A stretch of 64,000 nucleotides of DNA from Sphagnum compactum (lineage: Eukaryota). The stretch is from positions 9,848,213 through 9,912,212 of the forward strand of contig OZ234493.1 of the NCBI GenBank assembly GCA_965153455.1, read 5' to 3'. The number at the start of each line of letters is the position of its first letter. Position 1 is the stretch's first letter. Below, in pieces: positions 1 through 64,000 of this stretch. The notes under the pieces are model-generated. The model had not been told where the DNA came from. It saw only the letters and a program-made list of their open reading frames with translations, and searched no databases. The position numbers and the translations under genes were made by a program.

Positions 1-1789
1 TGGTAGTTGTCTATGTTAGTTCTTAAACATTACAACATGAATTTAGTTTAATGAATGAAACAATGATGACTTAAACCACCATTACCTAGGGAGTTTAATA
101 GGACCTCATAGCATGGGAGTGAATATGATATCAAATTGCACATTACCTTAGGGGGTTTTTTGGTCGAATGATTTTTGTTGAAATTTGTGCATTTGTTCTA
201 AATTGCATTTTGTGATGCAATGCAAAATTTCCCTTACAAAGTTCAATATTTAAATATTTGTTTTGTTATAATGGTAGAATTTGGCTTTACATGTGGGGAA
301 AACATGTCTTCTACCCTTGAACCCCATTATGCAAGTAGGTAGCCACCATCACATTTGGATGTATATTATTGATATAGGTCATGTGTTTTAAATCTTTATG
401 TGAAAGTTTCTATTGTGATTTCTTCTATTTCATGAACATTAAAAGTTTATTGAAGACAAGATTAATGTTTGTTTAGGTTTGGTGGGATGGGTGATTACAA
501 TAGGTGACAATTGCTAAAAATTTAGTAAGAATTGTGCAAGAGGATTGCACATGGCCATTATGGCATCCTAGACCTACAAGTGCAAGGCTAGGTGAAAAGC
601 TTAATATTGGGTGTATATGCAAATTGCTCTATGCAAAAAAAAAATCAAAATAATATTTAGTACATAATGTAGTAATGGACATTTACATTCTAGTAATCGA
701 GGAGGTGGATTAACAATAGAACATGCCCTCAAGAGATGTGCCTTGCGTATATAGTAGTTGCCTACCACATGGTAGTATTGAAACAATGACCTTCTTGCTA
801 TGCTAATGGCTTACAACAAACCATTGTTGGTTTATGGAGTTTTTGGATTAACGATGTCATTAGGTTTTTTGACACGTTTGATGTCACAAGCAACATGAGA
901 ACAAACAATTTCTTTTATGATATATTGTTGTCTTATTGGTTGACAATGAGAATGCTATCGATGTTGATGTGAGAACATGATCTCCATAAAGCTTTACAAC
1001 ATTATAACGTGGGTATTATGTACATTGTATAAATGACTTGTAATTGATGTTGGAGTAAAAAATGGCAGTTGTTTTGAAGGAAACAATTGCACACACACAA
1101 ACACACAGATATACACAAAGAACATCTCAAATTAACCAAACATATGATGACAATTTGGGCAATACATATGATATTAATTTTTTTAGCTTCAATGACATAA
1201 TAAAAAACCTCCACATTTTCACACCTTTCACAAAGGCATCATATTGGGTAAGATCTTCCTACAACATAAAGTGTGATGGTTTCATAACTTAATCGACAAT
1301 TGTCCACACTATTAGAAGATTTGTGATTTTTTTGCATTTACATGGTTTGCATAATCCAATCATGAATTTTTTGCATGTAACATCAAAAAGGTGTAATAGA
1401 CAATTAAAAAAGTGTTATGACATCTTTGTGTTTGGGGGTTAAAAAACACTTATTGGAATAGGTACAAAAAACTTAGTTGTGTTAACAAACCCCACATGAA
1501 AACTTGCGCACATATCATATGTTATATTACACTTATTTTTCAATAAAGTGACAATGTTCAAGAGTTTTGATAAATGTTTGGACAAGCTATTACTCTATAT
1601 GAGGAAATGGAAGAAGATTAATGATGCAACCAAACAAAAGACATGTTCGCTTTTACAAATAATCATTTTTATTACCACAAATTCTTTCTTGATTTTATTG
1701 GTTTGGAACTTGAGGAACAAGGCATTGATGAACAGTAGGATTCTCTTCAAGACACTCTTCCATTCACATGTGATGAAAACAATCATGAA

Positions 1790-2427
1790 AGGTAAAAACA
1801 TCCTTGGGTGATACCACTAGGAACCACCTTAAGGATTGGTTAAGGAACCAAAAATAACCAAATCATTTTCCTAGGCTCTTTGCTTTAAATGTTTTCACAA
1901 CTATAATTTTTTTTTCTCATGTTTATTAATTGCATGCCTTAATATATGGCTTGAAGTTTATTTTGGAATAAAAAAATAAAAAATGTTAAAATTTTGTATT
2001 CCTAATTAAAATGGCCCTTTCAGAAATTGATAGCTTTAACTTTGGAAATTCATAATTAAATTATATTTTCTCAATTAATTGCTTAGTAAAAACCTAAAAA
2101 TAAAATGACTTCCAAATTACCATAGGAAAATTTTCAAAGAAAACTTTCAAATCAGGTTTCAAATTTGTGTTCCCAATTAAAAGTTCAAGGAAAAGAACTA
2201 ACATGACATTCTTGAAATATTTTCTAAATGCAATGATTAGGAACATCAAAAAACATAATATTTTTAATATGATTGAAAATTTCAAAATCTATGTAACCTA
2301 ATAAATGTATTCATTAAAAAAATGAAAATATTTATTTAAATATTTCCTATGATTTTTAAAGTTCAATGGGTCGAAGAAAATCAAGGTGTGATGTTCCTAG
2401 TGTTACCACCCAAGGATGCTTTCACCT
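1790..2427. mobile_element. Non-autonomous TIR element (MITE) with 4-bp TSD, Sola-like
   Basis: Left end aggtaaaaacatccttgggtgataccactaggaac is inverted against right end gttcctagtgttaccacccaaggatgctttcacct. TGAA flanks both sides (1786-1789, 2428-2431). Superfamily is inferred from the 4-bp TSD only. Confidence 0.8.
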
Positions 2428-3569
2428 TGAAGTCATCATCTAGGAGAATGGTTACATGTAAGAATGTACAAACATGAAATTCATTACAAGTTCATTATGT
2501 TTATCTTATTTTGGACATTTAAACCAAAAATCTTCGGCAAGTTAATCCTTGTATATTTTAAGAAGCACTTGAGGCAAAAAGATATTTTTTAATATGCTAT
2601 GAAACAATGACTTATATTCTTAATATATTTAAGATATACTTTAAGTATATTTTCAAAATAAATTATTGGCACCTTACTTACATTTGAGTAAATTATAGTT
2701 TTTATTTTTTTTGAATAAGTTGTAACCTATATATTTTTGTATGCTATTTGTAATAAAATGGAAGTGACCTCCCTGGGCCAAAAAATCAATTTTATTATGA
2801 AATCTTTCACCTTTTATGAATTAAAAAGAAAAATGGGTTACTTTCCATTTGATATTTCATTTAGTTTTGATATTAATTGCCATACATTTCACATATACTA
2901 AGTATGTAGTTGGCAATATAATTCATCAAGATATTATGGACGGAATTAGGATTGAAACTTACATTGATTAATAATCTCATAAAAAAACATTTACATTTTT
3001 CCTATTTTGTGAAATTGTGATGATAATAATGCATGCACATCAATCATGTGTCTTTTGTCATTGTGTGATTTGCCACCCACCATTCCTCCTAGGCTTGTTT
3101 AATCGATGGTCTTAATTTTATGTCATTTAAAGCCTTCTTATAATGTAGTAGTATGTTTTTTCCAAGGAAACCCTAATTGAAATTCTTCATGAAGTTTCTA
3201 TACTATGTATTTAGGCTACAAATGTTGGTTCTCAAATTATTTCCAACACAAACATAAAACATACCCTACACCTAACCTAAAAATGCAATTTCAAAATTGA
3301 ACATAAAATAACTTAATTTGCACCCTAACCTACACTTAAAAGGTGACTTAGATTTAAGTTAAAACCATAATGGGTGGGTCTATGTTAAAATGAGTCATAG
3401 AATGCATAATCATTTTTTAATTTTACATGTTTTAAAATGGTATGTAAAGTTAACATTGAAAATAATTGATTGGTGCATTTATATAATAAATTTTCTAATA
3501 TATTATGAGGAGATATGGATAAATTTCAAATGAATGGTGGCCTAGAGCGTATAAACAAAAACATAAGAT

Positions 3570-3700
3570 AGAGGATAGTGGAATTTCGTGTGTAGAGATA
3601 AAATTCACAGATATACGAAGGAACACCAAAAGCGAAGGCAGTTTTCTGGGTCTTTACTGACGTTGAGGTGCGAAAGCATGGGGAGCAAACAGGATTAGAT
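3570..3700 (+). rRNA. rrn18: Fragment of mitochondrial-type SSU rRNA (NUMT-like, non-functional)
   Basis: gaggatagtggaatttcgtgtgtag...gatatacgaaggaacaccaaaagcgaaggcag...ctgacgttgaggtgcgaaagcatggggagcaaacaggattagat matches the conserved central SSU domain (about E. coli 665-793). ggaatttcgtgtgtag and ccaaaagcgaaggcag resemble green-plant mitochondrial rRNA. The insert may begin near 3440. Confidence 0.9.
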
Positions 3701-3935
3701 AGATCCGGCCGGGCTCTAAATAAAAGACGGCCAAAGGTGTCCTCTCCGATTGCGAGGTCAGAGTGTGTATTCAGCTATTTCGGGGAAACTTTGATGCAGA
3801 TGTACCATTCAATATCAGACAATCCCGAGGGAAGTGCTTTGATGATATTCTATCAAGAGCACCCCGTAGAGACTATATAATGAATATAAAACACATGCAA
3901 TTGTTTTTAAAAATATAATCAATGCTTTCATTGAT
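3701..3935 (+). ncRNA. Group I intron catalytic core in the SSU rRNA fragment (site about S788-S793)
   Basis: P element ttcggggaaac (3779-3789), Q gacaatcccgagggaag (3818-3834), P6 hairpin gtgctttgat/atcaagagcac, R cgtagagacta (3865-3875), P3 tattca (3768)/tgaata (3881), P8 aaaaca/tgtttt, and a degenerate S aaaatataatc (~3910-3920). The downstream exon is not seen. Confidence 0.8.
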
Positions 3936-4399
3936 TAATCAACTTCTTAAAATATTCAAAATGATTTGAAAACGAAATATTTATGAAATTAATAAAACAT
4001 CTTCACATAATAATATTTAATGCAACATTTTCTAAGGTCATATATTTTAAAATATTAGTTTGAAAATCAGGATTTTATGAATATTCCTTTTTAATAGTCA
4101 ATCTAGTGTTATCGGATCATTCTGACCTATTAACGCACTCCTTACAAGCATTACACAAAGGAGTTAGCAGTGAACCTTTTTAACAGAAATTCACCTTAAC
4201 CTTATTGTTAAATTCACGCTCATTTGGAAAGCTTTGCATGAACAACTTCTAACCTTAGAGAATTTAAAAGCTCAAGGTCCTAATAAATATGTCATTTTTT
4301 TTGGGAAAATGCTTTGTGATCAAATAAAGATGTTTTGTTTTTGTGCAAAATGTGAGGTCTCAACAAATGCTTAGGTAGGGAAGGAAAAACTTACATGGA

Positions 4400-5035
4400 T
4401 TGGGCAACTTGCAATTTTTTTTGAAATTATGGGCAATTAATGGCACATTTGGGCAAGCAAGGGGATGAAGGAGATTTGGAAACTTGGCAACATGGAATTG
4501 GAAACTTGGCAATGTGGACTTGGAAACTTGAACTTGGGAACTTCGCCATGTGGATTTGGAAACTTGGCAAGTGGACTTAGCAAACATGGACTTGGAAACT
4601 TGCCATGGTGGATTTGGAAACTTGGCGATGCGGACTTGGAAACTTGGCAAGTTGGCCTTAGCAAACATGAACTTGGAAAGGAAAAATAGCCAAGTACAAT
4701 GCTTTGAGATCCCAATAGGAATGTTTCATTTTTGGGCAATCATGCTAGGTCCCAATAATAGTTCGAGTAAGGAAGGAAAAGAATAAAGGCATTAGGCAGC
4801 TCATAAATTTGTTAAGATTGTGGGCAGTTTGTGGGACATTCAGCCAATTGAGAAGGTGAAATAGACTTGGCAACATGGCAACCTTGATGACATGGCAAGG
4901 TGGAATTGGTGACGTAGCAATGGTGACCTGGCAACTTTTAAAAAAGTGCACGTGGAAAATTGGTGAAGGAAATGTGGATTTGGCAACTTGGCAAAATGGA
5001 CTTGGTGACTAGGCAATGGCAACTTGGCAAAATAA
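4400..5035. repeat. Minisatellite-like arrays of (gga)cttggaaacttggcaa motifs, in two blocks
   Basis: Many imperfect cttgg(a/c)aa units at 4470-4690 and 4860-5030; these produce the repetitive overlapping ORFs on both strands. Confidence 0.8.
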
Positions 5036-5539
5036 CTGAGCATTTGGTAGTCCATACTAGTCATAAAGGGCAGATCCAGAAGCAGTAAAAAGGCTTGTAC
5101 ACTGTACTTTGGATGAGATACAACCTTCAAATACCGTCAAAATGGGTTTGGCCCCGTGTTTATAAGTACTAGATTTGGAGGGTTAGAACTATTGGTTTTG
5201 ATTTTGGGTAGTAAAACTCGAACCCAAACTGGGTATGATTTTTGGAACCAGTTCTAGAACCGAAACTGGAAGAACAGGACCTGGAGCTGATATTTTTTCA
5301 CACACACTTGAGATTTCTCAAAAATCTAAGAACCCAATTCTGATACACAAATATATGCAAACTTTGAAAAATTGAAGAATCAATCAAATAACCTTCTAAT
5401 ACAACCACCAAAATTTTGATGGTTATTTCATGAAAACTGCCAATTCTTGAGGGTTCTGGAAAATCCAAAATTGGAGGTTCATTGATTTCAAATTTGTTTC
5501 AAAAAATCAAAATAACAGATTCTTTCAGTGTGTGTGTGT

Positions 5540-5800
5540 TTTAGGGTGATGTTTTCATTTTTTTCAACCTTAAAAATAGGATTTTGACACATCCAAAAGG
5601 ATTTTTGTGGGAAAAAAAAAAAACCTAATTCATTAAGTTCGATTTCTTTTTTGAAATTGCCAGATTTCTACAACAGGTTCCAGCAGGTAGCCTAAAAAAA
5701 GGGGGGGGTCTAAAAAAATTCTACTTTCATATTTAGTATGTAGCTCAAATTTGGCTAAATCCTCTGGTGGAGGATCACTCGTTTGGCTTACATTACATCC
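5540..5800 (+). repeat. Dispersed repeat family R1 (ends tttggctaaat...ggatgatcaccactt..gctacat)
   Basis: Homologous to 10990-11200(-), 22900-23160(-), 30150-30350, 37870-38145 and 57205-57280. Confidence 0.75.
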
Positions 5801-6307
5801 CGGTGGTATCATAAGGAAAACATGAAAAAGAAAAAACTAATGTGAGGTTTTACATCTGGTTAAAGACCTTGACCAATGGGTTTTACTAGAATGGGGCAGG
5901 TGCGTGCTTGAATATTCTGGTAAAGCCCAGGTCCTCCGGCTTTACCTACCACTTCTCGATCACGTTTATCAAGCTACAAGGCAATCTATTTTTTTTTCTG
6001 TATGTTTGTGTTTTGTTGGGTGTCACAAAGTAGTACATAAGTGGCATGTGGTGTTGGATTTTGAGATATATCTCATTTGGTTAGGGTACACACACGTTGG
6101 TGGACACTAACGTGGTCATATCCTAAACTTTTGTGTATCAAAGGTCATATGCTTAACTTTTATGTCTGCATTTTATAAAAACACTTGGATAGAGAACGCT
6201 TGTGGCTTGACTAGTTCAAAATTGTTCTAGAAGGTAAATTAACTGAATGGCTTTTTGTGATGATTTTTGGCTGGTTAAGCTTAACCTTTTGAAAGGTTTT
6301 AGAGTTT

Positions 6308-6568
6308 ATTGTAGCCTAGGTTCGGTTTCCACATCGAGAAAACGAATAATTATTATTTTTCAAAAGAAATTTCTTTTTTTAATTTTTTAATTATATAATT
6401 TTCCATCATCTCCTATACTATTGTGATAATGAGTAGTGAAATTATTCAGAGTGTAGGCTACTGTAATTATGATTATTTTCAACATGTCAACTTCATATTT
6501 TCACCAATTTTCATTTCATTATAATTTTGAGAATTATATAATGACAAAACTGACCTTAGTGTAAGGTA
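6308..6568. mobile_element. Non-autonomous element, family F3, with subterminal inverted repeats
   Basis: Starts ttgtagcctaggttcggtttcc and ends aaactgaccttagtgtaaggta. Close copy at 45951-46204; partial copy from 63268. Confidence 0.7.
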
Positions 6569-6792
6569 GGCATGTAGACTAGACAATTGTCACATAAATA
6601 GGACTCAAAGCTCATCAACTCTGTAAGGTAATGCCCAAGGCTGCGCACTTTACAATTTAAAAAAATGAAATTCCTGTGATACCCATGATACCTGGCAAGC
6701 TGAGAAGCATTCCATTTTTTGAAACACTGCCCCCAAGCTGCCAAGGGAAAAACTAACTGGGTAAGATGCCCTCCAATTACACTTAAAAAAAC

Positions 6793-7100
6793 ACAAGGGG
6801 TGTGTCACATTGTGGCCTTGCCATTTACATTAAAAAGTATCTTTAGGAAAACAAAGAATTATGGAAACTCAAATATTTCACCATCCAAAAATATAATCTT
6901 CAAAAAATCCTCTATAAGAAACCAAAATCCTTCAAGATATTATAACTCTATATCTAATCTCAAATTTCAACACAAGCCAAATTATCATCTTTCAAAAATC
7001 CTCATATAAAAATAGACCAATTACACCTAGGGGTTAAGCTACTATACTCTATAATGAATCTAAACACAATATCCTTGCCTTGGTAGGCCAGGCCAACAAA
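6793..7100 (-). mobile_element. Helitron2/Helentron-like non-autonomous element, family H1, copy a
   Basis: Four similar ~310-bp copies in the window. Asymmetric IR ggccttgcc/ggcaaggcc, hairpin ccttgcct-tggt-aggcaagg at one end, gtgtg-n-cacac palindrome next to the CTTGT end, no TSD. Confidence 0.7.
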
Positions 7101-7512
7101 GTTCACAAGTAATGTGCAAGAACATGTCTGGAAATCGCTATTACACATTGAACTCTTTTTCCACTCAGCATAACTGAAAAAAACAAATCCCATTCGCCTC
7201 AAAAAAGAAATCTTCACACTTACAAGTCATTACACACAACCCTATTCTGCTGAACATTGAAAAATAATAACCCCTTTCTACCATTTCCATTGGTCTTTTA
7301 AACTTTCTCACAAACCTATCAAACCCTAGTACACATTTAACTATTTGATTCACTCAAGATGAGTAAGAAACATAAATCCAGACCACCCAAAATCCAACAA
7401 TTTCAACAAGCCATAACATTTTTTCTTCACACATATCACAAACCTATTTGACTCTCGCTGTATATTAGGAAACTAAAACTATAACCCTTGTCTGTATCCG
7501 GATAGGGTTAAA
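7097..7512 (-). mobile_element. Helitron2-like non-autonomous element, family H2, copy a
   Basis: Shares its acaaagt..aagtaatgtg.aagaac start and terminal hairpin taacccttgtctgtat...ga(t/c)agggtta with 53514-53934. Confidence 0.6.
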
Positions 7513-8198
7513 AGCTGGGAGCAAGTGTTTAGTCTTCACAATCCAAATAATATTTCTCCATTCAAGGTGGATGTGGTGGTGGAGCCAAAGACGGTCTTTT
7601 GTCTGCCACCTGATATGGTACTTATCCAGATTGCACCTAAAAACCAGCATCTGAGACTATATTTTGTCCAAGGAATCTGAAGAATACCTAGACTTCTGTG
7701 TTGTGGTATTGTTGGACAAGTTGTCAAAGAATGGATTCCCCAACCAAATGAAGGTAAATTCCAAATTGAAGTGGGTTTTGGGTGTTGAAGAGTGTTCATA
7801 ACAAATACCTAGAAAAAGCACTGGATTATTTTAAGAACAACTTTTACAATACAAGTGCCAAGTAAGGAAAAGTTCAAATTACCAAACATGAAGTTAAGAT
7901 ATGCATGAGTTCATTTCATTTTAAATGTTTTTTGCATGTCTTTTGAGTGTCACTCCCATAGTTTGCATGCATAACACATGCAAAGTAAGCACGAGTAGTG
8001 AAAGCTGTAAAGGGTCTTTGAAGAGGGGTTATATGACCCTTCCCATGTGCAAAATAGTCTGGACACCCAACTTTGATTCACATGTGCAATAACAGTCTGC
8101 CCAGTGCACACCCAACTTGGAATTTTTGTTTTTCCATTTGGATGGAAGTTCAACATTGATGTTGGTGTTGTCATTGGTAGGAATTTGTAGCTTGTGAA

Positions 8199-8520
8199 AC
8201 AAGGGGTGTGACGCAATATGGCCTTGCCATTTACATTAAAATGCATCTTTAAGGCAGAAGAAGAATGATGGAAATTCAAATATTTCACCATGCAAAAATA
8301 TAATCTTCAAAAAAAAAATCCTCTAAAAGAAACCAAAATCCTTCAAGATATCATAACTCTATACCTAATCTCAAGTTTCAACACAAGCCAAAATATCATC
8401 TTTCAAAAATCCTTATATAAAAATAGACCTATTATTGTCTAGGGGCCAAAATCCCTTAAGCTACTATACTCTATAATGAATTGAAACAATATCCTTGCTT
8501 TGGTAGGCAAGGCCAACAAA
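8199..8520 (-). mobile_element. Family H1, copy b
   Basis: Colinear with 6793-7100, with the same termini. Confidence 0.7.
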
Positions 8521-10989
8521 CATTCGTCATTGCAAGCAACAAGGTGCTTGCAAGATTGTGCTTCCAAGATGCTTGCAAGAGATCACAAATGAAAAAGTAA
8601 AAATAAAATCATTCTTCGGGAGCACATAATACAAGTGGGTAAGACTCCCTAGGAAGTCGTTCCATTTTTGCAATGATGTGAAACAAATATAAGGGGCAAC
8701 TAATTCTTTAGGAAGTAAAACTTATAATTTATTTTAATATAAATAAGGTGTTTAAAATTCATTATGAGAATATATTCAGATTTTTTAAAATTTTAATGAT
8801 TTTTGTTTCAATATTTCATTATTTCATAACAGACTATAAAATACTCAGGTGTTTTGGAAAATAAGATTGACCTCCCTGAGATATATCTTTGTATGGGAGA
8901 CATGAATTGAATGGGAGTAGAGCTCTCGAGGGTTGTGGTTCTCTGACTTTTGAGTCTGGTTACTCTGAAATGGTTAGCAAAATGAGCAAAGATTTGCTGT
9001 TTCCACCACAACTAATATTTGTCCCTCTTGTGTGTCCTTGGTGGATGAGTGTTTGATGTGAATATGGCCATGAGTCCAATGTGAAATGGAAAGCTAGATT
9101 TTCAAAATCTTGTGAAAAGTTGTCCTGGAATGTAAGAACTAAGAACCTTACAGAGGAGCTGGTGCAGAATTTAGTGCAATGCAGAAGTTTTGCAAATGTG
9201 AAATTTTATTTTCATACCCTAAGTGTGTGGTGGAGTTATGACATTTTGATATGGAACATTTGAGATTTCTGGAGAACATTTGCACCATCTTTTTAATCTG
9301 ATAGTTTTTCAAGAAACCAACAGACCACTTATGCCATTGTTGTGAGGGTTGAGTTCAAAAGATGGGACATAATACTTCACTTTGTCTTTGTTCTGCAAGT
9401 TCACCAATTGCACCATTATGAATCAATGACCCAGCTTCCAACTCAGAGAAATATCAAGGGAAACCAAGCAACAGAGTACTGTTGAGCAAAATGAATGCAA
9501 ATTGCAGCCAAGCTTCTGATGGGCATCAAATCATATGTTTTGACTGATGGATTTGAAGGTGTGGGACTTGGAGTTAAAGGGAGATATGAGACTGTGTAAT
9601 AAGTATGCAAACCCAGTCAAGTCAAGTCTAGAGAGGACCCAAGATAGTAGTACCATATGTGTAGATTGGACAGAAAGGATCAGTCCCCTCTGCACATGAG
9701 CTACTAGTTTTTAGGCTGTCCAGCTTGCTTGTCATGTCTACAAAGTGAGAGGGCAGTGGAACAACACATGGCTATGGCTTGGAGGCTACCACAAAAGAAG
9801 CAATGGTTTTCATGTGGCTTTTTCTGCCTCTTTTTTAGTCTCCTTACAAGGCAGATTGGAGGGGTCTACCAGACCTAACTTGGGCAGCTGCCAAGAGCTC
9901 TTATCTAGAGGACCATTATGCAAATCTGCATGAAACCACTCTGCAAATTCACATGAACATTATGCAAATCCACATGAAAACCATTACATAATGGAGGTTG
10001 CTGGGTACAGTCAAATCCTTGCATGCACATCCTTCACTTCCAAATCTAAGTTGAAAACCCCATTATTGCGACCTTGTACCTTAATTTCGACTGTGCTTGT
10101 GACTCAAATTCCATGTACCTCCTTCAAAGGGTTCTTCTCAATATCTTATTATCACACAGATGATATGTAAACTGTGGTGCAAATCCTGGACCATTTAACA
10201 GCTCTATTATTCAATGACGCTTTATGTTTTTCTTTGGAATGTTGTTCCCTCCAGGAGGCATTTACTGAAGCATTTCACAAGCTCAAATTCTTGAAACCAG
10301 TTGTGGATCCTTGGGGATCAGGTCAAATCCTCAATGTTAAATCCTAAACATGAACTCCTAGGCTGCAGTTCTTACAGTTGTGATATCACCCATGGCAGAT
10401 TACAAATCGTTGTAAGCATATCTTGCTCATGAGTCTAGGAGACAATGGAGCTTGCACAAGTGATGACATTGTGTAACTTCACATGTGATTGCTCTGAAGA
10501 GTTTTCCAAGTAAAATAAAATGGGATGATACATGTAGCAAAGCAAAATGTCACACAAACTAGAATTGAATGGGTTATTTATGAGGGTTGAATGACATTTA
10601 GAACAAAACGGAGAAACTCATGTCTTTATCTCCCAATATAAGTATTGATCAGCAAATGCTTGAGATGTTTTTGTTGGTAAGAACAACGCAGCTGCCTTTG
10701 AAGGAAGTTCTCCATGTTTCACTGGTGTGGAACATGCTGTTGAACCCACAACCAAGCCTGGTGATTTCACCTGGAAGGATCATGTAATCAGCTTTCATTG
10801 TTGCTACATTACAAAGCCCATGAACCCCTTCAGTAGAGCAACCACACTTGTTCCAGGATGCACAAAAGTGAATCCTTCAAATGGGTCAAGAAAGCAACAG
10901 CTATACCTCCAGACAAATGTGGTGCTCAGGAAAGATGTCTTGAGGTGAGAGATTGTATTAGTCTGATGATACATTAGGTTACAAGCAGG

Positions 10990-11200
10990 GTTTTTTTTTT
11001 TTTCCTTCAAATTTGTGTGTAAGCCACATTGGTGATCATCCACAAGAGGAATTAGCCAAATTTTTGCTACAGGTCAGAGAGGAAAGTAGAAAAAATTTAA
11101 GAATCCTACTATAGTTTGGCAACCTGCTGGAACCTATTGTCCAAATATGGTGATTTCATATTTTTTTTCCCTTGAACTCTGGCAACAGGTACCCTATTGG
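10990..11200 (-). repeat. Dispersed repeat R1 copy
   Basis: ggtgatcatccacaagaggaattagccaaatttttgctacaggtcagagaggaaagtagaaaaa is nearly repeated at 22915-22990. Confidence 0.75.
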
Positions 11201-12419
11201 TTGGTCATTTTGTGAGACCTTAATTCCAGTGACAAGTAATCAGAATTGGTATAGGTATCATGGCTTTTTTGGAATCCTTTGTATGGTTGTCCATGGACCA
11301 TTCCAAAGACAATTTCAAAAATAACTACCTCAATTTATTTTTATTAACTGTATTAATAACAAACTCCCACCTTTCCTAATAACTACCTCCATTTTATAAC
11401 TATCTCGCTCTTTGCCCCTATCCACCAACAGGGATATGAAAAAATAAATTAACATGTGTCTTTTCATGTCCATTTCAAATGTATATTAATTTAAATTAAA
11501 TTTGACATTGACGTAAATAAAGATGAATTATTGAAAACCATATGAAAATATAAGCGGGAAAAAAAAAAGTTGATTGTCACTGGTAGAGGGCAGCAGCGTG
11601 GAGCTCAAATTATTAGGCACAAAGGTGTTGGTTTAGACTTGGTACTATAATATGTGATCTGACAATAATAAGTAAGTCATGTTCAAAAAAGGTGTGATAC
11701 CAACCAAAATGACAAGGGTATGATGTCATGCTACATAAGCCCTTTCAACTTGGAAAAGTCATGGCCCACATAATAATGTGAAATGGAAACCCTAAGAAGT
11801 ACAAGGTGGCATAAGGGCAACACACACTAGCATATTGCATTTGCTGTAACCACTCTAATTTTGTAGAATACAATTTGGGTAATCATGAAATCCAAAAACC
11901 TTGTATAATTGATATTTTGATTTAAAATTACCCATCTCTAATTCATACTTCTTCTCCCACATTAGATGTACCAACTACAAACTTGGCTTTTGTGATATAT
12001 ATTTTGAATGATGTTTTTATCTTCCCTTGCATTGATAGGTAGTTCAATTCAATGGACTCTCAATACATCAATTTCAACCATGATAACATTAAATTCCAGT
12101 GATGAGAATTTCAAGGAACTGGCATATGGGGTCTTTTTCATATGGTTGCCCTGGACGTTTTGGGATTTAGTTATTTTTCATATTTCAATTATAATGTGTT
12201 GTTTGAGGTGGATTCCATTTGATGGTTTAGGCGGTTTGCCTCCCATTACCTTTCTTCGTTGTTGTTTTGTTTCATTGTTTTTGTGATGAAGAAGAAGGTT
12301 TATTGTTGCACATTGGAAAGGTTTGCTATTGTTGATGAATAAAAAGGCGGTGATCTCAAAAATCGAGTTGAAAAAACAATTGAAAGAGCAGTTTTTAAAG
12401 AGGACAAACTTTATTAATG

Positions 12420-13510
12420 TTTGAAGATTAATCATACATGCTGGTACGTTGCCACTAAAATTGTTTTGCCGGAGGTGGAAGATTAACAAGTTTGCCAAAT
12501 TTGTCATTGATTCTAGTATTACACCACTTAGTTCCTTCTACAAGACATCAAACTATGACAAGCTTATGAGGTTTCCAATAGTTGCAAGCAGTTCCCTTGA
12601 AAGCTAATTTGCATACAACTCAATCACTTCAAGATTTGGAACCTCCATCAAGCTTAATGTGATTGAACATGTAAGCTGATTTTGTGAAACATCCAAGTTC
12701 ATGAACACTGTCAAGTTTGCAAAGATATCAGGTATTGTCCATTCAACAAGTTTCCCTTCAACTAGAAAGTTTGAAGTGTTGTCAAGCCTCCCAAAAATCC
12801 TGGAATCTGGTTAGTCAAGTTACAATATGCAAGGTCAAGATGTTGCAAGCTTGGCATCATGTGAACCCACTCTGGAATTAGCCCCTTAGTGAAGTTGTTG
12901 GAGCTTAGGTCAAGCACTTTGAGCTTAGTGAAACTTACAAACCATGAAGGTATAGCTACAAGTGTGAAATTTGCAACGCCAAGATGTATTCCAGTCAGGT
13001 TTGTGAGCTTCCCAAGGCTAGAATGCAAAACTCCAATGAAGTTTGTAGTTTTGAGATTCAAAATGCCGCCAACTCCCCAAAACTATCAGGGATTGATCCT
13101 ACTATATTTGAATATGAAAGGTCTAGTATTTGAAGTTTTGTCAACTATGAAATCATTGTGGGTAGAGGACGTTTGATGTATGTGATATTCAAGTTCAAGG
13201 TCATGAGGTTGCTACAATTGAGCAAATCAAGAGGAAAGTAGCCACCCATGTTTGTATTTCCCAGGTCCAGGCTATAAAATTTTTCAACTGACTTGTAACA
13301 ACCAAAAATAACTATCGATGGTGTTAATGCCATGTATTTGCAGCTCACAATTTCAAATTGTACTAAACCTCATAATTTGCTAATCTATCCATGAAGGAGA
13401 AGTTGGAATAACCACTCTAGTTTCCACATCTTAAAGATCAAGATGACCTCTTAACACCAAGCACTATTGTTGCCTACCACTATTAAGCAGACCATTTCGC
13501 CAACCATATT
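12420..13510 (-). pseudogene. Decayed leucine-rich-repeat receptor(-like kinase/protein) gene, ectodomain
   Basis: Plant extracellular LRR consensus (LxxLxLxxNxxxGxIP) appears in several frames: SLDLGNTNMGGYFPLDLLNCSNL, LKVLDLSSNNFTKGLIP, LQHLDLAYCNLTNQIPGFLGGLTTLQ, LRQNNFSGNVP. Broken by frameshifts and stops; no clear kinase domain. Confidence 0.85.
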
Positions 13511-15562
13511 AGGGAAAACCTAATATGATTAGTGATAGAAGACCATAGGAAGTGTAAGACTTGCTTGAAATAGTACACTTGGAAACATGTAGCCTTTTGG
13601 ACTAGATTATTTGGCTTCATGTTGACTATTTGCATAAAATGAACATGAAGCACTAATCAACAAGAACATTACAAACCTACTAATCAACCAAAACCTTCTA
13701 TAAGAAAATTTAACAACACAATTAAACAGAAATTGTATAAGGTAGAAAAAAGGTAAAGGAAGGAGAAATGGAATTAAGAAGATACCAGTGTTGTTAACAT
13801 TATTAACAATATTGTACAATAAACACTCACCCACCGAACCAAACAAGATAAAGGAAATAGATTAAGAACATTGAAGTTTCAATAGAGACTTTGACATCAT
13901 TGGGTGAAGCTCATCTTGCATTTGTTGATTGAAAGAGAAAAAAATTAACTGAAAAACCACATGTACAGAAGAATGCATGGAACAAAGTACAACATTGTAA
14001 TGATAAAGTTGGGCAACTACATTGAATGCATAAATCAAATACTTGTGAACTAAGTTCTTAGTGAATGCAACTAATGCCAAGACAAGAACAAACTCCAAAT
14101 AATAACAAAGAAAGCAAATATTTTTATCTTAAGAGAACATGGTGATGATGACAATAAATAACAACAAACTTTTTGACAAAAATTGCAAAACAAAAGAAAG
14201 GATCATCAACAAGTTTATTGTTCCTGCTTGAGCCAATCTGAACAGAAGGGAGCTACATTGGAAACTTGTGAAAAAAAGGACCCATTTGAAGGAGCTTTGG
14301 GTTTGATTAGCTCTTTACCTAGTACACCTTTTGGGAATTTCGCCCGAAATATTGAACTTGGACATATTCATGTCAATGATTGAGTTCCTGTGCATGTGAC
14401 TCCTATCTAATTGCAAGGAAGGAGATATGTTGCCACCCATATTGTAAGTTGATGCTACCATCTGTGATATTATTCATGAATTGTAAGAATACCTCCTCAG
14501 ACAGTCCCTTTGCAAGCTTAGCGACAAGGAGCCAAAACCTAGGCAACAACAACATTATGGCTCATAAAAATGTCAAATTCCAAACAAAATTCTTGATGGC
14601 AACATATTTTTTCATGTTCAAAAAGAAAGATATGAACAATTGGAAAAAAAACTTGAAGTTGATTATAAAGTTGATTTTCTTTATCTTCCTACTTCCTTTC
14701 TCTCCTCTTCTTTGGACACTCTCATGGTGGTGATACCAAACATCTAATTTCCACAACAGCCACAAACCTCATCATCTTGACAATATCCATCATCTCTCTT
14801 TAGCCCTATTCTTGCATACCCCTTCAAAAAAGAAAAACCTCTTGAGGGTGTTGCAAAGCTCAAAAGTGAAACAATAAAACCACAAATCTGAGCAAGCAAA
14901 TTTGAAAACCATTTTGTGTTTATTCTTAGAATCAGCTTTACATAAATTTATTTCATTAGTGGTAACTAATTCCTATGAAAGGTGAATTGTGGGGGGATTC
15001 TTATAAAAGTAATCAAATAGAAAGGATTTTTGTTTGCGGTAGAATTTTTTTCTTTGGTTTCAACACAAAAAAGTGGGGAGAACTTTACAGAAAGGTGAGA
15101 TTGTGAAGTGAACCAAGTGAAGTTGGAATGGTACATGTCATGCCATTATTGGTCAGATCCTTGCATGAAGAAGTAACTTTTAAGTTCTCCAAAGTACATA
15201 ATCAAAAACTTCTTTCTAATCAATGTTTTAAAAAATTGCCACCATAATATAGACCAAAACATATTATATATATCCAAGAAGGGAATACATCACTATGGGA
15301 AATCAACTAATAAAAAATTGATGGAAGTGCATTAAGTGTGACCTTGCACGTGCAAGAAACACAATTGTTGCCCTTCCATTATCCTTCTGCTCACCTCCTT
15401 GTGTCACAAATCACCCATTAAAGTAAATCAGTTTTCAGTTCCAGTTTCTCCTCATCAAGACAATAACTAACATTGTAAAGATGACTAGACATAAACCTAT
15501 TGCACTTGCAAGATCTCTAAACTATACCTAGTAAAGGTCTATAAGATCACCAAGAAATTTGA

Positions 15563-16090
15563 TTAGTGCCACAATTGTTGTTGCTGGCTTGGGGCCCTTT
15601 CATCCACTAGGATAAAGCCATATAGATCATCCAATATAATCAAAAAGGGTGCATGGTCGATGTCCTCAACTACAACGTCTTCCAGTACCTTCCGAATCAT
15701 CCCTACTTCTTTTCCAACTAACTTACCACAGCTCATGATGACCTTATATGACTCCAAATCAGAACCTAATATAACCATTGAGACGAACCCATTGAAGATA
15801 GGAGGAAACAAAAAATGTGATATGAATTAGGAAGTAAGCAAGTAAAGACTTTACAAACACATTTTCTTTCTCACGTGCCATTCAACCAACAAAATATTGC
15901 CCTTTGAAGGTGAGAGTAGATGAGCACACCTATGAGCCAACACATTCTGGTCTTCTTCAAACATCTGAACTAATGCAAAGGCCAATCGACTTTTCCCACA
16001 GGCTTGCAAAAATGTTAACATGTTAGTGTGTGTCCCATGAACTAAAAGCAGACACCCACATTCCCAAATTGATTGTCAAATGATCAACCA
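15563..16090 (-). pseudogene. Possible decayed F-box (kelch/associated-domain) gene remnant
   Basis: Fragments LLSPSKGNILL...FPPIFNGFVSMVILGSDLESYKVI resemble the xxSxGLL...LPP...M...SYKVI pattern of plant F-box proteins. Heavily disrupted. Confidence 0.3.
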
Positions 16091-19000
16091 CCCCTCACAC
16101 CAACTGCATGTACATGCACCTATGCAACAAACAAATATGAAGAGAAAACTATGGCTACAAGTTTGAATCTACATTCTAACATAACTTCATTTCCACAAGA
16201 ACTTACAAATACTACAGTGGTTAAGAATACCAATTACATAGTGACAAACGACCATTAATTCTAGGAATACCAAGTCCTTTGGACTAGTAAGGTTGAACCC
16301 AACTTACTGGAAGTCCATGCAAAAGTAGAGTTCCAGGAAGAGGAATCCTAATCTTCATCTTTTTCCGAACACTAGGAAATAATAGCATGCGTAATCGTAC
16401 ATTGTAAATCACTTGTTTCCAGTAGAAAATAACAACTTGTTCCCCTTGTTCCTGACCTTTCATTCCCATTTGATACAAATTAGTTTGGTGACCCCTGTTT
16501 TGTTGAGTATAGTTTTTGATTGTCAGACACTTAATAAAAACAATAGATTTTTTGGACCACGCCCCTACCATATGTTGGTGGTGACAAAGACATCGAGCAT
16601 TACAAATTAAATGACTATTATAATGCCCACTCCCGCCAACAATGTCACAAATGAAAGTTGAATTCTTTTGCTGCAACAAAACAATTTTATTACATGTTTT
16701 GTATAAATGACATTCAATTGAACTATGAGTTTAATGTGCCATTAATTCTTGTGCAAAAATGGGCTCCAATTGACAGATTGTACATGAACCTCATTGAATA
16801 CTTGACAATTGATTTGACCAAAATATTGAAATGAATCTTTCCTCTCTTGAGTGTTATCTACCTTTTACAACGTCATTGGCAAATTCAACTATCATTTCTG
16901 CATGTGTAAATTCAGAATCAGATCCTTCCATCCATAGAGGAAACATTGAACATAAAGTGCAACATTTCATTCAATGTTATAAATTTTCAAAGAAGAGCAT
17001 ATCAAATTGATGTACATATTTCTTGGAATAATTGCGCTAGAATAGAGCAATATAAAGCAAAACCAATTTGCGTTTTTCATTGAATCTGTGCACATGGTAT
17101 AATATGCCCTAAATTTTCAAGTAGCTAAAGAGAATAAAACAAACACTCATAGTAGCTTCAAAGTTTGTCCAAAATCTAAACATTTTGAGGAATTTCCAAC
17201 CTTAAGGATCAAATGTAAGCCAAAGACTATGTGTGGCCAACAACACATTAAAAGAAACACATCGATCATTAAATCGGGGATGAGGACAAAGCCTAGAGGA
17301 AAAACCAAGAAAAATCTCACAGTGCTGTGATAGGACAAAAACATCATGAAAAATAAGAGGCTTGATGTTGATGCTTCATTTTAGATGTGGCAAAAATCAA
17401 AACTGGCGTGAGGAGGCCTAAAAAGCTTGCAAAGGTTCATCGCATTCATGATGTGTTAAGAGAATCGGAAAAAAGTAGGAATGTACCAAAAGTGAATCTG
17501 AAACTGTTGATGAGAGCCTTGTTATAGATGATAATTGTTATCAATGAAATCACTGACAAGCACAATGCTCCCATAGTACCTATATGATGACCCGAAGCTT
17601 TTGCCATAATTCACCACTTAAATGTAACAACAATCACACTTTTTTTTTCTTCTTTTTCCTCCTCCTCCTTTGCCACAAAAAAATGAAAACAATGTGTAGC
17701 ACCACCATTGTTTCTTTTTATTATGATTGGTGTTTCAGATGATAACAATATTGACAATAATATCATCGATTACTGGCATGAAAAATTTCAATTAACTAAA
17801 AACGATGAGAACATTCTTCTCAAATAAGTGGTTGAATGACTAACATTTAGTAGCTGTAATGCAAATATTGTATGTTCAAAAATTACAATCCTTAGGATAC
17901 TGACAACACCAACGTTTTTTTTAGTGGTGAAATATCACCAAATTTTGACCCAGAATCTATTCCTTTTACCTATAAGCTTAAAAAAAAGGTTAACTTGGGC
18001 ATAATAGGGTTCGCCTACCAGTTCTTTTAAACCCTAATAACTACCACTATGTATACGAGCTTGAAACTTTTCTCATTTCCAAATAGCTCCATTGTGTTGT
18101 CTAGAGTTGCCACAACCCAACGGGCCATTGTTGTGTACCACTCACTGCTTGTTGTTGAATGTGAAGAAGTGCTTGTCGCCATCACTAACTATGCAACTAG
18201 GATCACCATCACCACTTGCTTCCAAGTATCTATAACTTGTTAAAATAGTTTGTCAAATTTTAGAATTTGTTAGTTGAATAAACGTCTTCAACATTCATGT
18301 GTAGAGACTAGAGCAAAAAACCTAGGAGTCGTTAGATTTGGTATTGTGACAAACCCACTGCCCAATGAGTTGTCATTTGTGAGATCGTCAACCAATGATA
18401 ATGTTTTTGGATTCGATGACAAGCACTATAGCAACAAGAATCATCTACAATTTTGCAGACTTCAATGTTCTAGCTTGTTGCTTGGAGAGCTTTCAATGGA
18501 AAAACGGGGTTTAAAATCCTAAACCCTAACTTTTGATTTATTTGTTTACAACTTGCAACTTGCAAGGTTGTTGTAAGATATTGTTGTTGTTGCTAGTAGT
18601 GTTGTTCAATGTAGACAATGCATACCTTATGATGTGCTTGTAAATACAGAGCTTGAGGAATCAAACCAAGGTATAAAACACTACTATACAATGTAGATTC
18701 AAGAGATAAATGTTTTTCCATTGTTCTTTCTCGTGATTTTTGCAAAGTTAAATTTAATCCATCTCAATTTTCAATGTTGCATTTTGTACACATTCTAGAC
18801 TCCAAACTCCAGAATCATTTTGAATCATTGTGAATTGTGAATTATAACTTGTGAATTGTGACTTGTCTGTCCAAAGTCAAAAACCATCTTCAATTGCATT
18901 ACCATTGTGAACACTAAGCACTAAGTTGTAACTTGTGACCAATCTGTCCAAAGTATAAAATCTAGAATCATCTTTAATCACATTACAGTTTTCCATTGTG

Positions 19001-19289
19001 AATTGTGACCAGTCTGTGATTCTATTGAAATTCTTGAGTGTTTATAATTCTGGTTAGATTTTTGAATGTTTAAAATTTTGGTTTAGGGTTTAAAATTCTT
19101 TTTCCATTGAACATGGCCCCTTTACAACCTCCAAAGAACTTTAAGTCCCACAAAAAAATTTCTCATACAAAATCCAATAATGTAGTATCTTTTAGTACCA
19201 ACCAAACCCTAGTTTTGGCCCCTATTATTGAACCTCTCTCTCATGCAAATCTTTGGATTTCTACTGAGGAGACTAAGAGGAAAAGGAAA

Positions 19290-21238
19290 CATATGAGCAA
19301 AATAGGGTGTTTCAAGATGTTTGGAGTGCTAAACGACCTTTCGTTAAGTCTGTGGTGGATGAACAAGGAAAGTTACACCTTGTGAAATGCAAGGTTTGTT
19401 CTAAAATAGATGGTAAAGACAAGATGCTTGCCCCTAAAATTGACATCCTTCAGAAACATGCTGGAAGATGGAAGGCCTTAGTGGTAGTCCTTGGAATTTG
19501 TGGTGTTGGTAAATATTACATGAACAAAAACTTTGTCCATGTTAAGAATGAAAGGCTATATGCAGCACTAGGAAAGATTCAATTTTCAAGCAAGTCTATC
19601 ATGTCGTTGTTTGAAAAAGGAAAAAGAAACCAGTGTAGTTTTCTACCTGTTTTCACATGCTGGTTGAAGGAAGGCCCATGATTGATTTTTGAAAGCATGA
19701 ACAAGCTGGTGCATTTCCTTGTTGTTAAGAACTTTCCAAAAACCCATTAGTTAAACACAAGTGGTTGGGAAATGGCATCTTGCATGCATGACTTGGTTGT
19801 TAACAAAACCAAAACACTTGTTGAGGCTGTTAGGTTCATTTCCCATTCCTATGATAAAATGACAATTTCTGATCAACAATCCTAGGTTTCCATTCATGCC
19901 TATGTTGTTGAAAATTGGCAATGGATTCCATTGTTGTTATCCTTATAGTGAGTGGTTGATGGGGCCACTTTTGATAACCTAAAGCGCATTTTGGTGGATA
20001 CGATGGTTCTTTTTGGTGACTTGAATTAGGATAACATTGCATCTAAACTAATCACTTTTGGAGTTGATGGGGTGAATTTTTTTCAAGGTGTCAAAATAGG
20101 TGTGATAATCCAATTGAAAAATCAAAATGCACCATTCATGATTGGTGCGCATTGCATGAGCCATCGCACTAATTTGGCGGTCCAAATTCTTTCCAAGCTT
20201 AGCATTGTGCGAAAAATTAAAGATGTGATACAAAACTTATATGCATGTTTTTCACATAGTCCAAAAAGAATTCAAGAGTTCATTGAATTGGCCGACGTCG
20301 TGGAAACATGAGGTCAACAAATTCTGTGGAACATCAAAACCTGTTGGATTTCGATGCTACTCCCAATTAAAAGAGTTCTATCGAAATACCAGGCCTCGGT
20401 TTTGAAAATGCATCAAGATGTTGGCATGTTAACCAAGCTACCCACAATTTGGAGTTGCTTTGACTTAGAGGTAATGCTTGGGCTCTCTTGTATCATGCCC
20501 TTGCTTGAGGGGCTGAATGAATTGATAAAATTCACCCAGTTTTGACAATGCTTTGTATGTGACTTTGTTGGCACTTCCATCATGATGCATTCCCATATCT
20601 TGAGACATCTATCTATGTGCATGTGATGCATGCTATTTTCCAACAAACCATCAACAATGTGCAAGACAATGTTTTGAAGTGCAACCAAGGTCAGTGATGA
20701 ACTAAAAAAACAATTTCCAACCCATGATGTGATGGATGCTTTTAGGTTAGTTTGCCCACAATACTAAAACCTTCATGTTAATAGACCTTTCCTATTCATA
20801 TGGCTATCTTGAAAGCTTGGATCATCCCAAACTTGGATCTTGACTATTCTTGATGCGAACATTTTGGACCTGCAATTTTTTTTTTAAGATCACAATGAAG
20901 TGCAATGCTCAATGGGTTATGGACTAGCCCATGGATGTCAATCTAGTGTCCAAACTTTGGAAGAAACTCTCTTCCAATGCATTGTTATGTGTTCGACTTT
21001 TTGAGTTCATGAGAGTGGTAAAGTTGGTTGTGGTCCAGATTAAGGGATATATTGAAGATGAGAGAACCTTATGAACTTTGATGTTCATGAAAACCAAACT
21101 GCAAAATCAGCTTTGTGAGCATTTAAATTTGGTAGTGCGCATGTTTGCACAACCATTCTATATAGTTGATACTGTTCCTTATGATGATGCAATAATGGCT
21201 TGGATTAATGAAAAAGAATGAAGGGGTCTTCTAGCTTG
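19290..21238 (+). mobile_element. Decayed hAT-superfamily (ZNF862-like) transposase, copy 1
   Basis: N-terminal W..K.P...CKVCSKI.GK.K.LAPK.D.LQKHAG, central FGVDGVN..QG and HCMSHRTNLAVQ...FSHSPKR, C-terminal LWKKLSSN...EDERT..TL.FMK.KL.N.L.EHL.LVVRMF. Many stops and frameshifts. The element probably spans about 18000-21420. Confidence 0.85.
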
Positions 21239-22300
21239 ATATTTTCTCGAAAATAACCTTACTTTTCCATGATGTTGACTAGTTGCACTATGGGTAAATC
21301 TCTCCTTGCTATTGGTCCCATTTGACTTTCCTTTTATGATCAAACTAACATGTGGGTTGTAAGTTAGGATCATGTGTTACAGTTGGGTGCAGGGTCATCT
21401 TGGACAAAGGTTCAACTCCTTCACATGATTTGTTAAGGGTACAGTCACAAAATAAGGAGCTGAGGGCACACCCTTAGTAAGGATTTCAATGATTGCTTAT
21501 TCCAAAAGATTTTTAATATATATTAAGAGTATTCCATTTGTAAGTTGCAAAAAGTCATAAAAATGTCCTTTTGACTCCAAAAAATGTTGAATTATACTTT
21601 TATGTGAATATGTGTTTTAAGAGTCTTTTCAAAATTATGTCGAGTCATTTATGAGTTTTTCCAAGTAGTAAAAGCACTATAAAACATTGGTTACAGTGCT
21701 TAAATAATGTTTCTGAGAATTCAAATTTCATTATATTCATTTAATTTTTACATGTGTTTTCACAATATATTAAAAAATTATCATTAAAACATATCAAATA
21801 AATGTACAATATTAATATAAGTTGTAATAATAAAACACAAAAAACAAAGTAGTGGTTACACTTCCAATGGCTCCTATATTTGTGAATGTACCTTTAATTT
21901 ATTTTTTCTGCATTGTAGTCTATTCATATGATTTCAATTTTTGTCTCTTATAAATTAATTATGTTTCATCCGTAATTTCTAAGTTGTAGTTCAAATAGTT
22001 TAAACCATTAGCCATGATATTTTCACTAATCTTTGCCATTCCAATCTTCCAACACTTGCCAAATGACTCCACTATTTTTTTTACTATCACCTAATTAAAT
22101 TCATACTTTGTCAAAATTGAAATAGCCATTATTAACACATTGGCTACAACTTGAAATAGTCAAATACACCAACCTTCCAAGGAGAAAATAAACATATTTT
22201 ATCTTTAATTTTCTCCAATATAGTTAGTAAGAAAACAACCCAACATATTAGTGTAGCCACTTGAGCTTCTAGCTTAAGCACATAGTAGCCAGTAGGGCCA

Positions 22301-22678
22301 TTGTCAATAATCCTTAAAACAAACACTAAGCAACACACATATGCAATCATAAGAACTATACGTAGATACCTAACCAATTGTCTTCAACATATTTTCATAA
22401 ATAATAATCATTGGATCTTAGTTCAAATACACACATTCACACTAGACTTACACTACACAATATATGATTCAAATAGACCAACAATGAAAGAATTACCAAA
22501 TGACACTATCTCATTACTAACTAACAATATAAATGTAAAACACTTATTATATTCATATGTAAGTATGCAACAATTGGACAATTTATCTTGCAGACTTTTC
22601 ACAATAACATATGTAGCCGATTTAACATTTGGACTAGTCCCAAAAAAATCTATTTACAATCTGCATTCAAACACATGA
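22301..22678 (+). pseudogene. Ulp1/C48-like cysteine protease fragment, probably transposon-derived
   Basis: LQHIFINNNHWILV...IYDSN...MQQLDNLSCRLFTITY.ADL.FGL.P carries His, Asp, Gln and Cys in the order of the Ulp1 catalytic site. No clear N-terminus. Confidence 0.65.
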
Positions 22679-22899
22679 TAAAAATAAAATGGTAGATCAT
22701 CATTGGTAGTGCATAGTAGCATAGAGCCCAAGTTTATAATTTCATAATGTAATAAATTTTTATCAACCCATCATTATGACATGTGTCAAAACTTTGCATG
22801 GTGTGTGTATGTGTATTGGGCTACATACCCAACAATTATTATGCTACTAGAACTAGTGCCTAGTTGTAGAAGAGTGGATATTGGAATTAGGGTTGAATT

Positions 22900-23160
22900 T
22901 TGTAATGTAGTCGTATTGGCAATCATCTACTAAAGGAATTAGCCGAATTTGGCTACAAGTTAGAGAGGAAAGTAGAAAAATTTAAGAGTCCTCCTATATA
23001 TTTTGGTGACCTATTGGAACCTATGGTTGAAAATTGGCAATTTCATAATTTTTTTCCTTAAAATTGTCACTTTGGAGCATTTTTCCCCCAAAAATCCTTT
23101 GTATGAATCATAAATGAATTTTGTTTTGATGGAAGTGGTGATATTTTGCCCCGCAAAGTT
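22900..23160 (-). repeat. Dispersed repeat R1 copy
   Basis: Aligns with 11030-11200. Confidence 0.7.
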
Positions 23161-26100
23161 TTTTTGATTGGAGTAGGTAAATTAGTTTTTAATACATTTT
23201 TAGTACCCAATTGCAATAATATGATCAATTATAACACTATAGCTTCATTTCCAACAATTTAATTAGTACAGAAAACTGGTTTGAAAGGCTATTGCTAAGA
23301 GTGTTGATAACATGATAAGTTTGATGTGAGAAAACAATTGTGTTTTGGTAATTAAACAAAACCTCCAATTGGTCTTTGCAATGATATTGTTTGAAGGAAA
23401 AGACCAACACTTTTCAATACCCACCAGAATTTTTTTTGGTGGCAAAATATTGCTAGATTTTGACTTGGAATTGTTGGGTTCTACTTGCAAGCCTAAAAAA
23501 TAGAGTCATTCTTTTGGCCATATTCACCTAAAACTTACATATTCCTACGCATAATTCGCTTAATGTTTCTTCTAAACCCTAACTCCCATCGCCACACGTG
23601 GCAACCTTGCATCAAGTCTTGTAGCCATGCGGTTTCTTGTAATTGTTTTTTATCGCTAACACCTTACAATGTCATTTTGCTTTTCGCCAGTAATAATGCA
23701 ACCGGTCAACATCATGTTGTAGCTGCTTAGCACTTCATTCCATCATGGTATTGCACTTCTTCCCACTTCTTACAATGGAATATCGTCAATATGCACACTT
23801 CACATTGTAAGCATCGGGTGGGCTACAATAAGCAACAAGCGACGAGCGGTGGGTGGTAGTCAAAATTCTTTGGCGAATGTTCACTATTCAATGTTGAGTT
23901 GGAAAATAGCAACAGAATCTAAATTTCAGATCAATTGAACGATTGCTTTGTGTTCAATGCTATGCCACCCCCCCCCCCCCCCTTACAAAAATCTAGATAT
24001 GATACTCTAACCTAATGCAACTTGCAAGTTGAAGGCCAAATTTGCATTTTTTTGTGTTTAATGACTAAATTTTACTATATATCGAATTATTCAAATAGTG
24101 CATTCATGATGCACAATTTGGATGCTAAAGTTGATTGCGGGAGGGAATCGAGAATTGACAGTTGGGATAGGATCTTGATCTTGAAATTCCAACTTCCAAT
24201 TCATTATGAGCAACAAACATTGGCAACTTAGCCCTTTACAAATCATATGAGGTACTGAAATTTCATTTCCTAGCTTTTTGCATTTTCTTATGAGCTTTCA
24301 AGGGTTGAAGCTTGAGTGAGGTTTAGGGTTTAAAATTTGTTATAACTGGTTGTTGCACTATTATAGCCTACGTGTGTTGCTTCTGCATCGTTGTCTGTTT
24401 GCCTTCATAGTGTTTAAAGTTTGGATTTTCAAAGTGAGGGGAGAGGATTAGGGCAAAAACACACTAAGGTGTCATAATTTCGGCAGATTAAAGTCCCTTT
24501 TCAAAGTCCTTTTTTAATGTAATTGAAAATTGGCTTAAAATATGAATATTTAGATGATATTGAAAATATTTCTTTTTCCATTTTCAATTTCAAATCATGA
24601 TGTTATAAGACATATTAAAAAATTTCAAAATAAATTATTTAAAAATAATTATTTTTAAATGCTTAAAAAAAGCTTAAAATAATTATAATTTTTGAAAATT
24701 TAAAAAGTTCATAACATAATAAATTAAAATCACATTCCATTCATTCAATGGATATTTGGTTTTTTAAACATAATTCATCCAATGTCCCAAACACATAAGA
24801 TGAACACATTGTAAAATAAAAGTCCATATCCATGAGTTTTGCAAGTGTGACAAAAAATTTGGGCAAAATTCAAAAGTCCATTACTTATTAGCTATCCACG
24901 ATTTTGATTTGATTTTTTCATTTTTGAAAGTTTGATTATGATAGCTTTAGATAAGTGAGTCCATTTTTTATTATTTCAATGGATCTTATTTTATTTATTT
25001 TCTTGTACCTAAGGAATATAGGAAATACTACCATTGTCACATCCATATAAGGTCACCGTAGTGTGTAAACACCCATTAGGGTTTAGTGTTCTTTCTAGGT
25101 TTTATTTTATTTCTTCCTCCATTAAAGCATGGTGCTTTTACAACCTCCGCAAAACTTTAAGTTTCGTTAATTATTTCTGCAATATGAGTTTACTGGTACA
25201 ATTGCAGGATTTAATAACCAGACCCCAAACATTGCCCAACTTCTTCTAAGCCTCCTTTTGAAGTGAATCTTTGGATTTCTGTTGAAGAAAAAAAAAGAAA
25301 AAAAAAAGTATGACAGAAATGGATGTTTCATGATGTTTGGAGTGCAAAACTCCCTTGGGTTGAGTCTGTGATGGATGTTGATGGGAAAATGCATCAAGTC
25401 AGATGTAAAGTTTGTAGTAAAATTGAGGGGAAAGAAAAATTACTAGCCCCTAAATTGGATAGTCTTTGGAAACATTGTGGTAGGAAGAAAACCTTAAGTG
25501 ACGTCCGAGGGGTCTGTAAAGTTGGTGAGTACTACATGAACAAAGATTCGGTTCATACTAAGAATGAATGGTTGTTACATAATAGTTAGGATAGATTCTA
25601 TTATTAATTAGGTTTCCCATGTTGCTATTGGTGAGAGGAAGAAGAAGCTAGTCCAATTTTTTGTTTGTTTTCATTTGTTGTCTTAAGGTAGACCCATGAC
25701 CAATTATGAAAACACGAGCAAGTTGTTGCAGTTCCTTGATGTCGAGAATTATCCCAGAATGCATTAGTCTAATAACATTGGTTGGGAAGTTGTAGCCTAT
25801 ATGCATGAAGTTGTTGTGAACAAAACATGGAATTTGTTGTAGAATGTTCAATTCATTTCCCTTTCTTGTAATGAGGTCACAACTTGTGACCAACTATCAT
25901 GGGTTTCAATACATGCATATGTGGTTGAAGGTTAGCAAATAATTCCTTTATTAATGTTGTTTCAACAAGTGGTTGATGAGGCCATTTCAAATAACTTGAA
26001 GCACATTTTAGTGGATGCTCTGGTTTTATATGGTGATTTGACATAAGAAAGTATTACATCCAAGTTGATCACATTTGGAGCTGATGGAATGAGTGTCTTT

Positions 26101-26842
26101 TAGGGTGTTAGAACAAGTGTGATAGTCTAATTCAAGGACCAGACTACATTGTTCATGATTGTGTGCATTGCACGAATCATCACACAAATTTGGCTATTCA
26201 GACACTGTTTAAGATGGGCATTGTGGGGAAAATTAAAGATGTTATGCAGAGCTTGTATTCTTATTTTTCTCATAGTCCAAAGAGGACTCAAGAGTTCATT
26301 GAGCAGCTAACATCGTAGAAACAAGGGGGTAACAAATTCTCAAAAACATTAAGAGGCGTTAGATTTCAATGATGCTTTTAGCCAAGAAGATTTTGTCAAA
26401 ATACCATGCCTTGGTCTTGAAGATGCATAGGGATGCCAACACTATCATGTAAGTTGCTCATAATCTGGAACTTCTTTGCGACTTGGAAGTAATGTTGGGC
26501 CTCTCTTGCATCATGCCCATGTTTGAAGGGTTGAATGAATTGATCAAATTTTCTTAATCTTGAGAATGTTTTGTATGTGACTTTGTTGTTATTGTGAAAT
26601 TATGCCAACTAGGTTTGTATTGTTGGTATAATGACCCCAAAATGCTTACTTAAGTGATGTGCTCCATGGTTATTGGAATTTGTTGAATGAGACTTCTGAT
26701 GTGGTGGTGCATGAGTGGGCACCTAACCTAAATACAAGATTGGAAAATTTCAGTTTTCAGAATGTTGGCGTTTTTGTCATGATGCAATGCTATTGCCCTG
26801 AAACAACATTATTTATCTTTGTGACGTGTTCTCTTCTAACAT

Positions 26843-28438
26843 TAGCAAACTTATCTTTGGGTGGTACCACTAGGAACATCACCCCCCAAATTTTTGTGAC
26901 CCATCCAAGTTCAGGACAACATATGATTCACATAAAGAAAACTTTTCATTCCAAATTATTTATTAAAAGGTTACTCAAGTCATGTTAATTTCAAAATTCC
27001 AATTAAATTTTCAAAAAAATGTGTTTTGATGTGTAAAATGCATGCATAAGGAAAAAGTTTTAGGAGGGTGAAAACACATTAAGGGTAAGCCACTTTTCAC
27101 CAAAAAAGGTGATGTATAAAAAATATTATAATAAGTAATAAGCTAAAATCTTCATGTTATTCTTTGGCTATCCTAAACACAATAATTTTTTTAAAGAATT
27201 TGCATGACAACATTTTGGAACTCAAAGTTCACTTTGAGTCAAAATTAATTTTGATCCAACGGTTAGATGAAGAGGATTGGATAAAATTTGTGTACATATA
27301 GTATATAATAACTTACAGTTCTTCAATGGCCATAGGGCTTCATGTTTGTGGTTCATGAAACATTACCAAACAAAAGAAAATTGAAAATATAATGCAATGC
27401 CCATCTCCTCCTCTTTGATATGGTAGTGATTTTTTTCCTAAATTTTTTTTATCATGCATTTATTGTTCAAAAATGAAAAAAAGACACATTTTTTGAATGA
27501 AATTTCATTCAAAAACTTTAAAAATCAAAATGATCCTCAATTTAATTTATGTATTAAACAAAAAAATTCACCCAAAATTCCATTCACAACCTTAGTTTTG
27601 AAGTATATATGCAAGTTTTTCAAACTTTGTGACACATATTATGTTGTCACAAATATATTCCATACATTCAAGTTTTTCATTGTTTGTTGGACTTTTAAAA
27701 ATAATTGTTTTGATTAATTTCAACTGAATCAAATATACTTAAAACAAGCAAAAATAATTCAAGATGTGATGTCTATACAATACGAAACAAAATAATTGCA
27801 AAAATATTATATTTGTGATTACAATTTTTGGGGGGCTTAGTGTGCTTATGCCTAGGAATGTCACACGAAGGATTTTTTTGACCATGAATACAAAAGGAAT
27901 ATGTTTTATGGGAATTCTTCTTGGATGTTAATTTTTGAGAATATTTCTAATGCCAACCTACTTGATGTTTTTTTATAGATAATTGATTGAATCAATTTTG
28001 ATTTAGTTATGAATTTTTAAAATCAAGATTGTGAAGCCCTAAAGGACCATTGATGTCAAGAACACAAATGATAATTATTTTCACCTTTTGTTGTTTTAAT
28101 GATTAGTTTGGATCATTCCCTTGTGCATGTACTAAATAAACAAGAAAAAATATCTATTGTGTAAATATAAGGACACGTAAAAAGAAAAAAGGTTAGGAAT
28201 TGAGTCAGGAATGGGTTAGGAATGGTTCAAGATCAAAATGTTAATGCATATTATACATTTTTGGGTGTTCATTATTTTTCATGAGTGTGTGCATAGGTGG
28301 GGAACACATAGCCCACCTAGTCCAATCAAATATACTAATGTATAAGTAGATGAAATTTTATTTCTTGAATTGGGTCCAACTTTCCTATGATTTTGGTAAG
28401 GTGGTTCCTAGTGGTACCACCCAAGGAAAAGTTTGTGG
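26843..28438. mobile_element. TIR element with 4-bp TSD (ACAT), inserted in hAT transposase copy 2
   Basis: TIRs tagcaaacttatctttgggtggtaccactaggaac / gttcctagtggtaccacccaaggaaaagtttgtgg; ACAT at 26839-26842 and 28439-28442. Removing it restores alignment to copy 1 (ttctaacataccatgaac vs ttccaacaaaccatcaac). Confidence 0.85.
27066..27853. mobile_element. Nested MITE with 4-bp TSD (AGGA), same family as 46444-47227
   Basis: Ends gggtgaaaacacattaag / cttagtgtgcttatgcct with AGGA on both sides. The interior aligns with 46576-47220. Confidence 0.75.
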
Positions 28439-30149
28439 ACATACCATGAACAATGTGTAAATGCAGTGTTCCCAAGTGCGGCAAAGGTCAATGATGAACT
28501 TGAGAAATGGTTTCTTGCACATGATGTGATGGATGTTTTAGGTGTGGTTTATATATAGTATTGGTTCAAAAACACATGTGAGTTTAGCTTCCTTATTCAC
28601 ATGGATGTTTTGAAAAAAAATTATTCTCAGCCTAGAAAGCTTGGGTCCTCCTAGACATGGATTCCAATAGTTTTTGATGCAAATATTTTGGACTTACAAG
28701 CCTCCTTCTTCAAGATCACCTTGATGTTGAACACTTAATGGGCTATGAAGCAGATCATGGATTTCAATTTAGTTTCTAAATTGTGGAAAAAACTTACCTC
28801 CAATGCATTGTTATGTGCACACCTGTTTTAAATTCATTAAAGTGGTAGAATTAATTGTGGTCCAAATCATGGGGTTTGTTGAGGATGAAAGAACTTTTTG
28901 CGACCTTGACCTTCATGAAGAAAAGACTGCAAAACAAATTTTGTGAGCATCTGGATCTAGTGGTTCGTATGTTTGCACAACCCTTCTACATTGTTGATTC
29001 CTTTCCTCACAATGATGCCATCATAGTTTGGACCGATGAGAAAGCCATGAAGGGTCTTTTGGCTTGAATTGTGGATAACATAGTGGCATTTTCAATTATG
29101 GGTTCTAGCTACAATAATTCATTTAGCATGTTGTATTGCTTAATGCCATGCATCAAACTAGGAGTTTTAGGTTCTTGAAGTAGATGACTACTTTACATTC
29201 ATGATTGCAGTCCATGAGAACATTTTAAAATCCATGGCCATATGAAGTCACAAACCTTGGTGATGCACATTGTAAATGTTGGGATGCTAATATGCCATTG
29301 CTTGGCTCATTTTGTAGCATGTTTTGCTACTATAACAAGGATTCTACTATTAAATTTTATCTCCTTTTCAAAGCCTTTGCATGTTGCATTCTTGCTTATA
29401 TGGAGTTTGGACTATTAGATTTTGGATCATGGATTCTTTTTGTTTAGGATTAGCTTCTTATGAATCATGGACCATGTGTGTTGAACTTGTGTGGTTGGAT
29501 AGTGGAGAAATCAAGTTGAGGTTGAATCTTGAAACAAATAACCCCCTATTTCCACGATGCTGACTAGCTCGGCTTCAGGGTAACTTTCTCCCCTCCCATT
29601 TGAAGTTTTTATTTAATCACTGGAGTCTGGGTTGTAGGTAAGATCATGTGCTGCCACTAGGTGTAGTGTCCTTTGTGACAAGGGTTCAACTCTCTCACAT
29701 GAACATTGGGATCTCCAGTAGCTGGAAGCTAATTGCCAAATTTCGACACTCCAATTTCATCACAATTGTCAAAAGGGTTCTCAAATCTCTCTACTATTGC
29801 TTAAATGCAGATTCTATTAAAATTGCATTTGCCAATATTACCCAACACCAAAAACCTTGTTGTAGCCAAATTGGCGACCCCACTATAAGGAGAAAATCAC
29901 CACCTTGCTATTTCTTTTTGCTTTGTGTAGCCAATTTTAAGATAGCTAAGCATGTGCTTGTAGCCATGTAGGCTACTATCTCAAGGTCAGAATAGCCACA
30001 TATGCCTCTTCTAGGAATCCTTAAAAAAATACATTGGTACCCACATGACAAAAGAGGTTTGCTTTTGCTCCTAGGCCTAATCAATGTTTTTGTCCATCAT
30101 AAAGAAAGGTGGACTAACTGGCACCAGTTTGGAAAAATCTAATATAATT

Positions 30150-30350
30150 TCCTTTTTTTTGGTGCAATTTTTTAGTTGCAAAATTTCGAAAAAAGAATAG
30201 AAAAGTCAGATCTATCCTAAGTTCCAGCAGGTAGCCAAAAATATAGAAGGATGTTAATTTTTTTTTCCCTATTTCATTTTTTTCAAATCTGGTTAAATCG
30301 TCTTATGGATGATCACCACTTCAGCTACATTACAAAATTGAAAACAAAAC
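30150..30350 (+). repeat. Dispersed repeat R1 copy
   Basis: ttccagcaggtagcc...ggatgatcaccacttcagctacattacaaaattgaaa. Confidence 0.75.
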
Positions 30351-30400
30351 CATTAGTCCTATCCCACTTCTTCCTTGGTATTTTCCCGCTTTTCTTTGGG

Positions 30401-30598
30401 AGCATTGGTTCTAGGGCTGTTACAAGGTCATCGAGAGTGTGCGCCCAAAATCTATTCTCATGTGAGTTCTTTGACAAAAGACATGGCAGTTTTTCTTTAG
30501 TAGCATCGGTTCTAGGGCTGAAAAAAACAAGGTCACCGAGTGTGTGCCCAAAGTCTAAATTCTCATGTGAGTTCTTTGGTAAAAGACATGGCAATTTT
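30401..30598. repeat. Tandem duplication, two units of about 100 bp
   Basis: agcat(t/c)ggttctagggctg...acaaggtca...ttctcatgtgagttcttt...aaaagacatggca starts at 30401 and 30502. Confidence 0.9.
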
Positions 30599-31057
30599 GT
30601 GGATGGAGCTAATGAAACCTCATCAAGCTTTAGGATGAAATGTTTCTAATTCAAAGCAACTATGGTGACTTAGAAACAGAATTCTCCAAATAGAATGCCA
30701 TCAACAGCCATCAACTGTTGTCTCACATGAAGTTATTGGATGCTCTGCATGCTTTGATGAGGCTCTCACTAACTGTAGTTAAAGTGGGTTGGATCTCATT
30801 GAATGGCAGTGCTTTGGACATGCTTTCCAATTCTATCATGGATTAAATTTTAAGAGGTTTGAACTTTCTGTTTTTTTTGCTTTGATAAATTTTCCACAAC
30901 CAAATGAATCATTAAATGAAAGAGTTTGTTTTTTTGAAGTGCTCTCTACTAAGAAAGGGTGAAAAGGAACCACTATTTAGAAGAGGTCCATCCACACGTC
31001 CAGTATGTTGGCCTTTACAGATGTCCAAAAACATCCAAAATAATATGGACTTTGTCA

Positions 31058-31374
31058 TGTGTTGGCCTTGCCTTGGTAGGCAAGGATATTGTGTTTAGAT
31101 TCATTATAGAGTATAGTAGCTTAAGGGATTTTGGCCCCTAGGTAATAGGTCTATTTTTATATGTGGATTTGAAAGATCATATTTTGGCTTGTGTTGAAAC
31201 TTGAGATTAGTTATAGAGTTATAATATTACCTTGAAGGATTTTGATTTCTTTTAGAGGATTTTTTGAAAATTATATTTTTGCATGGTGAAATATTTGAGT
31301 TTCCATAATTCTTCTTTTGTCTTAAAATAATTTTTAATGTAAATGGCAAGGCCACAGTGTGACACACCCCTTGT
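31058..31374 (+). mobile_element. Family H1, copy c
   Basis: Reverse complement of copies a and b; ends ggcaaggccacagtgtgacacaccccttgt. Confidence 0.7.
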
Positions 31375-31871
31375 TATTTCCAGTTCCCCACCTAAAAATA
31401 TGATATCTTGGAAAGTGTACACCTTAGTGGGCACCAAGTGGGCCAATATTGGGGTCTGATAATAAAGGCCAATTAAAAGGATCGCAGTGCCCTTCAAAAA
31501 GCACTTGAAATATTGGTAATATTTAAGAGGGGTGTTACTATCAGTGTTGGGCAGATATTAGATTTTTTCAATATCCACCGATTATTCAATTTATCAATAT
31601 CTGCCAGTTTGGGTTCTTTTTATTTATTTTTCATTTAACATCTCTTGTGAGGATATCAAATTTTAAAAAAATAATAATGTCAGATTTTCAATATTAAAGA
31701 TATCCTGCAACATAATATCTGCCAGATATTTAAGCTTTCGAATAACAGAATACGACAATAAAATGTGGTTGTCATTTTATTTTTGGAAGATGCAATTGTT
31801 CCAAAATTTTCTTAGTTTTTTCTTCTTTAATTTTTAAATTAAAAAAATTCATTCTTGAGATTTTATTGATT

Positions 31872-32210
31872 CTGTTTGCAAAGTTGGGTTTTCTTCAAAT
31901 CCTTTCATTTTTATTTCAATTTCATTTATGAATATTATTGCTTTTTCATTTTGCTCTGTTTGATTTTCATTTTCACTTGACTCTTCCATTTCACACAAAT
32001 GCTTTACAAGGCCAATGACAAAAAAATACAAGCAAACATTCTCTTTGCAAACTTGGGTTTTTTTCAAATCCTTTCGTTTTTATTTCAATTTCATTTATGA
32101 ATATTATTGCTTTTTCATTTTGCGTTGTTTGATTTTCATTTTCACTTGACTCTTCCATTTTCACACAAATGCTTTACAAGGCCAATGATAAAAAAAATTC
32201 AAGCAAACAA
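31872..32210. repeat. Tandem duplication, two units of about 170 bp, inside the TIR element
   Basis: tttgcaaa(g/c)ttgggtttt...cacaaatgctttacaaggccaatga.aaaaaa...caagcaaaca occurs twice. Confidence 0.9.
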
Positions 32211-32219
32211 ATGTCTTGC

Positions 32220-32790
32220 AAAAATTATCAAAAATATTGCTAATGCTATCACACTTAAAAAGATTGTGATGCAAACATTTACAAGCAAAAATAAAATTTT
32301 CAAAATAAAAAAGGGATATGCAATGTATAATTTTATTTAGAAAAAAGAGCTTATATTATAAGTCTTGCACAACAATTGCAAAAACAAAATAAACCATTAT
32401 TAATGAAAAAAGGGAAATGCAAACAAAACACATAAAAAAACATCACAATAAAAAAGAACCATAAGTAATGACCAAAAAAAGAAGAAATTGATTTTAAAAA
32501 AAAAAACACAAAAAACAATGAACAGAAATAACGGAAGAACATGGAAATAAAACACATTTAAAAAAAGCAAAAAAATATAGGAAAAAAAAAGAGAATACAG
32601 AAAACAGCAAACATATATAAATAAAAAAGGGAATAAAAAAGAAAAAAGAGGAAAGAAAGAACAGAAAAAAAGTAAATACCAGAAAAACACATAAAAAAGA
32701 AAAAAAAGAAAAAACAGAAAAAGACAGAATAATAAAAAACCAGAATAAAGAAAAAATTAAAAAGAACAAAATAACATAAAAAAAAGATTC
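32220..32790. repeat. Strand-biased A-rich low-complexity tract
   Basis: Poly-A runs separated by single c/g/t; source of the spurious Phe-rich minus-strand ORFs. Confidence 0.9.
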
Positions 32791-35163
32791 GGAGTTCTGG
32801 CCTTTTTATAAGTGCTTGATTTTAGGGTGGGAGGCAGCGGCTGCCTCCAAAACACCATCTGCCGTTTCCCCCCCCCCGCCCCCCTCAAATTGAACCCCTA
32901 ACACTCCAAAACCCTATTTTCATATTTTTTCTCAAACTAATGTCCTAGCTCCTTGCTTTTTGTGAGTTCTGATATCTAGATCTGGGAATGAATTTGATAT
33001 CATGGCCAGAATTCAAAAATAAAAAATAAAATCCATTCCAGATATTAATTGATAATTACAGATATTTTGCATTGTGTATTTTTGAGATCCAGGGATTAGA
33101 ATATCATTAAGAATATCACATTTTTTGGTATTTGAAAAGTTTTAAAGGTGATATCCCTGGTGATACCTGAGTTTGATATCTGGATTTTCTGGATACCCAC
33201 TCGACACTGGCTGTTACTAGTTGAGAAAATTACCAATATGTTGTACTCACAAGAGTACCTTAATGTTTTACAAGTTCCACGATAATTCTACTATTTAAAA
33301 AATGCTAAGCTCAAAAAAACAGTTACCTACCCAAAACACCGAAAGTTAAGGAATTTTTTTGTTCATCGACTTAAAAAAAATTGTGGGAACCTGATGCAAT
33401 TGTGTAGGTTTTTTTTTCCCATTATTCGATATTTATTAGGGAGGTGAATTACTAGTCATTCATCTGTGCTTAGCAATAGCTTCAATGTTTAATATGACTC
33501 GCTTAAGTTGTTGGATAAAGTGGGGTCTTGACTACTTGCAACCAGGAATTGTGGTCATGAGAGGAAATCAAGGAGTTAGTCTCTTTTAAAAAGATCTTTT
33601 TCATGGACATTAAGTTCAAATATTAGTCATTGTTGTCGAATATTTGGCATAATCAGCTGAAAATTTCTGTAAATTTATCACATTTATTGCCAAAGTTGAT
33701 TTTGAAAAATAAAACAATTATTGGACAAACCTGACTCTTGAGTGCCGAACCAGATAAGGTGCTGCAGTCAAAAACCAATAACTTATTTGGACTGTGGCTA
33801 GACCTTCTTCGATAGCCCACTATAATTTGTTGAACTTAACAGCTCTCCAGATTCCACACAGTTCTAATCATTTTTGTGGCAAAATGGAGGTGTGGGTATG
33901 GTAACAGAGGAGTATCATTTTTAGCAGCTTGCCACGAACTATGAGCCCACCTTTGTTACACATGATAGGTATCCTATTCATGTGTGTAAGTTAAAAATGT
34001 CCGACCTCAGCATTTTAGAAAATGCAGGTACGCCAGTTGTGCAAATCAAGTCTGACCTACGTGCCAACCCTCCTAATTCAAGATGGGCTTTCACATGCAC
34101 AACAGCAGCATCCCATTCCTCATGCAAACTTCATAATTAATTGTCACAAAATAGTACAGATCCTGGAGAGATGTGCATGGAACAGGGTTTTGCAGGCAAA
34201 TGATTGTTGCCAGCTTCCAACAAAAAGTCCATCCAAGCTTCACACTGTTCATGATATAATGGTGGCTGATGATGTTCACCTTCTTTTCTTCACCCTCAAC
34301 AAAGTAAAACTTCATTTTCACATTCATTTTGCAATTCCAACCCCAGGCTAAGGATATCTTTCTATTAGGCTGTTGTGATCACAGATTTTGTGATCACAGT
34401 AGCTTTTCATTATGTTTTTCAAGTAGCTGTGCTCATAGCGATCTCTCAACTTTACTGGTCAAGCATTTGCCAATTGAAGGAGTTGTGAGAGCTGTGAGTC
34501 AAACTATGACTCACCATACAATGACATCTGTCCTTTTTTGTATTGAGAACAAATGTTCCCACAATTGCTAACAAATTAAATTACATATCTTTATCACAGT
34601 TGCAGCTCTCCAATGAAAAGTGGCTGTCCATACAACATGAAACAAGGCCCTATTTCAATGGCTTTCCATTCAGCTGCTGTGATGACAAGAGTCTGATGGA
34701 AAGATACTCTAAGTTGGTGTGTTTCTACAAGAAGAAAATTTGTTCACTTGGGTGCAGCAATGGCCCATCACTTTGGAAATTTACAAGTGTTTCTGTCACA
34801 ACTTGGTTCACAGAATTCGACCAGAGAGTCTTAATGTTACAGTAGGACAGAGCAATCTTTTCTGCTTCTTGTTTTTTAGCATCAATCATGAATGCACAAT
34901 CAGGAGCAATATAAATGGAATGCTTCTACTTAAGAATTTCACGCACAATTTTAAAAGCTTAGTGTGCCCTACAATGGTTGATGTGGTAACGTCAATTCAT
35001 TTGCTTTGGAAAAAATTGCAAGTCAAATTCTGAGTGCATTGTGTACACATTCATCACATAGAACATAAAATATGGAACCTTCAAAATGTCACAAACAACT
35101 GACAGCATAATTGTGGAAAGAAGGGAATCTGAGCCACCAAGTTCAAAAAATTAAGTCACTAAG

Positions 35164-35391
35164 TTACACCCATGTTGACTTTCCTAAGGTCTCCACAATT
35201 TGATGCACGTTGCCATCATGTGTGCACACAGGTCCTTTGAATGTGACTGGTCTTGTTTTCTGCCTGCTTGATTCAAATCGTGCCCGTCGACTTCGGTTTC
35301 CAAAGCCTGATGGAACAACTTCACTCAAAAATTCCTCTGCAATGTCTCCATCATCATCCACTCGCAACCTCTCTGAATACCATGTCAATCC
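35164..35391 (-). CDS. Conserved plant protein of unknown function, last coding exon
   Basis: Acceptor tgtgaaaag|GGA, then GLTWYSERLRVDDDGDIAEEFLSEV...HQIVETLGKSTWV*. Joins the upstream exon in frame to give GGVQ|GLTWY..RL.VD.DGD.A.EFL, a motif I recall from a land-plant uncharacterised family (Arabidopsis At4g17960/At5g46620-like, from memory). Confidence 0.85.
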   Translation of the reverse strand, partial: GLTWYSERLRVDDDGDIAEEFLSEVVPSGFGNRSRRARFESSRQKTRPVTFKGPVCTHDGNVHQIVETLGKSTWV

Positions 35392-35533
35392 CTTTTCACA
35401 AAGAAACACAAATTTCAGTGTCATGACAGAAAAAAGAAAGAACACTAAGTAATATGACTCAACAAATGTGAACCAGGGGATCTAAAATCCAAGGGGTTGA
35501 TGTGCAATGAAAACAAATCAGACAGAGATGCAC

Positions 35534-35758
35534 CTGTACACCACCATTCCCATAAGTACATTTGGAGACAACTGGAGTGTGATGTTGAACTCGCCGTATC
35601 ACTGGAGGATCCACTTTACGTTCTCGTGGAGCAGGCACATTCACTGTAGATGCCGGCACTTTTTTTTCTGCTACATTTTCTGCAGCCTTTTTTGCTGCTT
35701 CATTCTTCCTATGACTGTGACCTACATGGCCAAAAAGTCGACGAAATAGTCCAGCCAT
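35534..35758 (-). CDS. Conserved plant protein of unknown function, first coding exon (150 aa total)
   Basis: aaaATGG start; MAGLFRRLFGHVGH...PVVSKCTYGNGGVQ; phase-0 donor CAG|gtgcat at 35533. Confidence 0.8.
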
Positions 35759-37399
35759 TTTCAACACCCTATTGTCTTTTTTCACTCCCGCAAGTGGAAT
35801 ATCTTGTATCAATTTGGAATCAGTATCCAGAAAAGATTCAACAGATCTGAAGGGTTTGTTAGTTGCAATAGCAATGTGATACTTTTTGCATTGCCATTTT
35901 GATCATCTTTTAAACTCTCAATTCTTGAATTGTGCTCTGGTGGTAGGTCAGATGCAGTTTCTCCAGTAACCAATTCACTGATAGCTTATCTTCATCTTGT
36001 ATGTCCAACACTCATCAATCTTATACCTGTAGAAATAAATTCCAAACATTTTTAGGCAAGTAATTAGCTCATTGTAGGGCAGCTAGACACCAACCAGTGC
36101 AACTGCAACTGCAACGTTCACAATGCCACACAGTTCAGATACCACCACCACTGCTCAAGTACAACCACAAGAAAACCAGTTGCAAAAAGTTCTAGGAATG
36201 TAACTCTACCTACCTTCCTTTCTTCAGACTAATTTTGAACATGACAACAAAGCTGGAGTGGATAACCTGAATTTGAGTGTTGATATTTAGTGATACCTAA
36301 AATATCAGTTGTTGATACTTGTCACTTCTTTTGGAACCTTTCCCCCCTCACTGCAGATCTGAAGGTTCCTGGATTGCATCAAGCAGTGAGAAACACAATG
36401 ACTGAATAGATTAAAACTGCACTTAAAAGTTTGTTTCTCAAAGATGACAATCACATCTTTCTTGTGTGCAATTTTTTCAAGGAATTGTACCAAGAAATCT
36501 TGAGCTAAGAGATGAATATCTGGTTCCCATCCTGCACATAGGGAGCAACATATCCCTGAACTATACGGCTACCACTATGCTACCTATTTTCCTGCTCATC
36601 CTTAACCCTGTTCAAAACCTCCAATAGAAACCTATTTGCCATCCTCACAATCTCCAAAAATGAAGAAACAACAGCCCCGCAACTTGGAATACAGTAAGAT
36701 AAAGACAGGGAGTCTTGCAAAATACCTGATTTTGTAACACTGATGCTCATACGGCTTCGAACATTTAGAAGTATCCGCAGCTGTCGGTCATCGGAGACCT
36801 AACATAAAAAGTGAGATCGAGCAAGAAGAGTCACAGAAAACCATGAGCTTCAGACCAGGTTCAAACTCAGATTTTGTACTAGACTTCGCACGGTACTTCT
36901 TGTGACTATCCGAAAAGAATGCAATCCCAAAGAGAACAAGCAATCCAACGATAGACTGACTATTCACAATCTTGTTTGCAGAATCGGACAGATATTGCTT
37001 GCTAGAACAGGCAATCAGACAGGGCCAGCGGAAGAGGAATATACAGATAATGCCAGGTATGAAACCATTCTCAGAAGCTCCAAGAGACGGAGAATCTCAC
37101 AGCCAACGAAACCAAACACATTTTCCCAAAAGCACTGAACGAAACCACAATTGTTCCGGCAAAGAAGGAACCAACAACAGAAGATGTTGAGGACACTCAA
37201 AACGATAAGTGACGAAATCGGTAAGCCAGTCAGCCAGCCACAAAGCCTGTACAAAGCGCGAAACAAACTTCACAAGAGACCTAGAAAAAGATTTTTCTGG
37301 ATTGGAAAAAACACGAAAACTAGTTTCCAGTCACACAAAGGACTGAGAAAGAAAAGAAGGAAGGACCTGGAGGCGACTAGAGAAGTAGACTGAGATTTT

Positions 37400-37800
37400 A
37401 ATATTGTGTGAACAAGGAAAGGAGGGACACAATTCTGTGGGCACATAAAAGAGAGGCGGAAACAGGGGGAATGTGAAGAGAACAGAAAGCTAGCGTGGAT
37501 GCGGAGGTGCAAGATCTGATAGAAGAGAAAGCATGAAGTGCCTCAAAGCAGCTATTTCCTCGTTCTCGTCTGGTTCTTCACGCGTGCGCTGCTGCCGCTG
37601 CGGCGCTTGTTTGTGTTTCGTGCAAACTCTCAGTTCCCTCGTCTTCTTCGCGCACAAAAGGAAAACAGCGAGCCTCTCTGTCCAGGTCCCCTATTCACCG
37701 CACCTGGAACGGGACCTGGCTGGCCCCACGCGCAATAAGGTAGCTATCATTCATTGCGAGTGTAGGAAAGGGATCTGGATTGATATCTGGATAAACAAGC
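37400..37800 (-). promoter_or_regulatory. Probable promoter/first-exon region of the 35164-35758 gene
   Basis: CpG-rich island with CT-rich leader sequence on the minus strand. Splice-like sites downstream (donors ~37364, ~36725; acceptors ~37281, ~36800, ~36028) suggest a multi-exon 5' UTR. Confidence 0.5.
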
Positions 37801-37869
37801 TCCCTACTCACCAGATCTTAGTTAGGGGACCTCGATCGGGACTTGGGATGTCAAGCGCACATCTCAACT

Positions 37870-38145
37870 CTTTTTCTTTACTTGCGAAATTTCGCCAAAA
37901 AGAGAAATTAAAAATCAAGAATTCGAAAGTCAAGTGATTTTGGAGAAGTGAGAAAAAAATAGTAAAAACTATCAGACTCCTAGATTTGGTTTTCAATGTG
38001 TGTAGCCATGAATATAGAAGGTTGATTAAATACTTTGTACTTTATATCTGGTTTATAACCTTATTTGGCTAAATCTTCTTAAGGATGATTGCCATTTTTT
38101 AACATCTTCGTATGGATGATCACCACTTTAGGCTACATAAAAGAA
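37870..38145 (+). repeat. Dispersed repeat R1 copy
   Basis: atttggctaaatcttcttaaggatgattgcc...ggatgatcaccactttaggctacat. Confidence 0.7.
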
Positions 38146-38399
38146 ACACTGCTTTAAGGGACCTCGGTTGGGAATTGGAACGTCCCGTGGCAGTCAGTGG
38201 ACCAGGCCTCATAAAGTCAGTAACGAGTTTCTTTTTCTCTCTCTTTACAGGTCCCGTTATTGACAGGACCTGGAACCTTACCCCTCCCTCTTTCAGACCC
38301 TTCCTGTCCAAGTCCCTATTCTGGTTACCTTTAGTGGGGAGTAATTTCTGTACCTTAACTGGTCTCGAAATCTGAACCGGGACCTGGGTAACAAAACCA

Positions 38400-38703
38400 G
38401 CCCAACAGGTTCCTAACCAGGTTCCTTCTACTTCGGACTAACTTGGTACCCGGACTCGTGTCGAGATCCGTGCGGACACCTGGATGCCCAAACCGGTCCA
38501 ACGGGTTCCGAACCAGTCTGCCTCTACACACTTCGGAGCAAGTTCGTACCCGGACTCGTGTCGAGATTCATGCGGACACCTGGATGCCCAAACCGGTCCA
38601 ACGGGTTCCGAACCAGTCTGCCTTTACATACTTCGGAGTAACTTCGTACCCGGACTCGTGTCGAGATCCGTGTGGACACCTGGATGCCCAAACCGGCCCA
38701 ACA
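38400..38703. repeat. GC-rich tandem repeat, 100-bp period, about 3 units
   Basis: gtacccggactcgtgtcgagat starts at 38446, 38546 and 38646. Confidence 0.95.
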
Positions 38704-40123
38704 GCTGTTCATCCAAAGCGGACAATCAAGACCTGGACTGTCGAATCACGTCCACATTGACCTGAAAGGAGACCTCGGATTCTTTCGGCCTTCGAGACAT
38801 GCAGAATCCGCGGCTCTCGTTTTACAATTCCTCTCTCTTCTCTCTCACACGCGCGCGCATAACTCTCGCTTCACCTCTCCTATTGAGAAGCGAAGTAGGA
38901 GCCGGAAATCTGTATCAAGCCTGGCATATACTACAACTCTTTCATTGGCTACGTAGATAGTTTACCGATTTTCATAAGTTCAACTTTTTTTTTCCTGGGT
39001 ATTTTTTTTGCAGCATCATGGCACCATCACTCACTCACTCATTATACCAATCATGGAGATACCCTAAGTGGGACCACAGAGATAGAGACGGACAAAGAGA
39101 GAGACACACAGAACTCTACTTATCTTCTCTTCTTTTGCTCACTCCATTGCTGCAAATATCAGAGATTCTTCCTAGTGATTCCAGAAAATTCAATCAGCAA
39201 TCAATCACCAGGCATGTATATACGCCTTCCCTGTATATCATTTGAGAACCTCATCACATGCCTACAAAGCTTTCTCAAAGGAAGCTTTTCAAACAAGCTT
39301 TTCAAGACATACACACAAACCCCATCCCCCTCCCTCTTCCCCCAGGCATGGGACTTGTAAGCTGCTTTTGGGGAGTATATGTTCTATCTTGTCATGATTG
39401 GAAAAACCCTGCAAAAAGTAGTGCATTCTGTATAAGGATGATGATGGTGATGATGATGGTTCATGAGAGGTTTGAATGTGTAGGGCAAGACACCCCTGCA
39501 AGGGACTTCAAAGGAGGATTGAGCCCAGGCTGTGATCACAGGCAGTAGCCTAAGTGAAAAGAGGCCCAGGCCAAGAACCTGCGAGGGCCACCCATAAGGG
39601 TCCCATTTTGATTTCTTTTGGAAACAGAAGGGTGTTATCAGATTGTAACCCATTCTACCAGTGCAGTACACTCTACAAACACATGCTGGTGGAGCTCCAG
39701 GCAGGTTCATGCAACAATACAAGGGACATTTTCCAAACTTCTTTATGATCTGAAAACCCCAAGGATTTGATGATTGCTATAACAAAGGGAACCAATTGAT
39801 CTACAAACCCAATCCTTAGTGCCCCGCTGTTGTGCTTGTTTATGTCTCTCTATCAACTGATGTTTCTGCTTAGAGGAACTCTCACTACAGATACTTGGGA
39901 CTTATTATCTCCAGGGCCACCACAAAGTACAAAATTACCAATCACAGGATCTTCCTTAAGAATATGGGCAACATGGACAAGATATCACACCATATAGCAA
40001 CCTACAATCAACACATATAAAAAATACAGACATGTCTCTGACTTTCTACACTGCATCTAATGCTGTTTCTCCATTGCTGGATGCCAGTTGCAAAATTACA
40101 GACATACAAAATCAGACATCAAT

Positions 40124-41709
40124 CTGTGCCATGATCCTAGCTGACTTCAAGTAGAGACTATCTACCACCTTGCTAATGATGGAAATAGTTTCAAGTCTTG
40201 ATGGGCAACTTCCATCACGTTTCACATCGTCAAAAGCAATGAGACATCCAGTCCCAAGTGGATTCAAAGTCCCTGCAAATCTCTTGCCGAGGATCAGAGA
40301 GCTTCTTTTCTACAGCATCAATGGGTAAGCTAATGAGCTCTGAAATGTGAGAGATTTCAACTTGGGAGAATGGCTCCATTGATGCAGATTCTGCTCCAAA
40401 AGTGTCATAGAGGAGGAAAGATGACAGTGCACAATAGGGTCCTGCTCAACTTGCTCTTGGAATGAATTTAAAGCCTCTGCAAAATCTGAGAGTGAGTGCT
40501 TGCTGTAAGCCTCAGCTACTGGTTTCATGGCATGACTCTCCATACCTGTCAATACTATCTCCACAATAAGTGACTATCATAGAGCTTGAATGTCCAAATG
40601 CAAGGCTGAAAGAAAAGGATCTTTCTGGACATTAACAGTATTTAGCACACACAACTCCAGCACCCACTGATGCAATGAATTCAAGCCTTTCAAGAAGATC
40701 AAAGGCACATATACTTGAGAAACAAGGTTACAACTGTGTTATGGAATTGTGGCATGACCATTGCTTTCGGTGTAGAGCTTATTCTATAGAGTGATAAGTA
40801 TTGTGAATTATGTTCTCAAGTTAATTGAAGAATGCAAATACATGGTACAACCTCCACAACCACTTCCCATGGAATCCAAGAAAGAATATTTTCAAGAGCA
40901 ACTAAAAATCTTAGGCAAAGAAAGGAGCAAATAAAAGAGCTGTGGCAAGCCAAGAAATAAGGACATGCAGAAGAGGAGAGAGACTCAGAGAGAGGGAGAG
41001 AGCAAAGACCAGGAAATTAAGTTCTGGGTTCAAGCAACTTATAGCTTGCCCCATCAGCAATTCAGTGTTACGTGGACTGCCGATCTTTCTCCTGACAATG
41101 GGCCCAACACAAAATTAACATTTTTCACATAAATGGATCAGGACCATCATTCAATATGAAAAGAAAAAGAACAGAAATTCCAAATCTATAGATACCCTAA
41201 ATCAATCTTTTGCACAAAGAGTTGTTTACAAACTGAACATTTTCAGCTATAATTAACGAAATTCTCCTCAGTACCCACATAAAACAAGACATTTCAGCAA
41301 TCATGTTGAGGGTTTTGCTGTGCAGGTCAAGTCTTGGAACTGAAACACAAACACCACACACTAAAGAGTAGGGAAGCTCTTGTTTCCATAGCAACAAAAT
41401 TGCCAGGAAAAAGGTCTTCTGCATTGAAATCCTCAACATGATTGCAACCCACTGGCCTGTATATTCCAATCCAGCTTGCAATGAAATGAGATTCCCCAAC
41501 ATCATCAGCTTGATTAGTTATAATCTTGCACAAAATCATATACTTGAGGCTGAAAACGGCACGTGGATTGTCCAGGGCATTGAAACCTTCTTGTAATCCT
41601 TTTCTTCGGCATGAAGAATCCCACTCTGGAGATCAATAGTCCATTGCTGAGGAGGGACGTAAATCGCATTAGCTGCAGTGCGGGCTGCAGTCAATTCTCT
41701 GGATGCCAT
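40124..41709 (-). pseudogene. RPN6: 26S proteasome lid subunit RPN6/PSMD11 pseudogene (C-terminal half, two exons)
   Basis: Exon ~41694-41457: [34 protein letters not shown] / [32 protein letters not shown]...AGLEYT. Exon 40545-40124: AMKPVAEAYSKHSL...EQDPIVHCHLSS...LLEQNL...FAGTL..GTGCLIAFDD...VVDSLYLKSARIMA. Several frameshifts; intron 40546-41456 retained. Confidence 0.92.
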
Positions 41710-44700
41710 CGCCACAAATCAATCCCCTGGCCAGACAAACCCACCTGCATACTTCCCTTTTTCCCTTCATTCCCTGCGGAGCTCCCTACCCTAAAATCAC
41801 AAACAGAATTTCGCTCTGCTGCAGAGACAGATATGACCTCCCTGCCCAAGCGAATATGTCCTTGAAAGATCAGTCTCTCTGTAAGAACTTCTACATCTCA
41901 TTTCTCTCTTTTTTCTCCCTCTTCCCTGTTTAGTTATTTTTGGGGCTTCTTTTTGTGTTCCTCTTACTTCATGGACCCCTCTGTTTTGCTTCTTCAATTT
42001 TAGCCCAGCATCATGACAGAGTCTTCCTGTTATTGCTGGTCTTGTGACAGAAACCCAGTACGTTTGTTAACATATTCTATTGACCTCTGCCCGCTGCAAG
42101 GATCTGATGAAGATCATCGGAGGTAATGGTTGCTTGTCACTAGGTCACCACCATACTTGTCGCTGACGTTTGAAAGGTTTAGGGTTTACAGATGTGTGCC
42201 TGTGTCACTGTTGTTTAAAAAAGCTCCTCAGTTTTTTTGGCTTTTCTTTCTGTTCTTTAGAGTTGGGTCTCCTCCCTTTCCTGTTCCATGATATCTTATC
42301 ACATCTGAAATCTCTATAACCCTATTGTCAGGAATTCATGTTGATTTAGATCAATTGTTGAATCAATTGTCTGATGTTATTTGTGGGCGACTGTCATAGT
42401 GAGTCAGATGGTGGGCGCAGGTTCATTTCAAGAGGGATAAACAATTTCACCTCTCACTTGCCATCTGAACAAGCTCCTCCAATTCTCACAACCAAAACTG
42501 ATCACTGTATGTGTTTCTTTTGCTCACTTCATATTCACTATGTTGTACCCTAGCCAGAATTGTGAAGAATGTTGTAGTTTTCTCAGATGGGCAATACTTC
42601 TAGCCTGTGCGATCTACTGAAGAAGTCAGCCTGCCTTATGACTATTTGAGTTATAGCTTGAGCTAACCTTTTTGTTCTACATGGCCATGCAGTGTATTTT
42701 CCTACTGTGCAAGTGCTCATGAAAAATTGTGCAAGTGTGAATGGCAGAGAATCTAATGGAGGATACTTTTGTTCTCAAGTGGCACATTTTGTGTGGAATA
42801 TTGACCAGGTTCTACTCACTATAAGTTCTCGGTTTGCATCTCGTTTAAGCTTCTTCTATTTTGACAGTGCTTCTGCTTGAAATTTAACTTCAACTGCAAT
42901 GCCATTGTCCATCATTGGATATCCGGGTGTAGTATGCTGAGGCCCTATATTATAGGTTTTTCGTTGATGTTTGTGCTGGAATATGTCCTTTTATTGCCAG
43001 ATTCATGTCCCCATCAGTAGCTTTCAAGTTGCCAGATAAACAGTAAAGACAATTATCTGCTGTTGTGTTACAGCAGACACGGGATGGCGAGTTGAATAGC
43101 AAAGCAAAGGAGCAATGACCCATCTCCAGTCTTGATGGTTATATGGTTGTTGCAATTCTTCTGAAATTGTTGTATGCAGAAGCCTGGTCTCTTTTCTCTA
43201 AATCTTATGCTCTATTGGTCTGGGCTTTTCAGAGTGCTCCTCCTCCAGATCTGAGCTGAAAGGATAATTTTAGGGTGCAGGAGGCCCCAATCACTACCCT
43301 CTATATAGTAGGCCTCTCTCCAGATGTTCACTTTTATAGGGACAAACAAATGTGAAATGAGGCTTATTCTCACAAGCTTGTTGCAGCTTGAATAAGGATA
43401 CCTTAATGACTTTTTTCATTAGCTATGTCTACAGAGTGCCAGCCAACATCATCACTAAGTCTTCCTATTGCTTCTGGAAATTTGACAGAAATTCAGGATG
43501 AGGATGTTGTATAATGGGTTGTCCATATTTTGGGCTGACTATTGATTAGTTGTCTACACCCAACAATTGGGAGCTGATGATTGTTGACTACGAGCATATA
43601 TTTAGAATATATTTTATTTTTTTCAATTTTAATAGAATATTCTTTTATTTTTTTTCAACTATTTCATAAGATATAAAAAAAATTTCCCTTTATTTCATGT
43701 GTTTCATAAAATATACAAAGAATGACTTCTTGAGGGTCATGACCCAGCAGCTTGTCACAAATTAGAAAGTAACCAGACAACGATGAGTGCAATCACAACC
43801 TAAAGAGGGAGAGGCCAAATCATGGGGTGAATGTGCTAACCACAATGGTATTGCATGCCCCAATGTGTAAGTTGTTCCACATCATCTTGGCATTCTTTTC
43901 TCATTGTAGGCTGCAGTGATAGCTTGAAGGCACATCCGGCTTGCTAGTCTGCAGTGTTTTCTTGATCTAAATAGAAAATCAGTTATATAGGAAGCTAAGA
44001 AAATGAAAAATTGGTAAATGAGTACCACATGCAGTTGCACTCTTAGAGCTAAGGTCACATAGCTGGATTGTGGCAATGGGAAATATAAACTTGTGGTCAC
44101 ATGTCATTGCCTGCTTTGTAAACAGAAAGATGTGTTTGCAAACTGCAAGTTTTTGCTCCCTATTTTTTCTGGAAACCGTAGGCCTTTCTTGGTCCACTAA
44201 GGTTTTTGCTCTGAAACCCAAGATCAAATTGAAGATGCCAAAGTTCGCAACAGCAAATGAGGTATCCAAATTGAGGTTCAGCATTTGTTACCAGAAATTT
44301 GTGTGGGTTGCTGCTTCCTATGAAAAGTATTTCTCCAATTTGGTTATTTCCAGGAAAGTTTTTTTGTTCTAAGTCGTAGAGACTGAATTTTACTTTCAAT
44401 CCACTTTACAGATGTGCATGACCTGCACATCTTGCTCACAGTTCTTCAAACACTCATGTTGCCATACTTTGGGCAAAAAAGGTGATCTAAGATCTGGGTC
44501 TGCAATGTTTAGTTGGTTTTTGCAGTTATGTGGCTGAATGCATAAGTTTGGCCTGTAAAAATGCTTATCAAACTGCAACACCTCCAGATCAAGGCTAGAA
44601 GGTACCAACTTACCTGCTTTAAATTCCCATCTTCAATGCCTCAGAAGAAATTTTAATCCCAAATTTTTTAATTTTTCTTTCCTTGGAATCTGTTTCCCCT

Positions 44701-45950
44701 GATAAATAGTCACTTACTATCTGAGGAATAATTGTTTAAAACACAACATTGCAGGGCTAATTTTTCCTTTTTGTTTGTTCCACTTTTTCCACTTTATTCT
44801 CAAAATTTGGACAAGTTCCTCTGTCTCCTTTTGTGTCTGAAAAGGAATTTAACTACAAGAAAGAAAATTTGAATGTGTAAGAAAGCTTTACTACTGTGCT
44901 GCTGACATGCATGTTGTATATGATACTTTCTATGAAGATTGCCGATTGCATGAATGAAGGTTTGCTGCCATCTTTAACCAAGTATTTGCTCCACTTCCAT
45001 CTCGTTATAAATTAATCTAACATTGAGAGTCTTGATGACACTTTTTGTCACATTGCTCGTGGCCCATGCAAATTGAATTATTTGTAAGGTGGTTGAAGTA
45101 GCATGCTATTGGGGTAGGTTTGTTGCAGCTTTGTTCCTATAGAAACCAAATCCACCTTTGTAACCAATACCAAAGTGGGATTTGAAAGAAATAATGATGT
45201 TGAAGTTAACATTTTTGTTCCATCTTCAATTTCAAATCATTTTGTTTTAAATATTTTAAAACACATCTATTCAATATTGATCTCAAAAAGACCAATTTAG
45301 ATATCTAATGGACTTTACATGTTTGTGATTATCAAAGTTTTATTTTAAATCTTAAAAATCTTTTATTTTTCTTATTTGATTTTGTCATCTTAAGTGTTAT
45401 TATATTTCAAAGTGTAGTCAGCCAAAGACCTTGTAGGGATGTGAACAAGGTTCATAATCATTTGATTGAATATTGATATTTTATGTGTAAAAATTTCAAA
45501 TTTGGAAAGATTAAAATATAAGTTCTAGTTTCTTGTTTCATTTAAAAAAAAAATTCAAAATGAATTTGAATTGTCATTAACCTAAATTTTTTGCCTCTAT
45601 GACTTTGATGAAAATCTATTATAATGTGCTTTTGCCAAATCAAAACATATTCATTTGAAATATGATGACAAAAACATATTTCCACAATGCTAGGCTAAAC
45701 CTTTGTTGTCTGGCCATACGGATTTAAATCCATATGGCTTAATTTACTGAATATTTAGCCACTAGCTAAGGGTGCACTGTAAATCAGGATTAAATGAGTT
45801 TATTACTATGTAACCCAAATCAAGAACAAGAGGGCTTATACACCCTTAACTCATCCAAAAGATTGTTTCAAAACAAAATATCTTCACAAGACATGTATAT
45901 CAAAATCAATGTAACCAGGAGAGCATTTGTGAAATTGACAACAGACAATA

Positions 45951-46204
45951 TTGTAGCCTAGGGTCAGTTTCCACATTGACAAAAGGAATTTAATTTTTTA
46001 CCTCAAAAAATGAATTCGTTTTTTAATTTTTTAATTATATGTTTTTCCATCATCTATTACTATATTGTGATATGAGTAGTGAAATTATTCAAAGTTTAGC
46101 CTACAATTATGATGATTTTCAGCATGCCAATTTCATATTTTCACAAAATTCATTTCATTATTTTGAGGATTATTTAATGATGAAACTAACTTTAGGGTAA
46201 GGTA
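45951..46204. mobile_element. Family F3 copy
   Basis: Colinear with 6308-6568; IR ctagggtcagtttc / gaaactaactttag. Confidence 0.7.
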
Positions 46205-46443
46205 AATTGGAAATATGAATAATTGAAAGAAGAAAAAATTATGAGAAGCTATAAATGTATATTTCCTTGACTCAATGCTCAAAAAGATTTAATATTTTTA
46301 ATTTTGGAGGCCAAATTACCACATATGGTTCAAAATGCCAACATGCACAAACAAATGGATAGCTTTTAAACAAAACCTTTTAATCAAATTGTGTGTTCTC
46401 TTGAAAAAAACCACCAATGGGAGTTCAATTCAACATTCATTCA

Positions 46444-47227
46444 AGGTGAAAGCATATTACGAGTGAATCATTTTTGTTAAAAATATGGTTTATAACAATT
46501 ATCATAGTATGTAATAAGCTATATTTTGGTGGCATTATTTGATAATCATAAACATAAGAAAAAAATTTAAATGTGCATGACAACATTATGAAACCCGAAA
46601 TTCATTATGAATTAAATTAAATTTTGATTCAATATTTAAATGAAGAGGATTGAATAAAATCAATGTACAAACAATATACAATTTATAGTTTTTCAATGGT
46701 CATAGGGCTCATGTTTGTGATTCATTATCAAACAAAAGAAAAACGAAAAAATAATATAACATGCCCAACTACAATTTTTTTTTCTTTTTCATATGGTGAC
46801 GGTTTTGTTTTGAAATGAAAAGATTATTATGCATTTGTTGTTCAAAGAACGAAGAAAAAACATTTTTTGAATGAATTTTCAACCAAAAAAAATAAAATTG
46901 AAATGGTCATAATTCCATTTTTGTATATCAATATCATTAACCAAATATAAATCCCACCAATAACTTTAATTTTGAACTATATATATGCAATAAATTTAAA
47001 ACTTTGTGATGGGTATTATTTTGTCAAATATATTTTATATGTTCAAAATTTTCAATGTTTATAACGGATTAAAAAAATCAAATAATTTAATTTTAAAACT
47101 AATAAAATATACTTAAATTAAAGAATAATAACTCAAAATGTGATGTTGATACATTGCAAAAAAATAATTACAAAAACATTATACGTGCAATTAAAATTTT
47201 CAAAAGGCATGTAATGTGCTTTCACCT
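46444..47227. mobile_element. MITE with AGGTGAAAGCA termini and 4-bp TSD
   Basis: Ends aggtgaaagcatattac / gtaatgtgctttcacct; flanks ttca/ttta; interior matches 27200-27850. Confidence 0.8.
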
Positions 47228-50200
47228 TTTAGATTTTAGTTAATTTTCAGCAATCTTTGTTTTTCTTTTCATTTACACATTGCAACTTCAGGAATTATGT
47301 GACCTAGCGCACCATCCACTATTCAAACTCAAGTCAAAACCTGTAACTAGGAGCCAAAGGGATTACTTTGAAAAAGGATTACACGTCCTTTTTCCCAAAA
47401 AATTTTTTACATGCAAATGAATTTTTGAATGAAATTTTTTGTAACTTATTCTAAAAAAAATTTAAATGTTCCCCAATGCATCACATTTTTTTGTTAGTCA
47501 TTATTGAATAGATATGAATTTTTAATCATGTGCATATTCCTTATAAATTTAATGTTTCATCTTAAAAAATGATCAGAATTTTAAATCATCACCAAAAATA
47601 AAAATTTCACATTCTTTAGTTTTATTATACTCTAAGCTATAACTTTTCTTCGTACATCATGTACATTATAACCCATTTATATGTGGTAAAAAATTCTTGA
47701 AACTTAAGAATTTTGAAATTAAAATTCCACATTTTTAAAAGCATGAGTGCTTTTTGAGTGTGGTTAATATGTTTTTATCATCTATATTTTTTTCATTGAA
47801 AATTATTTTATTATATGAGTCCTTTTAATAGTCCTTTGCAAAATTGACTCCATCTAATGCAATAGGTGTACATTTTCAAACGTCCTAAATTAAAACTAAA
47901 AATTAAAATTAGTTCAAATGATTTTTCACTTTAAGTTTTTTAACATTCATATGAGAGAAAACTGACTGATTTGCCATGATTACTATGGTTTAAAATGACA
48001 ATAAAAAAATAAATGTTTGATTTTGACTAATTATGTCTAACACTCGACGCCCGTTTTGGCTCTTAATTATGTGTTTTGACCCACCCATAAAGACTTAATT
48101 GAATATGAACCATAATAAGGTTACCATGGTTCCACCTTAGTAAGCTATCTTGTAACCCTTCCCACTTAACCTATGGGTCCACGCATGATAAAATATGCCA
48201 AAAAAATAGTCTTAAAAAAAAAAAATTTAAAAAAGAATTTTTTAAAAACATTAACGTTAAAAAAGATATTAAAAACCAATTTAAATTACTAATTGAACAT
48301 TTCATTGAGTTTATTGTAAGTTGCACATGAAATTTGAAGAATTTATGTATAAAAAAAATGGATGAAAAATATGTTTTAAACTGGCTAATTATTCAAATTT
48401 TCCAAAAACATTTTACATTAAAATTCAATAGATTTATGACTAGAATATGAATAGTTGAAATTATATCCTTACACATTAGGCCTTCATCAACTTGAAAATA
48501 TAATAATAATAATTTATGTTGTACTTTCATGTACTTGTAGTTCAATTTTGCAAAACTATAACATGTACTTTTGGTACTTGCATTTCAAAAAAAAAAATTT
48601 AAATGCATATTAAAACACGTGTTAATTCAATATTATAATGAAGTCAAAGACCTTATAATTGTTGACCTGAAAGGGACACTTAATGTAAAATTTGAAACTT
48701 ACGTGCGTCAAATGACCATTTTTAGGGGGTATTAGGTAATTGTCCAACCTATTTTTTATCACCCTATTATTATCTAATTTTTGAATATATACATATTAAA
48801 TTAACCTTATATTAATTATAATCTATTATTTGAAATTATTACATACCTTATATTATAATTAAATTGATTATTTGAATAAAAGATACCCTATTTTTAACTA
48901 ATTGATTTATAATTCTTACCAATAACTAATATATTGCACCTTATATTTTTACTCATGTGTTTTTTACTTTTTATTTATTTATTAATATCCCCTTGAGATC
49001 ATTCATCATTGATTTAATAATATATGGATTTAATATATTAAAAATATATTTCATGAATACTTTCCAAAGAAAACAAGTGTCTCCAATATAGCATACTTTA
49101 CCATGCTTATGCCCCTATCTTGTAGACCTTCATAGTTAACCTTGTGCACCACCTAGATAATTACCTATGCCAATGGACAAGTATAATAAGGTGGTAAGTA
49201 AGAATTATAAGTGGTACTATGTAGGTAGGTAAGTAGGTAAGGCACTAGGTGCCTACTAAGTATGTAAATGCTTGTGGATGCTGAGTACATGGTGGTTAGC
49301 TACTAGACAACAGGACCATGAAAAGGATTTTCATTGTCCGCACACCATCCATCTTGCATAGAGCGTCCTTGGGCTGTTGTTTGCAAAAGCTATAGCCCTA
49401 AGTTCATTTGTGGCCTCTTCTTAAGTCAAGGATACAATGGTAATTGTTGCATATCAACTCAAAAGAATTTGAGAAGTGGAGAGTAGGAAAGTCTAAAGTC
49501 TCAAACAGTGGACACGTTAATTCCAATGCATTCAAAGTTGAAAGTTCAAATCTATGAATGTTCAAGTGTTAAGTTACAGAACCGAGTATTCAAGTAACCT
49601 AGTGCTTGAACTTCTTGAGTGATTAGTTGGGTGGGTGACTTAGAGATAAAACTAAGTTCCTATACTTAGGGCTAGTTTCAATATGTGAGTATCCAAAATT
49701 GGTTGGCTTTGAGTTGCTTTGGGTGTTTTTCACACCATGACTTGTTGCAAAATTCAGGTAGATGATTTAGCAACAAAACTCTGGCCCCACAAACCATTTG
49801 CAACTCCTGTTTTTTGGGACTCGAAGTGCAGGTTGGAGGTGTGAGTATGGTAGAGGATCCCCCTTTGGAATTACTACAACAGATGCTAATAACTTGCTTG
49901 GTTACATTGTAGAATAAGAAAAACTTGGTCACATGACTCATGACACGCTTTTGCACGAGCACATGATTTGAATCACAGAAATCAAGCCCATATACGATGG
50001 ATGCCACATGACATACAAGTGGACCCTTGCAAGGTGATTTTTTCAATCCATGCAAACCTTGTGGGATTTAACTATATGTCTAAGTTCTTTATTTGAAAGA
50101 AAAAAAATTCCATGATGTGATCTAATGTAAGACAAGGCGTAATAATGGATATAAATTTGGTTGAAAATTACTCTGTATATTATTTCTATTTGGATACAAT

Positions 50201-51807
50201 TTAAAATGTGTTGGCTGGAAAGGGTAGTCTTCTTTCAAGCGTGCATGGCTACAAAAAGGAGTGCTGCACATCTCAAGATTATGTATGCTTCATTGAATAG
50301 TAGGCACCTATTATCTATCCTTCCTACCTACTTACTTATTACCTACCAGGTCTCTATCCTTTGTTCATGATTGGTTACCAAACTGAAACCCAGCACCAAC
50401 TCAGTTGGGGTTTTGCCCACAACTGAGCCCTAACAGGCTGAAGTCCAATGGATGGCCCCTTCCTACTAGCATGTACAAAGTGTGGCAAAAAAATGTAACA
50501 AAATCTAAATCATTGCAGGTCATTAATAAAGAAAGAAACTACATCTATGCATTTTGTTGGGGTTGATTCACTCTCTGCAAAGTCACAGGCCTGTGCATGG
50601 GATTCAAAGTTCAGCAAAGGATATGAACTGCAAAATTGCAAATCCATTGCAAAGTCTCAATTCAACAAAGCTAAGTGCATGTGTGTACATTCAATGCAAA
50701 AAATGTCAGACCTACAAGTCACTATGTGGAGTTCAAGTTCTGATGGCTCTTCTTTAAACCCTTACACAAACTTCCAATTTCTGGTCAGGAAGAGCAAAGA
50801 AACATGCATGCATGTCCAAACACCTGCACTGTAAATCCCTTTGCAAGGAAGTTGATTACAAGAAAGAAAAGTGCAAGCAAAAAGGTGAAACAAGTAGAGA
50901 GGTTTCCATGTATCTAGCTATCCAGTTCAAGTTCTCTTGATCATGGGGATAGTCATATAACTTCACACAACTTCCATTAATCAATCAAGTGAAAAGCCTA
51001 ATGGAATTCCAGACACTAGAGCAAAAAGAGATGTTCAGATGGTATCTGGAAATTGTAAATCAGTTTCCAGAATATTAGTACCAATTCAAGAAAGCAAAAT
51101 TCATTCAACATTCTGAAAAGACGAAAAGTGCTGTACGTCATGTAGATGGGCTCACCTGGGTTTTGAAGTTCAAGCTCTGATGATATTCCCCTTATACCTA
51201 CGAGCTCACATAATGTTCACACTCAATTAGAACTTCCACTTGGACATATCACTCAACGTCATGAAACTCCAGAGCCCAGTAAGAGAAAAAGAAAGAATCA
51301 TGCAGTTTGTGTGTAGGATATATGCAACATTTTCTGATGACCCATGCAAGGCACAAAACAACAGAGATAGATACATAGATTCGAGACCCAGGGTTACATG
51401 ACACTTCATAACCTGAAGTTGTCGACAACCTCCGGGTAGACTGTGTTCATAAACTGGCCCTAAGCTACAAGCCGCCACACTGGCTGGAAGACACAGCCAG
51501 GGTTTGTGCAGAGAGAACTGCATGTATGGTATACCAAAAACAGTTTAGTCAGGCTACTCTCTGCTGCTGATCATCCTCAGAAGAGCAGGTAGACTACAAA
51601 AAATCTCCTGCATCCACAGCTACCAACTTCACACCCATTTCACAAGTACCACCATCCCAGGAACCATGAAACAGCCATGACAACAAACAATGTGGAACTT
51701 AGTTGAGGAGAAAACCAGTTCAAACGCTCCAACTGGTTTACTCCCAAGCTGGGGGTTGGCTGTTTGTTTGCCTCTCATGTCCACACTGCACAGCATGAGA
51801 ATGAAGA

Positions 51808-52521
51808 TCAAGTGTAAGTCCACTTGGAGATGTCGTACTCTTCTCCACTGGCTTGTGCCACAGCGTAATTGAGAGCTGCACGTAACAATTCAATCCTTTC
51901 CGGAGTATAGACCCTAGGATTGGACAGGGTTACGGTAGGATCGTCCTTCACAGCTTTCATCTTGCATTCCACAGAGCAAAACGAGACTGTGCAGCGATCA
52001 GTGTTTAGGATCTTTGGGCACTTCAGGCACGGGATGAAGGGTCCCAGTGATCTTTCAGGGCTGCTTCCTCGCGGCTGACCTCCACGGCGCGGTGTGCGTC
52101 CTCCGCGCTTGTTGTTCTTTTTCCCAATTTCCTTGGATGCGTTTTGTTTCTTGCCAGCTGCTGCTGCTGCAGCGGGCTCTTGGCTGTATAGAAACATGAT
52201 GAGGGAGTCTTCGCAACCGAATTTGTAGTACGACTGGACCCCGGAAACATCCGCTAGAGCCTGTAAGGCGTTGGCTTCCAGCACAGGTTTGTGGTCGAAT
52301 TGGCGCATGCGAAGGAGTTCATGTGTGAAATGAGCTCGATTCTCCTCGAAGTCCCCTCTAAGAACACACGGCTTTCTGCAATCGATGCAGAACGCATGGC
52401 TGCTCCAGCTGCGACCGCAGTCGCACTTGCCCGCTGCGTTACCGGTGAAGAGGTCCGGCAACCACTCTGGTCCACTTCGGCCTTCCAGTGAACTGGGAAG
52501 AATCATCGTCGAGCTAGACAT
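51808..52521 (-). CDS. Divergent PLATZ-family zinc-dependent DNA-binding protein, 237 aa, single coding exon
   Basis: PEWL..L...C...FCIDC...H..HELLRMR......V.....LQ.L.DVSGVQSY...MFL and C-x2-C...FCS.ECK follow the PLATZ domain layout. Acceptor tgtctag lies just upstream of the ATG; non-coding first-exon donor atcg|gtaag at 53075. Confidence 0.85.
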   Translation of the reverse strand: MSSSTMILPSSLEGRSGPEWLPDLFTGNAAGKCDCGRSWSSHAFCIDCRKPCVLRGDFEENRAHFTHELLRMRQFDHKPVLEANALQALADVSGVQSYYKFGCEDSLIMFLYSQEPAAAAAAGKKQNASKEIGKKNNKRGGRTPRRGGQPRGSSPERSLGPFIPCLKCPKILNTDRCTVSFCSVECKMKAVKDDPTVTLSNPRVYTPERIELLRAALNYAVAQASGEEYDISKWTYT

Positions 52522-53075
52522 TGTAAAAAAAACCTAGACACATGGGATGCAGCACACAAAGATTTAGATGCCAAAGCGCAGTAGACGGAACACTAGATCT
52601 CCGAAGCACCTGCAGCGAGAGTCTAGGTCTCGATCCTGACAATATCTGTGGTTACTACTCTCACTGCAATATCCTCATGCCGCAGCCACAATGCAGACAG
52701 ACACAGAGCGATTGTGACACCACCCCCTGCAAGAAGCCACATATATGGTGGACCTGCAAACTGTGGAATGATCGAGCTCATAAGGAATACACGCGGTCAT
52801 GACACATACCGTATACCTATGCTATTCCTCATCCAGCACTCACCCAGCTGCAGTTCACACTGCCACCACCTCTCACTTTTAAAACAACAACAATGTATAC
52901 TCCTCAAGCTGAAAATATGCAGACTTCAGTAACAATTGCAACACTGCAAAACAGAGAACACTTGAAATTGTTAAAAGATCTGACCATGCAATCTCAGCAA
53001 ATACAGCTTCTATAGCGAAGATGCACTGCTGTATACATATATGTAAGTCTTCACAACCTTAGGAATGTCTCTTAC

Positions 53076-53320
53076 CGATCACGACTCCTCTGAAACTGTA
53101 GGATGAAGACGAAGACGATCGCTGCACTGAAGAAGAAGAAGAAGACCATGGGAAAACAAGGGCCCGACACAAGCCCTATGTCCTCTTTCCGCGCCGCCGA
53201 GCCTCCTGCCCATCACGCCACATTGAGAGGCGAGACCCTCGACCCGCCCCAACCCGCCCATGCACCCAGCCCTTTTTCTCAAGCCCATATCCAAGGGCCC
53301 TGGATTTTTCTATATTAAAT
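53076..53320 (-). promoter_or_regulatory. Non-coding first exon and core promoter of the PLATZ gene
   Basis: CT-rich leader, GC-rich block and TATA-like element (~53310), all conserved in the duplicate at 61963-62197. Confidence 0.55.
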
Positions 53321-53513
53321 ATTGCAAGAACGAAGGGCAAAGATTTTTTCCTGGGAATTGAATTTTTTTAAGAATAAATTTTGACCTGTATTTCCTTCTT
53401 TTCGTAACTAGAAAAACATTTTTATGACAACTGAGGAGGTTGTATTGAGTGTTATTTGCTTGTGGTATTTTAGACTTTAAACCTACCCAAAATGCTAACA
53501 TGCCTCTTTTAAA

Positions 53514-53934
53514 ACAAAGTGCAGAAGTAATGTGTAAGAACCCTGCCTATATAGTTATTACACATTAAATTGTTATTTCACTCAAGATAATGAAAAATAC
53601 CAAATTCAGGCCACCAAATCCAACATTCCCATTGGCCTGAAAAAAACAAATCTTCAAATCTACATAGAACACTATTCTGTGGAACATTGAAAATAATGAT
53701 CCTTTCTATCTATTCCATTGGTCTTGTAAAATTCTCAAAAGCTTACCAAACCTTACTACACATTTAATAGGTAGTTCACTTCAGAAAATCATGAAAAGTA
53801 AATTCAAACCATCAAATCCCACAATTTCATTGGCCAAAACCTTTTTTCTTCAAACCTATCTGCAAGCCTATTCAACACCCTTTGTATATTAATACAGTAA
53901 TATTATAACCCTTGTCTGTATATAGACAGGGTTA
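53514..53934 (-). mobile_element. Family H2, copy b
   Basis: IR aaccctgcctata (53539) / tatagacagggtt, the latter part of a terminal hairpin; internal IR aatgtgtaa/ttacacatt. Confidence 0.6.
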
Positions 53935-56900
53935 AAAAATTCAAACAAGTGCATGTGGATCGAAAGGTTTATTGTAACTTGCTTGTCGTTAAGGTCCATG
54001 GATGTGCTGGGCCAAGTGGTTCTCAGCAAAAACTGACTCTAGATATGGATATGCCAGTTTTGAGTTTTGAATGCCCCATTGGCCTTTGGATGAGCCCACA
54101 TGTACATTGGAACCAGGGCAAAATTCCAGCAATGTTTTTTGGTTTGCTTCAAATATTGGTTGCATATCTCATTGGATAGTATGTTTTTTTGCAGTTTCCG
54201 ATTCTAGTCATTACAAGAGAATGTGATTTTTCTCACATAAAAGGTTGCTGCTCATGACATGTGTGAAGTAACTTTCTGGTTTCATTCCTTACAATGTATA
54301 ATATGAGTGTTTATTGTGGCATGTATTATATTAAAATTACAACTTGACATTAAGTTATGGCACTAGAAAGAACCCTTCGGTTGATGAAAAAAAGTTTTGA
54401 TTAAATCCAAGGCTATAGTGTTAATTCAAAAATCTATAATCATGCTTTTAAAAAAAATCCAAATATCATGATTTCACTTGTATTAGTTCTTACTTTCATT
54501 ATTTATATCTATGATTTATTCATTGTAGAAAATTAGAAAATTAAATTCTTATTCTTCAATACTTACAATGGTAGAGAATGTATAGTTACAATATTTAGAA
54601 TCAATTTACATGAGGAATAGTTGCATAAAGGTGAAGACATTTTTATTTTTAATCTAAAACAATTTGAGAAATGTAAATTAATTTATAATGACTTTTCAAA
54701 ATAATCCAAAATCACTTTAAAGGGAAAGCAAAGTTAAATTAATCTTAAAACTTTCCTTTTATGATCATTTTTACCTGCAAAAGATTATATTTAGCTTGAC
54801 TTTGAAAAGGAAGTTCTTAAAGTATATGTGCAAAAGACATAAAAATAACAGTAAAGGAAGTGAAGATTTTGAAAGGGTAATTGAGAAATTTATGCAATGA
54901 ATTCTAGTAATTAATTAAATTTTTAGACCTTAATTTTAAGCTTCATTTTGGAAAGGAAGGTTTCAAAGGGTATATGAGAAAAAAATGAAAATAATGGTAA
55001 AGGAGGTTGAGATTTTGAAAAGATATTTATAAAATATTTATAAAAGTTTTGTGTTTTCATGTAAGTGGGTATGGGACAAGAAATGAGATAGTTAGGCTTG
55101 GAAGAGGTAGTTATTTTAGTGAATGGCATAGACAGATATATGATGACAGGAATTATGTGACTATGTCATGAATGGCCTAAGCTATAGACTTTGAATAAAT
55201 TCAAAGAACATATTATGCGTGCGAAATATGTGCCTTAAATTAATATTAAGTTGTAATCTTAATATAATATAGGCCACAATAAACATCACATATTTGTACA
55301 TCATAATAAATGAAACAAAGCACAAAGTATATTTCACATGTGCCATGAGTCGTGACTTTTTGTGTGAAAAGAATTGCATTCTCTTGTTGATTATTAATCA
55401 TTTTTCATACTGACTTTTAACTCCTCTTTTAGAAAGTAATACAGGAGATGTACACATTCTGGAACCTCTGATGCGTGGATATGAATAATGTGCACCTACC
55501 TTGAATGAGGAATGAGGATATACTTAGCAGTGTTGTGAGAATATTGAGTTTTTAGTGTTAAAACTGGGGTTGAGGGTTAGGTTTTTGTGACAATGTTATT
55601 AGGACTCAAGCTCACATTGTTTTGTTGGAACCGGCACAAGAATCAGAGTCTCAAACATTGGAAATAGTCTTTGTAGATTTGGACCCAAAACTGGAACTAA
55701 CACTCTTGGAAAAAAGGGGTAAGTTCTTTAAATAAGCAAGATGATTTTGTTTTTTGAGAAGTTGAAAAATAGCCTCAACTTAGAGTTAAATATTAATTTT
55801 TATTAGTTGTTGAACTCCATACTTATATAGACCCTGATTTCAATTTGATTAAATGTTTTTATCTATACAATATCTAGTATGAGGAGTGTGTAACGTTTGT
55901 ATGAAATTGGACCTGATTTTGAACTGAGCCCAAAGGTCTTGAATTTGTGAAAATATGTTGGAACTGGAACTGCAAGGTTTTACAATGGGAAGAACCGAGC
56001 TCAAATCCACACCAAAGAACCTCCACTACAAAAAAAACAAAAAAAATAAAAATAAAAACTGACACTGAAGGTTCTCTTTAAAAGAAAACTGCATATCACT
56101 CATGCATGCATATTAGAGAGGTGAAATGCAATCCACCAGTTACATACAATGGTAGATATAGAAACACACAAATTTTCTTTATGGTTTCTATCTCTATGCT
56201 GAAATTAAGCTTGTCCATAGTCCTGGAAAAAAAAAAAAAACACTGACAATACTGGTTATGTTGGTGTGGAATTGTAAACCAGTCCTCTTTCCATGTTCTC
56301 ATTTTGCCAGAGAGTTGCAAAATTAGGCTTCAATGATCCATGGCTTTTAATACTCCAAACAAAATTTACAACAACAGAAACTGGAGATGTTTGAGTGAAA
56401 AAAGACATCATGTCTTGACTTGCAAGTTGATTTCTAGCCAGCTATATATATTTGAGGGAAATCTTGAGGTTTAGGTGGAACTAGTTGATCGTCTTTGAGT
56501 TTGGCATAGTGAATCCCTACTTAGGGCCCATGGTGTAAGTTATCTTGGTTGACAAAGAAAGGCTGAGAACTGACAGATGCTGGTTGGTTTTATATCTACT
56601 GGTCAGGCCCAGAATATCAGATGGTTTAGTTCTACAAATTCCCACTTGTAAACTATTAACCCTGAGTGCCTGAGTGAAAGTGTACTTGACACTGTACTTG
56701 CTGGTTGTGAGGCTTTTGCCCTCACCAGTTGCTGGGCTTTGGGTCTTGGATTTCAAGTCACATTTCTCCCCATCCATGTCTTTTCAAGTTTTCGCAAATT
56801 GAAGGGAACTTTACCAGACCCAGATGCCATATTCTCATAAATCATTTTTGTGTGGGTGATAAGAGATGGGGTGCAGGAAGTATGCACGTAATTGAAATAG

Positions 56901-58059
56901 ATTTTTCTCTTCAACTATGATAATGTCTAATGAGATCATGCAAAAGCAATGTGACTGCAAATCGTAAATACTCAGGACAACCAGTGGAGCTGTATTGAGA
57001 TACCTTAACTTGCTCAATTCCTTGTTCTTGCATATTACAATAGATTTAATTCCTTAGTTTAGATTCCCCACAACTACTGACCTTCTATACTGCTTGGCTG
57101 AAACATAAAAAAAGAGAATTAAAAAAGAGTCATTCCCTATTCACCTGTTGCCTGTATACAAATAGAACTCCAAACATATCCAGTAATAATTTCTTATCTC
57201 AACCATTTGAATTCAGATATTTGGCTAAATTGGCTTATTGATGATCGCCACCTCAGCTACATCAAAAATTTGAAAAAAAAAGCATTTGTGCATTGCGCAC
57301 AAAAAGAACTTGCAGAAATGTTTGAGTCTGTTATTCGCAATTTTGCAGTAAGATCAGTTGTTACTTTAACTTTGACAACAATAATGACGTGGGGCTTATC
57401 TGAAATTCTGGAACCTGTACTTGTCATTAAAGTTTGCAACCCTGAGTCTTCATTCCCACAACCCAACCATTATCTACAAAAGCGGCTTCACCCCCTCATC
57501 ATGCCAAGCCATTGATGAATCTCCTTGTCATTATCACCTGCTCTTTTGGCAAAGCCCGTACCTGCCCAAGGAGCCTTAGGTGGAGCATTAGGTGGAGCAA
57601 TACCTGCGATGGTACCAAAGTAAAGGCCCCCATAAAAGTATATATTAGTTGTTTCTAAACATAAGAAATAAAAAGACTAAATTAATGTCTCAAAGTCGAC
57701 CTTTAACATTCTCCAGGTTAAATAAAGCACTGAAAGGTCTCACTCAAGAAGGTGAAAGTACCAGTGTAGGTGCCCACTTCGCCCTGGCCCACAAGATATT
57801 ACACAACAAGCAAATCCCTTAATTCACTCATACTGCTTTCAACTTTACTATTTTTGCCACATACCTTGTTCAACTTCCATCCCTCCATCCCTTTTGTATT
57901 TCTGTGTTTGTGTCTGTATTCTTAGTTTTTGCAAGATGTGAAATGAAAAAAGACAATATAATGTGCAAAGGATGGAAGTATCTTTTATCTAGTGTATTAC
58001 TACAAGTGTAGCCTGTGCTGCAGGCTCTATTGTGAAATTAAAAAATTTCTAGTGACAAA

Positions 58060-58420
58060 AGTTACTATCTCCCTCACCTTAGGTCTAAAAATTAAAAAGT
58101 TGCCTCCAAGAATCCCATTTCATGTATGGCTTTTCTACAGAACCATTTGAAAGCTTGGCCTAATTTCCTTAAAAGTCTTAGTTTTGATTTTTTTTTTTTT
58201 GACAAATATGTTCAATACTCAATAATTATGGCACTGTAGGTCTAAACATTACAAAACCACCTTGGTGCACCCCTACTTGTTGAGGGCTTTCCAATGGTAC
58301 ATCAAGAGCATAGTGGGGAAGGGTGGTGGGGGGGACTTCATGGTTTGGGAGATCTATCTCAAGATGACAACCAAAACAAATAGAACTTGAACAAAGTCCT
58401 ACCTTCCTTAATTGAGAGAT
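58060..58420 (+). repeat. Dispersed repeat family R2
   Basis: Colinear with 62670-63055 (cacct.aggtctaaaa...catggtttgggagatct...ctaccttcctta). Confidence 0.7.
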
Positions 58421-58814
58421 TCTCCTCATGAATTATGCTATATTGTCTCATTTTCAAATATGGAAGACTATCAAGCATGTAGCACCCAATGATTTTCTTG
58501 GGCAAAGTTTTGCTATTATACAAAACATATTCTGGAGAAAGACATGAATATCATGGCTTTTCAGTGTGAAATGTGTTTTTTTAGCAGTAAGTTCGTCTCT
58601 TTTTCAAACTAAAAAAATTGATAAATAATAAATAGTCAAGCACTAAGTAAACTGACACAACTTAACAAATTTTTATATTATCTCAAAGTTCAGCAACTAC
58701 AGGACTACTAGTTCAAATAGGAGGGGATTTTACACCTACTCTTTGTGAGTGAGGAAAATTATGTCTTCCTGTAGAAGTAAGCCCTGAGCTCTGGCTCTGG
58801 TGAACCAGCACCCA

Positions 58815-59400
58815 ACTGGATGCCCATTATGACCCAGTTGTGGATGAACCTCAACTGAGTTAATATCTGGTGTCACCTTGGTAACCCATTCTGTAAGAAG
58901 TGGGTCCTCTATATAGGTAGATAGGTTTTAAATAGGTGCCTAGTAGTAAGTAGATAGATAATTTATACATCAGAAAGGGCTGTTTCTACTACCTACCTAG
59001 TTGGTAGGTAGTACCAAAAAAAAACTAAGGTAACCAGCATGGTTAGATAGAGGTCTGGAACCCAAATTCTACTACCTACCTAGTTGGTAGGTAGAACCAA
59101 AAAAAAACTAAGGTAACCAGCATGGTTAGATAGAGGTCTGGAACCCCAATTCTACTATCTACCTAGTTGGTAGGTAGAACCAAAAAAAAACTAAGGTAAC
59201 CAGCATGGTTAGATAGAGGTCTGGAACCCCAATTCTACTACCTACCTAGTTGGTAGGTAGAACCAAAAAAAACTAAGGTAACCAGCATGGTTAGATAGAG
59301 GTCTGGAACCCAACAGAAAACTGTTTCTTGATCACTTACTATCCATCCTTCATGGTGCACTGGTTCACTCTGGCCCTGGACACCTGCTCTTAAAGACTCT
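58815..59400 (+). repeat. Dispersed repeat family R3 (tacc/ggta-rich)
   Basis: cagttgtggatgaacctcaactgagttaat recurs at 60283. Related pieces at 60260-60620, 50300-50430(-) and 49200-49360. Confidence 0.7.
58984..59312. repeat. Tandem repeat, 83-bp period, 4 near-identical units
   Basis: ttctact starts at 58984, 59067, 59150 and 59233. Each unit carries the hairpin ctacctacc-tagtt-ggtaggtag. Confidence 0.95.
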
Positions 59401-59929
59401 ATTTAGTGTAAGAACCCTCCCCCTCTTATGTCTCATGATCAGTAATTTCTTTTGATTACATTTTGTCACTTAGTGACAAAAAAAAGAAATATTTCATTGA
59501 AGTGTAAATTCGAAAAAAAACTGTTGAAAAAATTGAAAAAATTGCAAAACTTTTGAAACCACAAAATTGAAAAAAAAAACTCTGCTCATGATCTACATAT
59601 CTTTAAGTTCATGATAAGGTTTGCCTTGTGTTTTAAGATGGGTAATTTAATCCCAAGGTGATAGATAACGTTCTCAAAATGTAGAGTTTTGGGAATGCCC
59701 CACCTGTGGGCTTTACCCTACCCTTTCCTTGTATTGTGACTCCTTTCCTATAATTAGAACTTCTTTACATTGATGAAGGCTGAGTGAAACCTGAGTCATG
59801 ATTATATGATATATCTGCTCAGATTGAAGTTGTGGGAAAACCATATTAAGGAGAGAAAAATGAAAAGATAACTATGTTGTTTGCATTAAAATGGTGGGAA
59901 AGATGACATTGAAGGAACAGAAATGAAGC

Positions 59930-62197
59930 AGAAACTACATAGCCTGTGGGCATTCAAAGTATTGCCTGGAAAGCAGATGGACTGCACATTCCTTTGCAGA
60001 ACTTCTCAATTCAAGAAAGCTAAGTGCATGTGTACACATGATTCAGTGCAAAAAAAGTTATTATAATATGTTAGGTGCAAGTCACAATGTGGAGTTCAAG
60101 GTCTGATGGTGCTTCTTCAGCTTTCACAAACTGTCAATCTGGCCTCAAAGAGCAAAGAAACATGCATGTCCAAACACCTGGATTGGTAAATCCCCTGCAG
60201 AAAGAAAGGAAAGGATGTGAAGCAACCTCACATCAGAACCAGCACTCATCTGCACACCATGCACTGGAAGCTCCTTATGACTCAGTTGTGGATGAACCTC
60301 AACTGAGTTAATGAAACCCATGTTGGTAGCCCATTTTGTAAGAAGTAGGTTCTATATCTAGCTAGCAAAATAGGTGACTACAAGGTAAGTAGATGGTTCA
60401 GACATATTCAAGAGCTGCTTTTACTACCTACCTACCTACTATCAACCCACTTGTAGGAAGTAAAAGCAGGTTGTTAGTAGGTAGCTAGCTAAAAAAAAAG
60501 CAACTATGCTAACCACCATGGTTAGCTAGTGAACTGGAACCCAAAAGAAAACTGTTTCCCTACCACTTGTACCATCCATCCTTCACGGTACAATGGTGGG
60601 TGCTGCTTCACTCTGGCCATCAAGCTAACAATGTGAAGTTCAAGCTCTGATGATGTTCCCCTCATATACTCTCACACAACACAAGTTCCACTCCTGGGGA
60701 TATAACATCAATATAACCTCATGAAACTCCAGAGTTCAGAAAGAGGAAACAAGCATGCAGTTTGTGCGCAGGATATATGCAACATTTTCTGAGGACCCAT
60801 GCAAGGCACAAAAACAACAGAGATGGATACATGGATTCCAGACCCACGGATACATGACACTTTATAACCGGAAGTAGTAGACAACCTCCGCGTAAAATGT
60901 GTTCATAGACTGGGCCCTAAGTTACAAGCCGCCATACTGGCTGGAAAGACACAGCCAGTGTTAGGAACTGGATTTGTGCAGATAGAACTGTATGTATAGT
61001 ATACCAAAAACAGCTTAGTCAAGCTACTCTCTGCTGATGATCATCCTCAGAAGAGTAAGTAGACTACAAAAATCTCCTGCATCCACAGCTACCAACTTCA
61101 CACCCATTTCACAAGTACCACCATCCCAGGAACCACGAAAACAGCTATGACAACAAACAATGTGGAACTTAGTTGAGGAGAAAACCAGTTCAAACGCTCC
61201 AACTGGTTTGCTCCCAAGCTGGGGGTTGGCTGTTTGTTTCCCTCATGTCCACACTGCACAGCATGAGAATGAAGATCAAGTCCAAGTTCAGTTCGAGATG
61301 ATGTCATACTCTTCTTTTCCTGTGGCGAGTGCCACAGCGTTCAGGATAGCTGCACGTAACAGGTTACGGTATTCCTCTGAAGAGAAGAACTGAGGCTTCG
61401 ACGGCTGGGTCACGCTAGGATGGCGCTCAACAGCTTTCGTCTTGCACTGCTCAGAGCAAAACGACCCCGTGCAGCGATGATCATTGTTCAGAACCTTTGC
61501 GCAATTCACGCACGAAAGGGGCCCGAGCGATCCTTCCGGGCTGCTTCTTCCTTCTTTCTGGGCACTAGACATTGTAAAGACCTAATCACAGGTGCTGCAC
61601 ACGAATAATTAGACGCCCCAAACCACAGTAGACAGGATAATCTTCAGAGACTGCAAAACTCTGGCAGGTCCAGTATCTTCTTACCTTTTTCGACCCGTCA
61701 CAAGATGCTCAACCAGCAGTTAAAAGACGGAACAATACTAGATCTCTGAAGCTGCAACAGCAGCAGCAAGCATCTCCTGCCTGGTACCTGCAAAACCGTG
61801 AACCCACAAACAATTGTGGTGTTGATATCGTCTCCGTCAGCAAGAACTACGAGCCTGACTACATCTGCAGTTACAACACTAGTGCAATATCCTACAAGAG
61901 CAGAGAGAGGTTGCAGTGAAAGCATATATCTAAGTCTTCACAACCTCAGGGCTGTCTCTTACCGATCACGACTCCGCTGAATCTCTGTAGAATGAAGACG
62001 AAGACGATCGCTGCATTGAAGAAGAAGAAGAAGAAGATGGGAAAACAAGGGCCCAACACAAGCCCTATGTAGTGGCTCCCGCTGTCCTGCCCAACTGAGA
62101 GACGAGATCCTCGTGCAGCGCGCCCGTTGGATGGGCGTTAGATTGGCCATTTTCCCCTAGCCCATCCATCCACGGGGCCTGGGTTTTTCTATATAAA
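59930..62197 (-). other. Tandem duplicate of the PLATZ locus (about 50530-53320)
   Basis: Homology in promoter, first exon, intron ends, CDS and ~1 kb of 3' region; interrupted by R3 at ~60200-60620. Confidence 0.9.
61288..61572 (-). CDS. Truncated PLATZ paralogue, 94 aa, C-terminal zinc finger and tail only
   Basis: Same acceptor and acaATGTCTAG start as the long copy. Open frame CVNC...FCSEQCK...LLRAA...YDI; all indels relative to the long copy are in frame. Confidence 0.7.
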   Translation of the reverse strand: MSSAQKEGRSSPEGSLGPLSCVNCAKVLNNDHRCTGSFCSEQCKTKAVERHPSVTQPSKPQFFSSEEYRNLLRAAILNAVALATGKEEYDIISN

Positions 62198-62234
62198 ACT
62201 ATACTAGTGTGCCCGGAGATGTTGAATTCTGTAG

Positions 62235-62553
62235 TTTATTGGCCTTGCCTACCAAGGCAGGAATATTGTGTTTAGATTCATTATAGAGTATCGTAGCTTA
62301 AGGGATTTTGGCCCCTAGACAATAATAGGTCCATTTTTATTTGACAATTTTTGAAAGATGATATTTTGGCTTGTGTTGAAACTTGAGATTAGTTATAGAA
62401 TAATAATAACTTGAAGGATTTTGGTTTCTTTTAGAGGCTTTTTTGAAGATTATATTTTTGCACTGTGAAATATTTGAGTTTCCATAATTCTTCTTTTGCC
62501 TTAAGATACTTTTTAATGTAATTGGAAAGACCACAGTGTGACACACCCCTTGT
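62235..62553 (+). mobile_element. Family H1, copy d
   Basis: Colinear with copy c; lies about 40 bp upstream of the TATA-like box of the mini-PLATZ gene. Confidence 0.7.
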
Positions 62554-62669
62554 TAATGTAGCTTGTGCCATTCGCTCTAGTGTGAACTGGTTATCCAACT
62601 ATTTTTTCCTTCTGAAATCATTTTTTTAATTTACTTAAATTTCCAATGACAAAAACTATTCAAACTTCA

Positions 62670-63055
62670 ATATCTCTCGCACCTGAGGTCTAAAACTTTC
62701 AAAATCACATTCATTAAATCTTTACTCATTTAGGGTTTTCTAGCAATACCAAGAGTGCATCCAAATTCCTCTATGAATTTTAGTTTCGATTTACATGAAT
62801 TTTCCATGAAAAATTTGTTCAATATTCAATCACCTCTCTACCATAGCTGAAAACATTATGAAATCAACTTGTTGTGCCCCTACTTAGGGAGGCCTTTCCA
62901 ACAATACCAATTATGAAATCAACTTGGTGTGCCTTTACCTAGGGAGGCTTTTCCAACAATACCAAGAGTGTGACAAGAGGTGTCATGGTTTGGGAGATCT
63001 CTAACAATCAAACAAACAAATTTACAAAAAAACTACCTTCCTTATAGATAGATGT
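62670..63055 (+). repeat. Dispersed repeat R2 copy with internal 54-bp tandem duplication
   Basis: ttatgaaatcaacttg...tttccaacaataccaa starts at 62857 and 62911. Confidence 0.75.
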
Positions 63056-63267
63056 CATTAAAAACATCCATTCAATTTCTTTCAATTGGAACTTTTTTAA
63101 TGGCAATTGGATAAATTGTAGTTGTGTGGAATTGTACTATGGACTTGGATAGTCCCACCCAAAGTATTTACAAGGGAAAATATTTTGACATTTGAATAAA
63201 AAAAGATAATTTAAACACATTATTACATATTTGAAGGATCTTTTGATGTTTAGGTGGAACAAGGTGA

Positions 63268-63480
63268 TTATAGCCTAAGGTCAACTTCCACATTGAAAAA
63301 ATGAATAAATAATTTTTTTCAAAATTAATTTGTTCATATAAATTTGGAATTATTACTTTTTCATAATTTATTATGATATTGTCATATGAGGATTGAAATT
63401 ATTTATATTGTAACTTGTGATAATTATGATGGAATTCAACTTCATTTTCATATTTCAAAAAAATCATTTCATTATTTTGA
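63268..63480. mobile_element. Diverged family F3 copy
   Basis: ttatagcctaaggtcaacttccacattgaaaaaatgaat aligns to the F3 left end. Confidence 0.55.
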
Positions 63481-64000
63481 ACATTATACCACAAGGAATA
63501 TTAACCATACCAACCCATGTATTTGCAACTTGCATCCAAATCAACCATTTTTGCAATTACTAATATAATTATTTTTCATAACACCACATAAAAATGATTT
63601 GATGTCGCATATGCAAGTATAAAATGGTTTTAAGTTGCATATGGGTGAAAACATGATTAAAAGAGCTAGGGGCACCAAAGTAAAAGTCCTTTTCCAAGGA
63701 GTACACATGACACCTATTGTTTTTGTGTTGGTTTATAATTTTAAAATTTATTTGTTGGATACCCCTTTGACGTTGAATTTTAGATATAAATAAATTTTGA
63801 CTAAAAATTGATTTTATATCGTGTATATTATGCATTCATGCCCTTTATCACATTAACATGAACAACTTTTGTTAAAGGCACATTTTCGAAATCCATATTT
63901 TTTAAGGTCAATTTAGCATTTTCACTAGTAGAAATTGGCTAAAATGTAACCAATCTCTTTGCGACTACATGCGACTATCAGTTATTTGCAACTACATTTG

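Follow-up and report, generated by a model that had tools for sequence, protein, structure and literature searches.

Window positions 3532-3876, a stretch of 345 bases delimited with the contigs of four sequencing runs and with BLASTN, are very probably a NUMT, that is, a dead composite fragment of the host's own mitochondrial genome in a nuclear chromosome (the window is the whole 64-kb stretch of Sphagnum compactum DNA that was analyzed). NUMTs are routine in plant genomes. We call the mitochondrion the host's own because the donor form of the sequence and the flanks of the insert both occur in one sequencing run, X1. The initial annotation of this DNA had described mitochondrial-type SSU rRNA carrying a group I intron in nuclear DNA; for the rRNA and for the beginning of the intron, this description is upheld by an Rfam match of 84.3 bits and by the donor contigs presented below.

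Extent and parts of the insert

A search of the whole 64-kb window with Rfam returned a single family above its threshold, SSU_rRNA_bacteria (RF00177), at 3529-3744 on the + strand (84.3 bits against a threshold of 50, E = 2.5e-22, model positions 549-873). The alignment is good from about 3564 to GGATTAGATA (3692-3701) and degrades beyond. We therefore compared window positions 3000-4400 with the contigs, rather than the reads, of four runs (X1, X10, X3 and X14). In each of them, the match of the high-copy contigs to the window ends exactly at 3564 and at 3876; upstream of 3564 these contigs continue into rRNA-like sequence, and downstream of 3876 into further intron. The insert is made up as follows.

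3532-3563, no strand assigned: 32-base piece of high-copy DNA, taken from another part of the donor genome and adjoining the rrn18 piece
3564-3700, + strand: last 137 bases of rrn18 exon 1, matched by RF00177 and ending at GGATTAGAT
3642, + strand: window T against C in all mitochondrial copies; the sole difference from the donor within 3564-3876
3701-3876, + strand: first 176 bases of the rrn18 intron, identical to donor contig L003 and ending exactly where the 5' strand of P7 is complete

The exon part is identical to L003 except at 3642 and differs from another donor contig, L001, at four positions. The C at 3642 is found in all four runs (in X1 it accounts for 269.4 of a depth of 269.4) and in the four donor contigs L001-L004, and T was seen in no contig of these runs or of L001-L004, a result to be read knowing that contigs drop rare variants. 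The roughly 130 nt of SSU rRNA ending at GGATTAGAT that the initial annotation had recognized thus correspond to the 137 bases at 3564-3700. Its wider limits of 3440-3935 hold for the central part (3532-3876), while 3440-3531 and 3877-3935 belong to the nuclear flank: in X1 both are continuous with the low-depth flanks, and they match nothing mitochondrial. The AT-rich expansion that had been read as an upstream feature of the rRNA lies in the first of these two segments and is flank as well.

The 32-base piece has its own source. Separate contigs cover exactly 3532-3563 in X10 (record 8), X14 (record 11) and X3 (record 14); each has one other letter relative to the window and is unlike the window on both sides beyond. 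Their depths are close to that of rrn18 in each run (2.9 vs 4.34 in X10, 7.04 vs 7.87 in X14 and 4.3 vs 4.41 in X3). Since separate contigs cover only 3532-3563, at rrn18-like depths, two donor pieces can be distinguished in the insert. No match to the short piece was found in L001-L004 at up to 5 mismatches. Its assignment to SSU rRNA, as Rfam model positions 549-577, was considered and rejected, as the actual rrn18 differs at those positions. No shared bases were seen at any of the three junctions. When window positions 3000-4400 were searched by BLAST against the 64-kb window, the self-match was the only one, with no second copy or repeat of the insert.

The base composition of the insert stands out from its surroundings, with a GC content of 0.39-0.47 for 3501-3900 against 0.18-0.30 on either side. 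The 313 bases at 3564-3876 contain 13 CpGs, an observed/expected ratio of 0.88; the ratio is 0.30 over the whole window, and the 1000-base flanks of the insert have values of 0.18 on the left and 0.29 on the right. Of four ORFs of at least 130 aa scanned, one had a Pfam hit, a PLATZ-domain ORF of 237 aa at 51808-52521 on the - strand (29 bits, E = 1.6e-06). This ORF and the CpG depletion mark the DNA around the insert as plant nuclear DNA. A tRNA scan of the 64-kb window gave no genes. Imperfect tandem arrays with periods of 22, 36 and 58 and a TTGGAAACTTGGCAA-like unit lie at 4476-4648 and 4975-5016, about 600 bases downstream of the insert, and a further array with a 21-23-base unit is found at 9912-9986.

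The donor mitochondrial DNA and its rrn18 intron

Donor sequences were sought with a 25-base pattern spanning the junction of exon and intron, to be matched exactly, which retrieved four metagenome contigs of 11,090, 41,418, 141,455 (L003) and 110,731 bases. Compared by BLASTN with window positions 3564-3876, L003 matches at 312 of 313 bases, L002 at 311 of 313, and L001 and L004 at 92.0% identity each; the rest of the 64-kb window gave no BLASTN match to the four contigs. Searches with RF00177 identified a complete SSU rRNA in L001 (1188.7 bits, 4694-7369) and in L002 (1130 bits). In these two contigs rrn18 is accompanied by trnP, two trnM, 5S, the start of the LSU and group II intron domains. 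All four of the upstream ORFs scanned match nad4L, sdh4 or sdh3, giving a donor layout of sdh3-sdh4-nad4L / rrn18-5S-rrn26. An excerpt of PMC10304434 puts the mitogenomes of Sphagnopsida 21.2 kb above 118,833, i.e. at about 140 kb, an average that the 141,455 bases of L003 fit. Judged from this size and from their rRNA, tRNA, ORF and group II intron content, L001-L004 are mitochondrial DNA of plant, bryophyte-like type. Together with the habitats of the runs described below, these features suggest a peat moss, Sphagnum or a close relative, as the host.

The rrn18 gene is interrupted directly after GGATTAGAT in all four contigs, by 936 bases in L001 and L004 and by 1174 bases in L002 and L003. 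Intronless rRNAs in X1 and X3 carry the normal CCCTGGTAG after 3701, which marks the insertion site. In all four contigs the exon ends in ...GAT and the intron in ...AATATG before ACCC(T/C)GGTAG, the position of the boundary being ambiguous by one A. The donor contigs thereby follow the group I rule of a 5' exon ending in U and an intron ending in G, of which the window holds only the 5' side. As the rrn18 exons total about 1740 bases, this intron is the only one in the gene. In E. coli numbering the site would correspond to U793/A794, in the 790 loop.

The Intron_gpI family of Rfam (RF00028), which the initial annotation had proposed as a check, gave no match in window positions 3300-4100 at E-values up to 10. 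In the L001 intron the same model gave two matches that are collinear but partial, and far under the gathering threshold of 50 bits: one in the 5' part (5494-5619 against model positions 55-152, 14.2 bits) and one in the 3' part (6068-6252, 16.1 bits), the latter including the S-like GAUAUAGUC. The low score may be explained by the insertion of about 630 bases between the two halves of the intron in L001.

We also drew the helices P2, P2.1, P3, P4, P5, P6 and P7 by hand, in a model where P3 and P7 cross as a pseudoknot. All 42 pairs are standard in the four sequences, which amounts to consistency and not to proof because the helices were drawn from these same sequences. Three changes within helices are one-sided and none is compensatory, the four contigs comprising two sequence types only. 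A clean P1, with U·G at the splice site, did not emerge from the hand drawing, nor did P8 or P9. An alternative P3 of three pairs (alignment columns 53-55 with 194-196), which would show one apparent compensatory change, was rejected for its shortness and because it clashes with a local hairpin.

On these features the donor intron would be the described group I intron rrn18i839g1, its class (g1) being taken from the literature. It is the single insertion in the donor rrn18, lies after a U, ends in G and has P3-P7-type pairings and an S-like motif; the window differs in having only the first 176 of 1174 bases. The insertion site is probably 839 of the published numbering, since rrn18 contains one intron alone. 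According to a passage of PMC13662536, citing Liu et al. 2014, rrn18i839g1 occurs in Sphagnum palustre, Atrichum angustatum, Tetraphis pellucida and Buxbaumia aphylla, which contradicts the statement in the initial annotation that moss mitochondria lack a group I intron in rrn18. Excerpts from two other papers describe rrn18i839g1 as a group I intron in Selaginella (PMC5654404) and as variable among lycophytes (PMC3325193).

The captured part of the intron was mapped onto the hand-drawn helices, a window position being the alignment column plus 3690 and the end of the insert column 186. Window positions 3707-3876 hold P2, P2.1, the 5' strand of P3, P4, P5, P6 and the 5' strand of P7. The 3' strand of P3, which the donor intron has 3-8 bases past the break, is absent from the window. 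The S element with the 3' strand of P7 follows about 630 bases past the break in the 936-base form and about 870 bases past it in the 1174-base form (intron position 1050 in L003). The window accordingly has neither these two strands, nor the large insertion that follows the 3' strand of P3, nor the 3' end of the intron. Of the intron elements reported by the initial annotation, P4 and P6 are present, while its degenerate S and its P3 and P8 pairings were drawn from sequence beyond 3876, which is nuclear flank. The capture amounts to 176 of 1174 bases, or 15% of the longer form. Because the first 176 bases alone were captured, the fragment cannot form a catalytic core and would be inert in the nucleus. 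Folded as a single strand, 3695-3935 did no better than shuffled sequences (z = -1.45; 17 of 200 shuffles fold as well).

The two intron types of the donor contigs differ by 238 bases, most of which come from three blocks of about 59, 21 and 175 columns present in the longer type alone (alignment columns 219-277, 365-385 and 543-717, between the 3' strand of P3 and the S element). No sense-strand ORF of at least 60 aa was found inside the 936-base intron. The two 936-base introns carry a hairpin whose loop is reverse-complemented in one relative to the other, reading ATCAC-TAC-GTGAT in L001 (about 6240-6260) and ATCAC-GTA-GTGAT in L004 (about 2405-2425; alignment columns 1110-1123). Flips of hairpin loops are a common polymorphism of organelles.

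The start of exon 2 also varies. It reads ACCCCGGTAG in the 1174-base type (L002, about 3890-3895, - strand; L003, about 588-593, - strand) and ACCCTGGTAG in L001, in L004 and in the intronless rRNA after 3701 of X1 and X3. The variable base pairs with the A of CAGG in the Rfam consensus structure. The C found at this position may be a C-to-U RNA editing site adjoining the 3' splice site. In Selaginella, according to an excerpt of PMC5654404, editing affects a base at the other end of rrn18i839g1, the one at its 5' splice site.

Copy number and junctions of the insert in sequencing runs

The depth of the X1 contigs separates the insert's flanks from the donor. Three contigs with no other letters than those of the window cover 3000-3593 (record 1), 3847-4243 (record 6) and 4253-4400 (record 7) at depths of 5.7-6.9. 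Two donor-form contigs (records 2 and 5) cover 3564-3671 at a depth of 257 and 3643-3876 at a depth of 243, so that the donor form is about 37 times deeper than the flanks of the window. Record 1 (depth 6.92) spans both the left and the internal junction at flank depth, in a run that may be the window's own assembly data and would then give no independent support for the junctions. Record 6 (depth 5.71) extends over the right junction and has 30 letters inside the insert, where the rule for a bridging contig asks for 31. At the level of X1 contigs, nuclear sequence is therefore found on both sides of the insert, with contigs of flank depth at both outer junctions, the right one falling one letter below the rule.

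These data bear on the possibility of an assembly chimera, in which mitochondrial reads would have been misjoined into a nuclear contig with no insertion in the chromosome. Stray joins are conceivable given the roughly 37-fold excess of mitochondrial over nuclear depth in X1, and the evidence is at contig level, from a run that may have served for the assembly itself. We nevertheless consider a chimera very unlikely. The insert is a composite of two non-adjacent pieces with clean breakpoints, contigs of flank depth lie over its left, internal and right junctions, and rare chimeric reads would not give junction words at that depth. The window also departs from the mitochondrial form at 3642.

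Three further observations were made in X1. Two contigs (records 3 and 4) with depths like those of the nuclear flanks (6.55 and 5.65) contain exon and intron parts of 3564-3867 at about 86-91% identity, one of them with 107 letters in place of 108; they may represent another NUMT of this region, older and decayed, at a different place in the genome, or the rrn18 of another organism. Another contig, with a depth of 9.07 and 25 letters on its shorter side, joins 3433 to 4141 and skips 707 bases including the insert. Depth is raised at 3376-3469 and 4128-4174, near this joint, which could be a member of a repeat family or an empty site.

The stretch was wholly or partly present in 21 of the 24 runs listed, from 12 studies that cover peat, bog, soil and plant metagenomes and eight organisms. 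The share of its sampled words was 0.00 in X21-X23 and 0.14 in X24; neither these low shares nor the lack of junction words in the larger runs of organisms B, C and H counts as evidence for or against the insert. Very small runs, of about 0.67-7 million letters, contained 0.60-0.71 of the sampled words of the stretch. In two tiny runs of 0.67 and 0.76 million letters, with shares of 0.71 and 0.60, 3532-3876 was covered and the flanks had a coverage of 0. A high-copy, organelle-like source is indicated, because such tiny runs cover most of the insert without its flanks.

The initial annotation had proposed, as one of two possibilities, that the fragment was captured horizontally from a foreign mitochondrion, that of an associated organism such as an alga, a fungus or another plant. 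An occurrence in peat, bog, soil and plant metagenomes, each containing many organisms, would suit such a scenario, but we regard it as extremely unlikely. The donor is a plant-type mitogenome of about 141 kb with group II introns and the layout sdh3-sdh4-nad4L / rrn18-5S-rrn26; it is about 37 times deeper than the host flanks in X1 and is found in tiny single-organism runs too; and an excerpt of PMC13662536 reports the intron for Sphagnum. The exon variants that had looked algal are the native rrn18 sequence in all four donor contigs, the T at 3642 excepted. A near-identical match to the host's own mitochondrion, intron included, was the finding that the initial annotation itself had named as refuting its reading, and L003 agrees with the window at 312 of 313 bases across exon and intron, with the donor form abundant in X1. 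The second proposal of the initial annotation, a nuclear fossil of an rrn18 intron since lost from the host mitochondrion, has nothing in its favor beyond the statement there that moss mitochondria lack such an intron, and we give it virtually no chance, as the high-copy genome retains the intron. In X1, X10, X3 and X14, high-depth contigs continue without a break from exon into intron and past 3876, and in L002 and L003 the two exons flank a complete intron of 1174 bases.

Proposed formation and age of the insert

The reading of the insert as a NUMT thus combines near identity to the mitochondrial DNA of the same organism (312 of 313 bases in L003, with donor and flanks both in X1) and flank-depth contigs at its borders. 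We propose that a fragment of the host mitochondrial genome was pasted into the chromosome, most likely when a double-strand break was closed by end-joining. Two non-adjacent donor pieces would have been joined head to tail, one of 32 bases and one of 313 bases over the boundary of exon 1 and the intron. Non-adjacent pieces without shared bases at their junctions are the usual picture of organelle DNA captured in double-strand-break repair.

The insert differs from its donor at one of 313 bases in the rrn18 piece and at one of 32 bases in the short piece. The donor has no CpG at 3642, and its CpGs within the 313-base piece have thus all been preserved in the window. From these few differences, and from CpGs preserved in a CpG-depleted genome, the insertion would appear to be recent. 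The initial annotation had already drawn attention to the CpG contrast with the flanks as a sign of a fairly recent insertion, in agreement with the ratios of 0.88 inside and 0.18 and 0.29 outside.

With two differences in 345 bases and the donor CpGs of the 313-base piece intact, it is conceivable, though on balance doubtful, that the insert is polymorphic, so that some individuals of the host, or some of its sister species, would carry it and others would not. If so, the 3433/4141 joint of X1 could be the empty, pre-insertion form, and the insert would offer a datable, population-level marker of ongoing transfer from mitochondrion to nucleus in peat moss.

The insert shares with other plant NUMTs its near identity to the organism's own mitochondrial DNA, its truncation, its origin from non-adjacent pieces, its nuclear depth and the absence of an expected function. 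It differs in nothing of substance, being short (345 bases) and very young (two differences). This kind of insert is already known, and the donor intron is in print for early-diverging mosses. For the genome of the host, the consequence is that 3532-3876 should be masked as organelle-derived, and that it should be annotated neither as an rRNA gene or group I intron of the nucleus nor as a case of horizontal transfer. For the mitochondria of mosses, the finding corrects the assumption that they have no group I intron in rrn18.
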